Part shown: one piece after another, positions 1 to 64,000 of the stretch
Layout of the letters: the number at the start of each line of letters is the position of its first letter
How positions within the stretch are numbered: position 1 is the stretch's first letter
Program-made: the position numbers and the translations under genes
Notes under the pieces: model-generated
Database searches by the model: none
Seen by the model: only the letters and a program-made list of their open reading frames with translations
What the model was told of the DNA's origin: nothing
Origin: Gammaproteobacteria bacterium
Lineage (GTDB): Bacteria > Pseudomonadota > Gammaproteobacteria > Steroidobacterales > Rariloculaceae
Reading direction: 5' to 3'
Length of the DNA stretch: 64,000 nucleotides
Assembly: GCA_963664945.1 (NCBI GenBank)
Contig: OY761822.1
Location: forward strand, 3,783,162-3,847,161

Positions 1-1480
1 TCTCGCGGGTGCTTTCCCCGGTCTTGACCACGACGCGCTCGCGCTGCACGCGCAGCGCCTGACGGCGTGCGGGCAGATCGCACCGCCCGTCCCACTTGGC
101 GGGCGTGAGGTCGAAGGCCGCGCAGCGGCGGGTCTCCAGCCGCCCATGGGCCTTGTGCAGCGCCTCGGCGCTCCAGCGCGCCTGGCTCCAGTCGATGTCC
201 GCCAGGTCCTCGCGAATGCTCGGCTGGTTGCCCTTCACGGCGGTGATCGCGTAGTCGGCCTTGCACTCCTCCACCAAGCAGCGCGCCGTGTCGTGTTGGG
301 CGTGGATGGCGTCGAGCGTGACGACGCGCCCGGCGAGGTCCAGTTGCCGCGCCAGTTCGCGCACCGCCGGGATCTCGTTGCTTTTGGCGCCGATGCGCAC
401 CTGCCCGAGCACCAGGCCGCTGCCGTGCTCCACCGCGGCCACCATCATCTGGCGTTCGCCCTCGGTCCGCCTGGAGGCGCCGCGCACGTCCTTGCCGTCC
501 ATGGCCACCGGCGCAAGCCCGGCATGCTGGGCGCTCCAGGCGCGCAGCGCCCGATCCAGAGTGTCCGGCGGCAGCTTCGAGAGGATGTAATGGAAGGTCG
601 AGGCAGCGGGCACTGTGTAGCACTGGCGCGTCGGGCTGAAGAACCCGCCCACCGCACGGCGCTGCGCCTCGTCGAGCCGGGCGGCGAACTCCCCGAACGC
701 GCTCACGCCGCGATACCCGGCCAGGCGCGCCGCGATCATGATCGTCAGGTAGCTCGCCAAGCTGTAGCGCTGCCCGCGCCGTTTGCGAAAATCCTCCATC
801 TCCCCGAGAAAGTCGTGAAGACTGCGCAATTGCCCCGCCGGCATCGGCGCCTCGCGCACCTCCACGGGCTCGCGCCCATCGCGTAGCGCCTCGCGGGCGC
901 CGGCTTCAAGCTCGTACACGTAAACCTCCTTGGGCTGGCCGTGCTCGCGCCACCGCGCCGGGCTGCCGTACACCCGCGAATAACCGCGCGTCAGGCCCAG
1001 CATCCGCCAGTTCGACGCCCGGTAGCAAACCCCCGAAAACCGCGACGGGTCCACGAACGTCTCCGCCAACAGCACCGGGAAACCGTGCATCGCGCGCATG
1101 TCCCCCGACAGCCGGCGCAGACTCAGACCCAGCACCCGAGAGGCCAGGTTGCGTACCTCCCCCTTGCCCACCAGCAACGCGAAACGGCTGTTGTTCGCGA
1201 TCAGCTTCAGCCGCCGAAACTGCCGCTCCGGCGGCCAACCCAGCCACTCGTCCCGAACCCCGACCTTGAACGCGCCCGCCGTCCAGCCCAGCAGCGCAAC
1301 CCGGCTCCCGCCGCATACCGCCACGTGACGCAGCGACTGACCGAACAATCCCTTGTACGGCAAATAGTGAAACTCCCTCATCAGCGCGTCCCAACGCCGC
1401 CGCTCCGCCACGCCGCGCACCGGGCGCACCCACACATCGCGCAACTTCAACCGGCCACGGGAAAACACCGAGATCACCAT
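1..1480 (-). CDS. ISAs1-family DDE transposase with N-terminal DUF4338-like domain (3' end cut by window edge)
   Basis: My own translation of the minus strand from ATG 1480 is open all the way to position 1. It is absent from the ORF track because no stop lies inside the window. N-terminal part: MVISVFSRGRLKLRDVWVRPV...ETFVDPSRFSGVCYRASNW (DUF4338-like). Then RKRRGQRYSLASYLTIMIAARLAGYRG...AMDGKDVRGA...TLDAIHAQHDTARCLVEECKADYAITAVKGNQPS, which are hallmarks of ISAs1/H-repeat transposases. Track ORFs 146..886 and 941..1513 are shadows of this frame. Confidence 0.8.
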   Translation of the reverse strand, partial: MVISVFSRGRLKLRDVWVRPVRGVAERRRWDALMREFHYLPYKGLFGQSLRHVAVCGGSRVALLGWTAGAFKVGVRDEWLGWPPERQFRRLKLIANNSRFALLVGKGEVRNLASRVLGLSLRRLSGDMRAMHGFPVLLAETFVDPSRFSGVCYRASNWRMLGLTRGYSRVYGSPARWREHGQPKEVYVYELEAGAREALRDGREPVEVREAPMPAGQLRSLHDFLGEMEDFRKRRGQRYSLASYLTIMIAARLAGYRGVSAFGEFAARLDEAQRRAVGGFFSPTRQCYTVPAASTFHYILSKLPPDTLDRALRAWSAQHAGLAPVAMDGKDVRGASRRTEGERQMMVAAVEHGSGLVLGQVRIGAKSNEIPAVRELARQLDLAGRVVTLDAIHAQHDTARCLVEECKADYAITAVKGNQPSIREDLADIDWSQARWSAEALHKAHGRLETRRCAAFDLTPAKWDGRCDLPARRQALRVQRERVVVKTGESTRE

Positions 1481-1664
1481 GACCCCCTTTATGCCACAAC
1501 GACTTCTGAATAGCCAGACCTTGCACAGCCTGACCGCTTCCCTCACCGTTTACAGCCTCAGGCTATACGCCCCGACTTTTGGAGAGCCCTGGCCGGGTCC
1601 GCGCCCGCGTGGCTCCACCCAATCCCTGCTGGTACAATTCGCCGTCCTTCCGAGAGGTCCCCAC

Positions 1665-2648
1665 ATGAGCGAGAACGCCGACCCGCATCATCCGACCCTG
1701 CCTCCTGCCCCGCTGGGACTGGCTACCGTCAAGGAACCCGTCACCGGCTACATCGTCTCCAACGACTCGTGCCTCAAGGGCAAATCGGCGAGTTTCGTCA
1801 GGCACACGGCCATCGACATCAGCGGCACGCCGCTTGCAGGACGCTGCCTGGTGGGCCAGGCGTTCGGCGTGCTTGCGCCAGGCGCGGACGAGAGAGGCAA
1901 GCCGCACAAGGTGCGCCTTTACTCCATCGCGTGCCCGGACGATGGCGAAGACGGCGCCGGCTGCGTGATCTCCACCACGACCAAGCGGGTCATTGGCGAA
2001 CGTTATCCGCAGAAGAAGGATGACGACCCGGACGATCACAGCCTGTTCCTGGGCGTGTGCAGCAATTTCATGTGCGACCTGCGACCGGGCGATCCGATCA
2101 AGGTTTCAGGCCCCAACGGCAAGCGATTCCTGCTCCCCACCGCCGGTACGCGGGAGAATCACGACTATGTCTTCGTCGCCACCGGTACGGGTATCGCGCC
2201 GTTTCGCGGCATGGCCATGGAATTGCTGCAACGCAAACCCGTCTCAAGCCAGATTCACCTGGTCATGGGCGCGCCCTATACCACCGACCTCATTTACGAC
2301 GACCTGTTTACGGAACTTGCCGCCGAGCACCCCAACTTCCATTACCACACCGCGATCAGCCGGGAAACGCGGCCGGACGGCCGGCGCGGCCAATACGTGC
2401 ATCACTTGATGGACGAACAGATGGATCTCTTCGGTCCGGTGCTCGCCAACCCGCGGACGCTCCTTTATATCTGCGGGCTGGCCGGCATGCAGAGCGGCCT
2501 GTTCCAGTCCATGGCGAGGCACCGCGTGGGCGACGGCTACTTCACCCTCAAGAAGCAACTGGCCGGCGTGGACCCGGCCGACTGGCAGTTGAGCCAGGTT
2601 CGCCGCGGCGTGCGCTCCACGCCCCGCTGCATGGTCGAGGTGTATTAG
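1665..2648 (+). CDS. ferredoxin-NADP+ reductase, plant-type (FNR)
   Basis: Start moved to internal ATG 1665 (MSENADPHH), preceded by GAGAGG. FAD/NAD(P)-binding motifs present: RLYSIA, GVCSNFMC, FVATGTGIAPFRG, YICGLAGM. Characteristic C-terminal ...VEVY. Confidence 0.85.
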   Translation: MSENADPHHPTLPPAPLGLATVKEPVTGYIVSNDSCLKGKSASFVRHTAIDISGTPLAGRCLVGQAFGVLAPGADERGKPHKVRLYSIACPDDGEDGAGCVISTTTKRVIGERYPQKKDDDPDDHSLFLGVCSNFMCDLRPGDPIKVSGPNGKRFLLPTAGTRENHDYVFVATGTGIAPFRGMAMELLQRKPVSSQIHLVMGAPYTTDLIYDDLFTELAAEHPNFHYHTAISRETRPDGRRGQYVHHLMDEQMDLFGPVLANPRTLLYICGLAGMQSGLFQSMARHRVGDGYFTLKKQLAGVDPADWQLSQVRRGVRSTPRCMVEVY

Positions 2649-2714
2649 GCGTTTGCGCGGTGGGCTCGCTGCGCTGACGCGCAGGGAAGCGGGTTCTTCC
2701 AATCAAGTAGTGAA

Positions 2715-2803
2715 CCCGGCGGCGCCCGCCCGCGGACGCGAGACAGAAAAAGATGATCAGCGCCGCGTAGAGCAGCCCGGCGGCGCCGGCCCGCGGACGC
2801 GAG
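2715..2803. repeat. 28-bp direct repeat x2 (period 61) in convergent intergenic region
   Basis: cccggcggcgcc[c/g]gcccgcggacgcgag at 2715-2742 and 2776-2803, with 1 mismatch. Lies between the 3' ends of FNR (+) and the DUF885-like gene (-). No coding support. Confidence 0.7.
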
Positions 2804-2906
2804 GGAACAAACGACCGCCCTCCAACAGAAAATCAAGAAGTTGCGTGTTTGTTCCATGGAAGCCCGCGCCGTGGAAATTCACGGCTGCATAGCCATTTGC
2901 GATCAA

Positions 2907-4328
2907 TTACTGCGCGGGTTGCGCACCGCCGACGAGTATGGCGACCGAGAACGGCTCCGTCAGCAACTGCTCGAAGAGCGACCATCGCCGCGCCGGGATT
3001 CCGCCGGATTCCCTTTCGACGTAGACGCCCACCAGGTCCTGGCCCAGGCTGTAGTTGATGACGTATGTCCGGTAGGTATCGATGAAGTCCAATGATTGCT
3101 CGGCCTCTTCGACCGAGATGAGTTGGATGCGCTGCAGCCAATCCACCGTTTCCGCTCTTGTCTTGCGGCCATCCAGATAGTCCCGCGCCGCATCGATACG
3201 CGCATAGCCGAGTTCTTCGCGCAAACTCAGATACCGGTAGTAGCGCTCGGCCTGACTCGGGTCGAGGCCGGCCAGCGGGAAGAGCGCCTCCACTTCGTAA
3301 TCGATGCGCTGCTGCCCGGGAAAAGCCAGCTCGATTCCATAGTTGGCGCTGCCCTCGCTGAGCAACGCCGTCGGGCTGTACAACGGATAGACCGAAAATT
3401 CGATCCATCCCCTGCCCCGGTAGAGTTCCCGCTCCACCAGCGAGCCGAACGTGTGGTGTCCCGGGTATCCCTCATGGCAGCCCAGATCGATCGCCCGGTC
3501 GATGTGCCTGGGCAAATCCGTATTGATCTGGATCAGGCTGAAGGCATCGCCCTGGAACCAGTTGTAGCCGCTCCAGGGCTGGTCGGTGACGTACTCGAGC
3601 GTGAAGTCTTCGCCGGGCGGCAATTGGATGTATTCGGCAGTTCGTCGCCGGCACTCGGAGATGGCGGCATCGAAGACCTCGCTCATCCGGTTGGGCGGAA
3701 TGACAAACTGCTCGCGGAAGGCTATCGCGCGCTCACCCAAATCCCCATCACCTGGAAGTATGGAATCGAGTTGTTCCAAAATCGATTCGTAGTGAGCGTC
3801 ATCGTGGTCCGGCGCAACGACCCCGAACACGAGTCGTGTTTCCTCGTCGAACGGCAGGTCGGCGCCGGAGACGACGCCGATACGCGCGGAAAGTGAAATC
3901 AGCAGGTTCTCCAATGCCGTGGCTCGCAGCGTCGCGAGGCGGTCTTCCGATGGCTCCAGAGTGCGCAAGTCCCGCAGCAATTCGTCGGCGCCGGCGCGAA
4001 TGTCGTCCAGCGTGGGGAATCGCCCGGGCGCCGCTTCGGCCACTTCCGGGGCACCGATATAGGCGTCGACGTATCCCGGATCGTGTTCATCCATGGCCAG
4101 AACCAGGTGCGCGTAATCCTCGGCTATGCGATCCAGGGTTGCTGCCGGGAAGGGTTCGCCTGCCGCCTGTTCGGCCGTGCTCGCCGCCTGCTCGGCCGTG
4201 CTCGCGACCTGCCCCGTGGCCGGCACGTCCGTCGCCGCGCCCGGCGGCTCTTCCGGGCCGCACCCGGTCAGCAGGAAGAGGATGCCCAGACCAAAAGGGA
4301 TCGTCGACGAATTTCGTTCTCTTGCCAT
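2907..4328 (-). CDS. DUF885-like lipoprotein (putative metallopeptidase fold)
   Basis: Start moved to ATG 4328 (MARERNSSTIPFGLGILFLLTGC, lipobox LTGC), preceded by GGGGGAAAGGAC. Contains the HEGYPGHH motif typical of the DUF885 family. Confidence 0.75.
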   Translation of the reverse strand: MARERNSSTIPFGLGILFLLTGCGPEEPPGAATDVPATGQVASTAEQAASTAEQAAGEPFPAATLDRIAEDYAHLVLAMDEHDPGYVDAYIGAPEVAEAAPGRFPTLDDIRAGADELLRDLRTLEPSEDRLATLRATALENLLISLSARIGVVSGADLPFDEETRLVFGVVAPDHDDAHYESILEQLDSILPGDGDLGERAIAFREQFVIPPNRMSEVFDAAISECRRRTAEYIQLPPGEDFTLEYVTDQPWSGYNWFQGDAFSLIQINTDLPRHIDRAIDLGCHEGYPGHHTFGSLVERELYRGRGWIEFSVYPLYSPTALLSEGSANYGIELAFPGQQRIDYEVEALFPLAGLDPSQAERYYRYLSLREELGYARIDAARDYLDGRKTRAETVDWLQRIQLISVEEAEQSLDFIDTYRTYVINYSLGQDLVGVYVERESGGIPARRWSLFEQLLTEPFSVAILVGGAQPAQ

Positions 4329-4368
4329 GTCCTTTCCCCCGCCAACCCGATTATCCGCGCTCGCCCGG

Positions 4369-5442
4369 TTACCCGCCTTCGATTCCCAGCAGCCGAGCCG
4401 CATTACCGCCGATGATGGCTTCCTTGTCGGCATCGGTAAGCGCTGCCGCACCACTGACGAAGCCCACCGGATCATACATGCCCATGTCGAAGGGATAGTC
4501 CGTGCCCAGGACGATATGGTCGCTGCCGTAGAGGCCCGCGAGGTATTCCAACTGGTGCTCGGTGAAGACCACCGTGTCGAAGTAGAGGCGCCTCAGATAG
4601 CTGCCGGGCGGCTCCTTGATGCAGCGCCGACAGTCTCCCCTCGCTGCGTGGGCGTGGTCGATGCGGCCCGAGTACGCCGGCAGGAAACCGCCGCCGTGGG
4701 CGACGCAGATCTTGAGCCCGGGGAAACTGTCCAGCACGCCGTCGAAGATCAGGTGGCTGACCGCCACGGTGGAATCCAGCGGGTTGCCGATGACGTTGAT
4801 GAAGTAATGATCGCCCAACCGTGCGCCGTCGGAAAACCCGTTCGGATGGAGAAAAATCAGCGCGTCGAGTTCTTCGGCCCTTGCGAACACGGCCCGAAAG
4901 CGCTCGTGCGAAAGCTCTTCACCGTTCACGTTCGTGCAAAGCTCGATGCCCTTGAACCCAAGGTCGCCGATCACGCGCTCAAGCTCCGCAACGGCCATTT
5001 GGGGGTCCTGCATGGGCAATCCGCCCAGGCCGACAAACCGGTCCGGATGCGCAGCCGCGACCGCGGCGATTTCGTCGTTGATGAGCCGGGTAGCCGTGCG
5101 GCCCAGATCCGGCGGGAGTGCGTAGTAGTACTGCAGCGGAACAGGGGAAATCGCCTGTATGTCGATTCCCATGCTGTCCATGTCCGCCAGGCGCCGGTCC
5201 ATGTCCACAAGCTGTTCGTGAATCGTCTCGGATTGCCGCGCATTGACCTCGCGCGTGGCTTCGTTTGAGAAACGGTGCAGCCCATCGGTCTCCATGTCGA
5301 AAACACCGGCGACCGCCTCGGCCGCTGCCGGTACGTACATATGGCAATGCAGGTCCACGCTGCGCGAACGAGACTTTGAACGCGCAGCCGCCCGTCCGGG
5401 TGCTGTCCCCGAAGCGGGTCCGGGGCTGCAGGAATAGAACAT
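4369..5442 (-). CDS. amidohydrolase_2 family protein (ACMSD/LigW-like metal-dependent hydrolase/decarboxylase)
   Basis: VDLHCHMYVP metal-binding start, ICVAHGGGFLP, and LGTDYPFD near the C-terminus. ATG 5442 is preceded by GGAGG at a 6-nt spacing. Confidence 0.8.
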   Translation of the reverse strand: MFYSCSPGPASGTAPGRAAARSKSRSRSVDLHCHMYVPAAAEAVAGVFDMETDGLHRFSNEATREVNARQSETIHEQLVDMDRRLADMDSMGIDIQAISPVPLQYYYALPPDLGRTATRLINDEIAAVAAAHPDRFVGLGGLPMQDPQMAVAELERVIGDLGFKGIELCTNVNGEELSHERFRAVFARAEELDALIFLHPNGFSDGARLGDHYFINVIGNPLDSTVAVSHLIFDGVLDSFPGLKICVAHGGGFLPAYSGRIDHAHAARGDCRRCIKEPPGSYLRRLYFDTVVFTEHQLEYLAGLYGSDHIVLGTDYPFDMGMYDPVGFVSGAAALTDADKEAIIGGNAARLLGIEGG

Positions 5443-5478
5443 CGGGCGCCTCCGATTCGCGCCGGTACCGGGCCGCCG

Positions 5479-6498
5479 CTAGTTGGAACTCATGTGCTGA
5501 TCGAAGAACGCGATTGCGTCCGTCACCGCCGCCTTCTGGAAGGCGTCCGGTTCGTAGGCGCCCTCGGCATTGCGTTGCACGAAGATGAAACCGTGGTGGT
5601 CATGGTCGTAGGAGCGCCACTGTACGGTCTTGCCGGCCTCTTCCATGAGTTCATAGGCAAGCCTGAACGTCGCCTGGTTGTGATCCCGGTCCCGGCCGGC
5701 GATGAAGATGGGCATGTCGATGGCCCGGATCCGCGCCATGGCCAGTTCCTTGTCGATCTGTCCGCGCATTGCCTCGACTGCGGCAGCCTGCATCTGTGCC
5801 GTGTTGCTCTCTCTGGTTTCGGGTTGCGGCGGCTCGGGCGGTGCGTTGGGATCCGGGGGCAGCGGCGCCAGGTAGTCCATGGCAGCGGGTTCGGCCGCGA
5901 CGCCGGCCCGTAATCCATCGTATGCGGAAGCCACTTTCAGCAGCATTTCGCCACCGTGGCTCACGCCGAGCCAGCCGACTCGATCTGCATCCACATCAGG
6001 CAATTCCCGCACGTATTCCACGATCTCGATGGCATCCTCGTATTCCAGCGGTCCCCGGTTCCACCGGTCGCGGCCCTGAAACTCCCTTACCGTGAGTTGC
6101 GTAGTGAAGGGGGTATCGACCTCGGCCCGATACCGCATCCACACGACCGCATAACCGGCATCGAGAAACGCCTCCAGCGTGCCGCTGCCGTACTGGGTCC
6201 ACTCGCGAATCCAGCGCAGCCCATAGCCGCCGTTCATGTGCGCGAAGACGACCGTCGGGAAGGGGCCCTCCCCGGCAGGTTTCCTGAACCCGATGGGCGC
6301 GTAGACACCGTCCAGCAGTTCCACGAACCGCATTTCCACGGGGATTTCCGAGCCCATGACCGGCTCGACAAGCACCGCCTCCTCCCCGGTGACTCGCTCG
6401 GGCACGAACAGCCACATGGGATCGATGCCGTGGTTTTCCTGTGCGGCGGCGCCCGCGGTGAATACTGCCGTGATGGCAATCCAGAATATGCAGCGCAT
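5479..6498 (-). CDS. secreted alpha/beta hydrolase (dienelactone hydrolase / S9 peptidase-like)
   Basis: Signal peptide MRCIFWIAITAVFTAGAAAQ. Nucleophile elbow GVSHGGEM. C-terminal DHDHHGF region. SD GAGGGT lies upstream. Confidence 0.75.
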   Translation of the reverse strand: MRCIFWIAITAVFTAGAAAQENHGIDPMWLFVPERVTGEEAVLVEPVMGSEIPVEMRFVELLDGVYAPIGFRKPAGEGPFPTVVFAHMNGGYGLRWIREWTQYGSGTLEAFLDAGYAVVWMRYRAEVDTPFTTQLTVREFQGRDRWNRGPLEYEDAIEIVEYVRELPDVDADRVGWLGVSHGGEMLLKVASAYDGLRAGVAAEPAAMDYLAPLPPDPNAPPEPPQPETRESNTAQMQAAAVEAMRGQIDKELAMARIRAIDMPIFIAGRDRDHNQATFRLAYELMEEAGKTVQWRSYDHDHHGFIFVQRNAEGAYEPDAFQKAAVTDAIAFFDQHMSSN

Positions 6499-6682
6499 TT
6501 GTCAGACCCTCGCCCATTGTCCAGTTGTCGGCTCTCCCGCAGGCGCGAACCGCACGGGGAGCGTGGATTTTACCAGCGATGAGCGCAGGCCCGACACCGC
6601 GGCGGAGAACTACTTGCGGCTGATCGAGGCGGACCCGGACCATGTTCGTCGCGCGCTTGTGGCATAACGGGTAGCATCGCAT

Positions 6683-7735
6683 TCAATCCGCCGCACCGAC
6701 GATGCGCCGGGCGGCGGCGAGCAACTCCGCGCCTGTACCGCAATCAATGATCGCGAAGCCCACCGCCGCCAAACGTTCGGGCTCCGAAACGCCCGCCAGC
6801 AGCGCCAACAGATGTTCGCCCGTGTCGGAACCGAACCGGCGAGCCGCCAAACTCCCCAACTGGCGCCGATGGAAATCAAGGCCCTCCTCACGACCCCGCT
6901 CCATCGCCCGCGCGGATATCTGCGCCTCCTTCCGGCGCTCTTGCTCCTTCCACCGCTCCACAGCCAACGACCCCATCGCTTCCACCTCTCCCGCTTCCGC
7001 CATCCGGTCCAACTCGCCGCGCAACGCCTCGTCACCGCCCCCGAACAGACCGAATTCCTTCGTCCACGACTCCCGCGCCCACAGGGTGAACGCCTTGCGC
7101 AACCCCTCATGCTCAGGGCCCGCCAGCACCGCGGCAACCCGGCCCATGATCGCCACCGACTCCTCGAACGTGGCCTGCTCCAGCGCCACCTGCAAGCCGA
7201 CCAAGTTGTCCTCCGGCACATGGCCATGCTCCGCGCGCTGCATGTCCAGGAGCACGTACCGGTTCGCCGGCTGCAGCCGCGACAGCGCCGGAGCCGCCGG
7301 GGCGACCAACTCCACTACGTCCAGCGGCGCCGTCCAAGGCGAGGACCCATTGTAGACCACGAAGGGTATCACCGGAGGCAACGGCGCCATCGCCCGCGCG
7401 TCATCGCCGGACCGGCTCCCACTGCGCAGCAACCCCTCCCAGGCGAGCCCCGTGTAGGTCAAAACCCGCAAGGCCATTCGCCTGTCCACGCCGGACTGAA
7501 ACTCCAACAGCACCAGCACGTGCACCCAGCCGCCGTCCGGCGTCGAACGGGCCCGCAGCCGCCACATCAGGTCGCCCTCGCGCCTCGCCAGTCCCCGTCC
7601 GACGTGAGACGCCAGCAGCGGTTCCAAGGTGTCGAAGTCGAAACCGGGCCACGCCCCGTCCGGCAGGAACCCGCGCAGCAGGTCCGCGACCACGCGCCGG
7701 TGCGAATACTGCAGTTTGTAGGCGGCGTCGTGCAT
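6683..7735 (-). CDS. Rpn (YhgA-like) family recombination-promoting nuclease / putative transposase
   Basis: N-terminus MHDAAYKLQYSHRRVVADLLRGF...DLMWRL...VHVLVLLEFQSGVDRRMALRVLTY is the PD-(D/E)xK core of YhgA/Rpn proteins. The C-terminal ...EGLDFHRRQLGSLAARRFG...ERLAAVGFAIIDC tail is DUF4351-like. Confidence 0.8.
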   Translation of the reverse strand: MHDAAYKLQYSHRRVVADLLRGFLPDGAWPGFDFDTLEPLLASHVGRGLARREGDLMWRLRARSTPDGGWVHVLVLLEFQSGVDRRMALRVLTYTGLAWEGLLRSGSRSGDDARAMAPLPPVIPFVVYNGSSPWTAPLDVVELVAPAAPALSRLQPANRYVLLDMQRAEHGHVPEDNLVGLQVALEQATFEESVAIMGRVAAVLAGPEHEGLRKAFTLWARESWTKEFGLFGGGDEALRGELDRMAEAGEVEAMGSLAVERWKEQERRKEAQISARAMERGREEGLDFHRRQLGSLAARRFGSDTGEHLLALLAGVSEPERLAAVGFAIIDCGTGAELLAAARRIVGAAD

Positions 7736-8131
7736 GGGGTCCTTCCGGGAATTGGTCGAGGCACCTGCGGCACTTGGTCAAGTGCCTCGATTGTACGGAC
7801 CGGGGATGCCAAAGCGGCGTGGCATTTCCTGGCGGAATCGCGAGATTGGTGGCACCCCAGGAAATGTTTTTGCTCGCAACTGCCTTGAAATGCGACGGGG
7901 AGGCAACGCGACCGGTTGTGGCAGGGCAAAGTCACTCCAGACGGGACACGCCCCCGATCTCCCGATATATTGCGAGCCAGGCGTATTGCCGCGCCCACTC
8001 GTAGATTCTGTCGGCCGGAATAGCGCCAGTCACGGCGCTGAGCGCCATGCCTGGCGTACCATAGAGAACGGCGCCTCCGAAGAGACGCCGTTCGTGTTAT
8101 CCGGCTTGTGCCGGGAATCGGTTGAGAAGTA

Positions 8132-10855
8132 CTACTCCCAACGGACGTTGAACTCGGCGCCCCAGGTCGCCGGACGTCCGTAACGATAGAAGTACACCCC
8201 CGAGCGGTTACCCGTGGCGCCGCCGCACCACTCGTTGTAGCGCGTGTCGGTGATGTTCTGCCCGAACACCGAAGCAGTCCAGTTGCCTTCCGCGGGAGCG
8301 TAAGTCGCCCGTGCACGAAACTTGGAATACGCCGGCGTGAAGCACAGCGAGCGCTCGTTCGTGGTGGTGTCGAGCCCGCCCGCGAAGTCGTAGTCGTCCT
8401 GCCAGTACATCCCCAGCATGGGGGTCAGGGTCCCGCCGTTACCCATCTGGAAAACGTGCTCGACGGTGGCATTGATCGTCCACTCAGGCGAGTAGTCGGC
8501 GATGCTCAGCAACGAGTTGTCGATCAAGGCGTCCGGGTTGTCCGGGTCGAACGATTCGTACTTGCCGTACGTGGCCTCCAGCCGGCCCACGTCGAGCGAG
8601 ATGAACCCGCCGTCCCAGGGCGTGGCGCGCAACTCGAACTCGATGCCGACGATGTCAACCGTCGCCGCGTTGGTGACGATGTTCAGCGCCGGGTCGCCGC
8701 CGAAGCGTCCGTCGGAGTTGTCGATATTGACCTGTTCCTGCTTGTCCTGGTAGTCCATCCAGAACAGATCGCCCGCGATCCGGACCCGGCCGTCCGCCAG
8801 CGTGCCCTTGTAGCCGATCTCGTAGTTGGCTACATGCTCCGGATTGTAGGTGAGCAATGGAATGAGCGCGGGCACCAGCGTGGTGTTGAGTTCGTCGTTG
8901 AACGCGCCTGACAGGAAACCCTCGGAATAGAGCAGATAGAACATGCCTTCTTCCATGTTGCGGGTCAGGCTGACCATGGGCGTGGTTTCGCTGAAGTTGG
9001 CCGAGGTGTCGTTGTAGAAACCGCCCTCAAAGATGGAACCAAAGCTCAGGATATAGTCCGGCGTGCAGAATTCCGACCGGGGCGGGTCGCCGGGCTGACC
9101 GAAGCTGCAGGTCTCCGGGACCGTCTCAAGCTCGACCAGGTTGAAGAAACGGTCTTCGTCCGTCCACCTGGCGCCCACATCCAGCGTCCAGGCATCGGCC
9201 AGGGCAATGGTCGCATGCCCGAACAGCGCCTGGGAATCGGTCTGGACCACACCGCTCATGCCAGCCGGATAGGGACCGCCCGGAACGTGCCGGGGCGAAG
9301 ACAACCAGTCGAACTGCGTGCCGCCGTCGGGCATGCACGTAATCGAAAAGCCCGAATCCGGATCGCTCAGCGCGGCGAAATTCTCCCGGGTCGTTCGCAG
9401 GCAGTCGCCGCCGCCGGTTTCACTGTCGTCATCGAACAAGTGCGCACCGATAACGAAGTCCACCCGGTCATTCGCCACCGCCGTGAACAACACCTCGAAA
9501 TTCTGGGTGGTGCGGACTGTCCCGCGGCCCGGGAACGGCGGCGTACCGATGGCGTCCATGGGGGTCGACGAGTAATCGCGGTCCTGGAAGTAGTTGTAGT
9601 CGGTGACGTGATTGGAGGCGATGACCTTGATATTCAGGTTGTCCAGCCCTCCGATCTCGCCGGCAGAATCCCACTGGATCGTCGCGTTGACGTTCTCGTT
9701 GTCCAACTGGAGCATGCTCGCCTTTTCCGAGGACGTGACGAAATCGCCCATGGCATTGTCGGTGTTGCAGGCGTTCCAGAGATCAATGACCGCGCCGGGA
9801 TACAGCCGCTCCACGTGCCCACCGAAGTTGACCCGGTACTGATTGTTCGGAGTGCCATCGTCGTTTGTACCCTCCTCGACGGGCACACCGTTTACCAACA
9901 CGACATCGCCATTGGACGGCCTGCCGAACCGATGTGTACCGCCCCACTGACCGATCCCGTCGTCGTAGACCTGACCGTTATATGTCTGTCCCTCATGCAC
10001 CACTACGCCGTTGACCTCGACCGTTTTGGCGATGTTGTTGACCTGGCTCCGCGATGGACGCGCCCGGCACTGACCCGGGGCGTTGTGGTCGTCCTGGTAG
10101 TTGCCGCGGAAGCCCAGGTCTACGGTCCAGTTGTCATCCGGCGTGAATCGCAGCGCAGCCGAGAACGCATTGATGTCGGTCGCGCCCCAATCGGAATTCA
10201 GGGTCCGGTTGTAGTAGAAGCCGTCCGAGGACTCGTTGGCGTAACTGAATCGCGCGGCCACCGAATCGCTCAGCGGAAGGTTGATCATGCCGCGGACATC
10301 CAGTTGTCCGAAACTGGCGGCGCGCGCCAGGGCGCTGGCCTCGAATTCCGGTCCGGGCTTGGCGCTGACGATGTTGATCGCACCGCCCGTGGTGTTCTTG
10401 CCGAACAGCGTGCCCTGTGGGCCGCGCAGCACTTCGATGCGCTCGATGTCCACGGTATTGAGCATGTTGCCTACGGTGTTGGGCAGATAATGCCCGTCGA
10501 TATACGTTCCCGCGCCCACCGGCTGCAGGTGACCCGGTGAGTCGTTCCCGATGCCGCGGATGTAGATCGCGGTGACGCCGCGCCGGCCGGTATTGGTGAA
10601 GTTCACGTTGGGCACATGATCCGTAATGTCCATGATGTCGTAGATGCCCTGGGCCTGCATGGCGTCCGCCGTAATGGCGCTGACCGAAAGCGGCAGATCC
10701 TGCAGGCTTTCCTCGCGCCGTCTGGCGGTGACCACGACTTCCTCCAGCATGGCCTGAGCGGACGCAGACTGCTGGGCATTGGCCGGCCCGGCCAACGAAA
10801 AGAGTGTTCCAACCGCAACGGCCGCAACACCCGTAACGCCTACACGTACTTTCAT
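8132..10855 (-). CDS. TonB-dependent receptor
   Basis: Signal peptide ...LAGPANAQQ. Plug motifs LEEVVVTARRREESLQDLPLSVSAI and IERIEVLRGPQGTLFGKNTTGGAINIVS. C-terminal ...FNVRWE. Paralogue of 12828..15611. Confidence 0.93.
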   Translation of the reverse strand: MKVRVGVTGVAAVAVGTLFSLAGPANAQQSASAQAMLEEVVVTARRREESLQDLPLSVSAITADAMQAQGIYDIMDITDHVPNVNFTNTGRRGVTAIYIRGIGNDSPGHLQPVGAGTYIDGHYLPNTVGNMLNTVDIERIEVLRGPQGTLFGKNTTGGAINIVSAKPGPEFEASALARAASFGQLDVRGMINLPLSDSVAARFSYANESSDGFYYNRTLNSDWGATDINAFSAALRFTPDDNWTVDLGFRGNYQDDHNAPGQCRARPSRSQVNNIAKTVEVNGVVVHEGQTYNGQVYDDGIGQWGGTHRFGRPSNGDVVLVNGVPVEEGTNDDGTPNNQYRVNFGGHVERLYPGAVIDLWNACNTDNAMGDFVTSSEKASMLQLDNENVNATIQWDSAGEIGGLDNLNIKVIASNHVTDYNYFQDRDYSSTPMDAIGTPPFPGRGTVRTTQNFEVLFTAVANDRVDFVIGAHLFDDDSETGGGDCLRTTRENFAALSDPDSGFSITCMPDGGTQFDWLSSPRHVPGGPYPAGMSGVVQTDSQALFGHATIALADAWTLDVGARWTDEDRFFNLVELETVPETCSFGQPGDPPRSEFCTPDYILSFGSIFEGGFYNDTSANFSETTPMVSLTRNMEEGMFYLLYSEGFLSGAFNDELNTTLVPALIPLLTYNPEHVANYEIGYKGTLADGRVRIAGDLFWMDYQDKQEQVNIDNSDGRFGGDPALNIVTNAATVDIVGIEFELRATPWDGGFISLDVGRLEATYGKYESFDPDNPDALIDNSLLSIADYSPEWTINATVEHVFQMGNGGTLTPMLGMYWQDDYDFAGGLDTTTNERSLCFTPAYSKFRARATYAPAEGNWTASVFGQNITDTRYNEWCGGATGNRSGVYFYRYGRPATWGAEFNVRWE

Positions 10856-10949
10856 TTGAACTCCCTCGTTATTGATTATGAGTATTGATATCGAATCGTC
10901 TTCTGGTTGTAGTTCTCAAGCAACATTGTGCGACGGAAACGACACTGTG

Positions 10950-10978
10950 GTTTTACTGCAAACGATTGCAATTGTCAA
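10950..10978 (-). promoter_or_regulatory. sigma70-type promoter candidate for TBDR 8132..10855
   Basis: Minus strand reads TTGACA (10978-10973), 17 nt, then TAAAAC (10955-10950). Colinear with the promoter of the paralogous TBDR at 15711-15739, including downstream AGTGT and CAATGTTGC (10928-10920). Confidence 0.5.
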
Positions 10979-11078
10979 TTCGCCAACTGATCGTGATCGC
11001 GAAATCAAAGTCAAGGAAGAGTCATCCAAGCCGGCCGAAGCGACTCGCTAACTTGTATTGCAAATATTGCTGTTCGGC

Positions 11079-12719
11079 TTACTCGCTCGGCACTATCGGC
11101 AACAGCAAGCAGGAGGCCCTTTCGCCGCCGGTGTAGATCGTATTGTCCTTGAGATTGTAGGCAGCGAAATAGTGCTGCCCGTCATGGGCGTTCACATCCA
11201 GCCGGATGCGATCTCCCGCACCGAAGACCATGCTCGTGGCCCAGATCTCGACTTCGATGGGCACGACGTCGCCGGGAGCAAGTATCTGCTCCTCGTCGTG
11301 CGCGTGATACGGGCGGTAAGGCGTGGAGCGTTCAGGATCGAGCTTTCGATGCGAAACTCGCAGTACCCCCCGCGTTGCAGTATCCACGTTGCCATCCGGA
11401 CTCATACGGCGCAGGTAGGCAAAAACGTCCATGTCGTCGGTCTCGGAAGAAACCCACATCACCAGGTTGATGTGGCCCGTTACCTCAACCGGCTCCGTCA
11501 GCGGCTCGGTGATGAAGGTGGCAGTGGGCAGACCCGCAAGACCGCGTCGATAGGCCTCTGGCCCCGCCGCGTACGTGAGCGACCCCTCGCGCTCCGGTGG
11601 TGTCAGGCTCAGCCGCATGTCGTGGACAGCGTCATCCACGGCCCCGGCAGGATCATCCGTCAGGTAGTAACGCACATATTCCGTGCGAGCCAGTGGCCAT
11701 TCGTTCTCGAACCGCCACTCGCACTCGGTGACGCTGGTGCGGATACACAGCTTGATGGGCGGTTCGTCCATGATGCCGGTGTCGATATCCTTGAGCCAAT
11801 AGTCATACCAGCGCAGCAGGTCGTCCTTGCCCTCGTCCGAATAGAATGCGTCGGTGTGGCCGCCGATGTGCAGCTGCAGCTTCTTGTGCTCGGATTCGCA
11901 ATGTACGAAGGCCTCGATGTTGCCCCTCAGGTGGTGATTCCAGCCGCCCCAGTTCCCCGAGCTGTAGAGCGGAACCGTGATTCGGTCGAATTGCGCCCGG
12001 GCCTTGACTCGGTCCCACCAGTCGCTGTCCATGTGGTGGGTCAAGAAGTTGTAAAGCAGATCCTCCGACAACGCCGCCGGATTGTCGGCCCTCGTGTTCT
12101 CGAGAAGTTGCTTTCCGCGAACGTCCAGCCACCAACTGCCGTAGAAGCCCTGGTTGAAGACGCCGCCGTGGAAAACCGAATCCCTGTATGTGTCGGACCA
12201 CCCCTCCCAGGGCATGATGGCCGTGAGCGAAGGCGGCTGAAGACTGGCCACATTCCACTGCGTGATGGCGTAGTAGGAAACGCCGATCAGACCGGTCTTG
12301 CCGGTGCTCCAGGGCTGCTCGGCGCTCCACTCGATGGCGTCGTAATAGTCCCTGGCCTCCTGCATCGACAGCAGGTCGGATTGACCGGGCGAGGTTCCGG
12401 TGCCGCGGCTGTCGACGAACACCAGGACGTAGCCGCGGGGTGCCCACCAATCCGGCTCGGGACGCTCTACATGGGTAAAGGGCGCCTCGTGAGGAAGGAC
12501 CCTGTCCAGCGCCTTCTGGTATGGGCTGAGGCTCATCAGAACGGGAAACCGTTCACCCTCAGCCGCATCCGGTCTGTAAACGTCGGCACGCAACACCGTT
12601 CCGTCGCGCACCCCGATGGGTACGTCCTTGTCGAATACCACGCCGTACCGCGGTTGCGAAACATTCCGGGACACGACACCTCCCGAGTGCAGGACCAGCA
12701 ACGATACTGCGCCCAACAT
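11079..12719 (-). CDS. CocE/NonD family hydrolase (S15 X-Pro dipeptidyl-peptidase-like)
   Basis: VPIGVRDGTVLRADVYRP, VFVDSRGTGTSPG, nucleophile GVSYYAITQW, plus a C-terminal beta-sandwich region. ATG 12719 has no SD and directly abuts a terminator T-tract. The alternative GTG 12674 is preceded by GGGAGG. Confidence 0.85.
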   Translation of the reverse strand: MLGAVSLLVLHSGGVVSRNVSQPRYGVVFDKDVPIGVRDGTVLRADVYRPDAAEGERFPVLMSLSPYQKALDRVLPHEAPFTHVERPEPDWWAPRGYVLVFVDSRGTGTSPGQSDLLSMQEARDYYDAIEWSAEQPWSTGKTGLIGVSYYAITQWNVASLQPPSLTAIMPWEGWSDTYRDSVFHGGVFNQGFYGSWWLDVRGKQLLENTRADNPAALSEDLLYNFLTHHMDSDWWDRVKARAQFDRITVPLYSSGNWGGWNHHLRGNIEAFVHCESEHKKLQLHIGGHTDAFYSDEGKDDLLRWYDYWLKDIDTGIMDEPPIKLCIRTSVTECEWRFENEWPLARTEYVRYYLTDDPAGAVDDAVHDMRLSLTPPEREGSLTYAAGPEAYRRGLAGLPTATFITEPLTEPVEVTGHINLVMWVSSETDDMDVFAYLRRMSPDGNVDTATRGVLRVSHRKLDPERSTPYRPYHAHDEEQILAPGDVVPIEVEIWATSMVFGAGDRIRLDVNAHDGQHYFAAYNLKDNTIYTGGERASCLLLPIVPSE

Positions 12720-12720
12720 T

Positions 12721-12761
12721 AAGAAACCAAACCAAAAACGGCACCCCCGAAGAGGTGCCGT
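12721..12761 (-). terminator. rho-independent terminator downstream of TBDR 12828..15611
   Basis: Minus strand reads ACGGCACC-tcttcggg-GGTGCCGT (perfect 8-bp stem, 12761-12738), followed by TTTTGGTTTGGTTTCTT. Confidence 0.85.
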
Positions 12762-12827
12762 CGTTGGTGGCGCTTCCGTCTCCGATTCAGGCGGTGACGA
12801 ACCGAATCACGGAATCATGCCCGGATC

Positions 12828-15611
12828 TCAACCGCCGCCGAAACGCATGGTGAACTCCGCACCCCACCACGCGGGCGCCTGATGCAGCGTCTTGTAAGTG
12901 CCGCCCCGGTTGTTTCCGCAACGCAACAGGATCCTTTCGTCCGTAATGTTGTAGCCGTAGAACGCCGCCTGCCAGCTTCCGTCCGACGGCTCGTACGTTA
13001 CTCGAGTTCGCCACTTGGCATAGCTGTCCTGGTGGCAGTGCGGGGACCTTTCACCCACATCCAGCCCGGAAAGCCACTCGAAGTCGGCTTGCGTGTAGAC
13101 ACCGAGTTGCGGCGTCAGCAGCGCCCCGTTCCCCATCTCGAACGCATGTTCGACAGTACCCGTCACGGTCCAGTCAGGCGTCCGGTTGGCGATGGATGAA
13201 TCGGAAACGTCGATCAGGGGGCCGCCGATATTGTCCAGATCGGGCACCAGGAAGGTGCTGTACTCGGAATTGAGCACGCCGACATCGAGCGAGACGAACC
13301 CGCTGGTCCAGGGGCTGGAACGCAACTCGAGTTCGAACCCCGAGATGCCGACATCGGCAGCGTTCTGGGTATATTCCAGTGCCGGGTCCGGCCCGAACCG
13401 GCCGTCGCTGTTGTCGACCTCGATCGCTTCCTGCTTGTCAACGTAATCCATGAAGAAAATGTCCGCCGCCATTCGCAAGCGCCCGTCCAGCAATGTGCCC
13501 TTGAAACCGAGTTCATAATTGGTGACGAACTCGGGACCGTAGGGAATGATGTCGATGACGTTCTGGCGCTGCTCCGCACTGAAACCCGGATTGTTCGGGT
13601 TGAGTTCGTCGTTGAACGCACCGGTGAGATAACCCTGGGACATCGTGGCGTACAGAATTCCGCTCTCCAGTACATCGTTGGGAGCAAGGTGCCGGGTCAG
13701 GCTGAGCGTCGGCGTGATCTCGCTGAAGCTGGCGTCGACATTGGCGTGAATTCCGCCTTCCACGATCGTGGCCCGGTTCATCACGTAGTCCGCATTGCAG
13801 AACGTCAGCGGGGAGGGATCGCCGGGGTTGTTGTGCGTGCAGGTCCCCCGCTGCGTCGGGTACTCGATATGCGCCTGACCGCGATCGTCCTGCATCCAGC
13901 GCGCGCCCACGGCGAGGTTCCATTGTTCCGTAAGGGCGTAGTCCAGGTGCGCGTAGACGGCGGTCGAGAGACCGGTGGTCCGACCCGCGTTGGTCGCCGA
14001 GCGCCGGTCTCCCACGCTGTCCGGCAGCCGGTGAAAGAAGGTTCCGCCTTCCGGTTCGCAGATGACGTTGTCGTCGTGCATGCCGTTGATGGTGCCTTCG
14101 GGAACCCCCGTGGCGGGGTTGATGGGGCCGCCGTCCGGATCCCATGCCGCGATCCAGTCGCGCAGGCACGCGCCGGTGCCGGCCTGGGCCAGGTCGTCGA
14201 ACCAGTAGAGGCCGGTGGTGAGGTTTGCCCGGTCGTTGAGTTGGCCGTTGAAGATCAGCTCGAACTCATCCGTCCAGCGGGCAATTCCGCGGCTGCCCTG
14301 TGGATTGTTTCCGATGTGGTCGATGATGCCGGGGCCAAAGTCCCGATCCTGGTAGTAGTTGTACGAGGTGTATCGCCAGGCGCCCTTGATCTGCAGCGTG
14401 GCATCCTCGAACGCACCCAATTCACCCGGCGCCCAGGTGGCGTCCAGCGTGAACATGTCGTTGTCGATGTGGGAGTAAGTGAGCGCGTCCTGGTAGGTCT
14501 GATAGACATCGCCCGAATTGGCGTCCTCCCAGCAGGAATTCGCCAGAGTCGCGGCCGCTCCGGGATAAAGCGCGTCGACCCGCATGTTCGACCCGCCGAC
14601 CAGGGATCCACCAGCCGAAGGCGGACGCAGCGAACTGTCATCGTTTGCGCTCCCCCAGCGATCAACCCCGTATTCGGTGAACGGTCCCGGTCCCATATAG
14701 ACCACGTCATCGGCCGTACCCAGCACCAGGTCCGGGCCGGTGAATGTCCCCGGATTGCTCGGCGTACCGCCATCGGCAGCACCGATCAGCAGATTGTAGG
14801 TGCGCGGGTTCGGCCGCGGACGGCACTGCCCGCCCTGGTTATCGTCGCGATCCCTGGCCATTGCAACGCGTGCATCGATGGTCCAGCTCTCACTCAACTC
14901 CCAGCGCAGTGCCAGCCCCACGCTTTCCTGGTCGGTGCCGCCGGCGGGCTGGTTGAAAAAGCGGTTGTAGTAGTAGCCGTCGTTGGCTTCGGAAGCGTAA
15001 TTGGCGCGGAAGAACACGCTGTCCGTGATCGGCGCGTTGACCATGGCCCGCACGTCCTGCTGCCCGAAGTCGCCGGCTCTCACCGTGACGTAGGAGTCGA
15101 ATTCCGGTCCCGGCTTGGCGCTCACCCAGCTCACCGCGCCGCCCGTGGTGTTCTTGCCGAACAGCGTGCCCTGCGGGCCGCGCAGGATTTCCACCCGCTC
15201 GACGTCCAGGGTACTCAGGAATGCCCCCAGGCTACCCGACATGTAGTGGCCGTCCACGTACATGCCCACGCCGAAGACTTGAGCAGGATTGGAAAACCCG
15301 CCCCCGATGCCGCGGATGTACATTCGCGTATCGTTCTTGCGCTGATCCTCCGTCAGCACCACGTTGGGCACGAAGTCACTGATCTGCTCCATGTTGTAGA
15401 TGCCCTGGGCCTGCATGGCCTCCGCGGAAATAGCCTGAATGGAAAGCGGCAGTTCCTCCAGGTTTTCCTCCCGGCGACGTGCCGTGACGACCACTTCCTC
15501 AAGAAAGGCCGCGGCCGACGCGGACTGCTGGGCTTTGGCCGTTTCTGCGGTCGAAAAAAGAATTGCGGCAGACAGCGCCGCTACGCCAGAAGCGCATAGT
15601 CGTAGTTTCAT
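12828..15611 (-). CDS. TonB-dependent receptor
   Basis: Start moved to ATG 15611 (MKLRLCASGVAALSAAILFSTAETAKAQQ), preceded by GAGGAAAA. Plug motifs LEEVVVTARRREENLEELPLSIQAI and VERVEILRGPQGTLFGKNTTGG. C-terminal ...FTMRFGGG. Confidence 0.93.
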   Translation of the reverse strand: MKLRLCASGVAALSAAILFSTAETAKAQQSASAAAFLEEVVVTARRREENLEELPLSIQAISAEAMQAQGIYNMEQISDFVPNVVLTEDQRKNDTRMYIRGIGGGFSNPAQVFGVGMYVDGHYMSGSLGAFLSTLDVERVEILRGPQGTLFGKNTTGGAVSWVSAKPGPEFDSYVTVRAGDFGQQDVRAMVNAPITDSVFFRANYASEANDGYYYNRFFNQPAGGTDQESVGLALRWELSESWTIDARVAMARDRDDNQGGQCRPRPNPRTYNLLIGAADGGTPSNPGTFTGPDLVLGTADDVVYMGPGPFTEYGVDRWGSANDDSSLRPPSAGGSLVGGSNMRVDALYPGAAATLANSCWEDANSGDVYQTYQDALTYSHIDNDMFTLDATWAPGELGAFEDATLQIKGAWRYTSYNYYQDRDFGPGIIDHIGNNPQGSRGIARWTDEFELIFNGQLNDRANLTTGLYWFDDLAQAGTGACLRDWIAAWDPDGGPINPATGVPEGTINGMHDDNVICEPEGGTFFHRLPDSVGDRRSATNAGRTTGLSTAVYAHLDYALTEQWNLAVGARWMQDDRGQAHIEYPTQRGTCTHNNPGDPSPLTFCNADYVMNRATIVEGGIHANVDASFSEITPTLSLTRHLAPNDVLESGILYATMSQGYLTGAFNDELNPNNPGFSAEQRQNVIDIIPYGPEFVTNYELGFKGTLLDGRLRMAADIFFMDYVDKQEAIEVDNSDGRFGPDPALEYTQNAADVGISGFELELRSSPWTSGFVSLDVGVLNSEYSTFLVPDLDNIGGPLIDVSDSSIANRTPDWTVTGTVEHAFEMGNGALLTPQLGVYTQADFEWLSGLDVGERSPHCHQDSYAKWRTRVTYEPSDGSWQAAFYGYNITDERILLRCGNNRGGTYKTLHQAPAWWGAEFTMRFGGG

Positions 15612-15669
15612 GTGATTTTCCTCGGATTCGTCGGAATAAAGCACGGGGACTGCGTACCGATTATTGAGC

Positions 15670-15739
15670 GTTGCCTTTGCGCAACATTGGTATTTGGATC
15701 GCACACTCGTTTTCTACTGGAAGCATACGAGAATGTCAA
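15670..15739 (-). promoter_or_regulatory. sigma70-type promoter plus GTTGC-N6-GCAAC dyad for TBDR 12828..15611
   Basis: Minus strand reads TTGACA (15739-15734), 17 nt, then TAGAAA (15716-15711). Downstream is AGTGT, then CAATGTTGC-gcaaag-GCAAC (dyad at 15685-15670). Confidence 0.5.
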
Positions 15740-15809
15740 TTCTTGTTGACCTTGAGATCGGCGTGCGTAAGGTACATGCCTTGCCCGAACGCTCCCGCGA
15801 GGACAATAC

Positions 15810-17678
15810 ATGAAGAAAAGCTGGACGCACCTGGATACCGACGTACTGGTGATCGGCGGCGGCGTCGCCGGCTGCATGGCGGCCATTCCCGCATTGGAAG
15901 CCGGCCTGGACGTGGTGGTCTGCGAAAAGGGCAAGGTGCTCGACCACTGCGGCAGCGTCGGTTGCGGGGTCGACCATTACCTCACCGTCATGGACTCGGG
16001 TCCGGAGTGGGACACGCCGGAATTTCTCATCAAGCATGTACCCGAACTGACCGACGGCATTGTCGACATGGAGGTGACCAGCCGGGTGATCCACGAAATG
16101 CCCCGGGTCTTGCGCAGGATCGAGAGCTTCGGCGTGAATTTCAAGGATCCGCGCTACAACGACTACTACCGGCTGCGCTCATTCGGCCTGCCCGGCACCT
16201 ATCACATCAACTTCGACGGCACCGAATTCAAGAAGCATATCGGACAGCAGGTCCGCAAACTCAAGGGCACGGTACTGACGCGCACCATGGCGGTAGAGTT
16301 GCTGGTGGCCGATGGCCGCGTCTACGGCGCCCTGGCGTTCAACTTCCGCAACGGCAAGTGGTTCGCAATCCGTGCCCGCGCCGTGGTCCTGGCCGCCGGA
16401 GAGGTCAATCGCATCTCCCTGAACGCATCGGGCATGCCGTTCGACAGTTGGCACTGTCCCTACAACACCGGTGACGCTCAGGCCATGGGATACCGAGCGG
16501 GCGCGGTGCTGGCGAACATGGAGTTCGTGGAGACCACACTTACGCCCAAGGGATTCTCCGCCCAGGGGCTCAATGCCCTGGTCAGCGAAGGCGCGCATTT
16601 CGTCAACAAGCGCGGCGAGCGCTTCATGTTCAAGTACGACGCCAAGGGCGAAAACGCCCGGCGTGCCGTGATTGCCGACGCGGTCATCAATGAGTATCTG
16701 CTGGGAAACGGCCCGGTCTACGCCGATTGCCGGCACTTGCCGGACGACATCCTCGACCACATGGAGGCCACGTTGCAGGTGGACCGCTACACCATGCCCG
16801 CCTTCTACCAGCAGAAGGGGCTGAATTTTCGCGAGGAACCGGTGGAAGTCTCCATTTCCGAACTGAGCATCCGCCGCAGCGGCGTGTATTTCCGCGGCAG
16901 CGGCCTGGCGGTCGATACCCGTGGCCAGACATCGATCATCGGGCTCTTCGCGGCCGGGGACTGCGCATCCGTGAGCGGCGGTATTGCCGGAGCGTCCGTC
17001 GTTGGTCATATCGCCGGAGAAGGCGTGGCGGGGTTCCTGAAGAACGCACCGACCACGCGTCCCGACATCGACATGCCGGGTGCCGAAGACATCCGCGCCC
17101 GGTCCATGGCGCACATGCAGGTCAATGAGGCGATGCGCCTCACCTGGAAGGCATTCGAGCACGAGGTGCGCCGGACGGTCACGGACCACGTGGGCGTACG
17201 CCGTAACGACAAGGGGCTGCAATTGGCGCTGCAAAACCTGCGCACCCTGGGGGGGCAGGAAAGCCAACTCAAGGCGGACGACCTGCACGAACTCATGCGC
17301 GTGCACGAGAGCACCAGCATCCGCCTCAATGCCGAATTAATGACCGTGTCGGCGCTGGCCCGCAAGGAAACGCGCACGGGCTCGTCTCACCGCCGGCTGG
17401 ACTACCCGGATTCCGACGACGTGAACTGGCGCAAATTCGTCCTCGTCGAGAAAGGTGGAGACGAGCCACGCGTCGATACGCTGTCAGCGGACGAACCGCT
17501 GGCCGCGGCCTTCGCCCGCAACGGCGGGGCTGACAGTTCCCTCAAGGGCGGAGCGGGCAGTTCTCGCAACGGCGGAGCGGGCAAGTCCCGAAACGGCGAA
17601 GCGGGCGACTCCCGCAACGGCGGAGCAGACGACTCCCGGAACCGCAATTCTGACACCGAGGTGGCCCATGCCGGCTGA
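15810..17678 (+). CDS. FAD-dependent oxidoreductase, succinate dehydrogenase/fumarate reductase flavoprotein superfamily, AprA-like
   Basis: DVLVIGGGVAGCMAA dinucleotide fold. CGSVGCGVDHYLTV, colinear with the AprA RSGAVAQGLSAIN region. AAGDCASVSG. ETRTGSSHRRLDYPDSDD. Ends in a roughly 60-aa low-complexity repeat tail. Confidence 0.8.
   Translation: MKKSWTHLDTDVLVIGGGVAGCMAAIPALEAGLDVVVCEKGKVLDHCGSVGCGVDHYLTVMDSGPEWDTPEFLIKHVPELTDGIVDMEVTSRVIHEMPRVLRRIESFGVNFKDPRYNDYYRLRSFGLPGTYHINFDGTEFKKHIGQQVRKLKGTVLTRTMAVELLVADGRVYGALAFNFRNGKWFAIRARAVVLAAGEVNRISLNASGMPFDSWHCPYNTGDAQAMGYRAGAVLANMEFVETTLTPKGFSAQGLNALVSEGAHFVNKRGERFMFKYDAKGENARRAVIADAVINEYLLGNGPVYADCRHLPDDILDHMEATLQVDRYTMPAFYQQKGLNFREEPVEVSISELSIRRSGVYFRGSGLAVDTRGQTSIIGLFAAGDCASVSGGIAGASVVGHIAGEGVAGFLKNAPTTRPDIDMPGAEDIRARSMAHMQVNEAMRLTWKAFEHEVRRTVTDHVGVRRNDKGLQLALQNLRTLGGQESQLKADDLHELMRVHESTSIRLNAELMTVSALARKETRTGSSHRRLDYPDSDDVNWRKFVLVEKGGDEPRVDTLSADEPLAAAFARNGGADSSLKGGAGSSRNGGAGKSRNGEAGDSRNGGADDSRNRNSDTEVAHAG
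17517..17650 (+). repeat. 24-nt tandem repeat, about 5.5 copies, encoding (R/L)(N/K)G(G/E)A(G/D)xS
   Basis: RNGGADSS LKGGAGSS RNGGAGKS RNGEAGDS RNGGADDS RNRNSD. In frame with the flavoprotein C-terminus, where GC3 is about 75%. The +1 frame, which would extend the ferredoxin, has GC3 of about 66%. Confidence 0.85.
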
Positions 17679-17976
17679 ACACAAGTCAAAGGAACCGGCG
17701 CTGTCAGCCGGAGAAACCCCGCACAACCCCATCCACATCGACGCGGACACCTGCGTGAAATGCGACCTGTGCGACTGGATCTGTCCGGGCGACCTGATCT
17801 ACAAGAAGCCCGACGATCGCGAGACGTTGCCCGAAGTCCGCTACCCGGACGAGTGCTGGTACTGTGGTCTCTGCCAGTCCATCTGTCCCGTGGATGCGAT
17901 CACGATCTACTTTCCGAAGCAGATGATCCACTGCCGGACCGATGTGACGACCCTCCTGGGCCGAGTCGTCGAGTAG
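17668..17976 (+). CDS. 4Fe-4S dicluster ferredoxin, AprB-like N-terminal domain
   Basis: Start placed at ATG 17668 (MPAEHKSKE), overlapping the flavoprotein stop by 11 nt. CVKCDLCDWICPGDLI and PDECWYCGLCQSICPVDAI are colinear with AprB C..C..C..ICPNDLM / PDQCWECYSCVKICP. Confidence 0.8.
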   Translation: MPAEHKSKEPALSAGETPHNPIHIDADTCVKCDLCDWICPGDLIYKKPDDRETLPEVRYPDECWYCGLCQSICPVDAITIYFPKQMIHCRTDVTTLLGRVVE

Positions 17977-17998
17977 CGCGCCGCCGCCCTACCCGGTC

Positions 17999-19498
17999 AT
18001 GTTCGAGGCAATCGTCGCCGGACTCGCCGCGCTGGCCACGCCGCAGGCCGTGCTCTTCATGCTGATCGGCGTCAGCTACGGGCTTGTGATCGGCATCCTG
18101 CCGGGACTTGGCGGAATCGTTGCCCTGGCGCTGCTGCTGCCCTTTACCTATGGACACGAGTTGGCGGCGACGCTCGCTCTGCTGCTGGGCGCCCATATCG
18201 CGACGATCTGGGGAGGTTCGGTCACCAGCATCCTGTTCAAGGTGCCCGGCGCCGCCAAAAGCCTGGCCCTGGTCTTTGACGGCCACCCCATGACCCGGCA
18301 GGGACACGCCGCCCGCGCCCTGGGCGCATCGGCCATGGCGGCGCTGCTCGGCGGACTCATGGGCGCGGTATTCCTGGCCTTCACCATCCCCATCGTTCGC
18401 CCGGTGATGCTGGCGCTGGGTCCCAGCGAGTACCTGATGATGGCGCTGTGGGGGCTGACCATCATCGCCACCTTCAGCGAGGGATCCCTGCTCAAGGGCC
18501 TCGTCGCCACCTGCCTCGGCATCATGGTGGCCTTCGTCGGCATGGACCCGGTGAGCGGGACGCCCCGGTTCTGGTTCGGAAACGTCTACCTGCTCGACGG
18601 AATTTCCTTCCCGGTGGCCATGATCGGGCTGTTCGCCGTGGCCGAAATGATGACCCTCTACGTCAAGGGCGGGGCCATGGTGGACCGCGTCAGCGGCGAA
18701 CAACGCAGCACCGTGTTGGACGGCGTCAAGGACACTTTCAGGCACTGGGGCCTGGTGCTCCGATCCAGCCTGCTGGGCCTGTGGGTCGGCGTGCTGCCGG
18801 GCGTCGGCGCCAGCGTCGGCGGAATCGCAGCCTACGCACAGGCCGCGCAAACCTCCCGCACTCCGGAAAGATTCGGCAAGGGCGCCGTGGAGGGCGTCAT
18901 CGCCCCGGACGCGACCCTGGGCGCCAACGAAGGCGGCGGCCTGATGCCCACCCTGGCCTTCGGGATCCCGGGCGGCGAGAGCATGGCCATCCTGCTGGTC
19001 GCCTTTCTGGCCATGGGGATCGTCCCCGGACCGCGCATGCTCACAAGCGAACTGGATCTGGTGTTCAGCATGGTATGGATCGTGGTGATCGCCAACCTGT
19101 TGACGGCGCTGATCGGACTGGCCATTTCATCGCGCCTGGCACGCCTTCCCGCGCTGAATCCCAACGTGATGATCCCCCTGGTGCTGTCGGTTTGCCTGCT
19201 CGGCGCGTTCGCCACGAGGGGGCTGATCGAGGACGTCGTCGTCGCCGCGGCGTTCGGCGTCATCGGCTACCTGATGAACAAGTACCGCTACTCCAGGGCC
19301 AACTTCGTGATCGGCATGGTGCTGGCGGAGATGATCGAGCGGAATCTGCACATCTCGCTGGGCCTGTACGGCGAATTCTTCCTGTTCACCCGTCCGATAA
19401 CGGCCGCCATGCTGGCGTTCATCGTCGTGACGACAGTCCTGCCCTTCGTGCGCCGGTATCGCCGTAGCAGGGCCGCAGCCGCGGGAGACGGCACGTGA
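17999..19498 (+). CDS. tctA: tripartite tricarboxylate transporter permease, large subunit
   Basis: About 12-TM protein. MFEAIVAGLAALATPQAVLFMLIGVSYGLVIGILPGLGG and GIPGGESMAILL are typical of the TctA family. Confidence 0.9.
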   Translation: MFEAIVAGLAALATPQAVLFMLIGVSYGLVIGILPGLGGIVALALLLPFTYGHELAATLALLLGAHIATIWGGSVTSILFKVPGAAKSLALVFDGHPMTRQGHAARALGASAMAALLGGLMGAVFLAFTIPIVRPVMLALGPSEYLMMALWGLTIIATFSEGSLLKGLVATCLGIMVAFVGMDPVSGTPRFWFGNVYLLDGISFPVAMIGLFAVAEMMTLYVKGGAMVDRVSGEQRSTVLDGVKDTFRHWGLVLRSSLLGLWVGVLPGVGASVGGIAAYAQAAQTSRTPERFGKGAVEGVIAPDATLGANEGGGLMPTLAFGIPGGESMAILLVAFLAMGIVPGPRMLTSELDLVFSMVWIVVIANLLTALIGLAISSRLARLPALNPNVMIPLVLSVCLLGAFATRGLIEDVVVAAAFGVIGYLMNKYRYSRANFVIGMVLAEMIERNLHISLGLYGEFFLFTRPITAAMLAFIVVTTVLPFVRRYRRSRAAAAGDGT

Positions 19499-20043
19499 GC
19501 CGCAGAACCCAGGAAAACGTGATCGCGGGCCTGCTCGTGGCGTTATTTGCCGTGTATCTGCTCATGACGCTGAACCTCGGCCCGAACGCCCGGCTCGTTC
19601 CCGTACCGATCGCCCTGCTGGGGCTCGGTTTTCTGCTGGTCCAGATCGTGAACCAGAACCGGAGCGACGGCAGGGAATTTCAGCTCGACCTGCTTGCGTC
19701 ACTGACGGCCGGCGTCGCTTCAAACGACCGGGACGGGGACGGGGACGGGGACGGGGAAGTATCGGGCGATTCGAACCCCGGCGACACGCCCGCGGCTTTT
19801 TCCCGTGAATTGCAGGCCGCCGGCTTTCTGGCCGCGTTCATCGGCCTGATTCTTCTTCTGGGGCCCATTGCCGCCGTGTTCCTGTTCACGTCGGGTTACT
19901 TCATCGTGACGCGCCATTTCGCGCCACTGAAGGCCGTCACCGTCGCCGGCCTGTGTACGCTGGCGCTATACCTGCTGTTCGCGGTCGGACTGCGGTTGCA
20001 GATGTATCACGGCGTGCTCGCACCGTTTTTCGAACCCGGTTGA
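19495..20043 (+). CDS. tctB: tripartite tricarboxylate transporter small membrane subunit
   Basis: 4-nt overlap with tctA. Four predicted TM segments at the size and position of TctB. The central loop carries an Asp-Gly repeat. Confidence 0.75.
   Translation: MSRRTQENVIAGLLVALFAVYLLMTLNLGPNARLVPVPIALLGLGFLLVQIVNQNRSDGREFQLDLLASLTAGVASNDRDGDGDGDGEVSGDSNPGDTPAAFSRELQAAGFLAAFIGLILLLGPIAAVFLFTSGYFIVTRHFAPLKAVTVAGLCTLALYLLFAVGLRLQMYHGVLAPFFEPG
19726..19755 (+). repeat. hexanucleotide microsatellite, GACSGG x5, in frame in the tctB loop
   Basis: gaccgg gacggg gacggg gacggg gacggg encodes DRDGDGDGDG. Confidence 0.9.
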
Positions 20044-20063
20044 CCCGAAGCTATAATCGGCGC

Positions 20064-21068
20064 ATGCGTTTCCCCCTGCTTGCCCTTGCGGTGACTCTCG
20101 CGGTCACCGCCGTCGCCGGCGGCGACACCGCCCACGCGGCCGGCGTGCGCGGCGAGATCGTCACCCTGCTGAGCCCCAACAGCGCCGGCGGCATGATGAC
20201 CCGCTATGCCCGCATGATCGCGCCCTACATCGCCAGCCACGCCGGGGCCCGGGACGTGCGCGTGCGCATCATGACCGGAGGCGGGGGAATCCGGGGGGCC
20301 AATGCGCTGTGGTACGCCGAACCGGACGGCAGCACCATCGCCTTCACCAGCGTCACCACGCTGATCCTGTCCCAGCTTGCCGGCAGCGAAGCCGTCAGGT
20401 TCGACGCCACCCGCTTCGTCTACCTCGGCCGTGCCGCCACGGAACCGCGCGTGCTCACCGTCGGTGCGGGCTCCGGCATCTTGAGCGTGGACGATGCGCG
20501 GGCGCTTGGCCGACCGTTCGTGTTTCCGTCCCAGGGGACGGACGAGGATTTCTATTCCATGGCCGTGCTGGCGGACGTGCTGGACATCCCCTTGAAGGTC
20601 ATCAGCGGGTACGACGGCAATGCCGACACGGCGCTTGCCGTGATCAGGGGCGACGGCGACGGTCACATTACCGGCTGGTCGGCATCCCGGGCCGTGATCG
20701 AAGCCGGCGACGAAGTGCCGATTCTTACCCTTGGCCAGGAACGCTTCCCGGCCTGGCCCGCTGTCCCGACGGCTCTGGAAGTGGTGGACGGCGCCTCCAG
20801 AGACGCCGTGCAGGCGATCGTCAACATGCTGGACATGCGCCGCGGGTTTTTCGGCCCTCCGGGTCTGGATCCAGAGGCAACGGCGGAACTGCGCGCGGCG
20901 ATCGGCGCGGCCCTTGAGGACCCGCAACTCGTGGCCGAGTCTGTCGCGCAGGGGCTACCGCTGCAACCCTCTCCCGGCGAGGCGGAACAGATCAAGATCG
21001 AGCAGATCACCGAAGCCAGTCAGCACCTGGCGCCGATGCTGCGCGCGGCGCTGGAATCCATTCGTTAG
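20064..21068 (+). CDS. tctC: tripartite tricarboxylate transporter substrate-binding protein (Bug/TctC family)
   Basis: Start moved to ATG 20064 (MRFPLLALAVTLAVTAVAGGDTAHA signal peptide). Size, position after tctAB and periplasmic-binding-protein-like sequence all fit. Confidence 0.75.
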   Translation: MRFPLLALAVTLAVTAVAGGDTAHAAGVRGEIVTLLSPNSAGGMMTRYARMIAPYIASHAGARDVRVRIMTGGGGIRGANALWYAEPDGSTIAFTSVTTLILSQLAGSEAVRFDATRFVYLGRAATEPRVLTVGAGSGILSVDDARALGRPFVFPSQGTDEDFYSMAVLADVLDIPLKVISGYDGNADTALAVIRGDGDGHITGWSASRAVIEAGDEVPILTLGQERFPAWPAVPTALEVVDGASRDAVQAIVNMLDMRRGFFGPPGLDPEATAELRAAIGAALEDPQLVAESVAQGLPLQPSPGEAEQIKIEQITEASQHLAPMLRAALESIR

Positions 21069-21110
21069 GGCTGCGTCGACCCGATCATTGCGCATCCGGT
21101 TGATGCGGCG

Positions 21111-21827
21111 TTAGCAGGATTCGCGGCGGACCTGCCCCGCCGGCGCGTCGGCGGGTTCCATCCGCAAGAGCGGTGTACCGGATCGTTCGAATTCGTCGAA
21201 AATTCTCACGAGCCTGCCGACGAAATGAGCGTCGCCGAATCGCGCGGCCGCGTCGGTGCAATTGCCGTCGAACTCGATTCGCGCCGCCTCGCTGTCCATG
21301 ATCAGGAAGTGGTACGGGAACTCCGTCCACTCGCCGGGGTCGCCGCGCGATACGCATACCGTTCCCCTGATTCCCCCGGCTTCCGCAATGGCCGCCAACA
21401 GCGGATGCGAGTCGATGGGCAGCCCGGGGTCCACATCCGGTTCGCCCAGGATGACGATCGAAAGGCGGGAATCTTCCCTGCGCAGGAATTCGATCGCGGA
21501 CCTGACGATTTCAGGATCGGCGTACGCGCGCCGGGATCCGACCGATCGCGAGAGTCGGCCCGTATAGATCCTGACGTTCCTGCGGGCGCACGAAAAGAAC
21601 TTGTTCAGGAGGTAGACGGTATGGGCTGGCTCGCAGTTCCTGATTTTTCTGTTTGCCTTGTACCTGAGGGCGTCGTCGATGAGCCTGTAGTACGCCCGGT
21701 CCGCTTCTGTCGCGGATTCTTTCGGCACTGGGCCGAGGCCTGCCGCATACCTACCCAGCGCCATTGCGGCTTCAGTGCGCATCGAGTTCAGAAGGAAGAG
21801 CAACAACATGACTTCACGCGCCCTCAT
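21111..21827 (-). CDS. hypothetical protein (start uncertain: 21827, 21782 or 21764)
   Basis: High GC3 throughout. No family recognised. Motifs HTVYLLNKFFSCARRNVRIYTGRLS and FPYHFLIMDSEAARIEFDGN look vaguely like a PLD-type fold but lack the HxK lysine. The upstream part of track ORF 21111..22319 looks non-coding. Confidence 0.55.
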   Translation of the reverse strand: MRAREVMLLLFLLNSMRTEAAMALGRYAAGLGPVPKESATEADRAYYRLIDDALRYKANRKIRNCEPAHTVYLLNKFFSCARRNVRIYTGRLSRSVGSRRAYADPEIVRSAIEFLRREDSRLSIVILGEPDVDPGLPIDSHPLLAAIAEAGGIRGTVCVSRGDPGEWTEFPYHFLIMDSEAARIEFDGNCTDAAARFGDAHFVGRLVRIFDEFERSGTPLLRMEPADAPAGQVRRESC

Positions 21828-21958
21828 CGTGGATGAAATGCCCCGCAAAGGAGGCTGCCGGGACGAAGAATCGCCTGCGCCGCCCCCGCGGTCCAGCGCC
21901 AAACCTGCCCGAAACGGCCAGATTCCGGTCCGGACCGCCGCCGCCGGCCGGGAGGGCG

Positions 21959-22306
21959 CTACGACCGGGCAGGGCCGTCCCTGAAAGCGCGGTCGGCCTT
22001 TGCGGCGAAGAAGAAGTCGCTCTCGGTGAGGCCCTGGATCTTGTGGGTCCAGATTTCCACCACGCAGCGGGCCCAGGCGATGTGCAGGTCCGGGTGGTGA
22101 TTCTCGTCCTCGGCGATTTCCGTCACGCGGTTGGCGAAATCCATCGCCTCGACAAAGTTGCCGAAGCCGTACTGGCGCTCCAGATGGCCCGCATCGTTCA
22201 ATGCCCAGCCCTTGTCCAGTCCGGCTAGCATTTCCCTGGCGCGATCGAGTTCCATCGGCGGCACGCCGCCCCGGCAGGGAATGCACTTTCTGTCGGCAAG
22301 TTCCAT
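21959..22306 (-). CDS. phhB: pterin-4-alpha-carbinolamine dehydratase
   Basis: Only the last 115 aa of track ORF 21959..23104 are credible: MELADRKCIPCRGG...WALNDAGHLERQYGFGNFVEAMDFANRVTEIAEDENHHPDLHIAWARCVVEIWTHKI (PCD/DCoH signature). Confidence 0.88.
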   Translation of the reverse strand: MELADRKCIPCRGGVPPMELDRAREMLAGLDKGWALNDAGHLERQYGFGNFVEAMDFANRVTEIAEDENHHPDLHIAWARCVVEIWTHKIQGLTESDFFFAAKADRAFRDGPARS

Positions 22307-22375
22307 CGCGAGTCCACAAGCCAAATCGAGTTTCCGCCGGCGCCGCTGCACAACCACGCCTCCGAGCGCCTCATA

Positions 22376-23053
22376 ATGCCGGAACGGTGGTCGCAGCACC
22401 AGACCACGGAGACCACGGAGACCACGGAGACCGAATTGAGCCAGGCGGACAGGGACAAGTGGAACGCCCGTTATGCCGGCGGCGCCTACGGGACGCTGAC
22501 GCGCCCGAGTGCGCTGCTGGCGCGGTGGCTCGGCCACCTCGGTGTGCCCGGCCCGGCGCCCCGGGCCGTCGACATCGCCGGCGGGCGAGGTCGAAACGCG
22601 CTCTTCCTGGCCCGGCGGGGTTGGCGGGTGGACGCCGTCGACATTTCCCGGGTTGCTCTTGAGCACCTGCGGGCTGCAGCGTATGCGGAGGGTCTGCCCG
22701 TGCGGTGCGCGGAGCGGGACCTGGAACCGACTTCGAGCGGGCTGGACGCGTTCGAGGGTCCGCGATACGACCTGGCCCTGATGATCCGCTACACCGACAC
22801 ACCGCTGGTCGAAGCGCTGCCCCGCATCCTTGCCCCCGGCGGCCACCTCATCGCCGAAATGCACCTGCAAACCGACGCGGCGGTCGCCGGCCCGCGCAGC
22901 CCCCGCTTTCGCGTCGCGGCCGGCGAACTTCGGAAAGCCGGAACCGCTCTCGAACTGCTCTACTACCACGAAGGTCTCGTGACCGATCCGGACGGACGGA
23001 CCGTGGCCCTTGCGCAACTGGTGGGCCGGCAGCCCCGCACACCCGCCGGATAG
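22376..23053 (+). CDS. class I SAM-dependent methyltransferase (TehB-like)
   Basis: WNARYAGG, then motif I AVDIAGGRGRNALFLARRGWRVDAVDIS, then PGGHLIAE. The N-terminus contains a 9-nt tandem repeat. Confidence 0.8.
   Translation: MPERWSQHQTTETTETTETELSQADRDKWNARYAGGAYGTLTRPSALLARWLGHLGVPGPAPRAVDIAGGRGRNALFLARRGWRVDAVDISRVALEHLRAAAYAEGLPVRCAERDLEPTSSGLDAFEGPRYDLALMIRYTDTPLVEALPRILAPGGHLIAEMHLQTDAAVAGPRSPRFRVAAGELRKAGTALELLYYHEGLVTDPDGRTVALAQLVGRQPRTPAG
22403..22431 (+). repeat. 9-nt tandem repeat (accacggag) x3.2 in the 5' end of the methyltransferase ORF
   Basis: acc acg gag x3 followed by acc ga, encoding TTE TTE TTE T. Confidence 0.9.
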
Positions 23054-23175
23054 GACCGCGGTTCCGGCGCGGCGGCGAGTCCTGGACCAATCGAAGCCGC
23101 CCACAGCCCACGGGCCGCCGCGGCGCCGCCAAGACGCTGCAAGGTGCTGCCAAGGTGCTTGCCAACGCGAACGAC

Positions 23176-24264
23176 TTACGGGATGTAGCGCCGTTGCCAG
23201 CGAGATCCGAGCCCGGTCAGGACTTCGTAACCGATGGTGCCGGCCGCGCGGGCAAGATCGTCGAGAGGCACGTTCCGGCCAAGCAATTCAACCGGATCGC
23301 CGGGCTGCGACGCTCCCGGTGCGAGCCCGCTCATGTCAAGCGTGATGAGGTCCATGGAAACCCGGCCCACGACCGGGACCTCGGTTCCGGCGACGAAGGC
23401 GCCGCCGCGGTTGCCGAGCGCGCGCGGATAGCCGTCCGCATAGCCGACGCCCACAGTTGCGAGCCGGGCGCCCGGCCGCACGGACCGGGTCGCGCCGTAA
23501 CCGACCGTTTGCTGCCGCTCGACGGTCCTCGTTTGCAGCACGATGCCCTCCAGCGTGACCACCGATTCCATGGGGCTGTCGGCATTCGCAAACGGGCTGC
23601 CGCCGTACAGCGCGATGCCGGGACGCACGAGGTCGCCGTGGAATTCGGGACCGAGCAATATCCCCGCCGATCCGCCGATCGACGTTTCAACCTCGGGCAA
23701 TGACTCGAGCAAATCGGCAAAGTCCCGGACTTGCCGGGCGTTCATGGGATGAGACGGCACGTCCGCGCAGGCCAGGTGCGTGAGCGCGTACCGCAGTTCC
23801 ACCCCTTCCAGCAAGCGGCTCCGGCCGACTTCGCGCACCTCCGCGTCCGTCAGCCCGAGCCGCGACATGCCCGTATCCAGGTGGAGCGCCGCGGGCTGGC
23901 CCGGGCCTGCCGTTCGCCAGCGCCGGATTTGCTCGATGGAGTTCAGAACGGGGATCAGGTTCGCGTTGACGAGGCCGGCGGCGCTGCCCTCCCGCACGCC
24001 CTCGAATACGAATATTCGCGCCCCTGGCAGCAGGCCGCGCAACTCGATTCCCTCCCCCGCCGTGGCCACGAAGAAATGGCGGCATCCTTCGTCCCACAAG
24101 CGCCTCGCCACCGGCCCGACGCCCAGGCCGTAGGCATTGGCCTTGACCACGGCGCCACAGGCAGCCCGGGACGCCGCTTCGCGCAGGGCGCGGTAGTTTC
24201 TCGCCAACGCGTCCAGATCGACTGTCAGGACGCCCGGCGACAACGATTCGGTTTCGGCCGCCAC
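23176..24264 (-). CDS. alr: alanine racemase
   Basis: LTVDLDALARNYRALRE, PLP-lysine region AVVKANAYGLG, C-terminal YEVLTGLGSR. Confidence 0.9.
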   Translation of the reverse strand: MAAETESLSPGVLTVDLDALARNYRALREAASRAACGAVVKANAYGLGVGPVARRLWDEGCRHFFVATAGEGIELRGLLPGARIFVFEGVREGSAAGLVNANLIPVLNSIEQIRRWRTAGPGQPAALHLDTGMSRLGLTDAEVREVGRSRLLEGVELRYALTHLACADVPSHPMNARQVRDFADLLESLPEVETSIGGSAGILLGPEFHGDLVRPGIALYGGSPFANADSPMESVVTLEGIVLQTRTVERQQTVGYGATRSVRPGARLATVGVGYADGYPRALGNRGGAFVAGTEVPVVGRVSMDLITLDMSGLAPGASQPGDPVELLGRNVPLDDLARAAGTIGYEVLTGLGSRWQRRYIP

Positions 24265-24356
24265 GAAATTCAGGCTACCATACGCGCACCACTACCCCAC
24301 CCAAGCCAAGCCGGCCCGACCCAACTCCGGAATGGTCCCTGCGGAACCCGCGAACC

Positions 24357-25349
24357 ATGTCAGAACGATTCAGCGCACTGCGCATACACCGAACAGACGG
24401 CGCCGTAAGGAGCGAATTGGAGGAACTCTCCGTTGACGATCTCTCCCCGGGAAACACACTGATTCGCGTCCAGTACAGCAGCATCAACTACAAGGACGCC
24501 CTGGCCGCCACCGGCGCCGCGCCCATCGTGCGGCGGTTTCCGCTGGTGGGCGGCATCGACCTGGCCGGCGAGGTGGTTGAATGCGCCGACGGGCAATGCC
24601 GCCCGGGCGACAAGGTCGCCGTGCTTGGCGGCGGCCTCGGAGAAACGCGGGATGGCGGCTATGCCCGATTTGCCCGAGTCGAGAGCGGCCGCGTGGTGCG
24701 CCTGCCCGATGGAGTCGACACCCGGCGCGCGATGGAGATCGGCACGGCGGGCTTCACCGCGGCGCTCGCCGTGCACCGCCTGGAACGCAACGGCCAACGG
24801 CCCGAACTCGGTCCCATGGCCGTGACCGGCGCCACCGGCGGCGTCGGCGCCATCGCCATCGACCTGCTGGCGGGACGCGGCTACGAAGTGACCGCGGTGA
24901 CCGGCAAACCCGACGGGCAGACGGCGTTTCTGCAACGCCTGGGGGCGGGCGAAATCCTCGACCGCCGGAATATCGAGCCGGTGGTCAAGCCCCTTGGGCG
25001 CGGCATGTGGGGGGGCGCCGTGGACAATCTCGGGGGTGAAATCCTCGGTTGGCTGACCCGCACGGTCCGCCCCTGGGGAAATATCGCCAGCATCGGCCTG
25101 GCGTCCGGCGCCGGGCTCTCCACCACTGTCATGCCGTTTATCCTGCGCAATGTCAGCCTGATCGGGGTCAACATGGAGGTGGAGCCGCAATTGCGCAGCC
25201 GCATCTGGGAGCGGCTGGCCACCGACCTGCGCCCGCGACGCCTGGACATCATCGCAACCCGTGAAGTGACCTTGGCCGAACTGCCCTCCTGTTTCGATGG
25301 ATTCATGGCGGGCGCGATCACCGGCCGCACGGTGGTCAGGATCGATTGA
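24357..25349 (+). CDS. yhdH: YhdH/YhfP-family NADPH:quinone oxidoreductase (acrylyl-CoA reductase AcuI-like)
   Basis: VQYSSINYKDALAATGAAPIVRRFPLVGGIDLAGEVV and MAVTGATGGVGAIAIDLL are diagnostic of the YhdH/AcuI MDR subfamily. Confidence 0.88.
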   Translation: MSERFSALRIHRTDGAVRSELEELSVDDLSPGNTLIRVQYSSINYKDALAATGAAPIVRRFPLVGGIDLAGEVVECADGQCRPGDKVAVLGGGLGETRDGGYARFARVESGRVVRLPDGVDTRRAMEIGTAGFTAALAVHRLERNGQRPELGPMAVTGATGGVGAIAIDLLAGRGYEVTAVTGKPDGQTAFLQRLGAGEILDRRNIEPVVKPLGRGMWGGAVDNLGGEILGWLTRTVRPWGNIASIGLASGAGLSTTVMPFILRNVSLIGVNMEVEPQLRSRIWERLATDLRPRRLDIIATREVTLAELPSCFDGFMAGAITGRTVVRID

Positions 25350-25501
25350 TCCCCGCGGGGATGCGCCCCTTGCGCGGTTGCGACCTCGGGTTCCGGTGGA
25401 TGGTCACCGGCGATTTCCGGCGTGCCGTGCGCGGTTGCGTCCCGTGTGCGGCTGCGGGATGATTGGGGCAAGTTCGGCGACCGGTTCCACAGGGGGACGT
25501 A

Positions 25502-26518
25502 ATGAGGCATGACACGCAAACCGCGCGTGGCGGGGAGGCGGCCCGGCTTCTGACGAAGGAAGACCTGGAGCGGGGCTTTCCCGGCGCCGCGGTACGCCGC
25601 ATGACGCGCCCGGAATTCGAGGCATACGAGCGCCGCATCGAGTATTGGGACGGAGACAGCGAGTTGGTCGTCGAAGTCCGGGAGCCCAACTCCGGCGCCC
25701 ACGAGACGCCGGTCGAGAGTCTTTCGGCGCTGGCGGCGTTGATTGCCGCGTTGCGAGGCGCGCCCATCCGCACCTTTGGCCATGTGACCCTGACGGTCCG
25801 CGACGCCTCCAACGCCGTGCGGCGGGCACTGGAGGCCGACCAGACCGTGTATCTGCACCCGCGCACGGCGCATATGCCGGTGTCCGGTTTTTTCAATGTC
25901 GGCGAGCATGACTTTCCGGACGTGCTCCTGGAGGTGGACCACACCACCGACGCCCGCCGGAGGAAACTCGGCCTGTACGAAGCGTGGGGCTTCCCGGAGA
26001 TCTGGATCGACGTTCCGGACATTCGCTCGCCGAGCCGGCCGCACAGCCGCCTGCCGGGGCTTTCCATCCACGTTCTTCGGGACGGCGCGTATCAACAGGT
26101 TTCGACCGGCCGCGCCTTCCCGGGCTGGAACGCGGCCGCGATCCACCGGGCGCTGAACGAACCGGAGCGCTCGCCCGAAACGGTCGCCGACCTGACGCGG
26201 GTCGCCGCCACGCTTGGCGGGCGGGAAGGGACGGGACCGGACGACGATCTGTTGTTGGGCGCGCAGAGACGTCGGGGTTTCGAAGCCGGCGAGCGGGAGG
26301 GCCGTGCCGAAGGGCGCGCCGACGGACGTGCCGAAGAACGCGCTCAGATCATCGGGACGGTGCTGGCGGAACGGGGAATCGAATCATCGCCGGCGCTGGA
26401 GACGGAACTGGCGCGACACGCCGGACTGGACCGGACGACCGTCATTCGCGCGGCCCTGGACTGCCGTGACGTCGACGATTTTCTGGAACGGCTCCGGAGC
26501 AATACCGGAATCGGTTGA
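25502..26518 (+). CDS. Uma2-like (DUF820) PD-(D/E)xK endonuclease fused to a DUF4351-like C-terminal module (paralogue 1)
   Basis: Start moved to ATG 25502, preceded by AGGGGGA. FPDVLLEVDHTTDARRRKLGLYEAWGFPEIWIDVP matches the Uma2 core pattern PDl.vEv.S..t...D...K...Y...GvpEyW.vdp. Tail: EGRAEGRADGRAEERAQIIGTVLAERGI...DCRDVDDFLERL. Confidence 0.7.
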   Translation: MRHDTQTARGGEAARLLTKEDLERGFPGAAVRRMTRPEFEAYERRIEYWDGDSELVVEVREPNSGAHETPVESLSALAALIAALRGAPIRTFGHVTLTVRDASNAVRRALEADQTVYLHPRTAHMPVSGFFNVGEHDFPDVLLEVDHTTDARRRKLGLYEAWGFPEIWIDVPDIRSPSRPHSRLPGLSIHVLRDGAYQQVSTGRAFPGWNAAAIHRALNEPERSPETVADLTRVAATLGGREGTGPDDDLLLGAQRRRGFEAGEREGRAEGRADGRAEERAQIIGTVLAERGIESSPALETELARHAGLDRTTVIRAALDCRDVDDFLERLRSNTGIG

Positions 26519-26689
26519 CACGAAGCGGCTGGAATTAATCCTCGATGCCTCGATGCCCCGATGCTCGAGCATGCCTTGTTCCCGGTGTGTTTATCGCCCC
26601 GAAAAACGCTTGATCCCGAAAGAATTTTGCCCCAGCAGACCCATTGATCCCGGAACAATCCTCAACTTGAACCACGGAAGCCACAGAAC

Positions 26690-27439
26690 ATGAAAAAATA
26701 CCTGAAATCGATCATTTCAACCTTCTTGCTGTTAGCCAGTTTTGCGTGTGTCGCGGCCCAGGCGCAGGTGAGTGTCGACGAAGCGCTCGCTTCCCCCGCG
26801 CGCTCCGGCGAAGACCGGGCCAGGGATGCCGGGCGGATGCCGGCCCAGGTGCTGGAATTCTTCGGTATCGGCGCAGGATCCCGCGTAGCGGACCTGCTGT
26901 CGGGCGGCGGTTACTACACGCGAATCCTTGCGCCGGTGGTCGGTCCCGAAGGCGCCGTCTACGCAGGGAACAATCCTTTCTTCGATCGCTTTGGGGCCGA
27001 GGCGCTGACCGCATTGCTTAGCGAACCCGGCTTCGAAAACGTGATGAGGATCGACGCCCCGGTGGACGAGATACCGCTCCCTGACGACGCCTCGCTGGAT
27101 GCCGTGATGATCGCCCTCGCCTATCACGACCTGTGGCTGACCGACGAGAACCGGGGCGAACTGAACCGGCGCGTGCTGGCGGCCCTCAAGCCGGGCGGCG
27201 TTTACGGAATCATCGACCACCACGCCGCCGAGGGGGGCGGCGCCAGCGTGGTCGAATCGTTGCACCGGATCGAGGAGAGCGTCATCGTCGAAGAAATCTC
27301 CGGGGCGGGCTTCCTGCTCGCGGCCACCGGAGACTTCCTGTCGAATACCGAAGACGATCGGTCGCTCATCGTCTTCAACCCGGACATCCGCGGCCGGACA
27401 GACCGGTTCGTGCTCAGGTTCGAGAAGCCTCAGGAATAA
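26690..27439 (+). CDS. exported class I SAM-dependent methyltransferase-like protein
   Basis: Signal peptide MKKYLKSIISTFLLLASFACVAAQAQ. Motif I-like VADLLSGGGYYTRIL. LKPGGVYGIIDH. Confidence 0.7.
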   Translation: MKKYLKSIISTFLLLASFACVAAQAQVSVDEALASPARSGEDRARDAGRMPAQVLEFFGIGAGSRVADLLSGGGYYTRILAPVVGPEGAVYAGNNPFFDRFGAEALTALLSEPGFENVMRIDAPVDEIPLPDDASLDAVMIALAYHDLWLTDENRGELNRRVLAALKPGGVYGIIDHHAAEGGGASVVESLHRIEESVIVEEISGAGFLLAATGDFLSNTEDDRSLIVFNPDIRGRTDRFVLRFEKPQE

Positions 27440-27539
27440 GCGGCCGGAGTCAGCAGGAATGCCGGCGGCTGCAATGCGTCGGCAGTTCCGGTACTGAACC
27501 CCGGAACCCCCGGGAGGAAATGGCGGCGGACGACGACCG

Positions 27540-28247
27540 TCAGTTCGTACCCGTGCGGCGGAAGTGGTAGTCGTACGGCGTTCCCGCGGAACGGGCGTTG
27601 ATCCAGATCGCCAGCATGCCCTCCAGGATGTGGGCGCCGCTCAGCGGCCCGACGTCCATGGGCTCCAATCCCATGCCTGCCACCAGTTCGGCGACGCGCG
27701 CCTTGGCCTCGGCATCGTCGCCCACCAGCGGGATGGTCACCGGCCCACCCGGATCGATCATCGTCCGGAAGTTCAGCGTGTTGAATGCCTTGACCACGGT
27801 GGCCCCGGGTGCTGCGGCCTGAATCAACTCGGCGTTGGACATCTCCATCGTGTAGCGTGTGAAACCGTCATCTCCCCGCGTCACCCGGTTCGTGGGATCG
27901 ATGATGATCTTCCCCGACAGGTCCCCAAGACTGCCTGCGACTTCCTCGGCGACAGTGCCCGGAACGGCCAGCACGACCATGTCGGCTCCGACAACCGCCT
28001 CGGTCTGGGTCATGGCCGAAGCGTTGCCCCCGGTGCGTTCGACAAGGGCGGCGACGTCTTCCCGGTCCGGCTCCCGGGAGCCGTAGACGATGTCATGGCC
28101 CTGGGCGGCGAACTCGGGCCCCAGCGCGCCCGCGACGTTGCCCGTGCCGATGATCGCAATGGTGTCGGCCACGGCGAGGCCCTGCAGGGCCCAGCCCATG
28201 ACCAGGGCGGCGAACCACACCGTAATTCTCTTGATTGACGTCATCAT
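27540..28247 (-). CDS. NADP oxidoreductase, coenzyme F420-dependent-type (NAD(P)-binding Rossmann protein)
   Basis: [29 protein letters not shown] Rossmann motif after a hydrophobic N-terminus. Size and sequence fit the NADPH-dependent F420 reductase-like family. Confidence 0.75.
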
Positions 28248-28447
28248 GCCTGTTTCTCCTCGCTGCCTGCAGCGAATTTGGATTCCAATTCCGGGTCAAT
28301 GGTATCCCAATCCACCGATTGTTTTGTACCGGGCAGAAGGTCGGTGGATTGGGGTATCGGATGGCCCTGCCCCTTTATGGAAACCGCGTGCCGACAGGCG
28401 TATGTTTGGACTCGACAGGTTGGGCACTCCACGGGGGGCAAATCACA

Positions 28448-29911
28448 ATGGCAACCTTCACCCCCAACGCCTGGGTCAGCATCGGCGCCGATGACGTGAT
28501 CACCATCCAGTTCGGCGCCACCGAAATGGGCCAGGGTTCCATGACGTCGGTTCCGCTGGTCCTTGCGGAGGAAATGGATGTCGACTGGGAGCGCGTGCGA
28601 GTGGAAACCGTGAGTCGCCACGACCCGACCTACGGCAATCCGGTGGCGTTCGGGTACTACGGCTTTCCGATCATGTACACCGCCGGCAGCGCGGCGCTTC
28701 GCGGCTATTTCAACGCCATGCGCCAGGCCGGCGCGCAGGCCCGCAGGTTCCTTCTGGATTCCGCCGCGATGCAGTTGGGCGTACCGGTGGAAGAACTGTC
28801 AACCGAGCCCAGCCGCGTCGTCCACGCCGCCAGCGGGCGAAGCCTGAGCTATGGCGAGGTCGCGGCCACAGCACAGGTCCCCGACAGCCTGCCGGAAGTG
28901 CCGGAAAGCGAATTCAAGCCGAGGAGCGAGCACCGCCAAAAGGATGTCGAAGACGCCCTGAACCTGTCGCGAGAACTCGGCCGGCCCGTCAAGGTCATCT
29001 GGAGCCGGGAAGACGACGTGCGAGACGGCATCTTCCGACCGTTGGCCGCTCAGTATCTGGGCGCGGCACTGGATGCCGACGGGCAAATCACTGCGCTGCA
29101 GCAGCGCGTGGCAACACCGAGCGTCCTGAGCTTCATGAACGAGCCGCGCTGGGGACTCTCGGGCAACCGCGACGGCATTTCCATGAACAGCGCCCAGGTC
29201 ACCCGGTACGCCATACCCAACATCCGAGCCGAGCACGTCATGGTGGACCGATGCTCCCGGCTGGCCGCCTGGCGCGGCGTGGCGACGAGCTATACGCGGT
29301 TTGCCAACGAGTCGTTCATCGACGAGATCGCGCACACCGTGGGTGCCGACCCGCTGGAGTTTCGCCTCGATCTGACCCGGGACAACCCTGCAGGCCGATC
29401 GGTACTGGAAGAAGTGGCGCAGATGGCCGAGTGGTCGAGGCCGCGCGAAGGCACGACCCTCGGCGTGGCGCTTTCCGACTATGGCGGCGCATCCGTGGCC
29501 GCGGGCATTGCCGAGGTCTCGGTGAACGAAGCGACAGGCGCCATCACGGTTCACCGGTATTGGATGGCCATCGACGCGGGCTTCATCGTCTCGCCCCGCA
29601 ACACCGAAGCGCAAATGGAGGGCAACATCGTCTACGGTATCAGCAGCGCCCTGAAGGAACGCATCAGCGTGAACGCCGGATCCGTCGATCAGTCGAATTT
29701 CCACGACTATCCCGTCATGCGCATGAACGAGATGCCGGAACTCCACGTGCGCGCATTGCCCAGCGACGCGCCGCCCAGCGGCGTGGGCGAGCTGGGGCTG
29801 GCCACTACAGGACCCGCCATCGCCAACGCCGTGTTTGCGGCAACCGGCGTGCGGTTACGGGAGTTGCCCATGACCCCCGAGCGCGTGCTGGCGGCGTTGC
29901 GTGGGGCGTGA
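28448..29911 (+). pseudogene. remnant of an IorB-type molybdopterin-binding oxidoreductase large subunit (N-terminal and internal deletions)
   Basis: Begins directly at MATFTPNAWVSIGADDVITIQFGATEMGQGSMTS with no Tat signal. EFKPRSEHR then jumps straight to LSRELGRPVKVIWSREDDV, so about 240 aa are skipped, including the hammerhead domain and the GGGFG Moco motif. The rest is colinear to the end (FHDYPVMRMNEMP...GELGLATTGPAIANAVFAATG). It is 487 aa against an expected 730-780 aa. No 2Fe-2S or cytochrome partner genes are adjacent. Confidence 0.6.
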
Positions 29912-30142
29912 GATAGACACGCCGAATGGCGTCGAAAATTACAGTCCTTCCAAGCATCCGCGAGTTTCCTAAACCCCCGTAAACACAATGGCTTGCAGCC
30001 TGCGCGGCGTTTGAGCGCGGGAATACCGATTCCTCCAATCTTCGAACGTGGCACCGTTACCCGGCGTGTCCTGGATGTTCCCCAATGATGAGACACCTGG
30101 GCCTCGCCGGTAGGGATCCAATCGAATTGGAGGGATCGGAAC

Positions 30143-31533
30143 ATGACGAACAGAACGAAGATAACAATGGTGGGCGCACTGGCCTTCGCGCCTGCGGGCG
30201 GGCGCGAAGGCGTGCTGTGGGACAGCGCGGCACTGGGACTCGGGCTGAGAGTGCGACCAAACGGGCGCAAGACATGTATCGTGCATCGGCGTTGCAACGG
30301 CTCCGTCATCAAACGGACGCTCGGCAGGCCCGACGCGCTGACGGTGGAGGATGCACGGCACGCGGCGTGAGCGATGTTCGCCGATGCCCGAACGAACGGC
30401 GCGCCGGCGACGCTCCCGACGGTGCGGACATTCGCGCCGGCGTTACTCGCCGACTGCGCCGAACGCTGGAAGCCAGCGACGCAGCGAGCGAACGCGGACG
30501 GCGTGCGCCTGCACATACTGCCAATCTTCGGCAACCGGCGCGTCGATGCGGTCACGGCGAGGGACGTGCGCAACTGGTCCGACGATCTCTCGGCCACGCG
30601 GGCGGGAACAGCGAATCGGACGTTGACGGTATTGTCGTCGATGATGAAGCACGCGGAAGCGCTCGGACTACGGCGCGAGGACTCTAAACCGTGCAAGGGA
30701 CTGCGGCGGCGCAAGACGGGATTCAAGGCGCATTACTTGGCGTACGACGAATTCGCGGCGCTTGGCCGGGCCTTTTTGGTCGTCCGAGCTGATATTGCCC
30801 GCTTCTTCCACAAGTACGGGCACAGAAAGCCGGGCGGCGCGAATCGCAGCCATGAGATACTGCGCAACATCTTCGACTGCGCCATGGCGCGGGGCCATCG
30901 GTCTGAAGCTGCGGGGAATCCGTGCAAGGGGATCGTCCGCTACCGGCGACCGCCGCGCGGTCGCCTGCTGGGCCGGGATGATCTGGCGAAGGTCGGCGCG
31001 CGATCCTGCGTCTGCGCGAAGGAGACAAGCCGACCTGCGTCGCGGCGGTGCGCCTGCTCCTGCTGACGGGGTGCAGGCCGCGCGAGATACGCCCTCTGCG
31101 CTGGTGTGCGAGGTCAAGGCGGACCGACTCACCCTCATTGACGCCAAGACCGGACCGAGGCACGTTCTGCTCGGTTCGGCGGCGCGGGAGCTGCCGGATA
31201 GCCTCGGCGAGTCGGCTTCCGGATAGTGGGTGTTTCCGTCCAGTAGACAAGACGGCCCGTTGACCAAGAACGAAATCTACTGGTTCTGGACCACGACGCG
31301 CGACGCGGCCGGGGTCGTGGCAGATGCGCGGCTGCATGACCTGCGCCATGCGCACGCCTCGCACGCGGACATGTAATGGGGAGAATCTGCATGTCGTGGG
31401 ACGCCTGCTCGGGCATCGGCGAGCGTCCACGACGAAGCGCTATGTCCACCTCGACGACGCGACCCTGAGCCAAGCTGCTGAGCGTGTTGCCACAGCGATC
31501 CTAGGGAAACTGCTCGGGACGCGCAAGGTATGA
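30143..31533 (+). pseudogene. P4-type tyrosine integrase, multiply disrupted
   Basis: N-terminus GLGLRVRPNGRKTCIV (DUF4102-like). Lesions in order: in-frame TGA at 30368-30370; a frame change near 31000 (to VRLLLLTGCRPREIRPLRW); a frame change near 31105 (EVKADRLTLIDAKTGPRHVLL); in-frame TAG at 31224-31226; WVFPSS...ARLHDLRHAHAS then TAA at 31374-31376; a final frame change into NLHVVGRLLGHRRASTTKRYVHL. All catalytic R/H-x-x-R/H/Y blocks are recognisable but spread over 3 frames. Confidence 0.85.
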
Positions 31534-31568
31534 TACGGTCGGGTTCGGGAAAACGGGGCGACTGCACC

Positions 31569-32201
31569 ATGGCGAATTCACCGGCAGCGGAACTATCGGG
31601 TTTTTTGGGCAACGAGAAGTTTGGGACCATCCTCGCGGATCCTCCATGGCGTTTCGCAAACCGCACGGGCAAGGTCGCCCCCGAGCATCGTAGGCTGTCA
31701 CGGTATGTCACACTTTCCTTTGACGAGATAGCTGCACTGCCAGTCGCCGATCATGTCGCCGATAGGGCGCATTGCTACCTGTGGGTACCCAATGCCCTTT
31801 TGCCATGGGGCCTACATGTGCTCTGCGCATGGGGATTCGAATACAAGACGAACATTATCTGGCACAAAATCCGTAAGGATGGGGGCCCGGACGGTCGAGG
31901 AGTTGGCTTCTACTTCCGCAACGTAACCGAAGTTATCCTATTCGGAGTTCGCGGAAAGAATGTGCGTACGCTCGCCCCTGGACGCAGCCAAATTAATTTC
32001 ATTGCTAGCCGAAAGCGGGAACACTCGCGAAAACCGGATGAGCAATATCAGATCATCGAAGATTGTAGTTGGGGGCCTTACCTAGAACTGTTTGGTCGCG
32101 GTATTCGCGACAATTGGACGGTATGGGGCAATCAGGCGGACTCGGACTATCGGCCAGACTGGCCGACATACGACTACAATTCTGCGGTTGCGGCACCTTG
32201 A
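31569..32201 (+). CDS. MT-A70 family N6-adenine DNA methyltransferase
   Basis: FGTILADPPWRF (DPPW catalytic motif), CYLWVPNALL, NIIWHK, EHSRKPDEQY. Lower GC than the flanks. Start is ATG 31569 or 31530. Confidence 0.85.
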   Translation: MANSPAAELSGFLGNEKFGTILADPPWRFANRTGKVAPEHRRLSRYVTLSFDEIAALPVADHVADRAHCYLWVPNALLPWGLHVLCAWGFEYKTNIIWHKIRKDGGPDGRGVGFYFRNVTEVILFGVRGKNVRTLAPGRSQINFIASRKREHSRKPDEQYQIIEDCSWGPYLELFGRGIRDNWTVWGNQADSDYRPDWPTYDYNSAVAAP

Positions 32202-32932
32202 ATCTGACCGATCTAGAAGGCGCAGGTTTCGACGTACAAGCTGAGAACCACGCGCTGGCAGTGCTCACCAAGGACTTCCCCGAGCCGTTGGGTGAGTTGT
32301 GCGATGCTCTTATGGAAGTCCGAATCTCGGATGTCGAATTGGTCCGGGGCGGCGGTGGCGAGGCCAATTCCACGCAGCGCCTTCGGCGCTCCCTTACGGA
32401 TCGAGGCTGGTTCAAGCGCAATATCGTAATCAGGAAAATCGTTGATGGTGCGGAGCGTGCGGCAATCTCGCACGAGATAGACCATGTGCGAAGAACCGAT
32501 AACGGAGCCGTCGCATTGGAAATCGAGTGGAACAATAAAGACCCTTTCTTTGATCGTGATCTCGAGAATTTCCAGAGGCTCCACAGTGAAGGTGCGATCA
32601 GCGTCGGCGTGATTGTCACACGCGGCGAGTCTCTGCAGCGGAATCTAGTTCGCATTGTCGCGACATGCGCGCTCAATAACGGCGTACGTGGCTTTGAGGA
32701 TCTTGCGCGGTTCGGGTTGAACCCAACTCGTCGCCAGCGCGACATGGTTAAAGAAGTCGGCGAAGGCTTTGTTGGAGAATGGGCACGGCGGTTTGTGCAG
32801 GACAAGTTTGGTAGCTCGACCACACACTGGGGGAAGTTGACCGTGCGGATCAATCGGGGCGTGGGTAATCCTTGCCCTTTGCTATTGATCGGAATACCGG
32901 CGGGTTCCGTTCATCAGGCGAGACTTGAATGA
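32198..32932 (+). CDS. BamHI/BglII-fold type II restriction endonuclease (candidate)
   Basis: SHEIDHVRRTDNGAVALEIEWNNKDPFFDRDLENFQRLH...ISVGVIVTRGE is colinear with BglII GTDIDFGKRDTLVEVQFSN...VAIIITKGH and BamHI VGMEFETGNISSAHRSMNKLL...LAIILMP. The proposed TTG start at 32198 overlaps the methylase stop (TTGA). The upstream part of track ORF 32069.. lies inside the methylase gene. Confidence 0.6.
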   Translation: MNLTDLEGAGFDVQAENHALAVLTKDFPEPLGELCDALMEVRISDVELVRGGGGEANSTQRLRRSLTDRGWFKRNIVIRKIVDGAERAAISHEIDHVRRTDNGAVALEIEWNNKDPFFDRDLENFQRLHSEGAISVGVIVTRGESLQRNLVRIVATCALNNGVRGFEDLARFGLNPTRRQRDMVKEVGEGFVGEWARRFVQDKFGSSTTHWGKLTVRINRGVGNPCPLLLIGIPAGSVHQARLE

Positions 32933-32962
32933 GTAGGATCAGGCGGATTAGCCAATGTCGCC

Positions 32963-33682
32963 TTGCGGAGAAAGGAATTGACACGAACAGCGAAGCACAT
33001 CTTGGGCGAAGTGCGGGCGTTGGCTGTTGAGTATTATCAACTGACCGGAAAGCCATTGGGCGTGACTGGCGAGATTGGAGAATTCGAGGCGGCAGAAAAA
33101 ATGGGATTGGAGCTAGGAGCGGCGCGTACCGTTGGTTACGACGCTATTCGCCATGATGGCCCATACAGGCGAATCCAGATCAAGAGCCGCTGGAAACGTG
33201 ATGGCGTGAGTTGGGGTCGGGTTTCGAAAATCGACATTTCGAAGGAATTCGACAGCGTCATGTTGGTCCTGATGCACGGCGATTACGAGGTCCACGAGAT
33301 TTGGGAGGCGGGGCGGCAAGCCATAATTGACCGTCTGACGGCGTCTGGCTCGAAGTCTCGCAATGAACGGGGCCAAATGGGAGTCTCACAATTCAAGTCG
33401 ATAGCCGATAAGGTATGGCCTATGGGCAGGCGACGGATGCAGGCCCAGCCAACAAGGCAAGGATCAAAGGCGTTATGCAAGTCTAGGGGCAACAAGATCT
33501 GTCCTGAGTGTGGGCATATTTTTCAAGGGAACGGTTGGGACGGCATCAACGCTCATTGGCGATCCCAGCATGAACGCATAATGCCCTACGAAAAGGCATG
33601 GCCACTGCTTCGCTCTGGCAGCTACGAAAACAACATTACAAGCCGACGTGCTACCGAATTGATTGATGACGACCACGGGTAA
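32963..33682 (+). CDS. uncharacterised PD-(D/E)xK-like nuclease domain protein with C-terminal C2H2-type zinc finger
   Basis: GVTGEIGEFEAAEKMGLELGAARTVGYDAIRHDGPYRRIQIKSRWK forms a D...QxK core; from memory it resembles DUF6998/Mrr-cat-like proteins. The C-terminus has CPECGHIFQGNGWDGINAHWRSQH (CxxC-x14-H-x4-H). TTG start, 30 nt after the endonuclease stop. Confidence 0.5.
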   Translation: MRRKELTRTAKHILGEVRALAVEYYQLTGKPLGVTGEIGEFEAAEKMGLELGAARTVGYDAIRHDGPYRRIQIKSRWKRDGVSWGRVSKIDISKEFDSVMLVLMHGDYEVHEIWEAGRQAIIDRLTASGSKSRNERGQMGVSQFKSIADKVWPMGRRRMQAQPTRQGSKALCKSRGNKICPECGHIFQGNGWDGINAHWRSQHERIMPYEKAWPLLRSGSYENNITSRRATELIDDDHG

Positions 33683-33950
33683 GACATGGCAATATCGTGT
33701 CCTGGCGGGGACAGCGGTTGTTAGGTAGGAGGGAGTCGGGACAGGAAGTAGGACTCGCGTAAGGGGCTGAAGCCAAAGCAGTTTTTATCCTTTTTGAGGC
33801 CGATTCGGGGCCGAATGATCAGCATCGCAGAAACGTGGGGTGTGAGAGCAAAAGCCTGCAACTGCAGTCGAACAGGCGAAAACCCAAACACACCGTCTTG
33901 GGCTGGAGGCGTCGCCGTTGCGCGATTGCGATGATACATCGAATTGGAGA

Positions 33951-35910
33951 GAGCCACTTGCGCTGTTCCGTAGTCGTTGATTGGTAAGGGTTTTAAGGCA
34001 CCCTCAAAAGAACTTTACCCCAGGATTGGGCTGTTTTGGGCCGGTTTCGGGTCGTTTTTCCCTATCGGAGGGGATTTTCACCCCAGGAGCCGGACAGGCC
34101 GACCGAGGGGGCAAGAAAAGAGGGGAGAAGCCGGCCGTCATGGGGCAAAATAGGGTTTCGATATCCACATGCCACTCCGAGGAGCAACCATGACGACCGG
34201 CCAGACCAAGTTACTCTTTTCCTGGGACGATGTCGATTCGTTGCCGGACATGCGGCGGTTGAGGCTGGTGTTGGATCATCTGCCGGACGGCCCGGTCGTG
34301 GAGGCGCTGCGCGCCCGCCGGGGCCGGGGCCGGGACGACTATCCGGTGGAGGCGATGTGGCGGGCGCTGGTGGCCGGGGTGGTGTTCCAGCATGCCTCGA
34401 TCGAGTCGTTGTTGCGGGAGCTTGGGCGCAATCCGGGGTTGCTGTCGCTGTGCGGGTTCAACCCGTTGCCGAGGCGGGGCAAGCCTTGCCGGGAGGTGCG
34501 CCCGCATCCCGGGACCGGCGCGGCCACGGTGGTGGAGTTTCCGAGTCCGGCGCGCCCGGCGGTTCCGAACGCGTGGAACTTCTCCCGGTTCCTGGAGTCG
34601 GTCGAGGCCGTGGAGGCGGACACGGGCTGCGTGACGGGGATGATCGACACGCTGCGCGGGGGGCTCAAGGAGGCGTTGCCGGATTTCGGCGGGCATCTGG
34701 GCTACGACGGCAAGGCCATCGGGAGCCATTCCACGGGGCGGACGAACCGCGAGACGGGCCGGACCTCGGACCCGGAGGCGGACTGGGGCAAGCACGAGAC
34801 GCGCGGCGTGGACGCAAAGACGGGCAAGGCGTGGACGAAGGTGAAGAGCTGGTTCGGTTACCGGCTGCACCTGATCGCCGACACCCGGTACGAGATTCCG
34901 GTGGCGTTGGAGGTGACGAAGGCCTCGGCGTCGGAGCCGGTGGTGTTGTCGGAGATGGTGCGCGAGTTGCTCGGCAAGGATCGGGGCCTGGCGGACCGGT
35001 GTTCGGATTTCAGCGCCGACCGGGGACTGGACAGCGCCAAGCTGAAAGCGGCGCTGTGGGACGATCATGGCATCCGTCCGTTGATCGACACGCGGGCGAT
35101 GTGGCGGGAGGAGAAGGCGGAGCCGGGGTACGATCCGTCCAAGCCGATCCTGCGTCCGCTGTACCCGGAGCGGGTGGACACGGTGGTGCATTCGGAGAAG
35201 GGCGAGGTGGTGTGCCGGTGCCCAAAGACAGGCGAGCAGCGCCCCATGGCCTTCCAGGGGTTCGAGGCCGACCGGGGCACGCTGAAGTACCGTTGTCCGG
35301 CGGCGGCGTACGATCTTCACTGCCAGGGCCGGGCCATCTGCCACAAGCGGGCCGGCTGCGCGGCGGGGGACTACGGGCGCATCGTGCGCATCGACCTGAA
35401 CAAGGTCGACCGGCGCATCTTCACGCCCACCCCGCACGGCAGCCCGAGTTGGCGGCGCGGCTACAAGCGCCGCGCGGCGCTGGAGCGGATCAACGCCCGC
35501 CTGGACAACGACTTCGGCTTCGAGCGCCATTACATCCGCGGCCACGCGGCGATGAAGACCCGGGTCGGGCTGGCGCTGGCCATCATGATGGCGTTGGCGC
35601 TGGGACACGTGCTTCAGGGCCGTCCCGGGCAAATGCGCTCCCTGGTCGGCGCGGTGCCGTTCGCCGACACCGGATAGCGCCCCCGGCGCCCCCGTTTCCA
35701 TCCCCCGGGACCGACGCGTGGACGCCCCGTCCGGGACCGCCCCTGTCCGTCCGGCGCGCCCAAACGACAATCGTTCTCATTTGGCCCGCGCCCAGGGCGA
35801 TTTTCAGCTACGAGAACCGACTTGGCGCTTCATCCCGCCCTCGAACACACCAACCGCTGTTCCGTGCACGGCCTCGGGCGTGGCGAAATACCCCACAGCG
35901 CAAGTGCCTC
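33951..35910 (+). mobile_element. IS element, IS4/IS5 superfamily (IS1182-like), about 1.96 kb
   Basis: Candidate terminal inverted repeats are gagccacttgcgctgt (33951-33966) and its complement acagcgcaagtgcctc (35895-35910), 15/16 identical. They bracket a single 495-aa DDE transposase gene. Confidence 0.55.
34190..35677 (+). CDS. DDE transposase (DUF772 N-terminus + DDE_Tnp_1; IS1182/IS5-like)
   Basis: Start moved to ATG 34190 after GAGGAG. DDYPVEAMWRALVAGVVFQHASIESLLRELGRNPGLLSLCGF, LGYDGKAIGSH, WFGYRLHLIADTRYEIPVALEVTKA, SADRGLDSAKL, cysteine-rich KYRCPAAAYDLHCQGRAIC, ALERINARL. Track ORFs 34036..35928 (+) and 34211..35770 (-) are shadows. Confidence 0.85.
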   Translation: MTTGQTKLLFSWDDVDSLPDMRRLRLVLDHLPDGPVVEALRARRGRGRDDYPVEAMWRALVAGVVFQHASIESLLRELGRNPGLLSLCGFNPLPRRGKPCREVRPHPGTGAATVVEFPSPARPAVPNAWNFSRFLESVEAVEADTGCVTGMIDTLRGGLKEALPDFGGHLGYDGKAIGSHSTGRTNRETGRTSDPEADWGKHETRGVDAKTGKAWTKVKSWFGYRLHLIADTRYEIPVALEVTKASASEPVVLSEMVRELLGKDRGLADRCSDFSADRGLDSAKLKAALWDDHGIRPLIDTRAMWREEKAEPGYDPSKPILRPLYPERVDTVVHSEKGEVVCRCPKTGEQRPMAFQGFEADRGTLKYRCPAAAYDLHCQGRAICHKRAGCAAGDYGRIVRIDLNKVDRRIFTPTPHGSPSWRRGYKRRAALERINARLDNDFGFERHYIRGHAAMKTRVGLALAIMMALALGHVLQGRPGQMRSLVGAVPFADTG

Positions 35911-35924
35911 GGAGAAGACTCCGA

Positions 35925-35952
35925 TTGATTCTATACGGCATAGCCGTATAAT
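35925..35952 (+). promoter_or_regulatory. sigma70 promoter with overlapping perfect palindromic operator (TA-locus autoregulation site)
   Basis: TTGATT (35925-30), 16 nt, then TATAAT (35947-52). The palindrome TATACGGC-ata-GCCGTATA (35932-35950) spans the spacer and the -10 box, 7 nt upstream of the toxin-remnant ATG. Confidence 0.65.
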
Positions 35953-35958
35953 CTACCG

Positions 35959-36033
35959 ATGTACAGCTTTACCGAAACAAAGCTGTTTACTCGGCTCGTT
36001 CAACACTACCTGACCGACATGGAAAATGACTGA
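35959..36033 (+). pseudogene. HigB-2-type (RelE-fold) toxin remnant, 24 codons
   Basis: MYSFTETKLFTRLVQHYLTDMEND* matches the N-terminus of V. cholerae HigB-2 (..VFVESTIFEKYRDEYLSDEEYRLFQ..) and then stops. The rest of an approximately 110-aa toxin is missing. The ORF overlaps the antitoxin ATG (36026). Confidence 0.6.
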
Positions 36034-36298
36034 GGAACATCGAGATATCGGTCGAGAGATTCTAGAGGGACTGCGCGAACTCAAGCGCGAAGAACATGGT
36101 CGCATAGTTAATCTGCCAGACGTTGCTTCAGTCCGTAAAAAGGTCGGATTGTCACAGGCACGTTTCGCGGAGTTGCTCGGAATATCGGTGAGGACGCCGC
36201 AAGACTGGGAACAAGGACGTCGGTCCCCTTCTGGCGCAGCCCGCACGCTGCTTGCCATTGTTGACAAGGATCCCACGGTGTTGCTGGAGGTGGCTTGA
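36026..36298 (+). CDS. HTH (Xre/COG2944-type) antitoxin
   Basis: GREILEGLRELKR...VRKKVGLSQARFAELLGISVRTPQDWEQGRRSPSGAARTLLAIVDKDPTVLLEV is the canonical COG2944 antitoxin partnered with HigB-2/PF06296-type toxins. Confidence 0.85.
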   Translation: MTEEHRDIGREILEGLRELKREEHGRIVNLPDVASVRKKVGLSQARFAELLGISVRTPQDWEQGRRSPSGAARTLLAIVDKDPTVLLEVA

Positions 36299-36447
36299 TG
36301 GCCTTCGCGTTCAGCGCGGCGGCGGGCGCCGTCTTTCCGGACCTGTTCGATCCCACCAGCGCGACCACGCTCGGGAGGCGGACATCGGGACGCGAGAAAC
36401 TGCGTCGAAAGTGTGGAGAGACTTGCAACGCGATGCCGACCCGCCGA

Positions 36448-37704
36448 TCACTCCTGGATTTCGGCCACCTCGACTCCCCAGATCGGCCGGTAATCCAGGG
36501 GCGCCTTGTAGACCAGCGTGGCGTCGAGATTGATGCGGTCGAAACCGGTGACTTCGTAGAGCGCCTCAAGAGCCGGCCCGGTGCTGCTGTCCGTCACCGC
36601 AGGGCCCAGCACATCCTCGAGTTCGGCGATGTCGTCCAGCGACGTGACGGCCTGCGCCGCGTGCATCAGGCCGGCATCGCGCGTTCCGGCCACGATAAGG
36701 AACTGATTGCCGTCGGGCCCGGGAAACGTCGACACCAGGCCATAGTCCTCGTAATCGCTCTCGCCGGGAATGCCGGCGCCGCTGGTAAAGGACTCCCCGG
36801 TGATCCGATTCTGCAATTCATCGTAACTCGCCCCTACACGTAGCCCCGAGGAAGCAAAGACGAAGTCCATCAGCGTTCCAAGGGCGCTGATATAGCCCAC
36901 GTAGAGAATGTGCTGGGACCTCAGATCCGCCACTCTCATCTCGGTCATGGTGGTGATCCGCACATCCTTGTCCGCCGCGTAGACGACGCGCAGCAATTCG
37001 CTCAGCGCGGACGCGCTGCCCTGGGGCAGATAGGTCAGGTCCAGGTCCATCCAGTTCGCCAGCAGGTCCGGGTCGCTGACAAAGCGGTCGCCCAGATCAT
37101 CGCTGGAATTGACGTCAAATTCGCGCACCAGACGGGTGACGGTTCCGAATTCGTCGAGTTCGGCGAAGATGAAGTAATCGCCGACGACGACCAGAAGCGG
37201 CAAATCATCGTTCAGCAGCTCTGTCCACATGGCGGTGCGGGTCACTTCCTGCACGCCATCCGGCGCCGATGGCCCGAATCTCAGGGCAAACATCACGACG
37301 AGGTTGATCACAAGCAAGGCGGCGAGTGCCGCAACCCATACGGGGGGCGTCGTGCGGCCGGAGCGTTCCCGGGCCGTTTCGTCCGGGGCGACAACGGCCA
37401 GACGATATTCCCCCCTCGGTATGGAAAGCCGGACACCAACATCGGCGGGATTGGCCGCGTAGTACTTCTCGAGTTTCTGGCGCAGGTTGTGGACGTAGAC
37501 ACGGACGAAGGAGTCCTGGCTGGGATCGAATTCGCTGCCCTTGTCGAATACGTCGGCGGCGATCTCCACCTCCTTCGGTCGCACCGCGCGCTCCGAACAC
37601 TGAACGAGATACTCCATCAGCCGCACATAGGATCGGGAGCGGCCCAACGCCCCGCTTTCGATAATTCTGCGGGCCTGCTCGGCTATGACATTGGCTTCGG
37701 ACAT
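36448..37704 (-). CDS. membrane-anchored winged-helix (OmpR/PhoB-type, ToxR/CadC-like) transcriptional regulator with periplasmic domain
   Basis: N-terminus YVRLMEYLVQCSERAVRPKEVEIAADVF...FVRVYVHNLRQKLEKYY...IPRGEYRL (trans_reg_C). One TM segment (PPVWVAALAALLVINLVVMFAL). About 260-aa C-terminal domain. Start is ATG 37704 or TTG 37719. Confidence 0.7.
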   Translation of the reverse strand: MSEANVIAEQARRIIESGALGRSRSYVRLMEYLVQCSERAVRPKEVEIAADVFDKGSEFDPSQDSFVRVYVHNLRQKLEKYYAANPADVGVRLSIPRGEYRLAVVAPDETARERSGRTTPPVWVAALAALLVINLVVMFALRFGPSAPDGVQEVTRTAMWTELLNDDLPLLVVVGDYFIFAELDEFGTVTRLVREFDVNSSDDLGDRFVSDPDLLANWMDLDLTYLPQGSASALSELLRVVYAADKDVRITTMTEMRVADLRSQHILYVGYISALGTLMDFVFASSGLRVGASYDELQNRITGESFTSGAGIPGESDYEDYGLVSTFPGPDGNQFLIVAGTRDAGLMHAAQAVTSLDDIAELEDVLGPAVTDSSTGPALEALYEVTGFDRINLDATLVYKAPLDYRPIWGVEVAEIQE

Positions 37705-37761
37705 CGCATCGCCTGCCAAGGATTTCCCCGTGAATCCGGTAAATCACTTCAGCCTGATTTT

Positions 37762-37779
37762 AACCGTTAATAAACGGTT
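37762..37779. promoter_or_regulatory. perfect dyad AACCGTT-aata-AACGGTT in a divergent AT-rich promoter region
   Basis: Located between the regulator (-, start 37704) and the frameshifted TBDR (+, start 37929). Confidence 0.4.
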
Positions 37780-37928
37780 TGTAACTCATTGTTTTGGATA
37801 AGAAACCTTAAGATGCGCCAACGCTCGGCCAATAGCAGGCTACCTTTCAGTCAATTTCCCGGCATTTTCGGCTCCGGCTGCGACGTAGAAGTTGGTTGAG
37901 CGTCCCGGACAAACGCAGGGGATAAATC

Positions 37929-39679
37929 ATGACTGGTTTCAGAAATACCAGCGTCGGATTACCGATCGCCGTACAGGTTTTGGTGTCGGCGACTTCGGCA
38001 CTTGGACAGGACTCGGCCAACGGTGTTCAGGAGGAAGTCATCGTGCTGGGCGCCCGCCTGGAGGAGACCATTCCGCTGGACCTGGAGCAATTCGGCAACC
38101 GAGTGGAAATCATCACGGCGGACGAATTGCAGCTCGGCGGCTTCAACGACCTTGCGCAAAGCCTGCAGATGAGAGTCCCCGGGCTCTACCTGGCACCCAA
38201 GAACGGCGCTTTCGACTACGTGGGTTGCTCGCTGCAGGGCTCGCGGTGCCAGGACATCCTCTGGCTGATCGACGGCGTGAGGATCAATAACCGTCTGTAC
38301 AACTCCACAAGCCCCCTGGACACGGTGCCCGCGCACATGGTGGAGCGCATCGAAGTGCTCTATGGAGGCCAGGGGATATTCTACGGCACCCAGTCCGTGG
38401 CCGGCGTGGTGAACGTGGTCACCAAGTCGTTTTCGGCTAGCCCGCAGGGACGGGTCGGACTCGCGGTGGACGGCAATGACGGTGTCCACGCAAATATCGA
38501 CTATCGAGCGTCGTCGGGCGGCCACCAGCTTGTGCTCTACGCCTCAAGCGACGAGGCCGACGGGATTCAGCCGTACAGGGACGAGGAGATTCAACCCAGT
38601 TCCACCGACCGGGACCGAAGCTACGACGTCGCCATGCTCGGCCTGAAGTACGCCTACGATCTCGGCGAACGCTCCCGGCTGACGCTTCACTATCAGCACA
38701 CGGACGCCGAACTTGATTTCGCGCGGGCCTATCTCAATTACGAGACGTTCAATACGCGCGACGAGGACATCGTGACGCTCAAGTACGACCTGCAGGCGAC
38801 CGACAATATCGGCCTGTTCGTAAAGGCATACTCGCATGCCTGGGACACCGACTACACCCGGATATACAACGTGCTGGATGAGAACGGCGCCGTTACGGGC
38901 AACCTGCGAACCCTTGACGATGGCTCGTACTGGGGTTACGACGATTATGGGCTGACGGCCATGACGCGGATCGAGACCGGCGGCGGATTCGACTTTGCGG
39001 CGGGCTACGAACATCAGCGGTTTTCCGGCAGCACGGAAACGACCCCTGCTGCACGTTGGGAAATCCAGACCTGGAAGGCGAAAAGAGCCGCAATGTCAAC
39101 GTCGCCATCGGCGGGCGCGGAGGTTCGAACCTGAATTGGGAACTCATCGCCTTTCAGCGTGCGGTAGATGACCTGATCGGCGTCGTCGACGGAATGCGCG
39201 CCAATACCGCCCGTACGGTGGATTTTGACGGCTGGGAGTTCAACCTGGCCTTCGCGTTCAACCCGGACTGGACCGCAAGCGTCAACTATGTCGATACGAG
39301 CGCCCGGGCGGAGGGTTCGAGCGAACAGATCACCGACGTGCCGGAGAGCACGCTCAAGGCCAACCTGGCGTATCAGTCGGCCAGATCACCCTTCGAGTTC
39401 ACCGTATCCTTCCTGAACGTGGGCGACCTCTACGACTCGGTCTCCGGGGGCATCGGCCGCGTCGAGCACGGCGGGTACACGGTCCTGGATTTCGGCGGAG
39501 CCTACCGGTTCGGAGCCAGCGGCAACCAGAGAATCGGGGTTCGACTCGAGAACGCCCTGGACGAGGAATACGCTTCGTCACTCGGCCGCGCCTTCGTGGA
39601 CGTCGACGGCAGTTCCTATCCCTACAGAAATTTGGCCACGCCACAGACCTTCCATGTTTCCTATGCGTACCGGTTCTAG
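37929..39679 (+). pseudogene. TonB-dependent receptor (small, about 583 codons) interrupted by a frameshift near 39020-39058
   Basis: ORF 37929..39134 carries a signal peptide and plug (VIVLGARLEETIP, VERIEVLYGGQGIFYGTQSVAGVVNVVTK). ORF 39056..39679, in another frame, starts at the conserved GNPDLEGEKS block and ends with the typical ...FHVSYAYRF. This could be a genuine pseudogene or a sequencing indel. Confidence 0.8.
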
Positions 39680-39934
39680 CAGCCTGCGCCGTAGAAAATC
39701 TTCGTGGGAAAACACACCACTTTTGGCAGGTTTTCATAGATTATTATGGGAAAACGCGACACGCTATCGTCAATAATTCCACAAAATCTCCATCTATGTA
39801 CCACTTTGAGTGCTCAAGTTGGTTCTACGGCCCAAGCTCCTAGCCCGTGGCAAGAGTCCGATTGCGGTCTGGGCGCAGCGTCGGGCAGAATGATTCAATC
39901 GGCCGGTCGGTAGTGCAGCCCGTGATGATGGCAA

Positions 39935-41425
39935 ATGGTTAGATTGCTGTTCTTGATCCATCGGTATCTGGGCATCGCCCTTGGCGTGGTGATCTCGCTG
40001 TGGTGCCTGTCGGGATTCGTGATGATGTACGAACAGTACCCGGAACACGACGACACCGAACGGCTTGCCGGACTGGAGCCGCTGAATCTCGCCGCTTGTT
40101 GCCGGCTACCCGCCGACTTCAGCAACATCGAGGTCGATCGTTTCCGCCTGGAGATGATGGCGGGCATCTCCGTGCTGCGGCTGATGGCCGGGCGCTTCCA
40201 GTATGTGATCGACCTGCGCAGCGGCGAGTTCCTCCCCGAATTCCACGAAGCCGATGCGCGCGTAATCGCGACCACCGCGGCCGCGGAGTACGGTTTGCAG
40301 GGAGACCCGAGACTGCTGGACCTGATTCCGCGCGACCAGTGGACGGTCTACGCCTCCTACGAACCCCACCGCCCCCTGTATCAATTCGCGATGGACGATT
40401 CCGCCGGCACGGAATTCTATGTGTCCAGCACCACCGGAGAGGTCGTCCAGATGACGACCTTTCGGCAGCGATTCCTGAATTGGATGGGCGCTGTCATTCA
40501 CTGGCTGTACCCGACAGCGCTGCGCCAGCACACGGGTGTATGGCTGCAGGTCGTCATATGGCTGACCATCGTGAGCCTGTTTCTCACGGTCATCGGCATT
40601 TACATCGGGTTGCGGCAGTTCAGGACGAGGCGCAACGGTCACCGGTCGCCGTACCGCGGATGGGCGCTTTGGCACCATTACTCCGGCCTCGTCTTCGGCC
40701 TCTTCACGCTGACCTGGCTGATCAGCGGATTGTTCTCCGTCAACGCGTTTGGCGCTCTGGAAGGCCGCAGCTTTTTTGTTGAAAGCCAGCGGCTGAGAGC
40801 CGGATTCGTCAACTTCGAACAAGCCGGCGCGTTCGTCAGCGCGCTGCCGGCATTCGAGATCCCCTCCTCCGCCGTGCGCCTGGACGTATCGGTCGTCGGG
40901 GGACAGCTCCATGCGATCGCTTCGGACAAGCAGGCGGAGCGGGTACGTCTCAACGCCGGGACGCTGAGACCGGAAACGCTGCCGGAAGACTTCTTCAAAC
41001 GGGCGTCAGGCGCCATGCGCCCGGACATGGCCGTCACGGAAGCAGACTGGCTGACCGAAGGCGATGCCTATTATTTCAGCCACCACGACACGAGACGTTT
41101 TCCCGTGTTCCGGATTCGGTACGAGGACGGCGAAAGGTTCTATCTCGATAGCGTCACCGGGGAACTCGCCTACGCGGTTGACCGCGAACGGCAGTGGTTG
41201 CGTTGGGTTTTTCATGCGCTCCACAGGGGCGATTTCTCGGCGCTCGTGCGAAGCCGCCCCATCTGGGACCTGATGATGTGGCCGCTGATGCTGGGCGTGA
41301 CGGTTGGCGCGATCACCGGAACGTGGATTGGAATCCGGCGGCTGTTCAGGCCCGTGACGAGGTCCATGAGGCGCGGCCTCCCGGGTCTCGAATTACGCTT
41401 GCCGCGCGAAAACACCGCGCGGTAG
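39935..41425 (+). CDS. PepSY-associated TM helix protein (PiuB-like)
   Basis: MVRLLFLIHRYLGIALGVVISLWCLSGFVMMY start, repeated TM segments with HxxxG patterns (IHWLYP, WHHYSG, FHALHRGDF). Typical partner of siderophore-type TBDRs. Confidence 0.85.
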   Translation: MVRLLFLIHRYLGIALGVVISLWCLSGFVMMYEQYPEHDDTERLAGLEPLNLAACCRLPADFSNIEVDRFRLEMMAGISVLRLMAGRFQYVIDLRSGEFLPEFHEADARVIATTAAAEYGLQGDPRLLDLIPRDQWTVYASYEPHRPLYQFAMDDSAGTEFYVSSTTGEVVQMTTFRQRFLNWMGAVIHWLYPTALRQHTGVWLQVVIWLTIVSLFLTVIGIYIGLRQFRTRRNGHRSPYRGWALWHHYSGLVFGLFTLTWLISGLFSVNAFGALEGRSFFVESQRLRAGFVNFEQAGAFVSALPAFEIPSSAVRLDVSVVGGQLHAIASDKQAERVRLNAGTLRPETLPEDFFKRASGAMRPDMAVTEADWLTEGDAYYFSHHDTRRFPVFRIRYEDGERFYLDSVTGELAYAVDRERQWLRWVFHALHRGDFSALVRSRPIWDLMMWPLMLGVTVGAITGTWIGIRRLFRPVTRSMRRGLPGLELRLPRENTAR

Positions 41426-41501
41426 CTGCCCGTGACGACAGTCCCGCGCCATTCGGCGAGAGTGTCATCCCGCGAGGGAGGATACTGTTAGACTGCGCGC
41501 C

Positions 41502-42476
41502 ATGGTTGCAAGAATCGACACGGCGCTCTTGGAAACCGGCGAGCCGGGCCGCGAGCCCAGGCGACTCGAATTCCCGGGCTGCCGCGAGGTTCGCATGTCT
41601 CGCGCCGACCTGGAGCGATATGAAGGCCGCCTGGAATTCTGGGACGCCCGCACGGAGCTGGCCATGGTGTGCGAGCCGGCACCCGGTCTCGCACACGAAT
41701 TCCCGGCGCAGCGCCTCGCGAAGCTGGCCACGCTGATCGCCGCGGCAAGGGGGTCGCCAGTCGAAATGTTCGGCGCCGCGTGCCTGCTGCAGCTTGCGGG
41801 CGATGGCGAGTGGCGGCGGATCATGCAGGCGGACCAGACCGTCTACCTGCATCCGGCGGCGCACGTGCCCCGTGGAGACGAGGTCAAGGTGGGCGAAGAC
41901 AGGCTGCCGGATGTCGTGCTGGAGGTTGACAACACCACCGACGTTCGCCGCGGCAAGCTTTATCTTTACGAGTCGTGGGGTTTTCCGGAGGTGTGGGTGG
42001 AAGTGCCTGACAAGCCCGCGCGGAGCCGTCCGAAGTCGCTTCCGTCCGGTTTGACGATCCACGCGCTGGAGCGGGGGCGGTTTGTCGAGACGCCGGCAAG
42101 CCTTGCATTCCCGGGCTGGACGGCAGAAGAAATTCATCGCGCGATGAACGAACCTGCGCTGTCGGAGGCGACCGTGGCGGTATTGCGCCGGGTCGGCCGG
42201 CGGATGGGCGCCGCGGAGGGAACCGGGCCGGACGACGACCCGTTTCTGGATGCCGAGCGCCGAGAGAGCCGCTCGGAGGGACGCGCGGAGGGACGAGCCG
42301 AAACGCTGCGCGGAGCGCTGCAACAGATTTTCGCGGCACGGGGTATTTCAGTCTCGTGGACCTTGCGGAACGAATGGCCGGCGGAGATCGAGGGCGCGCC
42401 GGTCGAGCGGCTCATGCAAGCGGCGCTCGAGTGCCGGAACGAGGCGGACTTCCTGGAACGATCCCGCGCCGGGTGA
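41502..42476 (+). CDS. Uma2-like PD-(D/E)xK endonuclease fused to a DUF4351-like C-terminal module (paralogue 2)
   Basis: LPDVVLEVDNTTDVRRGKLYLYESWGFPEVWVEVP. Tail: EGRAEGRAETLRGALQQIFAARGI...ECRNEADFLERS. Colinear with 25502..26518 along the whole length. Confidence 0.7.
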   Translation: MVARIDTALLETGEPGREPRRLEFPGCREVRMSRADLERYEGRLEFWDARTELAMVCEPAPGLAHEFPAQRLAKLATLIAAARGSPVEMFGAACLLQLAGDGEWRRIMQADQTVYLHPAAHVPRGDEVKVGEDRLPDVVLEVDNTTDVRRGKLYLYESWGFPEVWVEVPDKPARSRPKSLPSGLTIHALERGRFVETPASLAFPGWTAEEIHRAMNEPALSEATVAVLRRVGRRMGAAEGTGPDDDPFLDAERRESRSEGRAEGRAETLRGALQQIFAARGISVSWTLRNEWPAEIEGAPVERLMQAALECRNEADFLERSRAG

Positions 42477-42566
42477 GGCCGGAACCGGCGCGTCAGGCTC
42501 GCTGCCCGAGGGCGCGCTGATATGACGGGAACTTGCCGGCCGGGACGCGACATCCGGCCCGGGTTG

Positions 42567-43910
42567 CTACACTTCGTCGGACCAGTCCTTGCGCTCCAAC
42601 AATGCCCTGACCTTTTGCAGGAATGCCGCCGAGTAGGCGCCGTCCAGCGCGCGATGGTCGAAGGACTGGGCGAGTATCCCGACGGGCCGTATCGCGATGG
42701 CATCGCCCGTCGGCGATTCCACCACCACTGGCCGCTTGCTTATCGCATCCACGGAAAGAATGGCCACCTGGGGCTGGTTGATGATGGCCCCGGTCATCAG
42801 CGTGCCGTACGAACCGTTGTTGGACAGGGTGTAGGTTCCACCGGAGTATTCGTCCGGATCGAGTTTGCCCTTGCGCGCCCGATCCCCGATGTCGTGGATG
42901 GCATGCGCCAGGCCCGCGACGGTCAGGGAATCGGCGTTGCGGATCACCGGCGCCACCAGGCCCTCGAAATTGAGGTTCACCGCGATGCAGAGGTGGACCG
43001 CCGGATGAAGCACGAGCGCATCCCCGTCCACGCTCGAGTTGATGTTCGGATAGTCGCGCAACGCGAGACATGTGGCGCGGGCGATGAACGGCAGATAGGT
43101 CAGCGAATAGCCCTGTTTGGAGCGCCAATCCTGCCGTTTCGGCAACCTGACCCGGTCGACGCCGGAAAAGTCCACTTCCACCGCCTGCATGACGTGTGCG
43201 CTGGTGGACTTGGAGTGCACCATGTGCTCGGCGGTGACCCGGCGGATGCGGTCGAAGGGAACGCGGGTGGACTCGCCCGGAGCCCCGGCGGGCGGCTGAG
43301 CCTGTGAAACCGCCGGCGCCGGCCTCGATTCGGGTTCGGGCGCGGCAGGTTCGGGCGCGGCAGGCTTCGACTCGGCCGCGGCCCTCTGCTCCACGAAACC
43401 CAGGACATCCTTGCGAGTGATCCGGCCGTCCCGACCGGTACCGGCGATTTCCTGTGCATCGACCCCGTGCTCCGCCAGCAACCGGCGCACCACGGGGGAC
43501 AGGCGGAGTCGTCCACTCTTCCCGCCCCGGCCTTTCGCCTTCGCCATCTTTACGGCCTTGGCGGTTTGACGTTCGGAGCGCCCGGCCGGGGAAGCTCGCT
43601 TGCCTCCAGACCGAGGCGTGGATTTCGCGGCCCCCTCCTCTTCGGACGTTTCCGCCGCTGCCTCCGACTCCTCGGCCGAATCAGTTTCGATAACGGCCAG
43701 AACCGTGCCCACGTCCACCGTCTTGCCCTCGGGCACGAGAACCGAAGCGATCACCCCGGCGACGGGCGCGGGCACCTCTGTAGCCGCCTTGTCGGTCTCC
43801 ACGTCCAGGAGAACCTCGTTCTTCTCGACCGCATCGCCCTGCTTCTTGTGCCACGCGGCCACCGTACCCTCGGCGACGGTCTCTCCGAGTTGGGGCATCA
43901 GCACGTTCAT
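42567..43910 (-). CDS. 2-oxoacid dehydrogenase E2 (dihydrolipoamide acyltransferase)
   Basis: Start moved to ATG 43910 (MNVLMPQLGETVAEGTVAAWHKKQGD...VETDKAATEV lipoyl domain). E3-binding region SPVVRRLLAEHGVD. Catalytic SFDHRALDGAYSAAFL. Confidence 0.92.
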   Translation of the reverse strand: MNVLMPQLGETVAEGTVAAWHKKQGDAVEKNEVLLDVETDKAATEVPAPVAGVIASVLVPEGKTVDVGTVLAVIETDSAEESEAAAETSEEEGAAKSTPRSGGKRASPAGRSERQTAKAVKMAKAKGRGGKSGRLRLSPVVRRLLAEHGVDAQEIAGTGRDGRITRKDVLGFVEQRAAAESKPAAPEPAAPEPESRPAPAVSQAQPPAGAPGESTRVPFDRIRRVTAEHMVHSKSTSAHVMQAVEVDFSGVDRVRLPKRQDWRSKQGYSLTYLPFIARATCLALRDYPNINSSVDGDALVLHPAVHLCIAVNLNFEGLVAPVIRNADSLTVAGLAHAIHDIGDRARKGKLDPDEYSGGTYTLSNNGSYGTLMTGAIINQPQVAILSVDAISKRPVVVESPTGDAIAIRPVGILAQSFDHRALDGAYSAAFLQKVRALLERKDWSDEV

Positions 43911-43980
43911 GGTTCCAACCTCGCGTGCATTGGCGCTGGCACCGCAACCACCTGACAATGACGGATGGGTGGCCGCGGCA

Positions 43981-44958
43981 TCAGTCCACCAGGCGAATTA
44001 CGTTGTCGACGATTCTTTCGGCGCTGGGCAAGACCGCATCCTCCAGCGCATCCGCCGACGGCAGGGGTATGTGCGGCGTCGTGACCCTCATGATCGGCCC
44101 TTCCAGGTCCCAGAACAATTCTTCGGCGACGATCGACGAGAGTTCGGCGCCCCAACCGCAGAGGCGCGGGTTTTCCTCCACCGTGACCAGCCGGCCGGTA
44201 CGGGAAACCGAGTCGAAAAGCGTCTGTGTATCGAGCGGCACCAGGCTCCGGATATCGATCACTTCGGCCGAAATCCCGTGCTCGTCTGCAAGCGTGTCCG
44301 CGGCCTTCAGCGCGCGCGGCACCATCGCGGCGAGCGCGGCGATGGTGACATCGTCGCCGTCGCGCACGACCCTGGCAACGCCCAGGGGCTCGACGTGCTC
44401 GCCGTCCGGCACATCGCCCTTCACGGCGTAGAGGGACTTCTGCTCGAAGAACATCACCGGATCCGGATCGCGCACGGATGCGGCCAGCAGGCCCTTGACG
44501 TCGGCCGGCGTGGAAGGGGCGACCACCTTCAGGCCCGGTATCGCCATGGCCCAGTTCTCCACGCTCTGCGAGTGCTGGGCGCCGAACCGGCTGCCACCGC
44601 CGTTGGCGCTGCGCAGCACCAGGGGAAACGAGCACTGCCCGTCGGTCATGTACCGCGTCTTGGCGATCTGGTTGGCCACCAGGTCCCAGCACACCGCGAA
44701 GAAGTCGGAGAACATGATTTCTGCGATGGGGCGAAGCCCGGTCATGGAGGCGCCCATGGCCGCGCCGATGATGGCCTGTTCCGATATGGGCGTGTCCCTG
44801 ACCCGGTCCGGCCCGAACTCTTCGAGCAGTCCGACCGTCGTCTTGAACACGCCGCCGGCAGCGGCCACGTCTTCTCCAAGGAATACGACATCCTCGTCGC
44901 GGCGCATCTCCTGGGCAATGCCGTCGCGGACGGCTTCCCGATAGGTCAATTGCGCCAT
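43981..44958 (-). CDS. 2-oxoacid dehydrogenase E1 component beta subunit
   Basis: Only the last 325 aa of track ORF 43981..45663 are real: MAQLTYREAVRDGIAQEMRRDEDVVFLGEDV...RVRDTPISEQAIIGAAMGASMTGLRPIAEIMFSDF. The start overlaps the E1alpha stop by 13 nt. Confidence 0.92.
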   Translation of the reverse strand: MAQLTYREAVRDGIAQEMRRDEDVVFLGEDVAAAGGVFKTTVGLLEEFGPDRVRDTPISEQAIIGAAMGASMTGLRPIAEIMFSDFFAVCWDLVANQIAKTRYMTDGQCSFPLVLRSANGGGSRFGAQHSQSVENWAMAIPGLKVVAPSTPADVKGLLAASVRDPDPVMFFEQKSLYAVKGDVPDGEHVEPLGVARVVRDGDDVTIAALAAMVPRALKAADTLADEHGISAEVIDIRSLVPLDTQTLFDSVSRTGRLVTVEENPRLCGWGAELSSIVAEELFWDLEGPIMRVTTPHIPLPSADALEDAVLPSAERIVDNVIRLVD

Positions 44959-45974
44959 GTCGCGCTCCCGTCGGCCCAGACGTCGATGTGGGCGATATCC
45001 ACCGGCGGCGGCGGGCTGTTGCGGGCTTCCTCCGTCGCCTGGTCGATGACCGCATCGGTCTCGGACTCGATGGCCTCGATTTCGGCCTCGGATACATCCA
45101 GGTCGATCAACCGCTTCCGGTACATCGGTATGGGGTCCCGGGCGAGCCAGGCCTGCAATTCCTCGTCCGGGCGGTACTTGCCGGGATCCGCGCGGGAGTG
45201 ACCGCCATGGCGGTAGGTATGTGCTTCGATCAGGCTCGGTCCGTCGCCGCGGCGCGCCTTGTCCAAGGCAGCGCAGGCGGCCTCGTAAACCACATCGGCA
45301 TCGTTGCCGTCGATGACGATGGACGCAAGCCCGTACGCGCCGGCCCGATCCGCCGCCGGGTTCTTGACCGCCGTGACTTCGTCGATGGGCGTGTATTCCA
45401 TGTAGAGGTTGTTCTCGCAGACGAATACCACGGGCAAGTTCCAGATCACCGCGAAATTCAGTGCCTCGTGGAATGCGCCGATGTTGGTCGTCCCGTCGCC
45501 GAAGAAACAGACCGACACCTGTCCGGTGCCCTTGTACTGAGCCGACCAGGCTGCGCCCGCGGCCACCGGCAGATGCGCTCCGATGATCGCGTAGGAACCC
45601 ATGGCGCCGTGCTCCACGCTGGTCAGGTGCATGGAACCGCCCTTGCCGCGCAGCAGGCCGCATTCCCGGCCCATGAGTTCACCGAGAATGGACGTCATGG
45701 TGACGCCCCGGACATAGGTGTGGTTATGGCCGCGGTAGGTGCAGAACGTGTAATCGTCGGAGCGCATGGCCGTTCCGAATCCGGCGGCGACAGCCTCCTG
45801 GCCCAGGGCCAGGTGACTGGTTCCCTTGACCAGGTTCTGCATGAAGAGATCGTAGGCGCGCTGTTCCAGGACGCGGCACTCGTACATGACCCGATAAAGC
45901 TTGAGACGAGTCGCCTGATCGATTCCCGGCGCCTGCACGATGGCGGTTTTCTTCGCTGCCGCGGTGTTGCCCAT
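44946..45974 (-). CDS. 2-oxoacid dehydrogenase E1 component alpha subunit (TPP-dependent; pyruvate/acetoin type)
   Basis: ATG 45974 follows AGGGA. YRGHNH, the TPP motif GDGTTNIGAFHEALNFAVIWNLPVVFVCENNLY, and YRHGGHSRAD. Confidence 0.92.
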   Translation of the reverse strand: MGNTAAAKKTAIVQAPGIDQATRLKLYRVMYECRVLEQRAYDLFMQNLVKGTSHLALGQEAVAAGFGTAMRSDDYTFCTYRGHNHTYVRGVTMTSILGELMGRECGLLRGKGGSMHLTSVEHGAMGSYAIIGAHLPVAAGAAWSAQYKGTGQVSVCFFGDGTTNIGAFHEALNFAVIWNLPVVFVCENNLYMEYTPIDEVTAVKNPAADRAGAYGLASIVIDGNDADVVYEAACAALDKARRGDGPSLIEAHTYRHGGHSRADPGKYRPDEELQAWLARDPIPMYRKRLIDLDVSEAEIEAIESETDAVIDQATEEARNSPPPPVDIAHIDVWADGSATWRN

Positions 45975-45983
45975 GGTTCCCTG

Positions 45984-46026
45984 CCTGAAATACAAAAATC
46001 GCCCCCGCCAGGATGGCGAGGGCGAT
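45984..46026 (-). terminator. intrinsic terminator-like hairpin + U-tract, 10 nt upstream of the E1alpha SD (attenuator or sRNA terminator)
   Basis: Minus strand reads ATCGCCC-t-CGCCA tcc TGGCG-g-GGGCGAT (12 bp, GC-rich, 3-nt loop, 46026-45998), followed by TTTTGTATTTCAGG. The AGGGAACC-ATG of E1alpha comes next. Confidence 0.7.
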
Positions 46027-46078
46027 GCGGTAGCTTAACAGCTAGCAACACGGACTAGAAGATGCAGAGGTTGTACAA

Positions 46079-46200
46079 CAGCAATTCCCGCCAACGACGC
46101 TCGCTCATCCGTCTTGGCCCGAATAAACGGCGAAATTCGCCATTGGGGCGTGATCCTGGAGGCGATTGTCGGGTCTCCCGGCGCTTGGCGGGAATTGCTG
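46079..46200 (-). other. long-range 16-bp perfect inverted repeat enclosing 90 nt (structured RNA leader or MITE-like element)
   Basis: cagcaattcccgccaa (46079-46094) pairs with ttggcgggaattgctg (46185-46200). An inner hairpin ggcgaa-a-ttcgcc is present. No credible ORF. Confidence 0.6.
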
Positions 46201-46287
46201 GTTGTCCAACGAGAAATGAGCCTGAGCGGCAAGCGGTATTCCAGCGAGACAAGCCTGAACCAAGGGCGGGAATCGCAGTCGAAAGCC

Positions 46288-46312
46288 CCCCCACCGATTG
46301 TCTCGGTGGGGG
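46288..46312 (-). terminator. hairpin downstream of TBDR 46403..48880 (terminator candidate)
   Basis: cccccaccga-ttgtc-tcggtggggg, a 10-bp stem. On the minus strand it is followed by GGCTTTCG, a weak U-tract. Confidence 0.4.
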
Positions 46313-46402
46313 CCCTTTGCAGTGCTTCGAACGTCGGCCTCCAGCGGCCGAAGGGACGGATGAGGGCGGATTTGCAGCCGTGAATTCCTACGGCGCAAGC
46401 TC

Positions 46403-48880
46403 CTAGAACCTGTAGGTCAGGCCCAGGCCGACCTCGCGCGGATCGCGCGGCAGCACCTGGAAGTTACTGGCTCCCATGCCGCCCTGATTGTAGTCCGTAC
46501 CCTCCTGGACGATACGCGGTGTATCGTCGTTGGTCAGATTTCGCCCGTAGAGCCGGAAATCCCACGGTTCGTTGCGGAAGTTGATGCTCGCGTTCAGGGT
46601 CTGCGTCTCGGGCAATGCCATGTAGTTGGCATTGTCGAGCCACTGCTCGCCGATGCTTCGCCAGTCGAGTCGCGCCACGAGATTCCAGTCCGTATTCGCC
46701 AGCGGCGCGCGGTAGGTTGCCGAAACGTTGTATGCGAAATCCGGTTGTCGCGTGAACTCGTTACCGATGGCGCTCACGCAGTTGAAGAGCACGCCGGAGC
46801 CATCGCCGACCGTATTCGTCGGCGTCAGGCCGATATCCTGCACGGCGCCGGGCGAGCAGAACGTCTCGTACTCCGTCGACTGCCAGGTGGCCGATCCACG
46901 CACGTCCCAGTTGTCGTTGACTACCCAGGTGGCCTCCGCTTCGAGGCCGTGCACGTTGGCCGACCCGAGATCGAGCTGCGCCCGGATCATGTAGTCGCCC
47001 GGAGTCAAACCCGGGAGGAATCCCGGACTCTGCACGCCCTGCTGGGCAGAGAGCGTGTCCACGTTGAAGTTGACGGTGAACGCCTGGTTGTAATGCTCCC
47101 AGTCCATCTGGTAGACCGCGGCCGCCAACTGCACGCGATTGTCCGCGAGTCCCGCCTTGATACCGACTTCGAAGTTCGTGATCTCTTCCTGTTCATAGAA
47201 GAGGATGCTTTCCAGTTCCCACTCGACGAGGCCGAGATCGTACACTTGCTCATGCGCAGCGACGATCCTCGGGCTGCGCGCCGCGGGAATTACGCCGGCC
47301 GGATTGATGCCGGTTGCAAACTGCGCGTAGGCAGTCACGCCGTTGTCGAACGCGTGATTGACCGCGAGACGGGGAATAAACGAGGTCGTCGTGTTGGTGA
47401 AGGCTTCGTCGGTCACCTGGTTGACGTTGGTCATGTCTTCGCTCTGGTAGCGCCCCTCCAGCGAAACCGTCGTGCGCTCGCTGATGTCATACGTGACATT
47501 CGCGAACACGGCCCTGTTCTGCGACATCTCAGAGATGATGACGTTGGGCTGAATCGCCAGCTCTTCCCGGCGTCCCTGGAGGATGCCCGCGTACTGGCTC
47601 CACACGAGTGTCAGGAAGTCGTAGTCGTACACCGAGCCGCCGGCCGTCCAGCGCAGGCGATTGTCGCCCGGCGACAGCCACCGTACCTCCACCATCTTCT
47701 CCTCGATGTCGGTCGGATCGGCCATGTGATTGACCGTCATGGGACCCATGGCGACCATGGCCACACCATTCACCACAGCGATATTCAACGGCGCATTGCT
47801 GCGATCGCCGTCCGCCTGGCGATTGTAGTATTCCTCGGAGTAGAGGGTCAGGACCTGCAGATCGCCGTTATCGAAGGCGAAGTTGAACTCGCCCTGGAGA
47901 CGGTCGCGCTCGTTGACCACGCTCGGATCGACGATGCTGTAAGTCGAGGCCAGATCGATGGCGGCCGGGTCCGTGTGACCTGCCGTGACGTCGATGTTGG
48001 TTGGAATGCCGGTCGGCGGCGCCGAAACGTCGCAGTCGAAGGCGCCGCGAATCCAGCGGACCCCGATGAGGTTCGGGCTTTCGAAGTTCGTGCAGTCCCT
48101 GTACGACTCGGGGCTGATGTAATAGCGCAGCGTCATGTCGTCGTCGGTTCTGAGCGACTGGGCTCTTACTTCGCCGCTGAACGTGTCGCTGGGCGCGAAT
48201 GCCAGCTTGCCGCTGATGTACTGCGTGTTGGTGCCGCCGACGTGGATGCCGTCGGTCGTCACCCAGGAATCGTCGCCGTCGTACTCGTCTACATTGACAT
48301 CCAGCGTGTATCCGAACGTGTCGTTGATCGGGCCGCCGAGGGCGAGCGTGACGTTGTTGCGCCCCAGACTGCTCGTGCCGGCTCTGAGGTCGCCCTCGAA
48401 CTCTTCGCCCGGATCGCGCGTCACGTAGTTGATCGCGCCTGCGAAGGTCGAGCGCCCGAACGCGGCGCTTTGCGGGCCGCGGAATACCTCGACGCGCTCG
48501 ATGCCCGCGAACTGCATCGTGCCCTGTGCGCCGACGAGCGGCATGCCGTCGATGAAAGACATGACTTTCTGTCGCGTCGTGGCCGTCGCCGTGGACTGGA
48601 TGCCACGCACCGCCGGCGTCGCGGAGATACGGTCATGATTCACGTCGTAATCGACGCCCGGCGTGAGTTCGAAGAAGTCGCGTGGATCGAAGATGCCCGC
48701 CTCTTCAATCAATCCGGCGTTGATGACGGAGATGGAAACCGGCACCTCCTGCAGGTTCTCCTCGCGCTTCCGGGCGGTCACCACAATTTCTTCCAATGCG
48801 GTCACGCCCTGGCTGTGCACGGGTGGCAAAATCAATGCTCCGGACAGTGAAACGACGATCAAGCGAAGTACTCGGCGCAT
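46403..48880 (-). CDS. TonB-dependent receptor
   Basis: Start moved to ATG 48880 (MRRVLRLIVVSLSGALILPPVHSQ), preceded by GGAGGAGA. LEEIVVTARKREENLQEVPVSISVI, IERVEVFRGPQSAAFGRSTFAGAINYVT, C-terminal ...LGLTYRF. Confidence 0.93.
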   Translation of the reverse strand: MRRVLRLIVVSLSGALILPPVHSQGVTALEEIVVTARKREENLQEVPVSISVINAGLIEEAGIFDPRDFFELTPGVDYDVNHDRISATPAVRGIQSTATATTRQKVMSFIDGMPLVGAQGTMQFAGIERVEVFRGPQSAAFGRSTFAGAINYVTRDPGEEFEGDLRAGTSSLGRNNVTLALGGPINDTFGYTLDVNVDEYDGDDSWVTTDGIHVGGTNTQYISGKLAFAPSDTFSGEVRAQSLRTDDDMTLRYYISPESYRDCTNFESPNLIGVRWIRGAFDCDVSAPPTGIPTNIDVTAGHTDPAAIDLASTYSIVDPSVVNERDRLQGEFNFAFDNGDLQVLTLYSEEYYNRQADGDRSNAPLNIAVVNGVAMVAMGPMTVNHMADPTDIEEKMVEVRWLSPGDNRLRWTAGGSVYDYDFLTLVWSQYAGILQGRREELAIQPNVIISEMSQNRAVFANVTYDISERTTVSLEGRYQSEDMTNVNQVTDEAFTNTTTSFIPRLAVNHAFDNGVTAYAQFATGINPAGVIPAARSPRIVAAHEQVYDLGLVEWELESILFYEQEEITNFEVGIKAGLADNRVQLAAAVYQMDWEHYNQAFTVNFNVDTLSAQQGVQSPGFLPGLTPGDYMIRAQLDLGSANVHGLEAEATWVVNDNWDVRGSATWQSTEYETFCSPGAVQDIGLTPTNTVGDGSGVLFNCVSAIGNEFTRQPDFAYNVSATYRAPLANTDWNLVARLDWRSIGEQWLDNANYMALPETQTLNASINFRNEPWDFRLYGRNLTNDDTPRIVQEGTDYNQGGMGASNFQVLPRDPREVGLGLTYRF

Positions 48881-49024
48881 GTGCAATCTCCTCCAGAACT
48901 TGTTGGCCCACACCACAATTCCCGCTCTACCGTGCCGCCTCGCACAACTCGCGAACGGCCTGCGGGCGCAGGAACCCAGATCATACGGGAGCGTAACCGG
49001 CACTGTCGAGGAAATTCACAATTC

Positions 49025-49051
49025 GTTGCATAACTGCAACATTCTTGTCAA
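49025..49051 (-). promoter_or_regulatory. TTGACA box followed by a GTTGC-N6-GCAAC dyad upstream of TBDR 46403..48880
   Basis: Minus strand reads TTGACA (49051-49046) agaat GTTGC agttat GCAAC (49040-49025). This is the same AATGTTGC-N6-GCAAC dyad found upstream of TBDR 12828..15611. Confidence 0.4.
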
Positions 49052-49056
49052 GCGCA

Positions 49057-49383
49057 TCAACCGAACCGGCCATCGGACCGGTGTACCCGAGCAAGGTGCT
49101 CGGCAGGCAAACTCTCCGTTACCCTCGAAACGACTACCGTAACCAGCACGGCCGTCAGCCCGGCCAACGTAGCCGCGGAATAGGGGCTTGTGGCATAAAA
49201 GTCGAACCAGCGCCCGAACGATTCCAGGAACGTGCCCGACGGCCAGTGCCCGGAAAGCGCCTCGCTGTGAATCAGCACGAACAGGATCGCGCCGGTGACT
49301 CTCCGGTTGCCCAGCACGCCGAATCCGACCATCGCCAGGATGTAGCCGAACAGGAAAAGCCAGGACCAAGTGTATAGGGTCAT
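49057..49383 (-). CDS. small hypothetical membrane protein (3 predicted TM segments)
   Basis: MTLYTWSWLFLFGYILAMVGFGVLG..AILFVLIH..ATLAGLTAVLVTVVV. High GC3. No family recognised. Confidence 0.5.
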   Translation of the reverse strand: MTLYTWSWLFLFGYILAMVGFGVLGNRRVTGAILFVLIHSEALSGHWPSGTFLESFGRWFDFYATSPYSAATLAGLTAVLVTVVVSRVTESLPAEHLARVHRSDGRFG

Positions 49384-49519
49384 TTAGCTATCCGGGTGTC
49401 GCCGGGTCGAGCGCAATCCCGGCCACGCGCAGCCTCGCTTTTCGATAAAAGTTGAAAACGCGCCATTTTAACGAAATAATCCGCGCGCACGATACGACGC
49501 CGCAACATCTCGGGAGTAC

Positions 49520-50548
49520 ATGATGATCAATGCCGCCATCGTCGGTATGGGTTGGTGGGGACAGACTCTGGTCGAGTCCGTCTCCGGCGCCAGCAACAAG
49601 ATCCGGTTTGCCGCCGGTGTCGCCCGACGCTCGACGGAGCAACTCGAAGCGTTTACCCGGGAGCATGGTCTGACGTTCGTCAATGACTACGCGGAAGTCC
49701 TCGACGACCCGAATATCGACGCCGTAGTCCTGGCCACTCCTCATTCGGTACACGCCGACCAGGTAGTGGCGGCCGCGGAGGCCGGCAAGCATGTCTTCTG
49801 CGAGAAACCTTTCGCGCTGCGCAAGGCGTCCGCCGAGCGGGCGGTGGCGGCGACCGAAAAGGCCGGCGTGACCCTCGGGCTCGGATATAACCGCCGCCTG
49901 CATCCGGAAATGACCAGACTGCGCGACCAGATCGGATCCGGAGAACTCGGCGAGATTCTGCACTTTGAAGCCAACATGACATTCCCCAATGCGCTGTTCC
50001 TGTCGCCGGACGCCTGGCGGGCGAGCCGGGACGAAACACCCTGCGGCGGCCTGACGCCCATGGGGGTCCACGCGGTCGACGGCATGATCGACCTCGGCGG
50101 CGAGATCGACGAGGTGTATTGCCAGAGCTTCAGGCGCGTCGTGGCCGTGGACGCCGACGACACCACCTCGATGCTGTTTCGCATGGGGGCGGGCATGTCC
50201 GGGTACCTGGCCACAATGACGGCCACCGGCGGCGGTTTCAGCTTCCAGGTCTTCGGCTCGAAGGGATTCGTGAGGCTGGAGGGCATGACCCATATCGCCG
50301 GCGCGCCCTCGGAGGAACGGCGCAAACGGTGTTTCGGCACCTGCTACTTCAAGCCGGTGAAGGGACCTCTGAAAACCTGGGAGGCAGACCAGTTCGACAT
50401 TGTGCAAGCCTGCCTGGAGCAGTTCGCGGACGCCGTGGACGGCACGCAGCCGTTCATCGTCCCCACACAGGAGATGATTCACGGCGCAGCGGTGACGGAA
50501 ACCATAGTAAAGTCGGCGGCTTCCCATCAAATCGAGAAAGTGATCTGA
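49520..50548 (+). CDS. Gfo/Idh/MocA family oxidoreductase
   Basis: MMINAAIVGMGWWGQTL Rossmann start, VVLATPHSVHADQVVAAAEAGKHVFCEKPFAL signature. Confidence 0.88.
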   Translation: MMINAAIVGMGWWGQTLVESVSGASNKIRFAAGVARRSTEQLEAFTREHGLTFVNDYAEVLDDPNIDAVVLATPHSVHADQVVAAAEAGKHVFCEKPFALRKASAERAVAATEKAGVTLGLGYNRRLHPEMTRLRDQIGSGELGEILHFEANMTFPNALFLSPDAWRASRDETPCGGLTPMGVHAVDGMIDLGGEIDEVYCQSFRRVVAVDADDTTSMLFRMGAGMSGYLATMTATGGGFSFQVFGSKGFVRLEGMTHIAGAPSEERRKRCFGTCYFKPVKGPLKTWEADQFDIVQACLEQFADAVDGTQPFIVPTQEMIHGAAVTETIVKSAASHQIEKVI

Positions 50549-50627
50549 TCCGCCGCCGGGCAGAGCGGCGGCGTAAACAGATACAACCCATTTACCAGAG
50601 ACAACGGATTAACCAAGGAGACACGCG

Positions 50628-51860
50628 GTGAGAGAAGGCACAGTTGGAATGATGCAGGTGGACTATGAGCAGCGGATGGACATGGACCGCATGCGAGAAC
50701 ACCGGGTGTCGAGAATCAAGAAATACATGGACGAATTCGACGTGGAATGCCTGCTGCTGTTCGACACCAGCAACAAGCGCTACGCCACCTCCACGGCCGT
50801 CGCCTCGCCCGAAGTGGACAACATGGGCCGCTACGCCATCGTGCCACGGGATGGCTACCCGCATATCTTTGGATTCGGCTCGGAGGTTGCCGCGGAAAAA
50901 CTCTACTGTCCCTGGGTGGCCGAAACCACGTTCCCGGCGCACGGCACCATGCACGGCGCCCTGCCCATGGCCTGGAAGTGCTACGAGGGCTTTCTCAAGG
51001 ACCTGGACATGGTGCTGGACAACCACGGCATGGACAAGAAGAAGGTCCGCATCGGCGTGGACATCGTCGAGTCCCAGATCATCCTGGCGCTGCTTGAGAA
51101 CGGCTACAACATCACCGACGGCCAGGGCGTGATGCAGTATGCCCGCGCCATCAAGAACGAAGACGAGATCATGTGCCTGAAGCACGGTGCAGCCATTGTC
51201 GATGGCGCATTTCACAAGATCGCGCAGACCATCGCGCCCGGAGTGAAGGAGAACGACCTGCAGGCGGTTGCCGCACACGAAATGCATCGCCTGGGCGCCC
51301 AGTGGGTCCACAACGTGCAGGTCACGACCGGCAATCGAACCCATCCCCACCCGCACCTGAGCTCGGACCGCCTGATTCAGCCCGGCGACATGATCTTCAT
51401 GGATATCGTCTGCATGTTCAACGGCTACCACACCTGCGTCTACCGCTGTTTCTGCTGCGGCAAGCCCAACCAGAAGCAGCTGGACATCCACAAGCGCTGC
51501 CTGGAATACCAGCTCGCCGGAATTGAGGCCGTGAAGCCGGGCGTGACCAGCGCGGACGTCGCTGCCGTCTGGCCGGACCACAAGGCCATGGGCGCCCGCA
51601 GCGAGCACGAAGTCTTCGGGCTGCAGTACGGGCACGGCCTCGGCGTCGGACTGTGGGAGTTCCCCATCATCTCCCGAGCCTACAGCTTCGACCATCCGGT
51701 CGAGATCCAGCCCGGCATGGTATTCGCGCTGGAAACCTACGCGGGAATCGGTTACGACGGCGTACGGCTGGAAGACGAGGTGGTGGTCACGGAAACCGGC
51801 ATCGAAGTCATCACCAAGTTCCCGACCGATGAACTCTTCGGTTGCGGAATGAACTACTAG
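50628..51860 (+). CDS. M24 family metallopeptidase-fold protein (Xaa-Pro peptidase/creatinase-like)
   Basis: GTG 50628 lies 7 nt after AAGGAG. Creatinase-like N-domain, then the pita-bread domain: IKNEDEIMCLKHGAAIVD, GDMIFMDIVCMFNGYHTCVYR, HGLGVGLWEFP, GMVFALETY, RLEDEVVVTETG. Confidence 0.8.
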   Translation: MREGTVGMMQVDYEQRMDMDRMREHRVSRIKKYMDEFDVECLLLFDTSNKRYATSTAVASPEVDNMGRYAIVPRDGYPHIFGFGSEVAAEKLYCPWVAETTFPAHGTMHGALPMAWKCYEGFLKDLDMVLDNHGMDKKKVRIGVDIVESQIILALLENGYNITDGQGVMQYARAIKNEDEIMCLKHGAAIVDGAFHKIAQTIAPGVKENDLQAVAAHEMHRLGAQWVHNVQVTTGNRTHPHPHLSSDRLIQPGDMIFMDIVCMFNGYHTCVYRCFCCGKPNQKQLDIHKRCLEYQLAGIEAVKPGVTSADVAAVWPDHKAMGARSEHEVFGLQYGHGLGVGLWEFPIISRAYSFDHPVEIQPGMVFALETYAGIGYDGVRLEDEVVVTETGIEVITKFPTDELFGCGMNY

Positions 51861-51869
51861 CCGTCGCTC

Positions 51870-52928
51870 ATGAGCACGCTGAAGATCGCCCTGATCCCCG
51901 GCGACGGGATCGGCAAGGAGGTCATGCCCGAGGGTGTGCGGGTCCTGGAAGCGGCGGCGGCCGGTCATGGCATCGAGTTCCAGTGGCAGGAATTCGACTG
52001 GTCCTGCGAGCGCTACCTGAAGACCGGCGCGATGATGCCCGCGGACGGCATCGAAACGCTCCGCGCCTTCGACGCCATCTATCTCGGTGCGGTCGGCTTC
52101 CCCACGGTGGCCGACCACGTCTCCCTCTGGGGCCTGCTGATCCCGATCCGGCGCGAGTTCGATCAGTACATCAATCTGCGTCCGGTGAGGCTGTTCGACG
52201 GCGTGCCCTGCCCGCTGGCCGGCAAGGAGGCGGGCGATATCGACTTCTACGTGGTACGGGAGAACGTCGAGGGCGAGTATTCGGCCATCGGCGGCGTGCA
52301 ATACCAGGGCACCGAGAACGAGATCGTCATCCAGCAGAGCGTCTTTACCCGCCACGGTGTCGACCGGGTCGTCAAGTACGCTTATGAATTGGCCAATTCA
52401 CGCGCCGCAAGGCACCTGACCTCGGCGACCAAGTCCAACGGGATCATCCATTCCATGCCTTACTGGGATGCGAGGGTCAAGGCGATGGGCGAGCACTACC
52501 CGGATGTGGAAGTGGATCAGTTCCACATCGACATTCTCACGGCGAACTTCGTGCGCATGCCGGAGCACTTCGATGTCGTGGTCGGCAGCAACCTGTTCGG
52601 CGACATCCTTTCCGATCTGGGTCCCGCCTGCACGGGCACCATCGCCATCGCTCCGTCGGCGAACATGAACCCGGAGAAGGCGCATCCCTCCATGTTCGAA
52701 CCGGTGCACGGCTCGGCGCCCGATATTGTCGGCCGGGGCATTGCCAATCCGATCGGCACCATCTGGGCCGGCGCGATGATGCTTCAGCACCTGGGTCATC
52801 CGGCCGTTCACGATTCGGTGCTGGGAGCCATAGAAACCGTCCTGCGGGAGGGCAAGCGCCTGACCCCGGACATGGGCGGCAAGGCCACCACGGTACAATT
52901 GGGCAAGGCCATCGCCGGGGCGATCTAG
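51870..52928 (+). CDS. ttuC: tartrate dehydrogenase/decarboxylase (D-malate dehydrogenase family)
   Basis: Near-colinear with Pseudomonas putida TDH: IALIPGDGIGKEV, FDWSCERYLKTGAMMPADG, FDAIYLGAVGFP, HVSLWGLLIPIRREFDQYINLRP, VVRENVEGEYS, NLFGDILSDLG, PSMFEPVHGSAPDI.GRGIANP. Confidence 0.85.
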   Translation: MSTLKIALIPGDGIGKEVMPEGVRVLEAAAAGHGIEFQWQEFDWSCERYLKTGAMMPADGIETLRAFDAIYLGAVGFPTVADHVSLWGLLIPIRREFDQYINLRPVRLFDGVPCPLAGKEAGDIDFYVVRENVEGEYSAIGGVQYQGTENEIVIQQSVFTRHGVDRVVKYAYELANSRAARHLTSATKSNGIIHSMPYWDARVKAMGEHYPDVEVDQFHIDILTANFVRMPEHFDVVVGSNLFGDILSDLGPACTGTIAIAPSANMNPEKAHPSMFEPVHGSAPDIVGRGIANPIGTIWAGAMMLQHLGHPAVHDSVLGAIETVLREGKRLTPDMGGKATTVQLGKAIAGAI

Positions 52929-52994
52929 CGTCGCCGAAGCGGGCGACCGCGTCGTCCCGGGTGGCGTACCGGGAATCTGTTCCGGATAGCCAAG

Positions 52995-53402
52995 ATGCAG
53001 TTACAACGCCGGCAAATCTGGCTGGTACTCCTGGTGGAGACCGTATTCCTGGCGATATTGGCGGTGTGGGTACTGATTCGCCTGGACCGGATATTCGAGC
53101 CGGTCAGCGTCCTTGTAGCGCTCGCCATCATCGTCATCGGCGATGTGATCGCCGTACTTCTGATGCAGGGGTTCGCGCCCACCCGAATCACTTTTTCGGC
53201 GGGAGAAAGCGAATTGCGGGGTCAGGCCGTGGACGGGTTCGGGCCGAGCGACCGCGGACGTGTCGAACTCAGGGGCGAGCGGTGGTCGGCACGCCGCAAG
53301 GGTCCGGAGCCGATCCATCCCGGCGACCCTGTCAGGATCGTTGCTCGCAAGGGATTGAATCTGATCGTGGAGCGAACCCCGCCAGAGGCACCGAGGAAAT
53401 AG
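52995..53402 (+). CDS. NfeD-family membrane protein (OB-fold C-terminus)
   Basis: Two or three N-terminal TM helices, then GRVELRGERWSARRKGPEPIHPGDPVRIVARKGLNLIVE (NfeD C-terminal pattern). Confidence 0.7.
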   Translation: MQLQRRQIWLVLLVETVFLAILAVWVLIRLDRIFEPVSVLVALAIIVIGDVIAVLLMQGFAPTRITFSAGESELRGQAVDGFGPSDRGRVELRGERWSARRKGPEPIHPGDPVRIVARKGLNLIVERTPPEAPRK

Positions 53403-53479
53403 TCCAGCGGCTCAGCGACAAACCGGTTCTGAACGGCGAAATTCAGACTCGCGCCGATGCAGCGGCAGGGTTCCGGATC

Positions 53480-54544
53480 CTACACTTCCAGCCGCAACAG
53501 CTCGATCAGATTGCCGCCCAGAATCGCCACCTTCTCATCGTCGCTGAGCGACGGTGAATCAACGACCAGGTCGATTGTATCCGGCCACTCGAACGGCATG
53601 TCGGACCCGTAGACCACCTGACTCGCGCCGGACACCTCCACCAGGTGTCGAAGGCCTTCCTCGTTGAATACCATGGTATCCACGAGAATCTGCGTTCTCA
53701 GGTACTCGCTTGGATTTTTCGTGTTGACGCAATTGGCGTTGTTTCTGGCGCAGGCAACTTCCGACCTTCCCAGATAGGACGGCAGGTATCCGCCACCGTG
53801 GGCGGCCACCACCTTGAGATTCGGAAAGCGGTCAAAGGCGCCGTCGAATATCATCCTGGAAAGGAACAGCGTCGTCTCCAAAGGATTGCCGATCACGTTG
53901 CCGAGTCCGCCGGTACCGTCCAGGGCGCCGGGCTGGATGATGTTCCTGGACCCGTCGGGGTGCATGAAGACCGGGACGCCCAACTCTTCCGCCTTGGCCC
54001 AGAACGGATCGTATTTCTCGGTCGACGGCGCCTCCCCGCGCGCGTGCCCGAGTATCGAAGCGCCGCGGTGCCCGAGTTCCGTCACCGCGTATTCCAACTG
54101 CTCCGCGGCCATCTCCGGGAATTGCAATGCCGGCGATGACAGCGGCACGAACCGGTCGGAATGCGTCGCGCACCATTCCGCCAGTCCCTCATCGTTGATC
54201 TTCACGATTCCCTCGGCCTGTTCCTCGGTCGCGTCGTACCACCAGAACCGGTTCACGCTCAGGGCCGCGATGTCGATGCCCCGTTCATCCAGTGCGTCGA
54301 TACGGTGCTGGCCGAGCACGAGCATGTCCTGCAGCGGGGCGTTTTCAAGCGGCGTCCCCTCGATGATGGGCCGCACCTCCTGAAACAGGCAGTGCGCGTG
54401 GATATCGACCACGACAACTTCGTTGCCGCCCACCATCACCTGCTTGCCACGCGACTGTGCCATGGCCCGCATGGCCGGGTTCATGACCAGGGCACCGGCG
54501 GCGGCGCTTCCGGTGGCTGCCAGAAAAGCTCTTCGATTGATCAT
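53480..54544 (-). CDS. Tat-exported amidohydrolase_2 family protein
   Basis: Twin-arginine signal MINRRAFLAATGSAAAGALVMNPAMRAMAQ. VVVDIHAHCLF, VFMHPDG, VVAAHGGGYLP, YGSDMPFEW. Confidence 0.85.
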   Translation of the reverse strand: MINRRAFLAATGSAAAGALVMNPAMRAMAQSRGKQVMVGGNEVVVVDIHAHCLFQEVRPIIEGTPLENAPLQDMLVLGQHRIDALDERGIDIAALSVNRFWWYDATEEQAEGIVKINDEGLAEWCATHSDRFVPLSSPALQFPEMAAEQLEYAVTELGHRGASILGHARGEAPSTEKYDPFWAKAEELGVPVFMHPDGSRNIIQPGALDGTGGLGNVIGNPLETTLFLSRMIFDGAFDRFPNLKVVAAHGGGYLPSYLGRSEVACARNNANCVNTKNPSEYLRTQILVDTMVFNEEGLRHLVEVSGASQVVYGSDMPFEWPDTIDLVVDSPSLSDDEKVAILGGNLIELLRLEV

Positions 54545-54563
54545 TGTCTTGCTCCTGCCTGTT

Positions 54564-54609
54564 ATTGGTTTGTGTTATCGGCCCTGATTGGTTTGTGTTA
54601 TCGGCCCTG
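54564..54609 (-). repeat. 23-bp tandem duplication in the 65-nt intercistronic spacer, just 5' of the amidohydrolase SD
   Basis: attggtttgtgttatcggccctg x2 (54564-54586, 54587-54609). A degenerate third copy overlaps the stop of the upstream gene. On the mRNA strand: CAGGGCCGAUAACACAAACCAAU x2, then AACAGGCAGGAGCAAGACA-AUG. Confidence 0.9.
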
Positions 54610-55503
54610 TTACCGGTTTGCGTCCTCGGCAAGCGCGTAGCACTCGTATTCGAGAATGCGGATGTCGTCCTCCTGGCGGCGATACAGCGGCATGCGCATC
54701 TGCCAGCGCTCTGTGAAGACCTCGGGGTCGGTGATGGTCACTTCGTACATCAGGTGGTCCGGTCCCACCGGCGTATAGCGTTCGACCACATGCATCGATG
54801 CGCCATGGAAATTGCCGGACCGGTCGAACCAGGTCTCGTCGGTGAAATGGATCACGTCCACGACCAGCGTGTCGCCGTCCCAGTGGCCGCGGGAGTCGCC
54901 CATGTACCACTGGATCGGGCCACCCGGGTGCTCTCCGGTCATGAAGATGTTACGGATCGAATGGACCCACTCGTAGATCATCACGACCTGGTCGGGAGTC
55001 TGGATGATCTGGAACGGATACGGCATGTAGGTGATGCGCGGCACGCCCACCATCTTGCAATTGGCCTCCGTGTCCAGGCTGTGCCGGTTCTCGAAGTTCT
55101 GTTGCCGCTGTTCCAGCGCCCAGGGCCGATAGGGCAGATGATTGCCCACCACGACCCCCTGCCCCGCCGGGACGCCGTACTCCGCCGAGTGGTCCTGGAT
55201 GTTCCACACCGCCGTGTTCACCGCCTGCCAGATGCCCTGCAGGTCGGGCTGGCCGTCCGGGGTGCGCGGCATGACGTAGTCCTGCGCGACCGCTCCGGGC
55301 GCGGGCAGCAGGAAAGCTGTCGACGCGAATGCCGCCAGGCGCAGCAGCAGTCCCGGTGAGGCGCGGCGCCCGGCTGATAAGGCGCGAGGAGGGGACATTT
55401 CGGGAATATTCGACCGACCAGCAACGCGACCGGCCGGGACGCATCGTCCGTCCGATGCAGCGGGACTCTTGCCACGGGCTGCCCGGGAGGCGCTTCCCGT
55501 CAT
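54610..55503 (-). CDS. exported hypothetical protein, paralogue A of 55958..56938
   Basis: ATG 55503 overlaps the upstream stop (ATGA). Signal-like LLLRLAAFASTAFLLPAPGAVAQ. Conserved blocks PRTPDGQPDLQGIW, PWALEQR, CKMVGVPR, GDSRGHWDGDTLVV, WFDRSGNF, HVVERYT, ITDPEVFT, EYEC. No family name recognised. Confidence 0.7.
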   Translation of the reverse strand: MTGSASRAARGKSPAASDGRCVPAGRVAGRSNIPEMSPPRALSAGRRASPGLLLRLAAFASTAFLLPAPGAVAQDYVMPRTPDGQPDLQGIWQAVNTAVWNIQDHSAEYGVPAGQGVVVGNHLPYRPWALEQRQQNFENRHSLDTEANCKMVGVPRITYMPYPFQIIQTPDQVVMIYEWVHSIRNIFMTGEHPGGPIQWYMGDSRGHWDGDTLVVDVIHFTDETWFDRSGNFHGASMHVVERYTPVGPDHLMYEVTITDPEVFTERWQMRMPLYRRQEDDIRILEYECYALAEDANR

Positions 55504-55970
55504 TGATTCGGCCCGCTACCGGAGAATAGCGACCGCCCGTCCGCAAACGTCACTTCATCGCCTTCCATCTGCCTGGAACCGTCGCGGGAGGGAAGTCCGT
55601 GAATCGTGACCTCTGTGCCCACCGGCAGATCATCCTGGCGCCATCCGCGCCGGTACAATGAATTGGCGCCCCCGAATTCCACCCGCCACATCTCCGGCCG
55701 GCCTGCGTCGCCCTCGACCTCGATGCTCAGCCAGGAGTGGGGGTTTCGCCATTCCATCTCGACGATACGACCGGAAATGGTGATCTCCCGGGTCATGTCG
55801 TACTGCAGCGCGATGGAATGGTGCCCGACTGCCGGAAACGCCAGCAGCATCGCGGCGAGGCCGCCACCCAGCAGCGTTCGCAGCGCGGTTCTCGGCGCCG
55901 GCGCGCAGTGGGCCCGGTCCAGGCGCCTGTTCCGTGCGAGCCCGCAGCGAATGGTGTTCATGGTTGCCAT
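55500..55970 (-). CDS. DUF6152-like exported protein
   Basis: Signal/TM LLGGGLAAMLLAFPAVG, then HHSIALQYDMTREITISGRIVEMEWRNPHSWLSIEV...WRVEFGGANSLYRRGW...GTEVTIHGLPSRDG. From memory this matches the HHS...w.NPHs pattern of DUF6152. Overlaps both neighbouring genes. Confidence 0.65.
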   Translation of the reverse strand: MATMNTIRCGLARNRRLDRAHCAPAPRTALRTLLGGGLAAMLLAFPAVGHHSIALQYDMTREITISGRIVEMEWRNPHSWLSIEVEGDAGRPEMWRVEFGGANSLYRRGWRQDDLPVGTEVTIHGLPSRDGSRQMEGDEVTFADGRSLFSGSGPNQ

Positions 55971-56938
55971 TGCAGTTCCCTTTCCTCCAGTTCCCAGGCC
56001 GCCCGCAAGCGCCTGGCTTCATCGCCGGAAATGCCCGGATAGATCTTGTAGCCGACATTGCGGTATGCCTGCGAGGCGATCTCGTTGTCCTCGTAGCAGG
56101 CCTCCTCCCAGAGCTCGAACGACGGATCCGGAAGTCGCCTGAACGCAATCGCGATGGTAAACGGCCGCGTGTACACGTTGGGATCGTCCAGCGTCGCCTC
56201 CCAGTGAACCGTGTCGGCGTCAATGAGCGTGAACCGCTCGATCACGTGAGCTTCGTCGGTGAAAAACCGGCCCCGCTGGTCCAGCCAGGCGCGGGCGTTC
56301 TGGTTGCGGGTCTCCACCACCAGCGTATTGCCCTCCCAGTGCCCGTGGGAATCCCCGTTCCAGAGCAGGATGTCTTCACCGAGTGGTGACCGGTCACCCA
56401 GTTCGATGACACGGAAGGCATGCGCCTCCTCACCCTGTATGAGCAGTGTGTCCGCCGTCTGGTTGAACTGCAGCACGCCTGTCATGTACATGGTCAGCGG
56501 AATACCGTCCATGCGGCAGATCGCGTTGTGGTGCACGTAGGCGACGCGGTTGTAGCGGCGCTGCGCCTCCGCCCAGGGCTGTATCGGCACGATGCCGCTT
56601 GGAGGATCGACAATCACGCTTGGCGCCTCGCCGTCGTCCAACGTCTCCGGATGGGCGTGGATGCTCTCATGCGCACGGGCCCGACGGTTCCATATCCCGT
56701 TGAAGTCCGGATAACCGTCCGGCGTGCGAGGTGGGTCGAAAGCCGCTGCCGCTTCCTTCGCGCAGGCGTGGAATGCGGCGTGATTGTCGTCGGGGCAGAC
56801 CGAGTCCGCCCATTGCTGGGCGAATACCGGCGTCGTTGCCGCGACCTGCACAGATAGAGTGCCTATTGCAAGAATTGCGATCCGCTGCGTGTTCAGAATC
56901 GTATCCCTTTGTTCCTGGTCAACCCGCTCAATATCCAC
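55958..56938 (-). CDS. exported hypothetical protein, paralogue B of 54610..55503 (start uncertain)
   Basis: Blocks PRTPDGYPDFNGIW, PWAEAQR, CRMDGIPL, GDSHGHWEGNTLVV, WLDQRGRF, HVIERFT, LDDPNVYT, WEEAC are colinear with paralogue A, plus a 45-aa C-terminal extension. Signal-like RIAILAIGTLSVQVAATTPVFAQ. GTG 56938 is my best guess. The track start at 57085 adds an implausible 49 aa. Confidence 0.65.
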   Translation of the reverse strand: MDIERVDQEQRDTILNTQRIAILAIGTLSVQVAATTPVFAQQWADSVCPDDNHAAFHACAKEAAAAFDPPRTPDGYPDFNGIWNRRARAHESIHAHPETLDDGEAPSVIVDPPSGIVPIQPWAEAQRRYNRVAYVHHNAICRMDGIPLTMYMTGVLQFNQTADTLLIQGEEAHAFRVIELGDRSPLGEDILLWNGDSHGHWEGNTLVVETRNQNARAWLDQRGRFFTDEAHVIERFTLIDADTVHWEATLDDPNVYTRPFTIAIAFRRLPDPSFELWEEACYEDNEIASQAYRNVGYKIYPGISGDEARRLRAAWELEERELQWQP

Positions 56939-57087
56939 GGGGAGAATCGACGTGTCAACAGTGCGATTTCTGCTACCATCGGAATGAGGCTCGCGATACG
57001 TCCGCGCGCAGGAGCAATTCGCCCTGCCGAGCACCCGGGTCGGTTGTGGCAAGCAACAAGCCTGGAATAACACCACAAAGGCCACGC

Positions 57088-57420
57088 ATGAAACTTCGAC
57101 GCCGCGCCAGACGCACGATCATCGGCCTGTCGATCGCCCTGCCCATCTTCGCCGTGATCGGCGTGTTCGTCATGTTGCTCTGGAATGCATTGATTCCGGA
57201 TCTGTTCGACGGCCCCCGGCTATCCTATCTGCAAGCCGTCGGCGTGCTGCTGTTGTCGCACCTCCTGTTCAGGGGATCGCCGCTTCACGGACTGCGCGTC
57301 TGGCGCCGCGCGCGGCGGCGTCAGCGCTGGAAGCAGCGGCTCGCCTCGATGTCGCCTGAAGAATTCGCCGCCTACCGGGGCGAACTCGGGATACAGGGGT
57401 CCGACGACCGGACGCCTTGA
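57088..57420 (+). CDS. small hypothetical membrane protein (2 TM, Arg-rich tail)
   Basis: ATG 57088: MKLRRRARRTIIGLSIALPIFAVIGVFVMLLWNALIPDLF...LQAVGVLLLSHLLF. Divergent from the paralogue B gene. Confidence 0.5.
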   Translation: MKLRRRARRTIIGLSIALPIFAVIGVFVMLLWNALIPDLFDGPRLSYLQAVGVLLLSHLLFRGSPLHGLRVWRRARRRQRWKQRLASMSPEEFAAYRGELGIQGSDDRTP

Positions 57421-57460
57421 TGGCGGCCGGCACGTCGGACGGTACAGTCACCTCTCCCTG

Positions 57461-59875
57461 TTACTGGTTGCCTAACCGATACGAGAACCGCGCGCCGAAT
57501 GCACGATCGCGCCGCGACGTGTAGTAGGGCACCCGCGCGAACGGCGGTGGCGCCGGCGTGCCCGCTGGCGTGAGGATGCGGCCATCGAAAAAGTAACCGA
57601 TGCCCTGCGGCGAATCGTCGTCGAACACGTTGTTGATGTACAACTCCGCGCGCCAGGCGTCGCGGCTCAACCCGACGCGGACATCGCTCACCGAGAAGCC
57701 CGGCAGTTCGGTCAGGTTCATTTCGGTGGCGAACTGGCTGGACCGGAAAATCGAGTTCCAGCGGGCGAACCATTCCATGCCGTTCGCCAGCGGCCTCGTA
57801 TATTGAATATTGAACGATCCGGACCACTTCGGCTGCGTGCGAATCTCGTTGCCGGTCACCAGAACGCAGTCCAGGCCCGCCGCCGTGGTTGCATTGGGCG
57901 GAACACCGAAGTCGATCGGATAGGTCGAACAGGCGCCTTCGTCGTAGGTGATGTCGATCAATGAAGCCGCAAGCCCGAAACTGAGATCCTCGGAGAGAAA
58001 ATAGTTGCCTTCCAACTCGAGGCCGACACCGGTCACATCGCCGGCCTGCAGGAATGATCGGCCGGGCCCGAAATCCAGGCCCTCGTATTGTGTTCCCGGA
58101 TCCCCGATGCCGTCGTTGTCATCGTCGATGAAATCGCCCGGCTCGAAATTCAGATTGAACGGTTGGACGTATCCCTTCCAATCCAGTGCAAAGAGGTTGG
58201 CCGAGTAGGTGGCACGGTTGGCGGCCGTTCCCTTGATGCCCACTTCGTAACTGGTGACCTCCTCTTCCTCGAAGAATGCGATCGCGTCGTTGTCGAAGAT
58301 GTTGGGATAGGCTGCCGAAGCCGCGGCCACGTCGCGGTCCAGCGCCCCGGTATTCACTCCTGCGGGGTTGTTGCCCTTCGCCAACTGCACATACAGCGTC
58401 GTGTTGTCCGCCGGCGAGTGCGTCAACGACAGGCGTGGCAGGAACGCGGTCGTCTTCTGGGCCAGGCCGAACGTACTGCCATCGCCCTGGATGCTCGTCC
58501 CCGATACATCGTCGTTCTGGTACCGCCCCTCGAGCGACAGCGTCGTGCGCTCGGTTGCATCGTACGTCAGGTTGAAGAACAGTCCGGTATTGGTCGCGGA
58601 TTCCTGGATCTGGCGGCCTGCAGCCGCACCGCCCTGGAATTGCGCGAGGCTCCGATACACGACTGTCAGGAAATAATAGTCGTAGTAGGAAAGTCCGACT
58701 CCGTAACGCAATCGCTGGTCGCCGGGCGAGGTCAGGCGTATTTCGCCATAGGTCTCCTCGATATTCGTGGGGTCCCGTTCGAAGCCGAAAGCGTCGTTGG
58801 TCAGGTTGGCATCCGTCTGCCGCTCGTAGTACTCATCGGATACGAAACCGAGGGCCTGGAGGGACAAACCGTTGGCCAGATCGAACGACGCATCGGCCTC
58901 GAACCGGTCGCGTTGATTCCTGACAAAGGGGTCGGTAATGCCGGTCGCCCCGTAGTTGTAGTCATACACCTCGTCGATCCGCTTGAGTTCGCCCACGTAG
59001 GCGCAGGAGGGTTCCGGCGGAGGCACGATCCCACCCCCGCAACGACGCCCGGGGGGAACCGCGTCGGGATGCGTGACCCGGATCGGATCGTCCAGATTCA
59101 GAAACACGCGCGGTGTCTGCTCGTGGTCGGTTTCAAGCCACTTGTAGCGCAACTCGATGCTGGCGGTATCGCCCGGCGTGAACAGGAGCTTGGTCAGAAC
59201 GGACTGTGAACTCTCGCCGCCAAGGGTGAAGCCCTCCTCGGCGGTAACCCAGTTGCTTTCGCCATCGCGCTGATTGCTCAGCACGGCGATCAGGCCGCCC
59301 ACGTTCTCCCCCAGGGGACCGGACATCAGGCCGTTGAAATTCAGCAGGCTGTTGCTGCCGACATCGACATCGACATTCGCCGCCAGTTCATCGCCTGGAT
59401 CCACGGTGATGAAGTTGATCGCCCCACCGAACGTGGAGCGTCCGAACGCGGCGCTCTGAGGACCGCGCAGCACCTCGACCTGCTGGACAGCCAGAAACGG
59501 CGCCGTGCCCTGCTGGCCCAGGATCGGCATGCCGTCGAGGAATGTGGTCACCTTTTGCCGGTAGGTGGCGATTTCCTGGGAGACCACGCCGCGAATGGCC
59601 GGCGTGCCGGCGTTCTGATCGAAGCCGGTGTCGTAGTTGAGGCCCGGCGTGTTCGCGTAGAGGTCCCGTGTCGAGAGAATGCCCCTTTCCAGCAGCACGT
59701 CGCCGGTAAACACGGAGATCGCGACGGGCACTTCCTGGAGGTTTTCCTCGCGTTTCCGCGCGGTGACCACGATTTCCTCGAGTTGAAATTCCGTGCCTTC
59801 CTGGGATTGGGCGGGGGCTGCCGGAATCAGCAACAGGGAGGCTGCAAGCGCGCTGCCAAGACTGTATCGAATCAT
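57461..59875 (-). CDS. TonB-dependent receptor
   Basis: Start moved to ATG 59875 (MIRYSLGSALAASLLLIPAAPAQSQ), preceded by AGGAGA. LEEIVVTARKREENLQEVPVAISVF, VEVLRGPQSAAFGRSTFGGAINFIT, C-terminal ...ARFSYRLGNQ. The 206 aa upstream in the track ORF are not credible. Confidence 0.93.
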   Translation of the reverse strand: MIRYSLGSALAASLLLIPAAPAQSQEGTEFQLEEIVVTARKREENLQEVPVAISVFTGDVLLERGILSTRDLYANTPGLNYDTGFDQNAGTPAIRGVVSQEIATYRQKVTTFLDGMPILGQQGTAPFLAVQQVEVLRGPQSAAFGRSTFGGAINFITVDPGDELAANVDVDVGSNSLLNFNGLMSGPLGENVGGLIAVLSNQRDGESNWVTAEEGFTLGGESSQSVLTKLLFTPGDTASIELRYKWLETDHEQTPRVFLNLDDPIRVTHPDAVPPGRRCGGGIVPPPEPSCAYVGELKRIDEVYDYNYGATGITDPFVRNQRDRFEADASFDLANGLSLQALGFVSDEYYERQTDANLTNDAFGFERDPTNIEETYGEIRLTSPGDQRLRYGVGLSYYDYYFLTVVYRSLAQFQGGAAAGRQIQESATNTGLFFNLTYDATERTTLSLEGRYQNDDVSGTSIQGDGSTFGLAQKTTAFLPRLSLTHSPADNTTLYVQLAKGNNPAGVNTGALDRDVAAASAAYPNIFDNDAIAFFEEEEVTSYEVGIKGTAANRATYSANLFALDWKGYVQPFNLNFEPGDFIDDDNDGIGDPGTQYEGLDFGPGRSFLQAGDVTGVGLELEGNYFLSEDLSFGLAASLIDITYDEGACSTYPIDFGVPPNATTAAGLDCVLVTGNEIRTQPKWSGSFNIQYTRPLANGMEWFARWNSIFRSSQFATEMNLTELPGFSVSDVRVGLSRDAWRAELYINNVFDDDSPQGIGYFFDGRILTPAGTPAPPPFARVPYYTSRRDRAFGARFSYRLGNQ

Positions 59876-59891
59876 TGGTGTCTCCTGATTT

Positions 59892-59924
59892 TCGGTGCGG
59901 CCCGATTGTCGGTGCGGCCCGATT
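59892..59924 (-). repeat. 17-bp-period tandem duplication in the TBDR 5' UTR, just 5' of the SD
   Basis: tcggtgcggcccgatt at 59892-59907 and 59909-59924. On the mRNA strand: AAUCGGGCCGCACCGA-C-AAUCGGGCCGCACCGA-AAAUCAGGAGACACCA-AUG. Confidence 0.9.
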
Positions 59925-60033
59925 TTCGAAACTTCGGGTGTTTGTCGGTATTTTACAACATACAACGCCGGATTGTATCGAACGAATATGGAGAAAATAT
60001 GGATTGGATCGCGGTTGATCCACTTGTCCGAGG

Positions 60034-60090
60034 ACGGGCGCGGCAGCCGGGCCGGCGCAACAGCCGAACGGGCGCGGCAGCCGGACCGGC
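60034..60090. repeat. 23-bp direct repeat x2 (period 34), GC-rich and hairpin-forming
   Basis: acgggcgcggcagccgg[g/a]ccggc at 60034-60056 and 60068-60090. The second copy contains cagccgg-a-ccggctg. Lies between the aldolase stop (60129) and the TBDR start region. Confidence 0.75.
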
Positions 60091-60128
60091 TGTCCCGGTC
60101 GCGCACCGATGAGATCAGCGGGTTGGTT

Positions 60129-60833
60129 TCAGGCTTCGCCGGTCCCGCCAGGGTCATCGACATACACAAGCCCGGCACGCGCCAGCGGTTCCCGCATGCC
60201 GTAGATATCCAGTGACAACTCGCCGGACGCCAGGCGCCGGCGCTTGCCGACTTCGTTTTCTTCCCGCGCCCGCGCGGCCGCGTGGACGCGTTCGACATCC
60301 TCGCGCGGAACGACCACGACACCGTCATCGTCGGCAACAATGACATCGCCCGGATTGACTTGCTCTCCGGCGCATATGATCGGCACGTTAACGGAGCCGG
60401 GCGTCGCCTTGACGGTACCCTTGGCGGATACCGCACGGCTCCATACCGGAAACCGCATCTCTGACAGTGCCGCCACATCCCGGCAACCCGCATCGATCAC
60501 CAGTCCCTGAATGCCTTGCGCGCGGTAACTCGTTGCCAGCAGGTCGCCGAACATGCCGTCGGTGTTGACCGCGCTAAGCCCGACGACGACGATATCGCCT
60601 TGCTGTGCCAGTTCCGGCGCCACATGGAGCATCCAGTTGTCTCCGGGGTGCGCCAACACCGTGATGGCGCTGCCAGCGATGCGGGCTCCGGTGTAGACGG
60701 GCCGCATGTAGGGCTGCATCAGTCCGCTGCGGCCCTGTGCCTCATGCACCGTGGCGACGCCCATTTCGGCCAGTCCCTGAATCAGCGCGCGGTCCGCCCG
60801 CGCGATATTTCTCACAGCAACGTTCTTCAACAC
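60129..60833 (-). CDS. RraA-fold aldolase (4-hydroxy-4-methyl-2-oxoglutarate / 4-carboxy-4-hydroxy-2-oxoadipate aldolase-oxaloacetate decarboxylase family)
   Basis: [96 protein letters not shown]. Start is probably GTG 60833 or TTG 60830, after AGGAGA. Confidence 0.85.
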
Positions 60834-61449
60834 CCTTCTCCTGGGAAATCCGCCAACGGGCCGGGGCGCCAAGCTTAATGGAAGGACACCGGACTGTCAT
60901 GGCGCAGCGGCGAGCCGCCCTGGTGGGCGACCGGGGCATGCTGACCGCGGCGCGGCTACGCGAATCAAATACTGCGATCAGTACTTGGCAACGCCTTGGG
61001 CGTTGCTATTATTGCGGTAAGTGTCGAGGGAAATGGTTATTTCCATGGAAGCCCGTGGCAAAAGTCTCCCGTCGCACCGAGACCGGCGCGGCGCCCGGCT
61101 GACAAGTCGCGGGGCCGTCTCCGATGGAAAGGGCCATTCCAGTTCGAATCCGGCAATGCGCCACACTTCCGGGAACTTCGGCTCGAATGGGGTCGCGGCC
61201 GTGTATGGACACTGAAGCTGGACCAGGGTTTTGGATACTGGAAACATCGCCCGTATGCGAATTTTCCGTTCGACAACAGTCCACGCGAGCAAGTACGGTC
61301 CATGAACGCGACCATCAAGAACGGCAAGGTGATCGCGCTCGGCAGCCACCCCACTTTTGTTTACGTTGCGCAGGAAATACATAGCGGGGAAAAGTCATGA
61401 ATTTCCCCATACACCCGATCGTGCCCGCGCGCATCCGGGGAGGTGCCGC

Positions 61450-62592
61450 ATGGCGATGACAGACAAGAACGCCCTACCCAACCCTTTCACGCCCGGCACT
61501 GGGGCCTATCCGCCGGTACTGGCCGGACGGGACGACGAACAATCCGCGCTGCTGGAGGGCCTCGCGAAAATCTCTCATCCCACACGAGGCGGACCCGCGA
61601 ACATACTGCTCCTGTGCGCCCCTCGCGGGATGGGCAAGACGGTACTGCTGAGTTGGTTAAGGCGGCAGGCGGTAGCCCGCGCTGTTCGCGTCATCGAAGC
61701 GGAGGCGGGGGATATCCCCGATCTGGCTGCGCTCGCGGGTGCACTGTGGCCCGAGAGCCGAGAGGAGCCCGCGCGATTGACCGGCGTCACGGCGGGCTTG
61801 CTCTCGGCCGAGTGGCAACCCGGTCAATCGGATCGCACGGCGAGTCACATAAGAACTCTCCTGCGGGAACACCTGCTCGATGCGACCGAGCGAAGCCCGT
61901 TTCTCCTCCATGTGGATGAAGCGCACACCCTCGCCCCGAAGGTTGCGAATGCTCTCTGCAATCTGGCGCAGTCGCTGATTAAATTCGACCGGCCGGCCTG
62001 GGTAACCTTGGCCGGCACACCGGGACTCATGACTCACTTGATGTCGACATCGGTTCAGGCGTCTTTCATCGAGAGGGCGGACGTACTGTCGCCGGATTGC
62101 CTTGGCCGCGAGGCGTCGATCAAAGCCCTTGACATTGCGGAGTGGCGCGATTGGGAGATCGACGCAAACGTCCTGGAGCAAGTGGCCGGCGACACGCAGG
62201 GGTTTCCCTTCTTCATTCAACGTTGGGGCCATGCGCTTTGGAACGCGGGGAAGGACACCCGCACCGTTTCCATCGAAACGATGGAAACGGCCCGAACGCA
62301 AGTCGATTTCGCGCGGCGCGGCTTCTACGCTCGCCGCTATCGGGAAATTCATGATCACGGGGACGCGCGCCTCGCGACCGCGGCGGCAGCGCTCGCGAAC
62401 GCCCTTTCCAAACGAACCAGCCTGTCGCTGGCGGAAGCCACATCGGCGATCAAGGAAGTCATTCCCGAACACGCTGAAGCGGTGCAGGCCAGAGAACACC
62501 TTGAATCCGTTGGCTTCATCCACATGCGCGCCGACGAATTCACCGGAGGTATCCCATCGCTGCTGCGCTACGTGGCCGACCAAGCGTCGTAA
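61450..62592 (+). CDS. orphan AAA+ ATPase (Arch_ATPase/AAA_16-like) with C-terminal winged-helix-like region
   Basis: ATG 61450 follows GGGGAGGTG. NPFTPGTGAYPPVLAGRDDEQSALLEGL, then Walker A LLLCAPRGMGKTVLLSW, then Walker B FLLHVDEAH, TLAGTP sensor-like, and a C-terminal helical part ...SLAEATSAIKEV...LESVGFIHM. Confidence 0.7.
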   Translation: MAMTDKNALPNPFTPGTGAYPPVLAGRDDEQSALLEGLAKISHPTRGGPANILLLCAPRGMGKTVLLSWLRRQAVARAVRVIEAEAGDIPDLAALAGALWPESREEPARLTGVTAGLLSAEWQPGQSDRTASHIRTLLREHLLDATERSPFLLHVDEAHTLAPKVANALCNLAQSLIKFDRPAWVTLAGTPGLMTHLMSTSVQASFIERADVLSPDCLGREASIKALDIAEWRDWEIDANVLEQVAGDTQGFPFFIQRWGHALWNAGKDTRTVSIETMETARTQVDFARRGFYARRYREIHDHGDARLATAAAALANALSKRTSLSLAEATSAIKEVIPEHAEAVQAREHLESVGFIHMRADEFTGGIPSLLRYVADQAS

Positions 62593-62677
62593 AGTCTCAC
62601 GGCGCCGGCGCATGGAGATGCGAAGTAGAGCTCGATGCCCTCTTGATCCTTACTTTCCCGGCAGCACGGAGAAACCG

Positions 62678-63862
62678 TTGAGCTCAAACGCGCCGCTTCG
62701 ACATCTGCGTGTCGTTGAAATGACCGAGGCCCTCGCGGGTCCCTACTGCAGCATGCTCCTCGGGGACATGGGCGCGGACGTCATCAAGATCGAACGTCCG
62801 GGACGGGGCGACCAGGCGCGCGGCTGGGGACCGCCCTTTGTCCAGGGGGAGAGCGCGTATTTTCTGTCGGTCAACCGAAACAAGCGCAGCCTGGAGTTGA
62901 ACATCAAGGAGCCGCAAGCCCACGGGCTGCTCCTTCGCCTGCTGAAGACGGCCGACGTATTCATCACCAACGTGCCCCGAATGACGTCGCTCAAGCGCGC
63001 CGGCATCGATCCCGAGTCGCTGCGCCGGCTGAATCCGCGCCTCGTCTACGCCGCCATCAGCGGATACGGCCATACCGGCCCGAAGGCGGGGCGAGGCGGC
63101 TACGACATCATCGCCCAGGGCGAGGCCGGGCTCATGGCCATCACCGGCGACGCCGCGTCCGCCCCCATCCGGTTTCCCACGCCCATGGCGGACATCACGG
63201 CTGGCCTTTACACCCTCATCGGCATTCTGACGGCTCTCTACGCCCGCGATGAACGGGTGAACGGGACCGGCCGCGGCCGATTCGTCGACGTTTCGCTCGT
63301 GGATTCGCAGACCACCTGGCTCGCAAATCTGGCGGGCAGCTTCTTCGCCACCGGCGAATGCCCGCAACCGCTGGGCAATATTCATCCGACCGTGACCCCC
63401 TACCAGCCCCTGCGGGCGCGTGACAAGATGTTGATTGTCGCCGTTGGAACGGAGAAACTCTGGGGGCAATTCTGTGAAGCGGTGGGCCTGGACCGTGCGA
63501 CCATGACGGACTCGAGATTCGCAACCAATGCCGACCGGAACCGCAACCGCGACGCCCTGATCCCCTTGATCGAGTCGAGGCTCGCAACCGCGGACGCCGC
63601 CGAATGGGTGGAGCGCCTGGTGGAAAGAGGTATTCCCGCCGGCCCCATCAATCTGCCGGACGCAACGCTCGGCGACGAGCAGATTCGTGCCAGGGGCATG
63701 ATCGTGGAACTGGATCATCCGCTGCTGGGGCTGGTGAAGTCTCTCGGCAATCCCGTCAATATGTCGGAAAGCGGCCCAAGCTACAGGCGGTATCCGCCTC
63801 GTCTGGGCGAACACAACGAGGAGATTCGCGCTGAACTGGAGGCGCGGGAGGAACCAGAATGA
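62678..63862 (+). CDS. family III CoA-transferase (CaiB/BaiF)
   Basis: TTG 62678 follows GGAGAA. PLRHLRVVEMTEALAGPYCSMLLGDMGADVIKIERPGRGD, YFLSVNRNKRS, ISGYGHTGP, GYDIIAQGEAGLMAITG. The upstream 192 aa of track ORF 62102.. overlap the ATPase gene and are spurious. Confidence 0.88.
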   Translation: MSSNAPLRHLRVVEMTEALAGPYCSMLLGDMGADVIKIERPGRGDQARGWGPPFVQGESAYFLSVNRNKRSLELNIKEPQAHGLLLRLLKTADVFITNVPRMTSLKRAGIDPESLRRLNPRLVYAAISGYGHTGPKAGRGGYDIIAQGEAGLMAITGDAASAPIRFPTPMADITAGLYTLIGILTALYARDERVNGTGRGRFVDVSLVDSQTTWLANLAGSFFATGECPQPLGNIHPTVTPYQPLRARDKMLIVAVGTEKLWGQFCEAVGLDRATMTDSRFATNADRNRNRDALIPLIESRLATADAAEWVERLVERGIPAGPINLPDATLGDEQIRARGMIVELDHPLLGLVKSLGNPVNMSESGPSYRRYPPRLGEHNEEIRAELEAREEPE

Positions 63863-64000
63863 ACCCGACTCCGGAATCGCGCCGCGGCTTTCTTCGATAC
63901 CTGGCCGCAAGTCCGTTACTGGGCACGACGCTGGGCGCGGCGCCGCGCGCGCTCGGCCAATTCGACTTCACCCTGACCGACACCCCGATTTCCTCGCCGG
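63859..64000 (+). CDS. Tat-signal protein, 5' fragment (runs off the right edge)
   Basis: The ATG overlaps the CoA-transferase stop (ATGA). MNPTPESRRGFLRYLAASPLLGTTLGAAPRALG is a twin-arginine signal. Not in the ORF track because no stop lies inside the window. Confidence 0.6.
   Translation, partial: MNPTPESRRGFLRYLAASPLLGTTLGAAPRALGQFDFTLTDTPISSP

Follow-up and report, generated by a model that had tools for sequence, protein, structure and literature searches.

Does the three-gene block at positions 31569-33682 represent a single restriction–modification (R-M) system with an additional component, or do separate defence functions lie side by side here? The question was raised by a first-pass annotation of the window (the whole 64-kb stretch of DNA that was analysed), which read the block as a type II R-M module with an unusual MT-A70 methylase and a third, nuclease-like gene beyond standard R-M models. 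What that annotation had taken directly from the letters, i.e. the overlap and spacing of the genes and the quoted peptide motifs, was recovered in full on inspection of the open reading frames, and the three genes are intact and co-directional (+ strand). M runs from ATG 31569 to TGA 32199-32201 and encodes a predicted 210-aa MT-A70-family (beta-class, DPPW) N6-adenine DNA methyltransferase, with the motifs ILADPPWRF and EHSRKPDE. R (TTG 32198 to 32932, 244 aa; SHEIDHV, ALEIEWNN and VGVIVTRGE), a predicted BglII/BstYI-family type II restriction endonuclease, overlaps M by 4 bp, its TTG start lying over the TGA stop of M in the sequence TTGA. Gene 3 (TTG 32963 to 33682) follows after a gap of 30 nt and combines a BisI-family nuclease domain, a linker and a zinc module, displaying the motifs GEIGEFEAAEKMGLEL, GYDAIRHDG, RRIQIKSRW and CPECGHIFQGNGWDGINAHWRSQH (C-x2-C-x14-H-x4-H). 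The GC content is 0.53-0.57 over 31500-34250 compared to a window mean of 0.635, and of the 32 bins of 2 kb in the window, 32001-34000 (0.546) has the lowest value, as expected from the earlier placing of the genes in its lowest-GC stretch.

M, R and gene 3 are real genes, chance ORFs being ruled out by Pfam matches, hundreds to thousands of homologues and dN/dS values of 0.06-0.26, which also place all parts of the block under purifying selection. For gene 3, the in-frame TTG at 32978 is more likely to be the start than TTG 32963, since GGAG stands 7 nt upstream of it and this start, which gives a product of 234 aa, agrees with P0001 and L092. Homologue lengths of 210 aa and 244 aa favour ATG 31569 and TTG 32198 as the starts of M and R; an in-frame ATG is also present at 31530, ahead of the M start.

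Considering the first two genes, M matches the Pfam MT-A70 family with the full model covered (3e-28) and the PADLOC model MTase_II (1.5e-89), its PDB matches are MT-A70 proteins and METTL3 (~1e-17), and the (D/N/S)PP(Y/F/W) motif of SAM-dependent amino-methyltransferases is present as the DPPW of ILADPPWRF. R spans positions 1-162 of the 163 in the Pfam Endonuc-BglII model (2.7e-28) and has at least 7982 homologous clusters, mostly of 244 aa and carrying the NCBI name ‘BglII/BstYI family type II restriction endonuclease’. NCBIfam gave no match for M, R or gene 3. The dN/dS values are 0.06-0.10 for M and 0.07-0.20 for R, and D95...E108-x-E110 of R is invariant. BamHI has the pattern ExE and BglII ExQ, and that of R resembles BamHI's. 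A single-sequence search of R against the PDB returned nothing useful and a profile built from close homologues still gave no match, so the catalytic residues of R are not directly alignable to those of BglII or BamHI. Counts of candidate 6-bp palindromes in 64 kb were too small for inference on the specificity of R. Each R homologue of L086-L095 is immediately preceded by an M homologue of 210 aa, and adjacency with the 4-bp overlap holds there and in L001-3, i.e. at every homologous locus sampled. By sequence, genes 1 and 2 are thus a type II R-M module that is common and complete in itself, and the first-pass assignment stands on Pfam, PADLOC and the conserved adjacency of M and R. The MT-A70 partner, in turn, is not unusual as had been claimed: the pair is kept in 8 of 8 further sampled loci, and the MT-A70 clade nests inside a prokaryotic radiation which includes the methyltransferases of the BglII R-M system (PMC4738411).

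Gene 3 was the component supposedly left unexplained. Its N-terminal domain (32963..33421, + strand, aa 1-153) can be assigned from sequence and a predicted structure to the BisI family of PD-QxK nucleases, within the Esp638I/Pam7902I subgroup, as a putative modification-dependent endonuclease. It matches Pfam DUF6998 (PF22522) at 1.9e-11, with 44.4 bits where the gathering score is 27; Eco15I reaches 40 bits with this model, likewise above the Pfam threshold. The PADLOC model PDLC03209 (‘type II methyl-directed REase’) is matched by gene 3 at 7.5e-41 and by Pam7902I at 6.3e-55, and BLASTP aligns gene 3 to Pam7902I (WP_054068722.1, located on plasmid pPlaYM7902A) with 49% identity over 150 aa (E=1e-44). 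These matches to a methyl-directed model and to a characterised enzyme bring gene 3 back within known restriction models. A single-sequence search against the PDB found nothing useful; only the family profile reached a structure, Eco15I 8q5m (2e-6). The AF2 model of the domain has a pLDDT of ~90, and the top 11 Foldseek matches are all NhoI or Eco15I chains (E=4.5e-8 to 8e-5), followed by PvuII and DpnI. The predicted protomer has the NhoI/Eco15I-like fold, in which alpha0-alpha1 precede a mixed beta-sheet. The earlier suggestion of DUF6998 was right, and the claims of a PD-(D/E)xK-type core that contains D...QxK and of a C2H2 zinc site behind it are supported. Most gene 3 homologues are ~150 aa in length, and dN/dS of the domain is 0.08-0.17.

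The catalytic layout points the same way. The PD-(D/E)XK core arrangement of the BisI family is present in gene 3, where a Glu lies on alpha1, an Asp opens beta2 and beta3 carries QxK; E40, D60, Q72, K74 and D97 are invariant across 33 homologues, and the first four align to E49/D69/Q79/K81 of Eco15I and E39/D59/Q72/K74 of Pam7902I. Pam7902I has been found experimentally to cut m5C DNA at GCS^SGC, with E39, D59, K74, D98 and D106 essential (PMC8281217). Of these, D98 corresponds to the invariant D97, and D106, to which that paper assigns no defined role, corresponds to H105, a position which varies between H, R, S, N and D among the closest relatives, and also in the abundant 150-aa homologues that have no further domain. 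The (H/R)(V/I/T/M) motif, with which NhoI and Eco15I contact the internal methyl group, was not found in gene 3 by MAFFT alignment, and the ~20-aa segment with His139-Val140 of these enzymes is missing from both gene 3 and the Pam7902I-like Pseudomonas proteins; since the active Pam7902I is also without the motif, it is not defining for this subgroup. Both the m5C dependence of gene 3 and its recognition site may differ from those of Pam7902I, given the 49% identity, and some BisI homologues, Bce1273I and Bth171I, cut unmodified DNA (PMC4926085).

The nuclease domain is followed by a linker (33422..33496, + strand, aa 154-178), which is basic and predicted to be disordered (pLDDT < 50 at residues 156-175; pI 12.0, eight K/R and no D/E), and by a C2H2-type zinc module (33497..33628, + strand, aa 179-222). 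The ligands C180, C183, H198 and H203 of this module do not vary in alignments A2 and A4, and its predicted fold is a beta-hairpin with two helices (pLDDT 87-93 in the full model, 80 alone). It has a slightly acidic core (pI 6.3) and a dN/dS of ~0.26. The consensus, CPECGHxFxGNGWDGIDAHWRxKHExxMPYExAWPLIxSGxY, spans ~45 aa, and the module is found in 419 cluster representatives at 50% identity, most of them free-standing proteins of 55-150 aa; fusions to unrelated domains also occur. There is no Pfam family for the module, and the zf-C2H2 and ROS_MucR models give no match. Its profile matches the classical C2H2 knuckle in the PDB, and a Foldseek search of the isolated module against the PDB found no structural match. 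A Ros/MucR identity is unproven: Ros is not among the PDB profile matches, and hhalign against Ros gives a probability of only 37%.

The tail appears to be dispensable. In L092 the M-R-gene 3 block contains a 149-aa gene 3 which stops at the domain boundary, and DNA homology of our gene 3 to this tail-less copy ends at 33420. This copy, the ~150-aa length of most homologues, and the free-standing or unrelated settings of the module together mark it as a portable accessory domain, not needed for the activity of the BisI-family core; its presence on a BisI-like nuclease is a new domain fusion. The neighbourhoods of the module (150 proteins, 61 distinct metagenome loci) contain mostly housekeeping genes with no consistent defence link, so a defence-specific domain was dropped as an interpretation. 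So was a phage or anti-defence origin, the module being rare in viral contigs (6 loci) and no gene 3 homologue being found in INPHARED phages. The role of the module is most likely auxiliary binding to nucleic acid or to a partner protein.

The surroundings identify the locus as a decayed remnant of an integrative mobile island. At its left end is a tyrosine integrase pseudogene (30143..31533, + strand) broken into at least four ORFs in different frames (30143-30370, 30374-31066, 31048-31263 and 31324-31533), the second of which carries the Pfam domains Phage_int_M and Phage_int_SAM_3 and the last of which has homologues in the integrase fragments that precede M in L001 and L092. A 2.5-kb block comprising this 3′ integrase fragment, M, R and gene 3 (31325..33804, no strand assigned) is 96% identical by blastn to the metagenomic contigs L001-L003, with flanks unlike on both sides. 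Downstream of gene 3 the island is truncated by an IS4/IS5-like insertion sequence (33951..35910, + strand), whose ends form a 16-nt inverted repeat of 94% complementarity (33951-33966 and 35895-35910); it encodes a transposase (34169-35677; Pfam DDE_Tnp_1/DUF772), and the GC content of the element is 0.67-0.72. No tRNA or Rfam element marking an integration site was found, nor any convincing att-type direct repeats.

Considering whether gene 3 belongs functionally to M and R, the synteny check proposed with the first-pass annotation placed the trio in four lineages, namely the window, L001-3 (96%), L092/93 (88%) and a remnant in L086 (79% DNA identity), and only in one shallow sub-clade. An integral third component, either a second effector or a specificity/targeting subunit that depends on M or R within one functional unit, would fit the 30-45 nt that separate R from gene 3 in all four lineages, an interval for which neither a terminator nor a promoter is predicted, and the transfer of the 2.5-kb block as a unit between different flanks; such tight spacing could reflect functional coupling instead of hitch-hiking. 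Against this, neither this M nor this R occurs within 6 kb of a gene 3 homologue at any of 82 species-level genome loci, full-length tail-bearing homologues are solitary in L004 and L097, other genes come next after M-R in L087-91, L094 and L095, and Pam7902I, Esp638I, NhoI and Eco15I all act as single proteins (PMC8281217, PMC11347163). Gene 3-type genes are mostly solitary, whether on plasmids, islands or chromosomes, in agreement with the published picture that most BisI homologues are without a companion methylase and were acquired alone (PMC4926085). Since the 82 loci contain neither M nor R, and M-R pairs lacking gene 3 exist, the three genes do not form an obligatory system, and we regard an integral component as improbable. 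The same linkage pattern, absent at 82 of 82 gene 3 loci and at several M-R loci, leaves no obligate third R-M component of the HTH-controller or specificity-subunit kind, no HTH domain having been found in gene 3 with Pfam or NCBIfam. Among the four roles once listed for gene 3, controller and second effector find no support, and a modification-dependent nuclease and an independent defence gene riding with the R-M pair agree with the data.

The same loci bear on whether gene 3 is instead a conventional PvuII-like type IIP endonuclease acting on unmodified DNA, with the host shielded by M or by a methylase elsewhere. In structural similarity PvuII ranks directly behind the BisI family, Bce1273I and Bth171I offer a precedent within that family (PMC4926085), and two methylases flank a close gene 3 homologue in L008. 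Homologues of 78-87% identity, however, stand alone: in most genomes the 6 kb on either side contain no methylase, a situation in which a conventional enzyme would kill its host. A verified DNA methylase, of assorted families, lies within this distance at only 8 of the 82 loci, and none was detected at 72-74 of them by a motif screen that divergent methylases could escape. Identity is moreover 49% to the m5C-dependent Pam7902I compared to 13-15% to PvuII in structural alignments. Protection by M itself was rejected on the solitude of the homologues, and the PvuII-like reading as a whole seems very improbable. A BisI-like protein with impaired catalysis or a new use, for example a regulator or sensor that binds modified DNA and works mainly through its zinc module, is suggested by the replacement of the essential D106 by H105, by the high conservation of the module and its reuse in many non-nuclease contexts with housekeeping neighbours, and by the decay of the island, with its integrase pseudogene and inserted IS. 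Such a protein would be hard to reconcile with the five invariant residues in 33 homologues, the low dN/dS of the nuclease domain and the variability of position 105 even where there is no other domain to act through, and we give it little credence. Somewhat less remote, although still unlikely, is a joint reading in which the zinc module represents an undescribed, widespread prokaryotic zinc-finger family serving as a portable recognition or gating domain, which on the BisI-like nuclease recruits or licenses cleavage upon a cue other than m5C density, and in which M-R-gene 3 is a co-transcribed two-pronged restriction operon and no chance juxtaposition. As cues, one could envisage DNA with a specific structure or modification, or else a conserved protein of the host or of a phage.

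We therefore favour, with reasonable though not full confidence, an island remnant carrying two independent and complementary restriction functions, a classical M-R pair and a BisI-like modification-dependent gene 3 with an accessory zinc module; the locus is a juxtaposition of two known defence types. M would mark adenine (m6A) in the host copies of a short recognition site and R would cut the unmethylated copies in incoming DNA, the TTGA stop/start overlap presumably coupling translation of R to that of M. Gene 3 is probably co-transcribed with the pair; a scan for promoters and terminators found no more than shuffled sequence would give. On the model of NhoI and Eco15I, gene 3 would work as a homodimer, with E40/D60/Q72/K74 and Mg2+ in catalysis, and would cut within a short GC-rich site (of the GCNGC or GCSSGC type) only if several cytosines are 5-methylated or 5-hydroxymethylated. 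Needing cytosine modification, it would attack phage or other foreign DNA that evades ordinary R-M by this means. The two functions would not be in conflict because the host's own methylase would make m6A. No C5 methylase motif was found within the 64-kb window, the part of the host genome covered here.

Pfam ‘DUF6998’ takes in the characterised enzymes BisI, Eco15I and Pam7902I, while every plasmid copy that we found is annotated ‘hypothetical protein’; genes of this kind could be annotated as putative m5C-dependent restriction endonucleases. The gene 3 clade, ~50% diverged from Pam7902I and highly conserved across phyla, may be a source of epigenetic tools whose specificities are new and depend on m5C or 5hmC. 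Finding the ligand of the zinc module, with its 419 clusters, many architectures and neither Pfam model nor structure, would annotate hundreds of small proteins. The locus itself is a compact case of a modification-blocked and a putatively modification-dependent nuclease on a mobile island, a principle already established.

Comparing the locus with known systems, the M-R pair is closest to the BglII/BstYI-type systems with MT-A70-clade methylases, sharing the whole Endonuc-BglII model and the DPPW of M; it differs in that R is a distant member with no direct sequence match to the solved BglII, BamHI and BstYI structures, and in that no controller (C) gene lies beside M-R in the window. Gene 3 is closest to the BisI-type, type IIM m5C-dependent enzymes Pam7902I and Esp638I, with which it shares the PADLOC sub-model, the ~150-aa nuclease domain, the E...D-X(11-12)-QxK arrangement, the D97/D98 residue and a mostly solitary occurrence; unlike Pam7902I it adds a ~25-aa basic linker and a ~45-aa C2H2 zinc module, has H105 in place of D106 and lies directly behind a type II R-M pair. 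NhoI and Eco15I (8rpx, 8q5n, 8q5m, 8q5o) are the best Foldseek matches to the predicted domain (E=4.5e-8 to 1e-6, TM 0.5-0.59 relative to target) and the QIK motif of Eco15I is identical, but identity in structural alignments is only 16-19%, their PADLOC sub-model is PDLC03212 and not PDLC03209, and gene 3 is without their His-Val methyl-contact segment. Like gene 3, Eco15I has an extra C-terminal domain and linkage to mobile elements (PMC11347163, PMC4926085), although that domain is of ~110-130 aa, has no reported metal site and is unrelated to the zinc module. The latter shares with classical C2H2, Ros and MucR fingers the CxxC...H-x4-H ligands, the CPECGxxF knuckle and the predicted hairpin and helices, and with Ros also the P..Y..W.L pattern after the second His; it differs in its longer inter-ligand loop of 14 residues, its slightly acidic core and its lack of a structural match in the PDB.

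Composite defence loci which pair R-M with a modification-dependent (type IV/IIM) nuclease include BREX with BrxU/GmrSD and the immigration control region of E. coli. A GmrSD-like gene lies directly upstream of the related M-R copy in L086. Compared to the composite loci, the M-R-gene 3 block has no visible shared regulator and is minimal, a three-gene, 2.1-kb unit on an integrase-linked island in one shallow sub-clade; what it has in common with them is a modification-blocked and a putatively modification-dependent nuclease side by side, which would together cover unmodified and modified invaders.

The cassette consists of three open reading frames on the forward strand: M, the MT-A70 methylase gene (ATG 31569 to TGA 32199–32201, with an alternative in-frame ATG at 31530), R, the BglII/BstYI-family endonuclease gene (TTG 32198 to 32932), and gene 3, which encodes a putative BisI-like nuclease with a zinc tail (TTG 32963 to 33682). 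All three were found where the first-pass annotation had placed them, the TTG/TGA overlap of M and R and the 30-nt gap before gene 3 were verified in the sequence, and the peptide motifs it had cited are all present. The low GC content that it ascribed to the cassette was also seen, at 0.53–0.57 over 31500–34250 against a window mean of 0.635, and the bin 32001–34000 has the lowest GC among the 32 two-kb bins of the window. The frame proposed for gene 3 stands, but TTG 32963 is less likely as its start than the in-frame TTG 32978, which is preferred because of the spacing of a GGAG 7 nt upstream (32967–32970) and because the resulting 234-aa product has a start that agrees with the closest homologues. 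Residue numbers given for gene 3 nevertheless count from TTG 32963.

Upstream of the cassette lies a tyrosine integrase pseudogene (30143–31533), whose sequence is now spread over at least four ORFs in different frames, and downstream an IS4/IS5-like element (~33951–35910) that is bounded by 16-nt terminal inverted repeats and encodes a DDE transposase of 502 aa; given the broken integrase on one side and the IS on the other, the cassette sits within a decayed integrative island. The integrase pieces comprise an Arm-binding-like N-terminus, a SAM/central domain and two catalytic-domain parts, and the last fragment is part of a block common to the window, the metagenomic contig L001 and the comparison locus L092. 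The IS element begins ~270 nt past gene 3, homology to L001 ending shortly before, at 33804. Just past it is a gene for a 90-aa MqsA-like/HTH_3 antitoxin (36026–36298) with a 63-aa ORF (35822–36013) directly upstream, and no tRNA or Rfam elements were found in the window.

M matches Pfam MT-A70 over the whole model (3e-28), with DPPW present, as well as the PADLOC type II methylase model (1.5e-89), and its closest solved structures are MT-A70 proteins and METTL3. R matches Pfam Endonuc-BglII (2.7e-28, model positions 1–162 of 163), and its predicted fold is taken from this model, since direct PDB sequence searches with R reached neither BglII nor BamHI. There are at least 7982 homologous clusters of R, nearly all of 244 aa, which NCBI names ‘BglII/BstYI family type II restriction endonuclease’. 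At every R-homologue locus opened (the metagenomic contigs L001–L003 and the loci L086–L095), where R identity is 70–95%, an MT-A70 gene lies directly upstream with the same 4-bp overlap, its product being 210–220 aa in L086–L095 and called at 223 aa in L001–L003; dN/dS is 0.06–0.20 for both M and R. The Pfam and PADLOC matches and this conserved adjacency uphold the type II R-M module proposed for genes 1 and 2. Because the pairing is constant across the opened loci, the MT-A70 partner, initially described as unusual, is ordinary, and M–R is a common, self-contained R-M module of an already known kind.

For gene 3, the comparison with DUF6998 and with known structures suggested in the first-pass annotation gave a match to Pfam DUF6998 (44 bits) and, for the AlphaFold model of the N-domain (residues 1–153, pLDDT ~90), a Foldseek search in which the best eleven matches are NhoI or Eco15I chains (4.5e-8 to 8e-5), followed by PvuII and DpnI; the order of structural relatives is the same as that published for the BisI family (PMC11347163). 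A profile of 33 homologues also matches Eco15I (PDB 8q5m) at 2e-6, in an alignment spanning the catalytic motifs. Eco15I itself exceeds the Pfam threshold for DUF6998, which therefore covers the BisI family. The PADLOC ‘type II methyl-directed restriction enzyme’ sub-models separate PDLC03212, matched by Eco15I and NhoI, from PDLC03209, matched by gene 3 (7.5e-41), and by Pam7902I (6.3e-55). The latter was reached by tblastn of plasmids, which found a gene 3 homologue on plasmid pPlaYM7902A of Pseudomonas amygdali YM7902 whose protein, WP_054068722.1, is the accession published for Pam7902I (PMC8281217); gene 3 is 49% identical to it over 150 aa (E=1e-44). Far from being unexplained by standard models, as had been thought, gene 3 matches the PADLOC methyl-directed model and, judged by its sequence, is a new, diverged member of the characterised BisI family. 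All 28 plasmid-borne homologues (hits H1–H25), including the Pam7902I gene on pPlaYM7902A, carry the label ‘hypothetical protein’ or lack a gene annotation altogether; annotation trails the literature, and the Pfam label for the family is still DUF6998.

Considering whether gene 3 belongs functionally to M–R, its homologues (n=298, with up to 86% identity to the N-domain) are in the majority ~150 aa long and consist of this domain alone. Within 6 kb of a gene 3 homologue, a homologue of this M or R was found at 0/82 loci (80 species-representative genomes and two metagenome contigs), and a DNA methylase of any kind was verified, by motif screen and Pfam check, at only eight of them, these methylases being of the unrelated Eco57I-type, N6_N4 and C5 families. 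This agrees with the report that most BisI homologues have no companion methylase and were apparently acquired alone (PMC4926085), and such solitary occurrence argues against a conventional endonuclease, for which the lack of a methylase would be lethal. Among the first 144 flanking genes no recurrent partner was found besides dnaX, which has the DUF6998 gene directly downstream (~4100–6450) at five loci from Rhodobacterales genomes (L015, L022, L023, L028 and L033); this housekeeping context suggests long chromosomal residence in that lineage. A tail-less homologue with 83% identity at locus L008 (4351–7868) has a methylase gene on either side: 58 nt upstream lies one for an Eco57I-type N6-adenine methylase, and 357 nt downstream one for a C5 cytosine methylase. 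If the nuclease depends on m5C, as presumed, a C5 neighbour is unexpected, though it could be accommodated by an inactive methylase or by a difference in specificity. An inactive methylase has reportedly been seen beside BisI itself.

Viewed from M–R, the gene that follows R in L087–L091, L094 and L095 is an IS, argJ, a 424-aa HSDR_N_2-like gene (L094, 2300–3574) or others, and in L086 (1164–3287) M–R is immediately preceded by a type IV-like GmrSD_N/SLFN_AlbA_2 gene of 707 aa. Positions next to the module seem to attract further genes of restriction type. The complete trio occurs at 96% DNA identity in L001–L003, where only a 2.5-kb block (window 31325–33804) is common and both flanks differ, and at 88% in L092 and L093; L086 retains a remnant (79%) in which residues 11–54 of gene 3 are followed by IS1595. 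Thus, one shallow M–R sub-clade has for some time kept the BisI-like gene 30–45 nt downstream of R, probably in one transcript with it, and outside that sub-clade M–R and gene 3 are unlinked. Such retention could reflect a real functional coupling of gene 3 with M–R, but the 0/82 count and the variety of genes that follow M–R elsewhere make this improbable. Of the roles initially offered for gene 3, a modification-dependent nuclease and an independent defence gene riding with the R-M fit these data, and a second effector or a controller finds no support. We read the trio as two complementary systems in stable proximity rather than a three-component machine.

The tail of gene 3 comprises a segment predicted to be disordered and strongly basic (residues 156–175, pI 12) and a zinc module (residues 179–222) with a confidently predicted beta-hairpin and two helices, in which C180, C183, H198 and H203 are invariant. 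The core of the module has a slightly acidic pI of 6.3, and the module evolves under purifying selection (omega ~0.26). In L092, gene 3 encodes 149 aa and terminates precisely where the N-domain does, and its DNA matches the window no further than 33420; the tail has therefore been gained or lost as a module. Homologues with a tail are still found at ~45% N-domain identity, and they also occur away from any R-M, at L004, L097, L012, L021, L025 and L026. No Pfam model and no Foldseek entry matched the module, matches in a PDB profile search were limited to the classical C2H2 knuckle and the finger of KREPA2, and for a Ros/MucR-like pattern hhalign against an approximate Ros sequence gave a probability of only 37%. 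An exhaustive profile search returned 419 cluster representatives at 50% identity (290 with E<=1e-10), mostly free-standing proteins of 55–150 aa, and otherwise N- or C-terminal fusions to RHH-like, methyltransferase-like, DUF429, amidohydrolase and further unrelated domains. At the 61 distinct metagenome loci surveyed, the genes around the module are for the most part housekeeping genes and show no consistent link to defence, and the module is rare in viral contigs. Its ~45 aa (33497–33628) are strikingly conserved, some members of the family (P0122, P0123) carry two copies, and in peat metagenomes it recurrently adjoins DegT-type aminotransferases and NrdR. Extra C-terminal domains are known from some BisI homologues on mobile elements, e.g. 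Eco15I (PMC11347163, PMC4926085); the domain fusion in gene 3 is a previously undescribed one, and its zinc module represents a domain family that lacks annotation.

The analysis itself shows which families the proteins belong to, their catalytic residues and fold, how the genes are linked and the selection acting on them. In the mode of action that we infer, M would methylate adenine in a site that R cuts when unmethylated, the translation of R being coupled to that of M via the TTGA overlap. Gene 3 would act as a homodimeric, Mg2+-dependent nuclease, cutting inside a short GC-rich site only if several cytosines are 5-methylated or hydroxymethylated, and its target may be DNA that escapes ordinary restriction through cytosine modification. 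The window contains 828 GCNGC and 313 GCSSGC sites; a motif screen found no C5 methylase motif in it, and as the host mark would be m6A, M–R and gene 3 appear compatible.

Among the characterised enzymes, Pam7902I and Esp638I cut m5C-modified GCS^SGC, and the activity of Pam7902I is abolished by E39A, D59A, K74A, D98A and D106A and lowered by Q72A (PMC8281217). In NhoI and Eco15I, the His-Val methyl-contact motif sits in a segment that is missing from the whole gene 3 subgroup, Pam7902I included. Compared with Pam7902I, gene 3 has H105 in place of D106, a position that varies among its near relatives, whereas E40, D60, Q72, K74 and D97 align to Pam7902I residues and are invariant in the 33 homologues.
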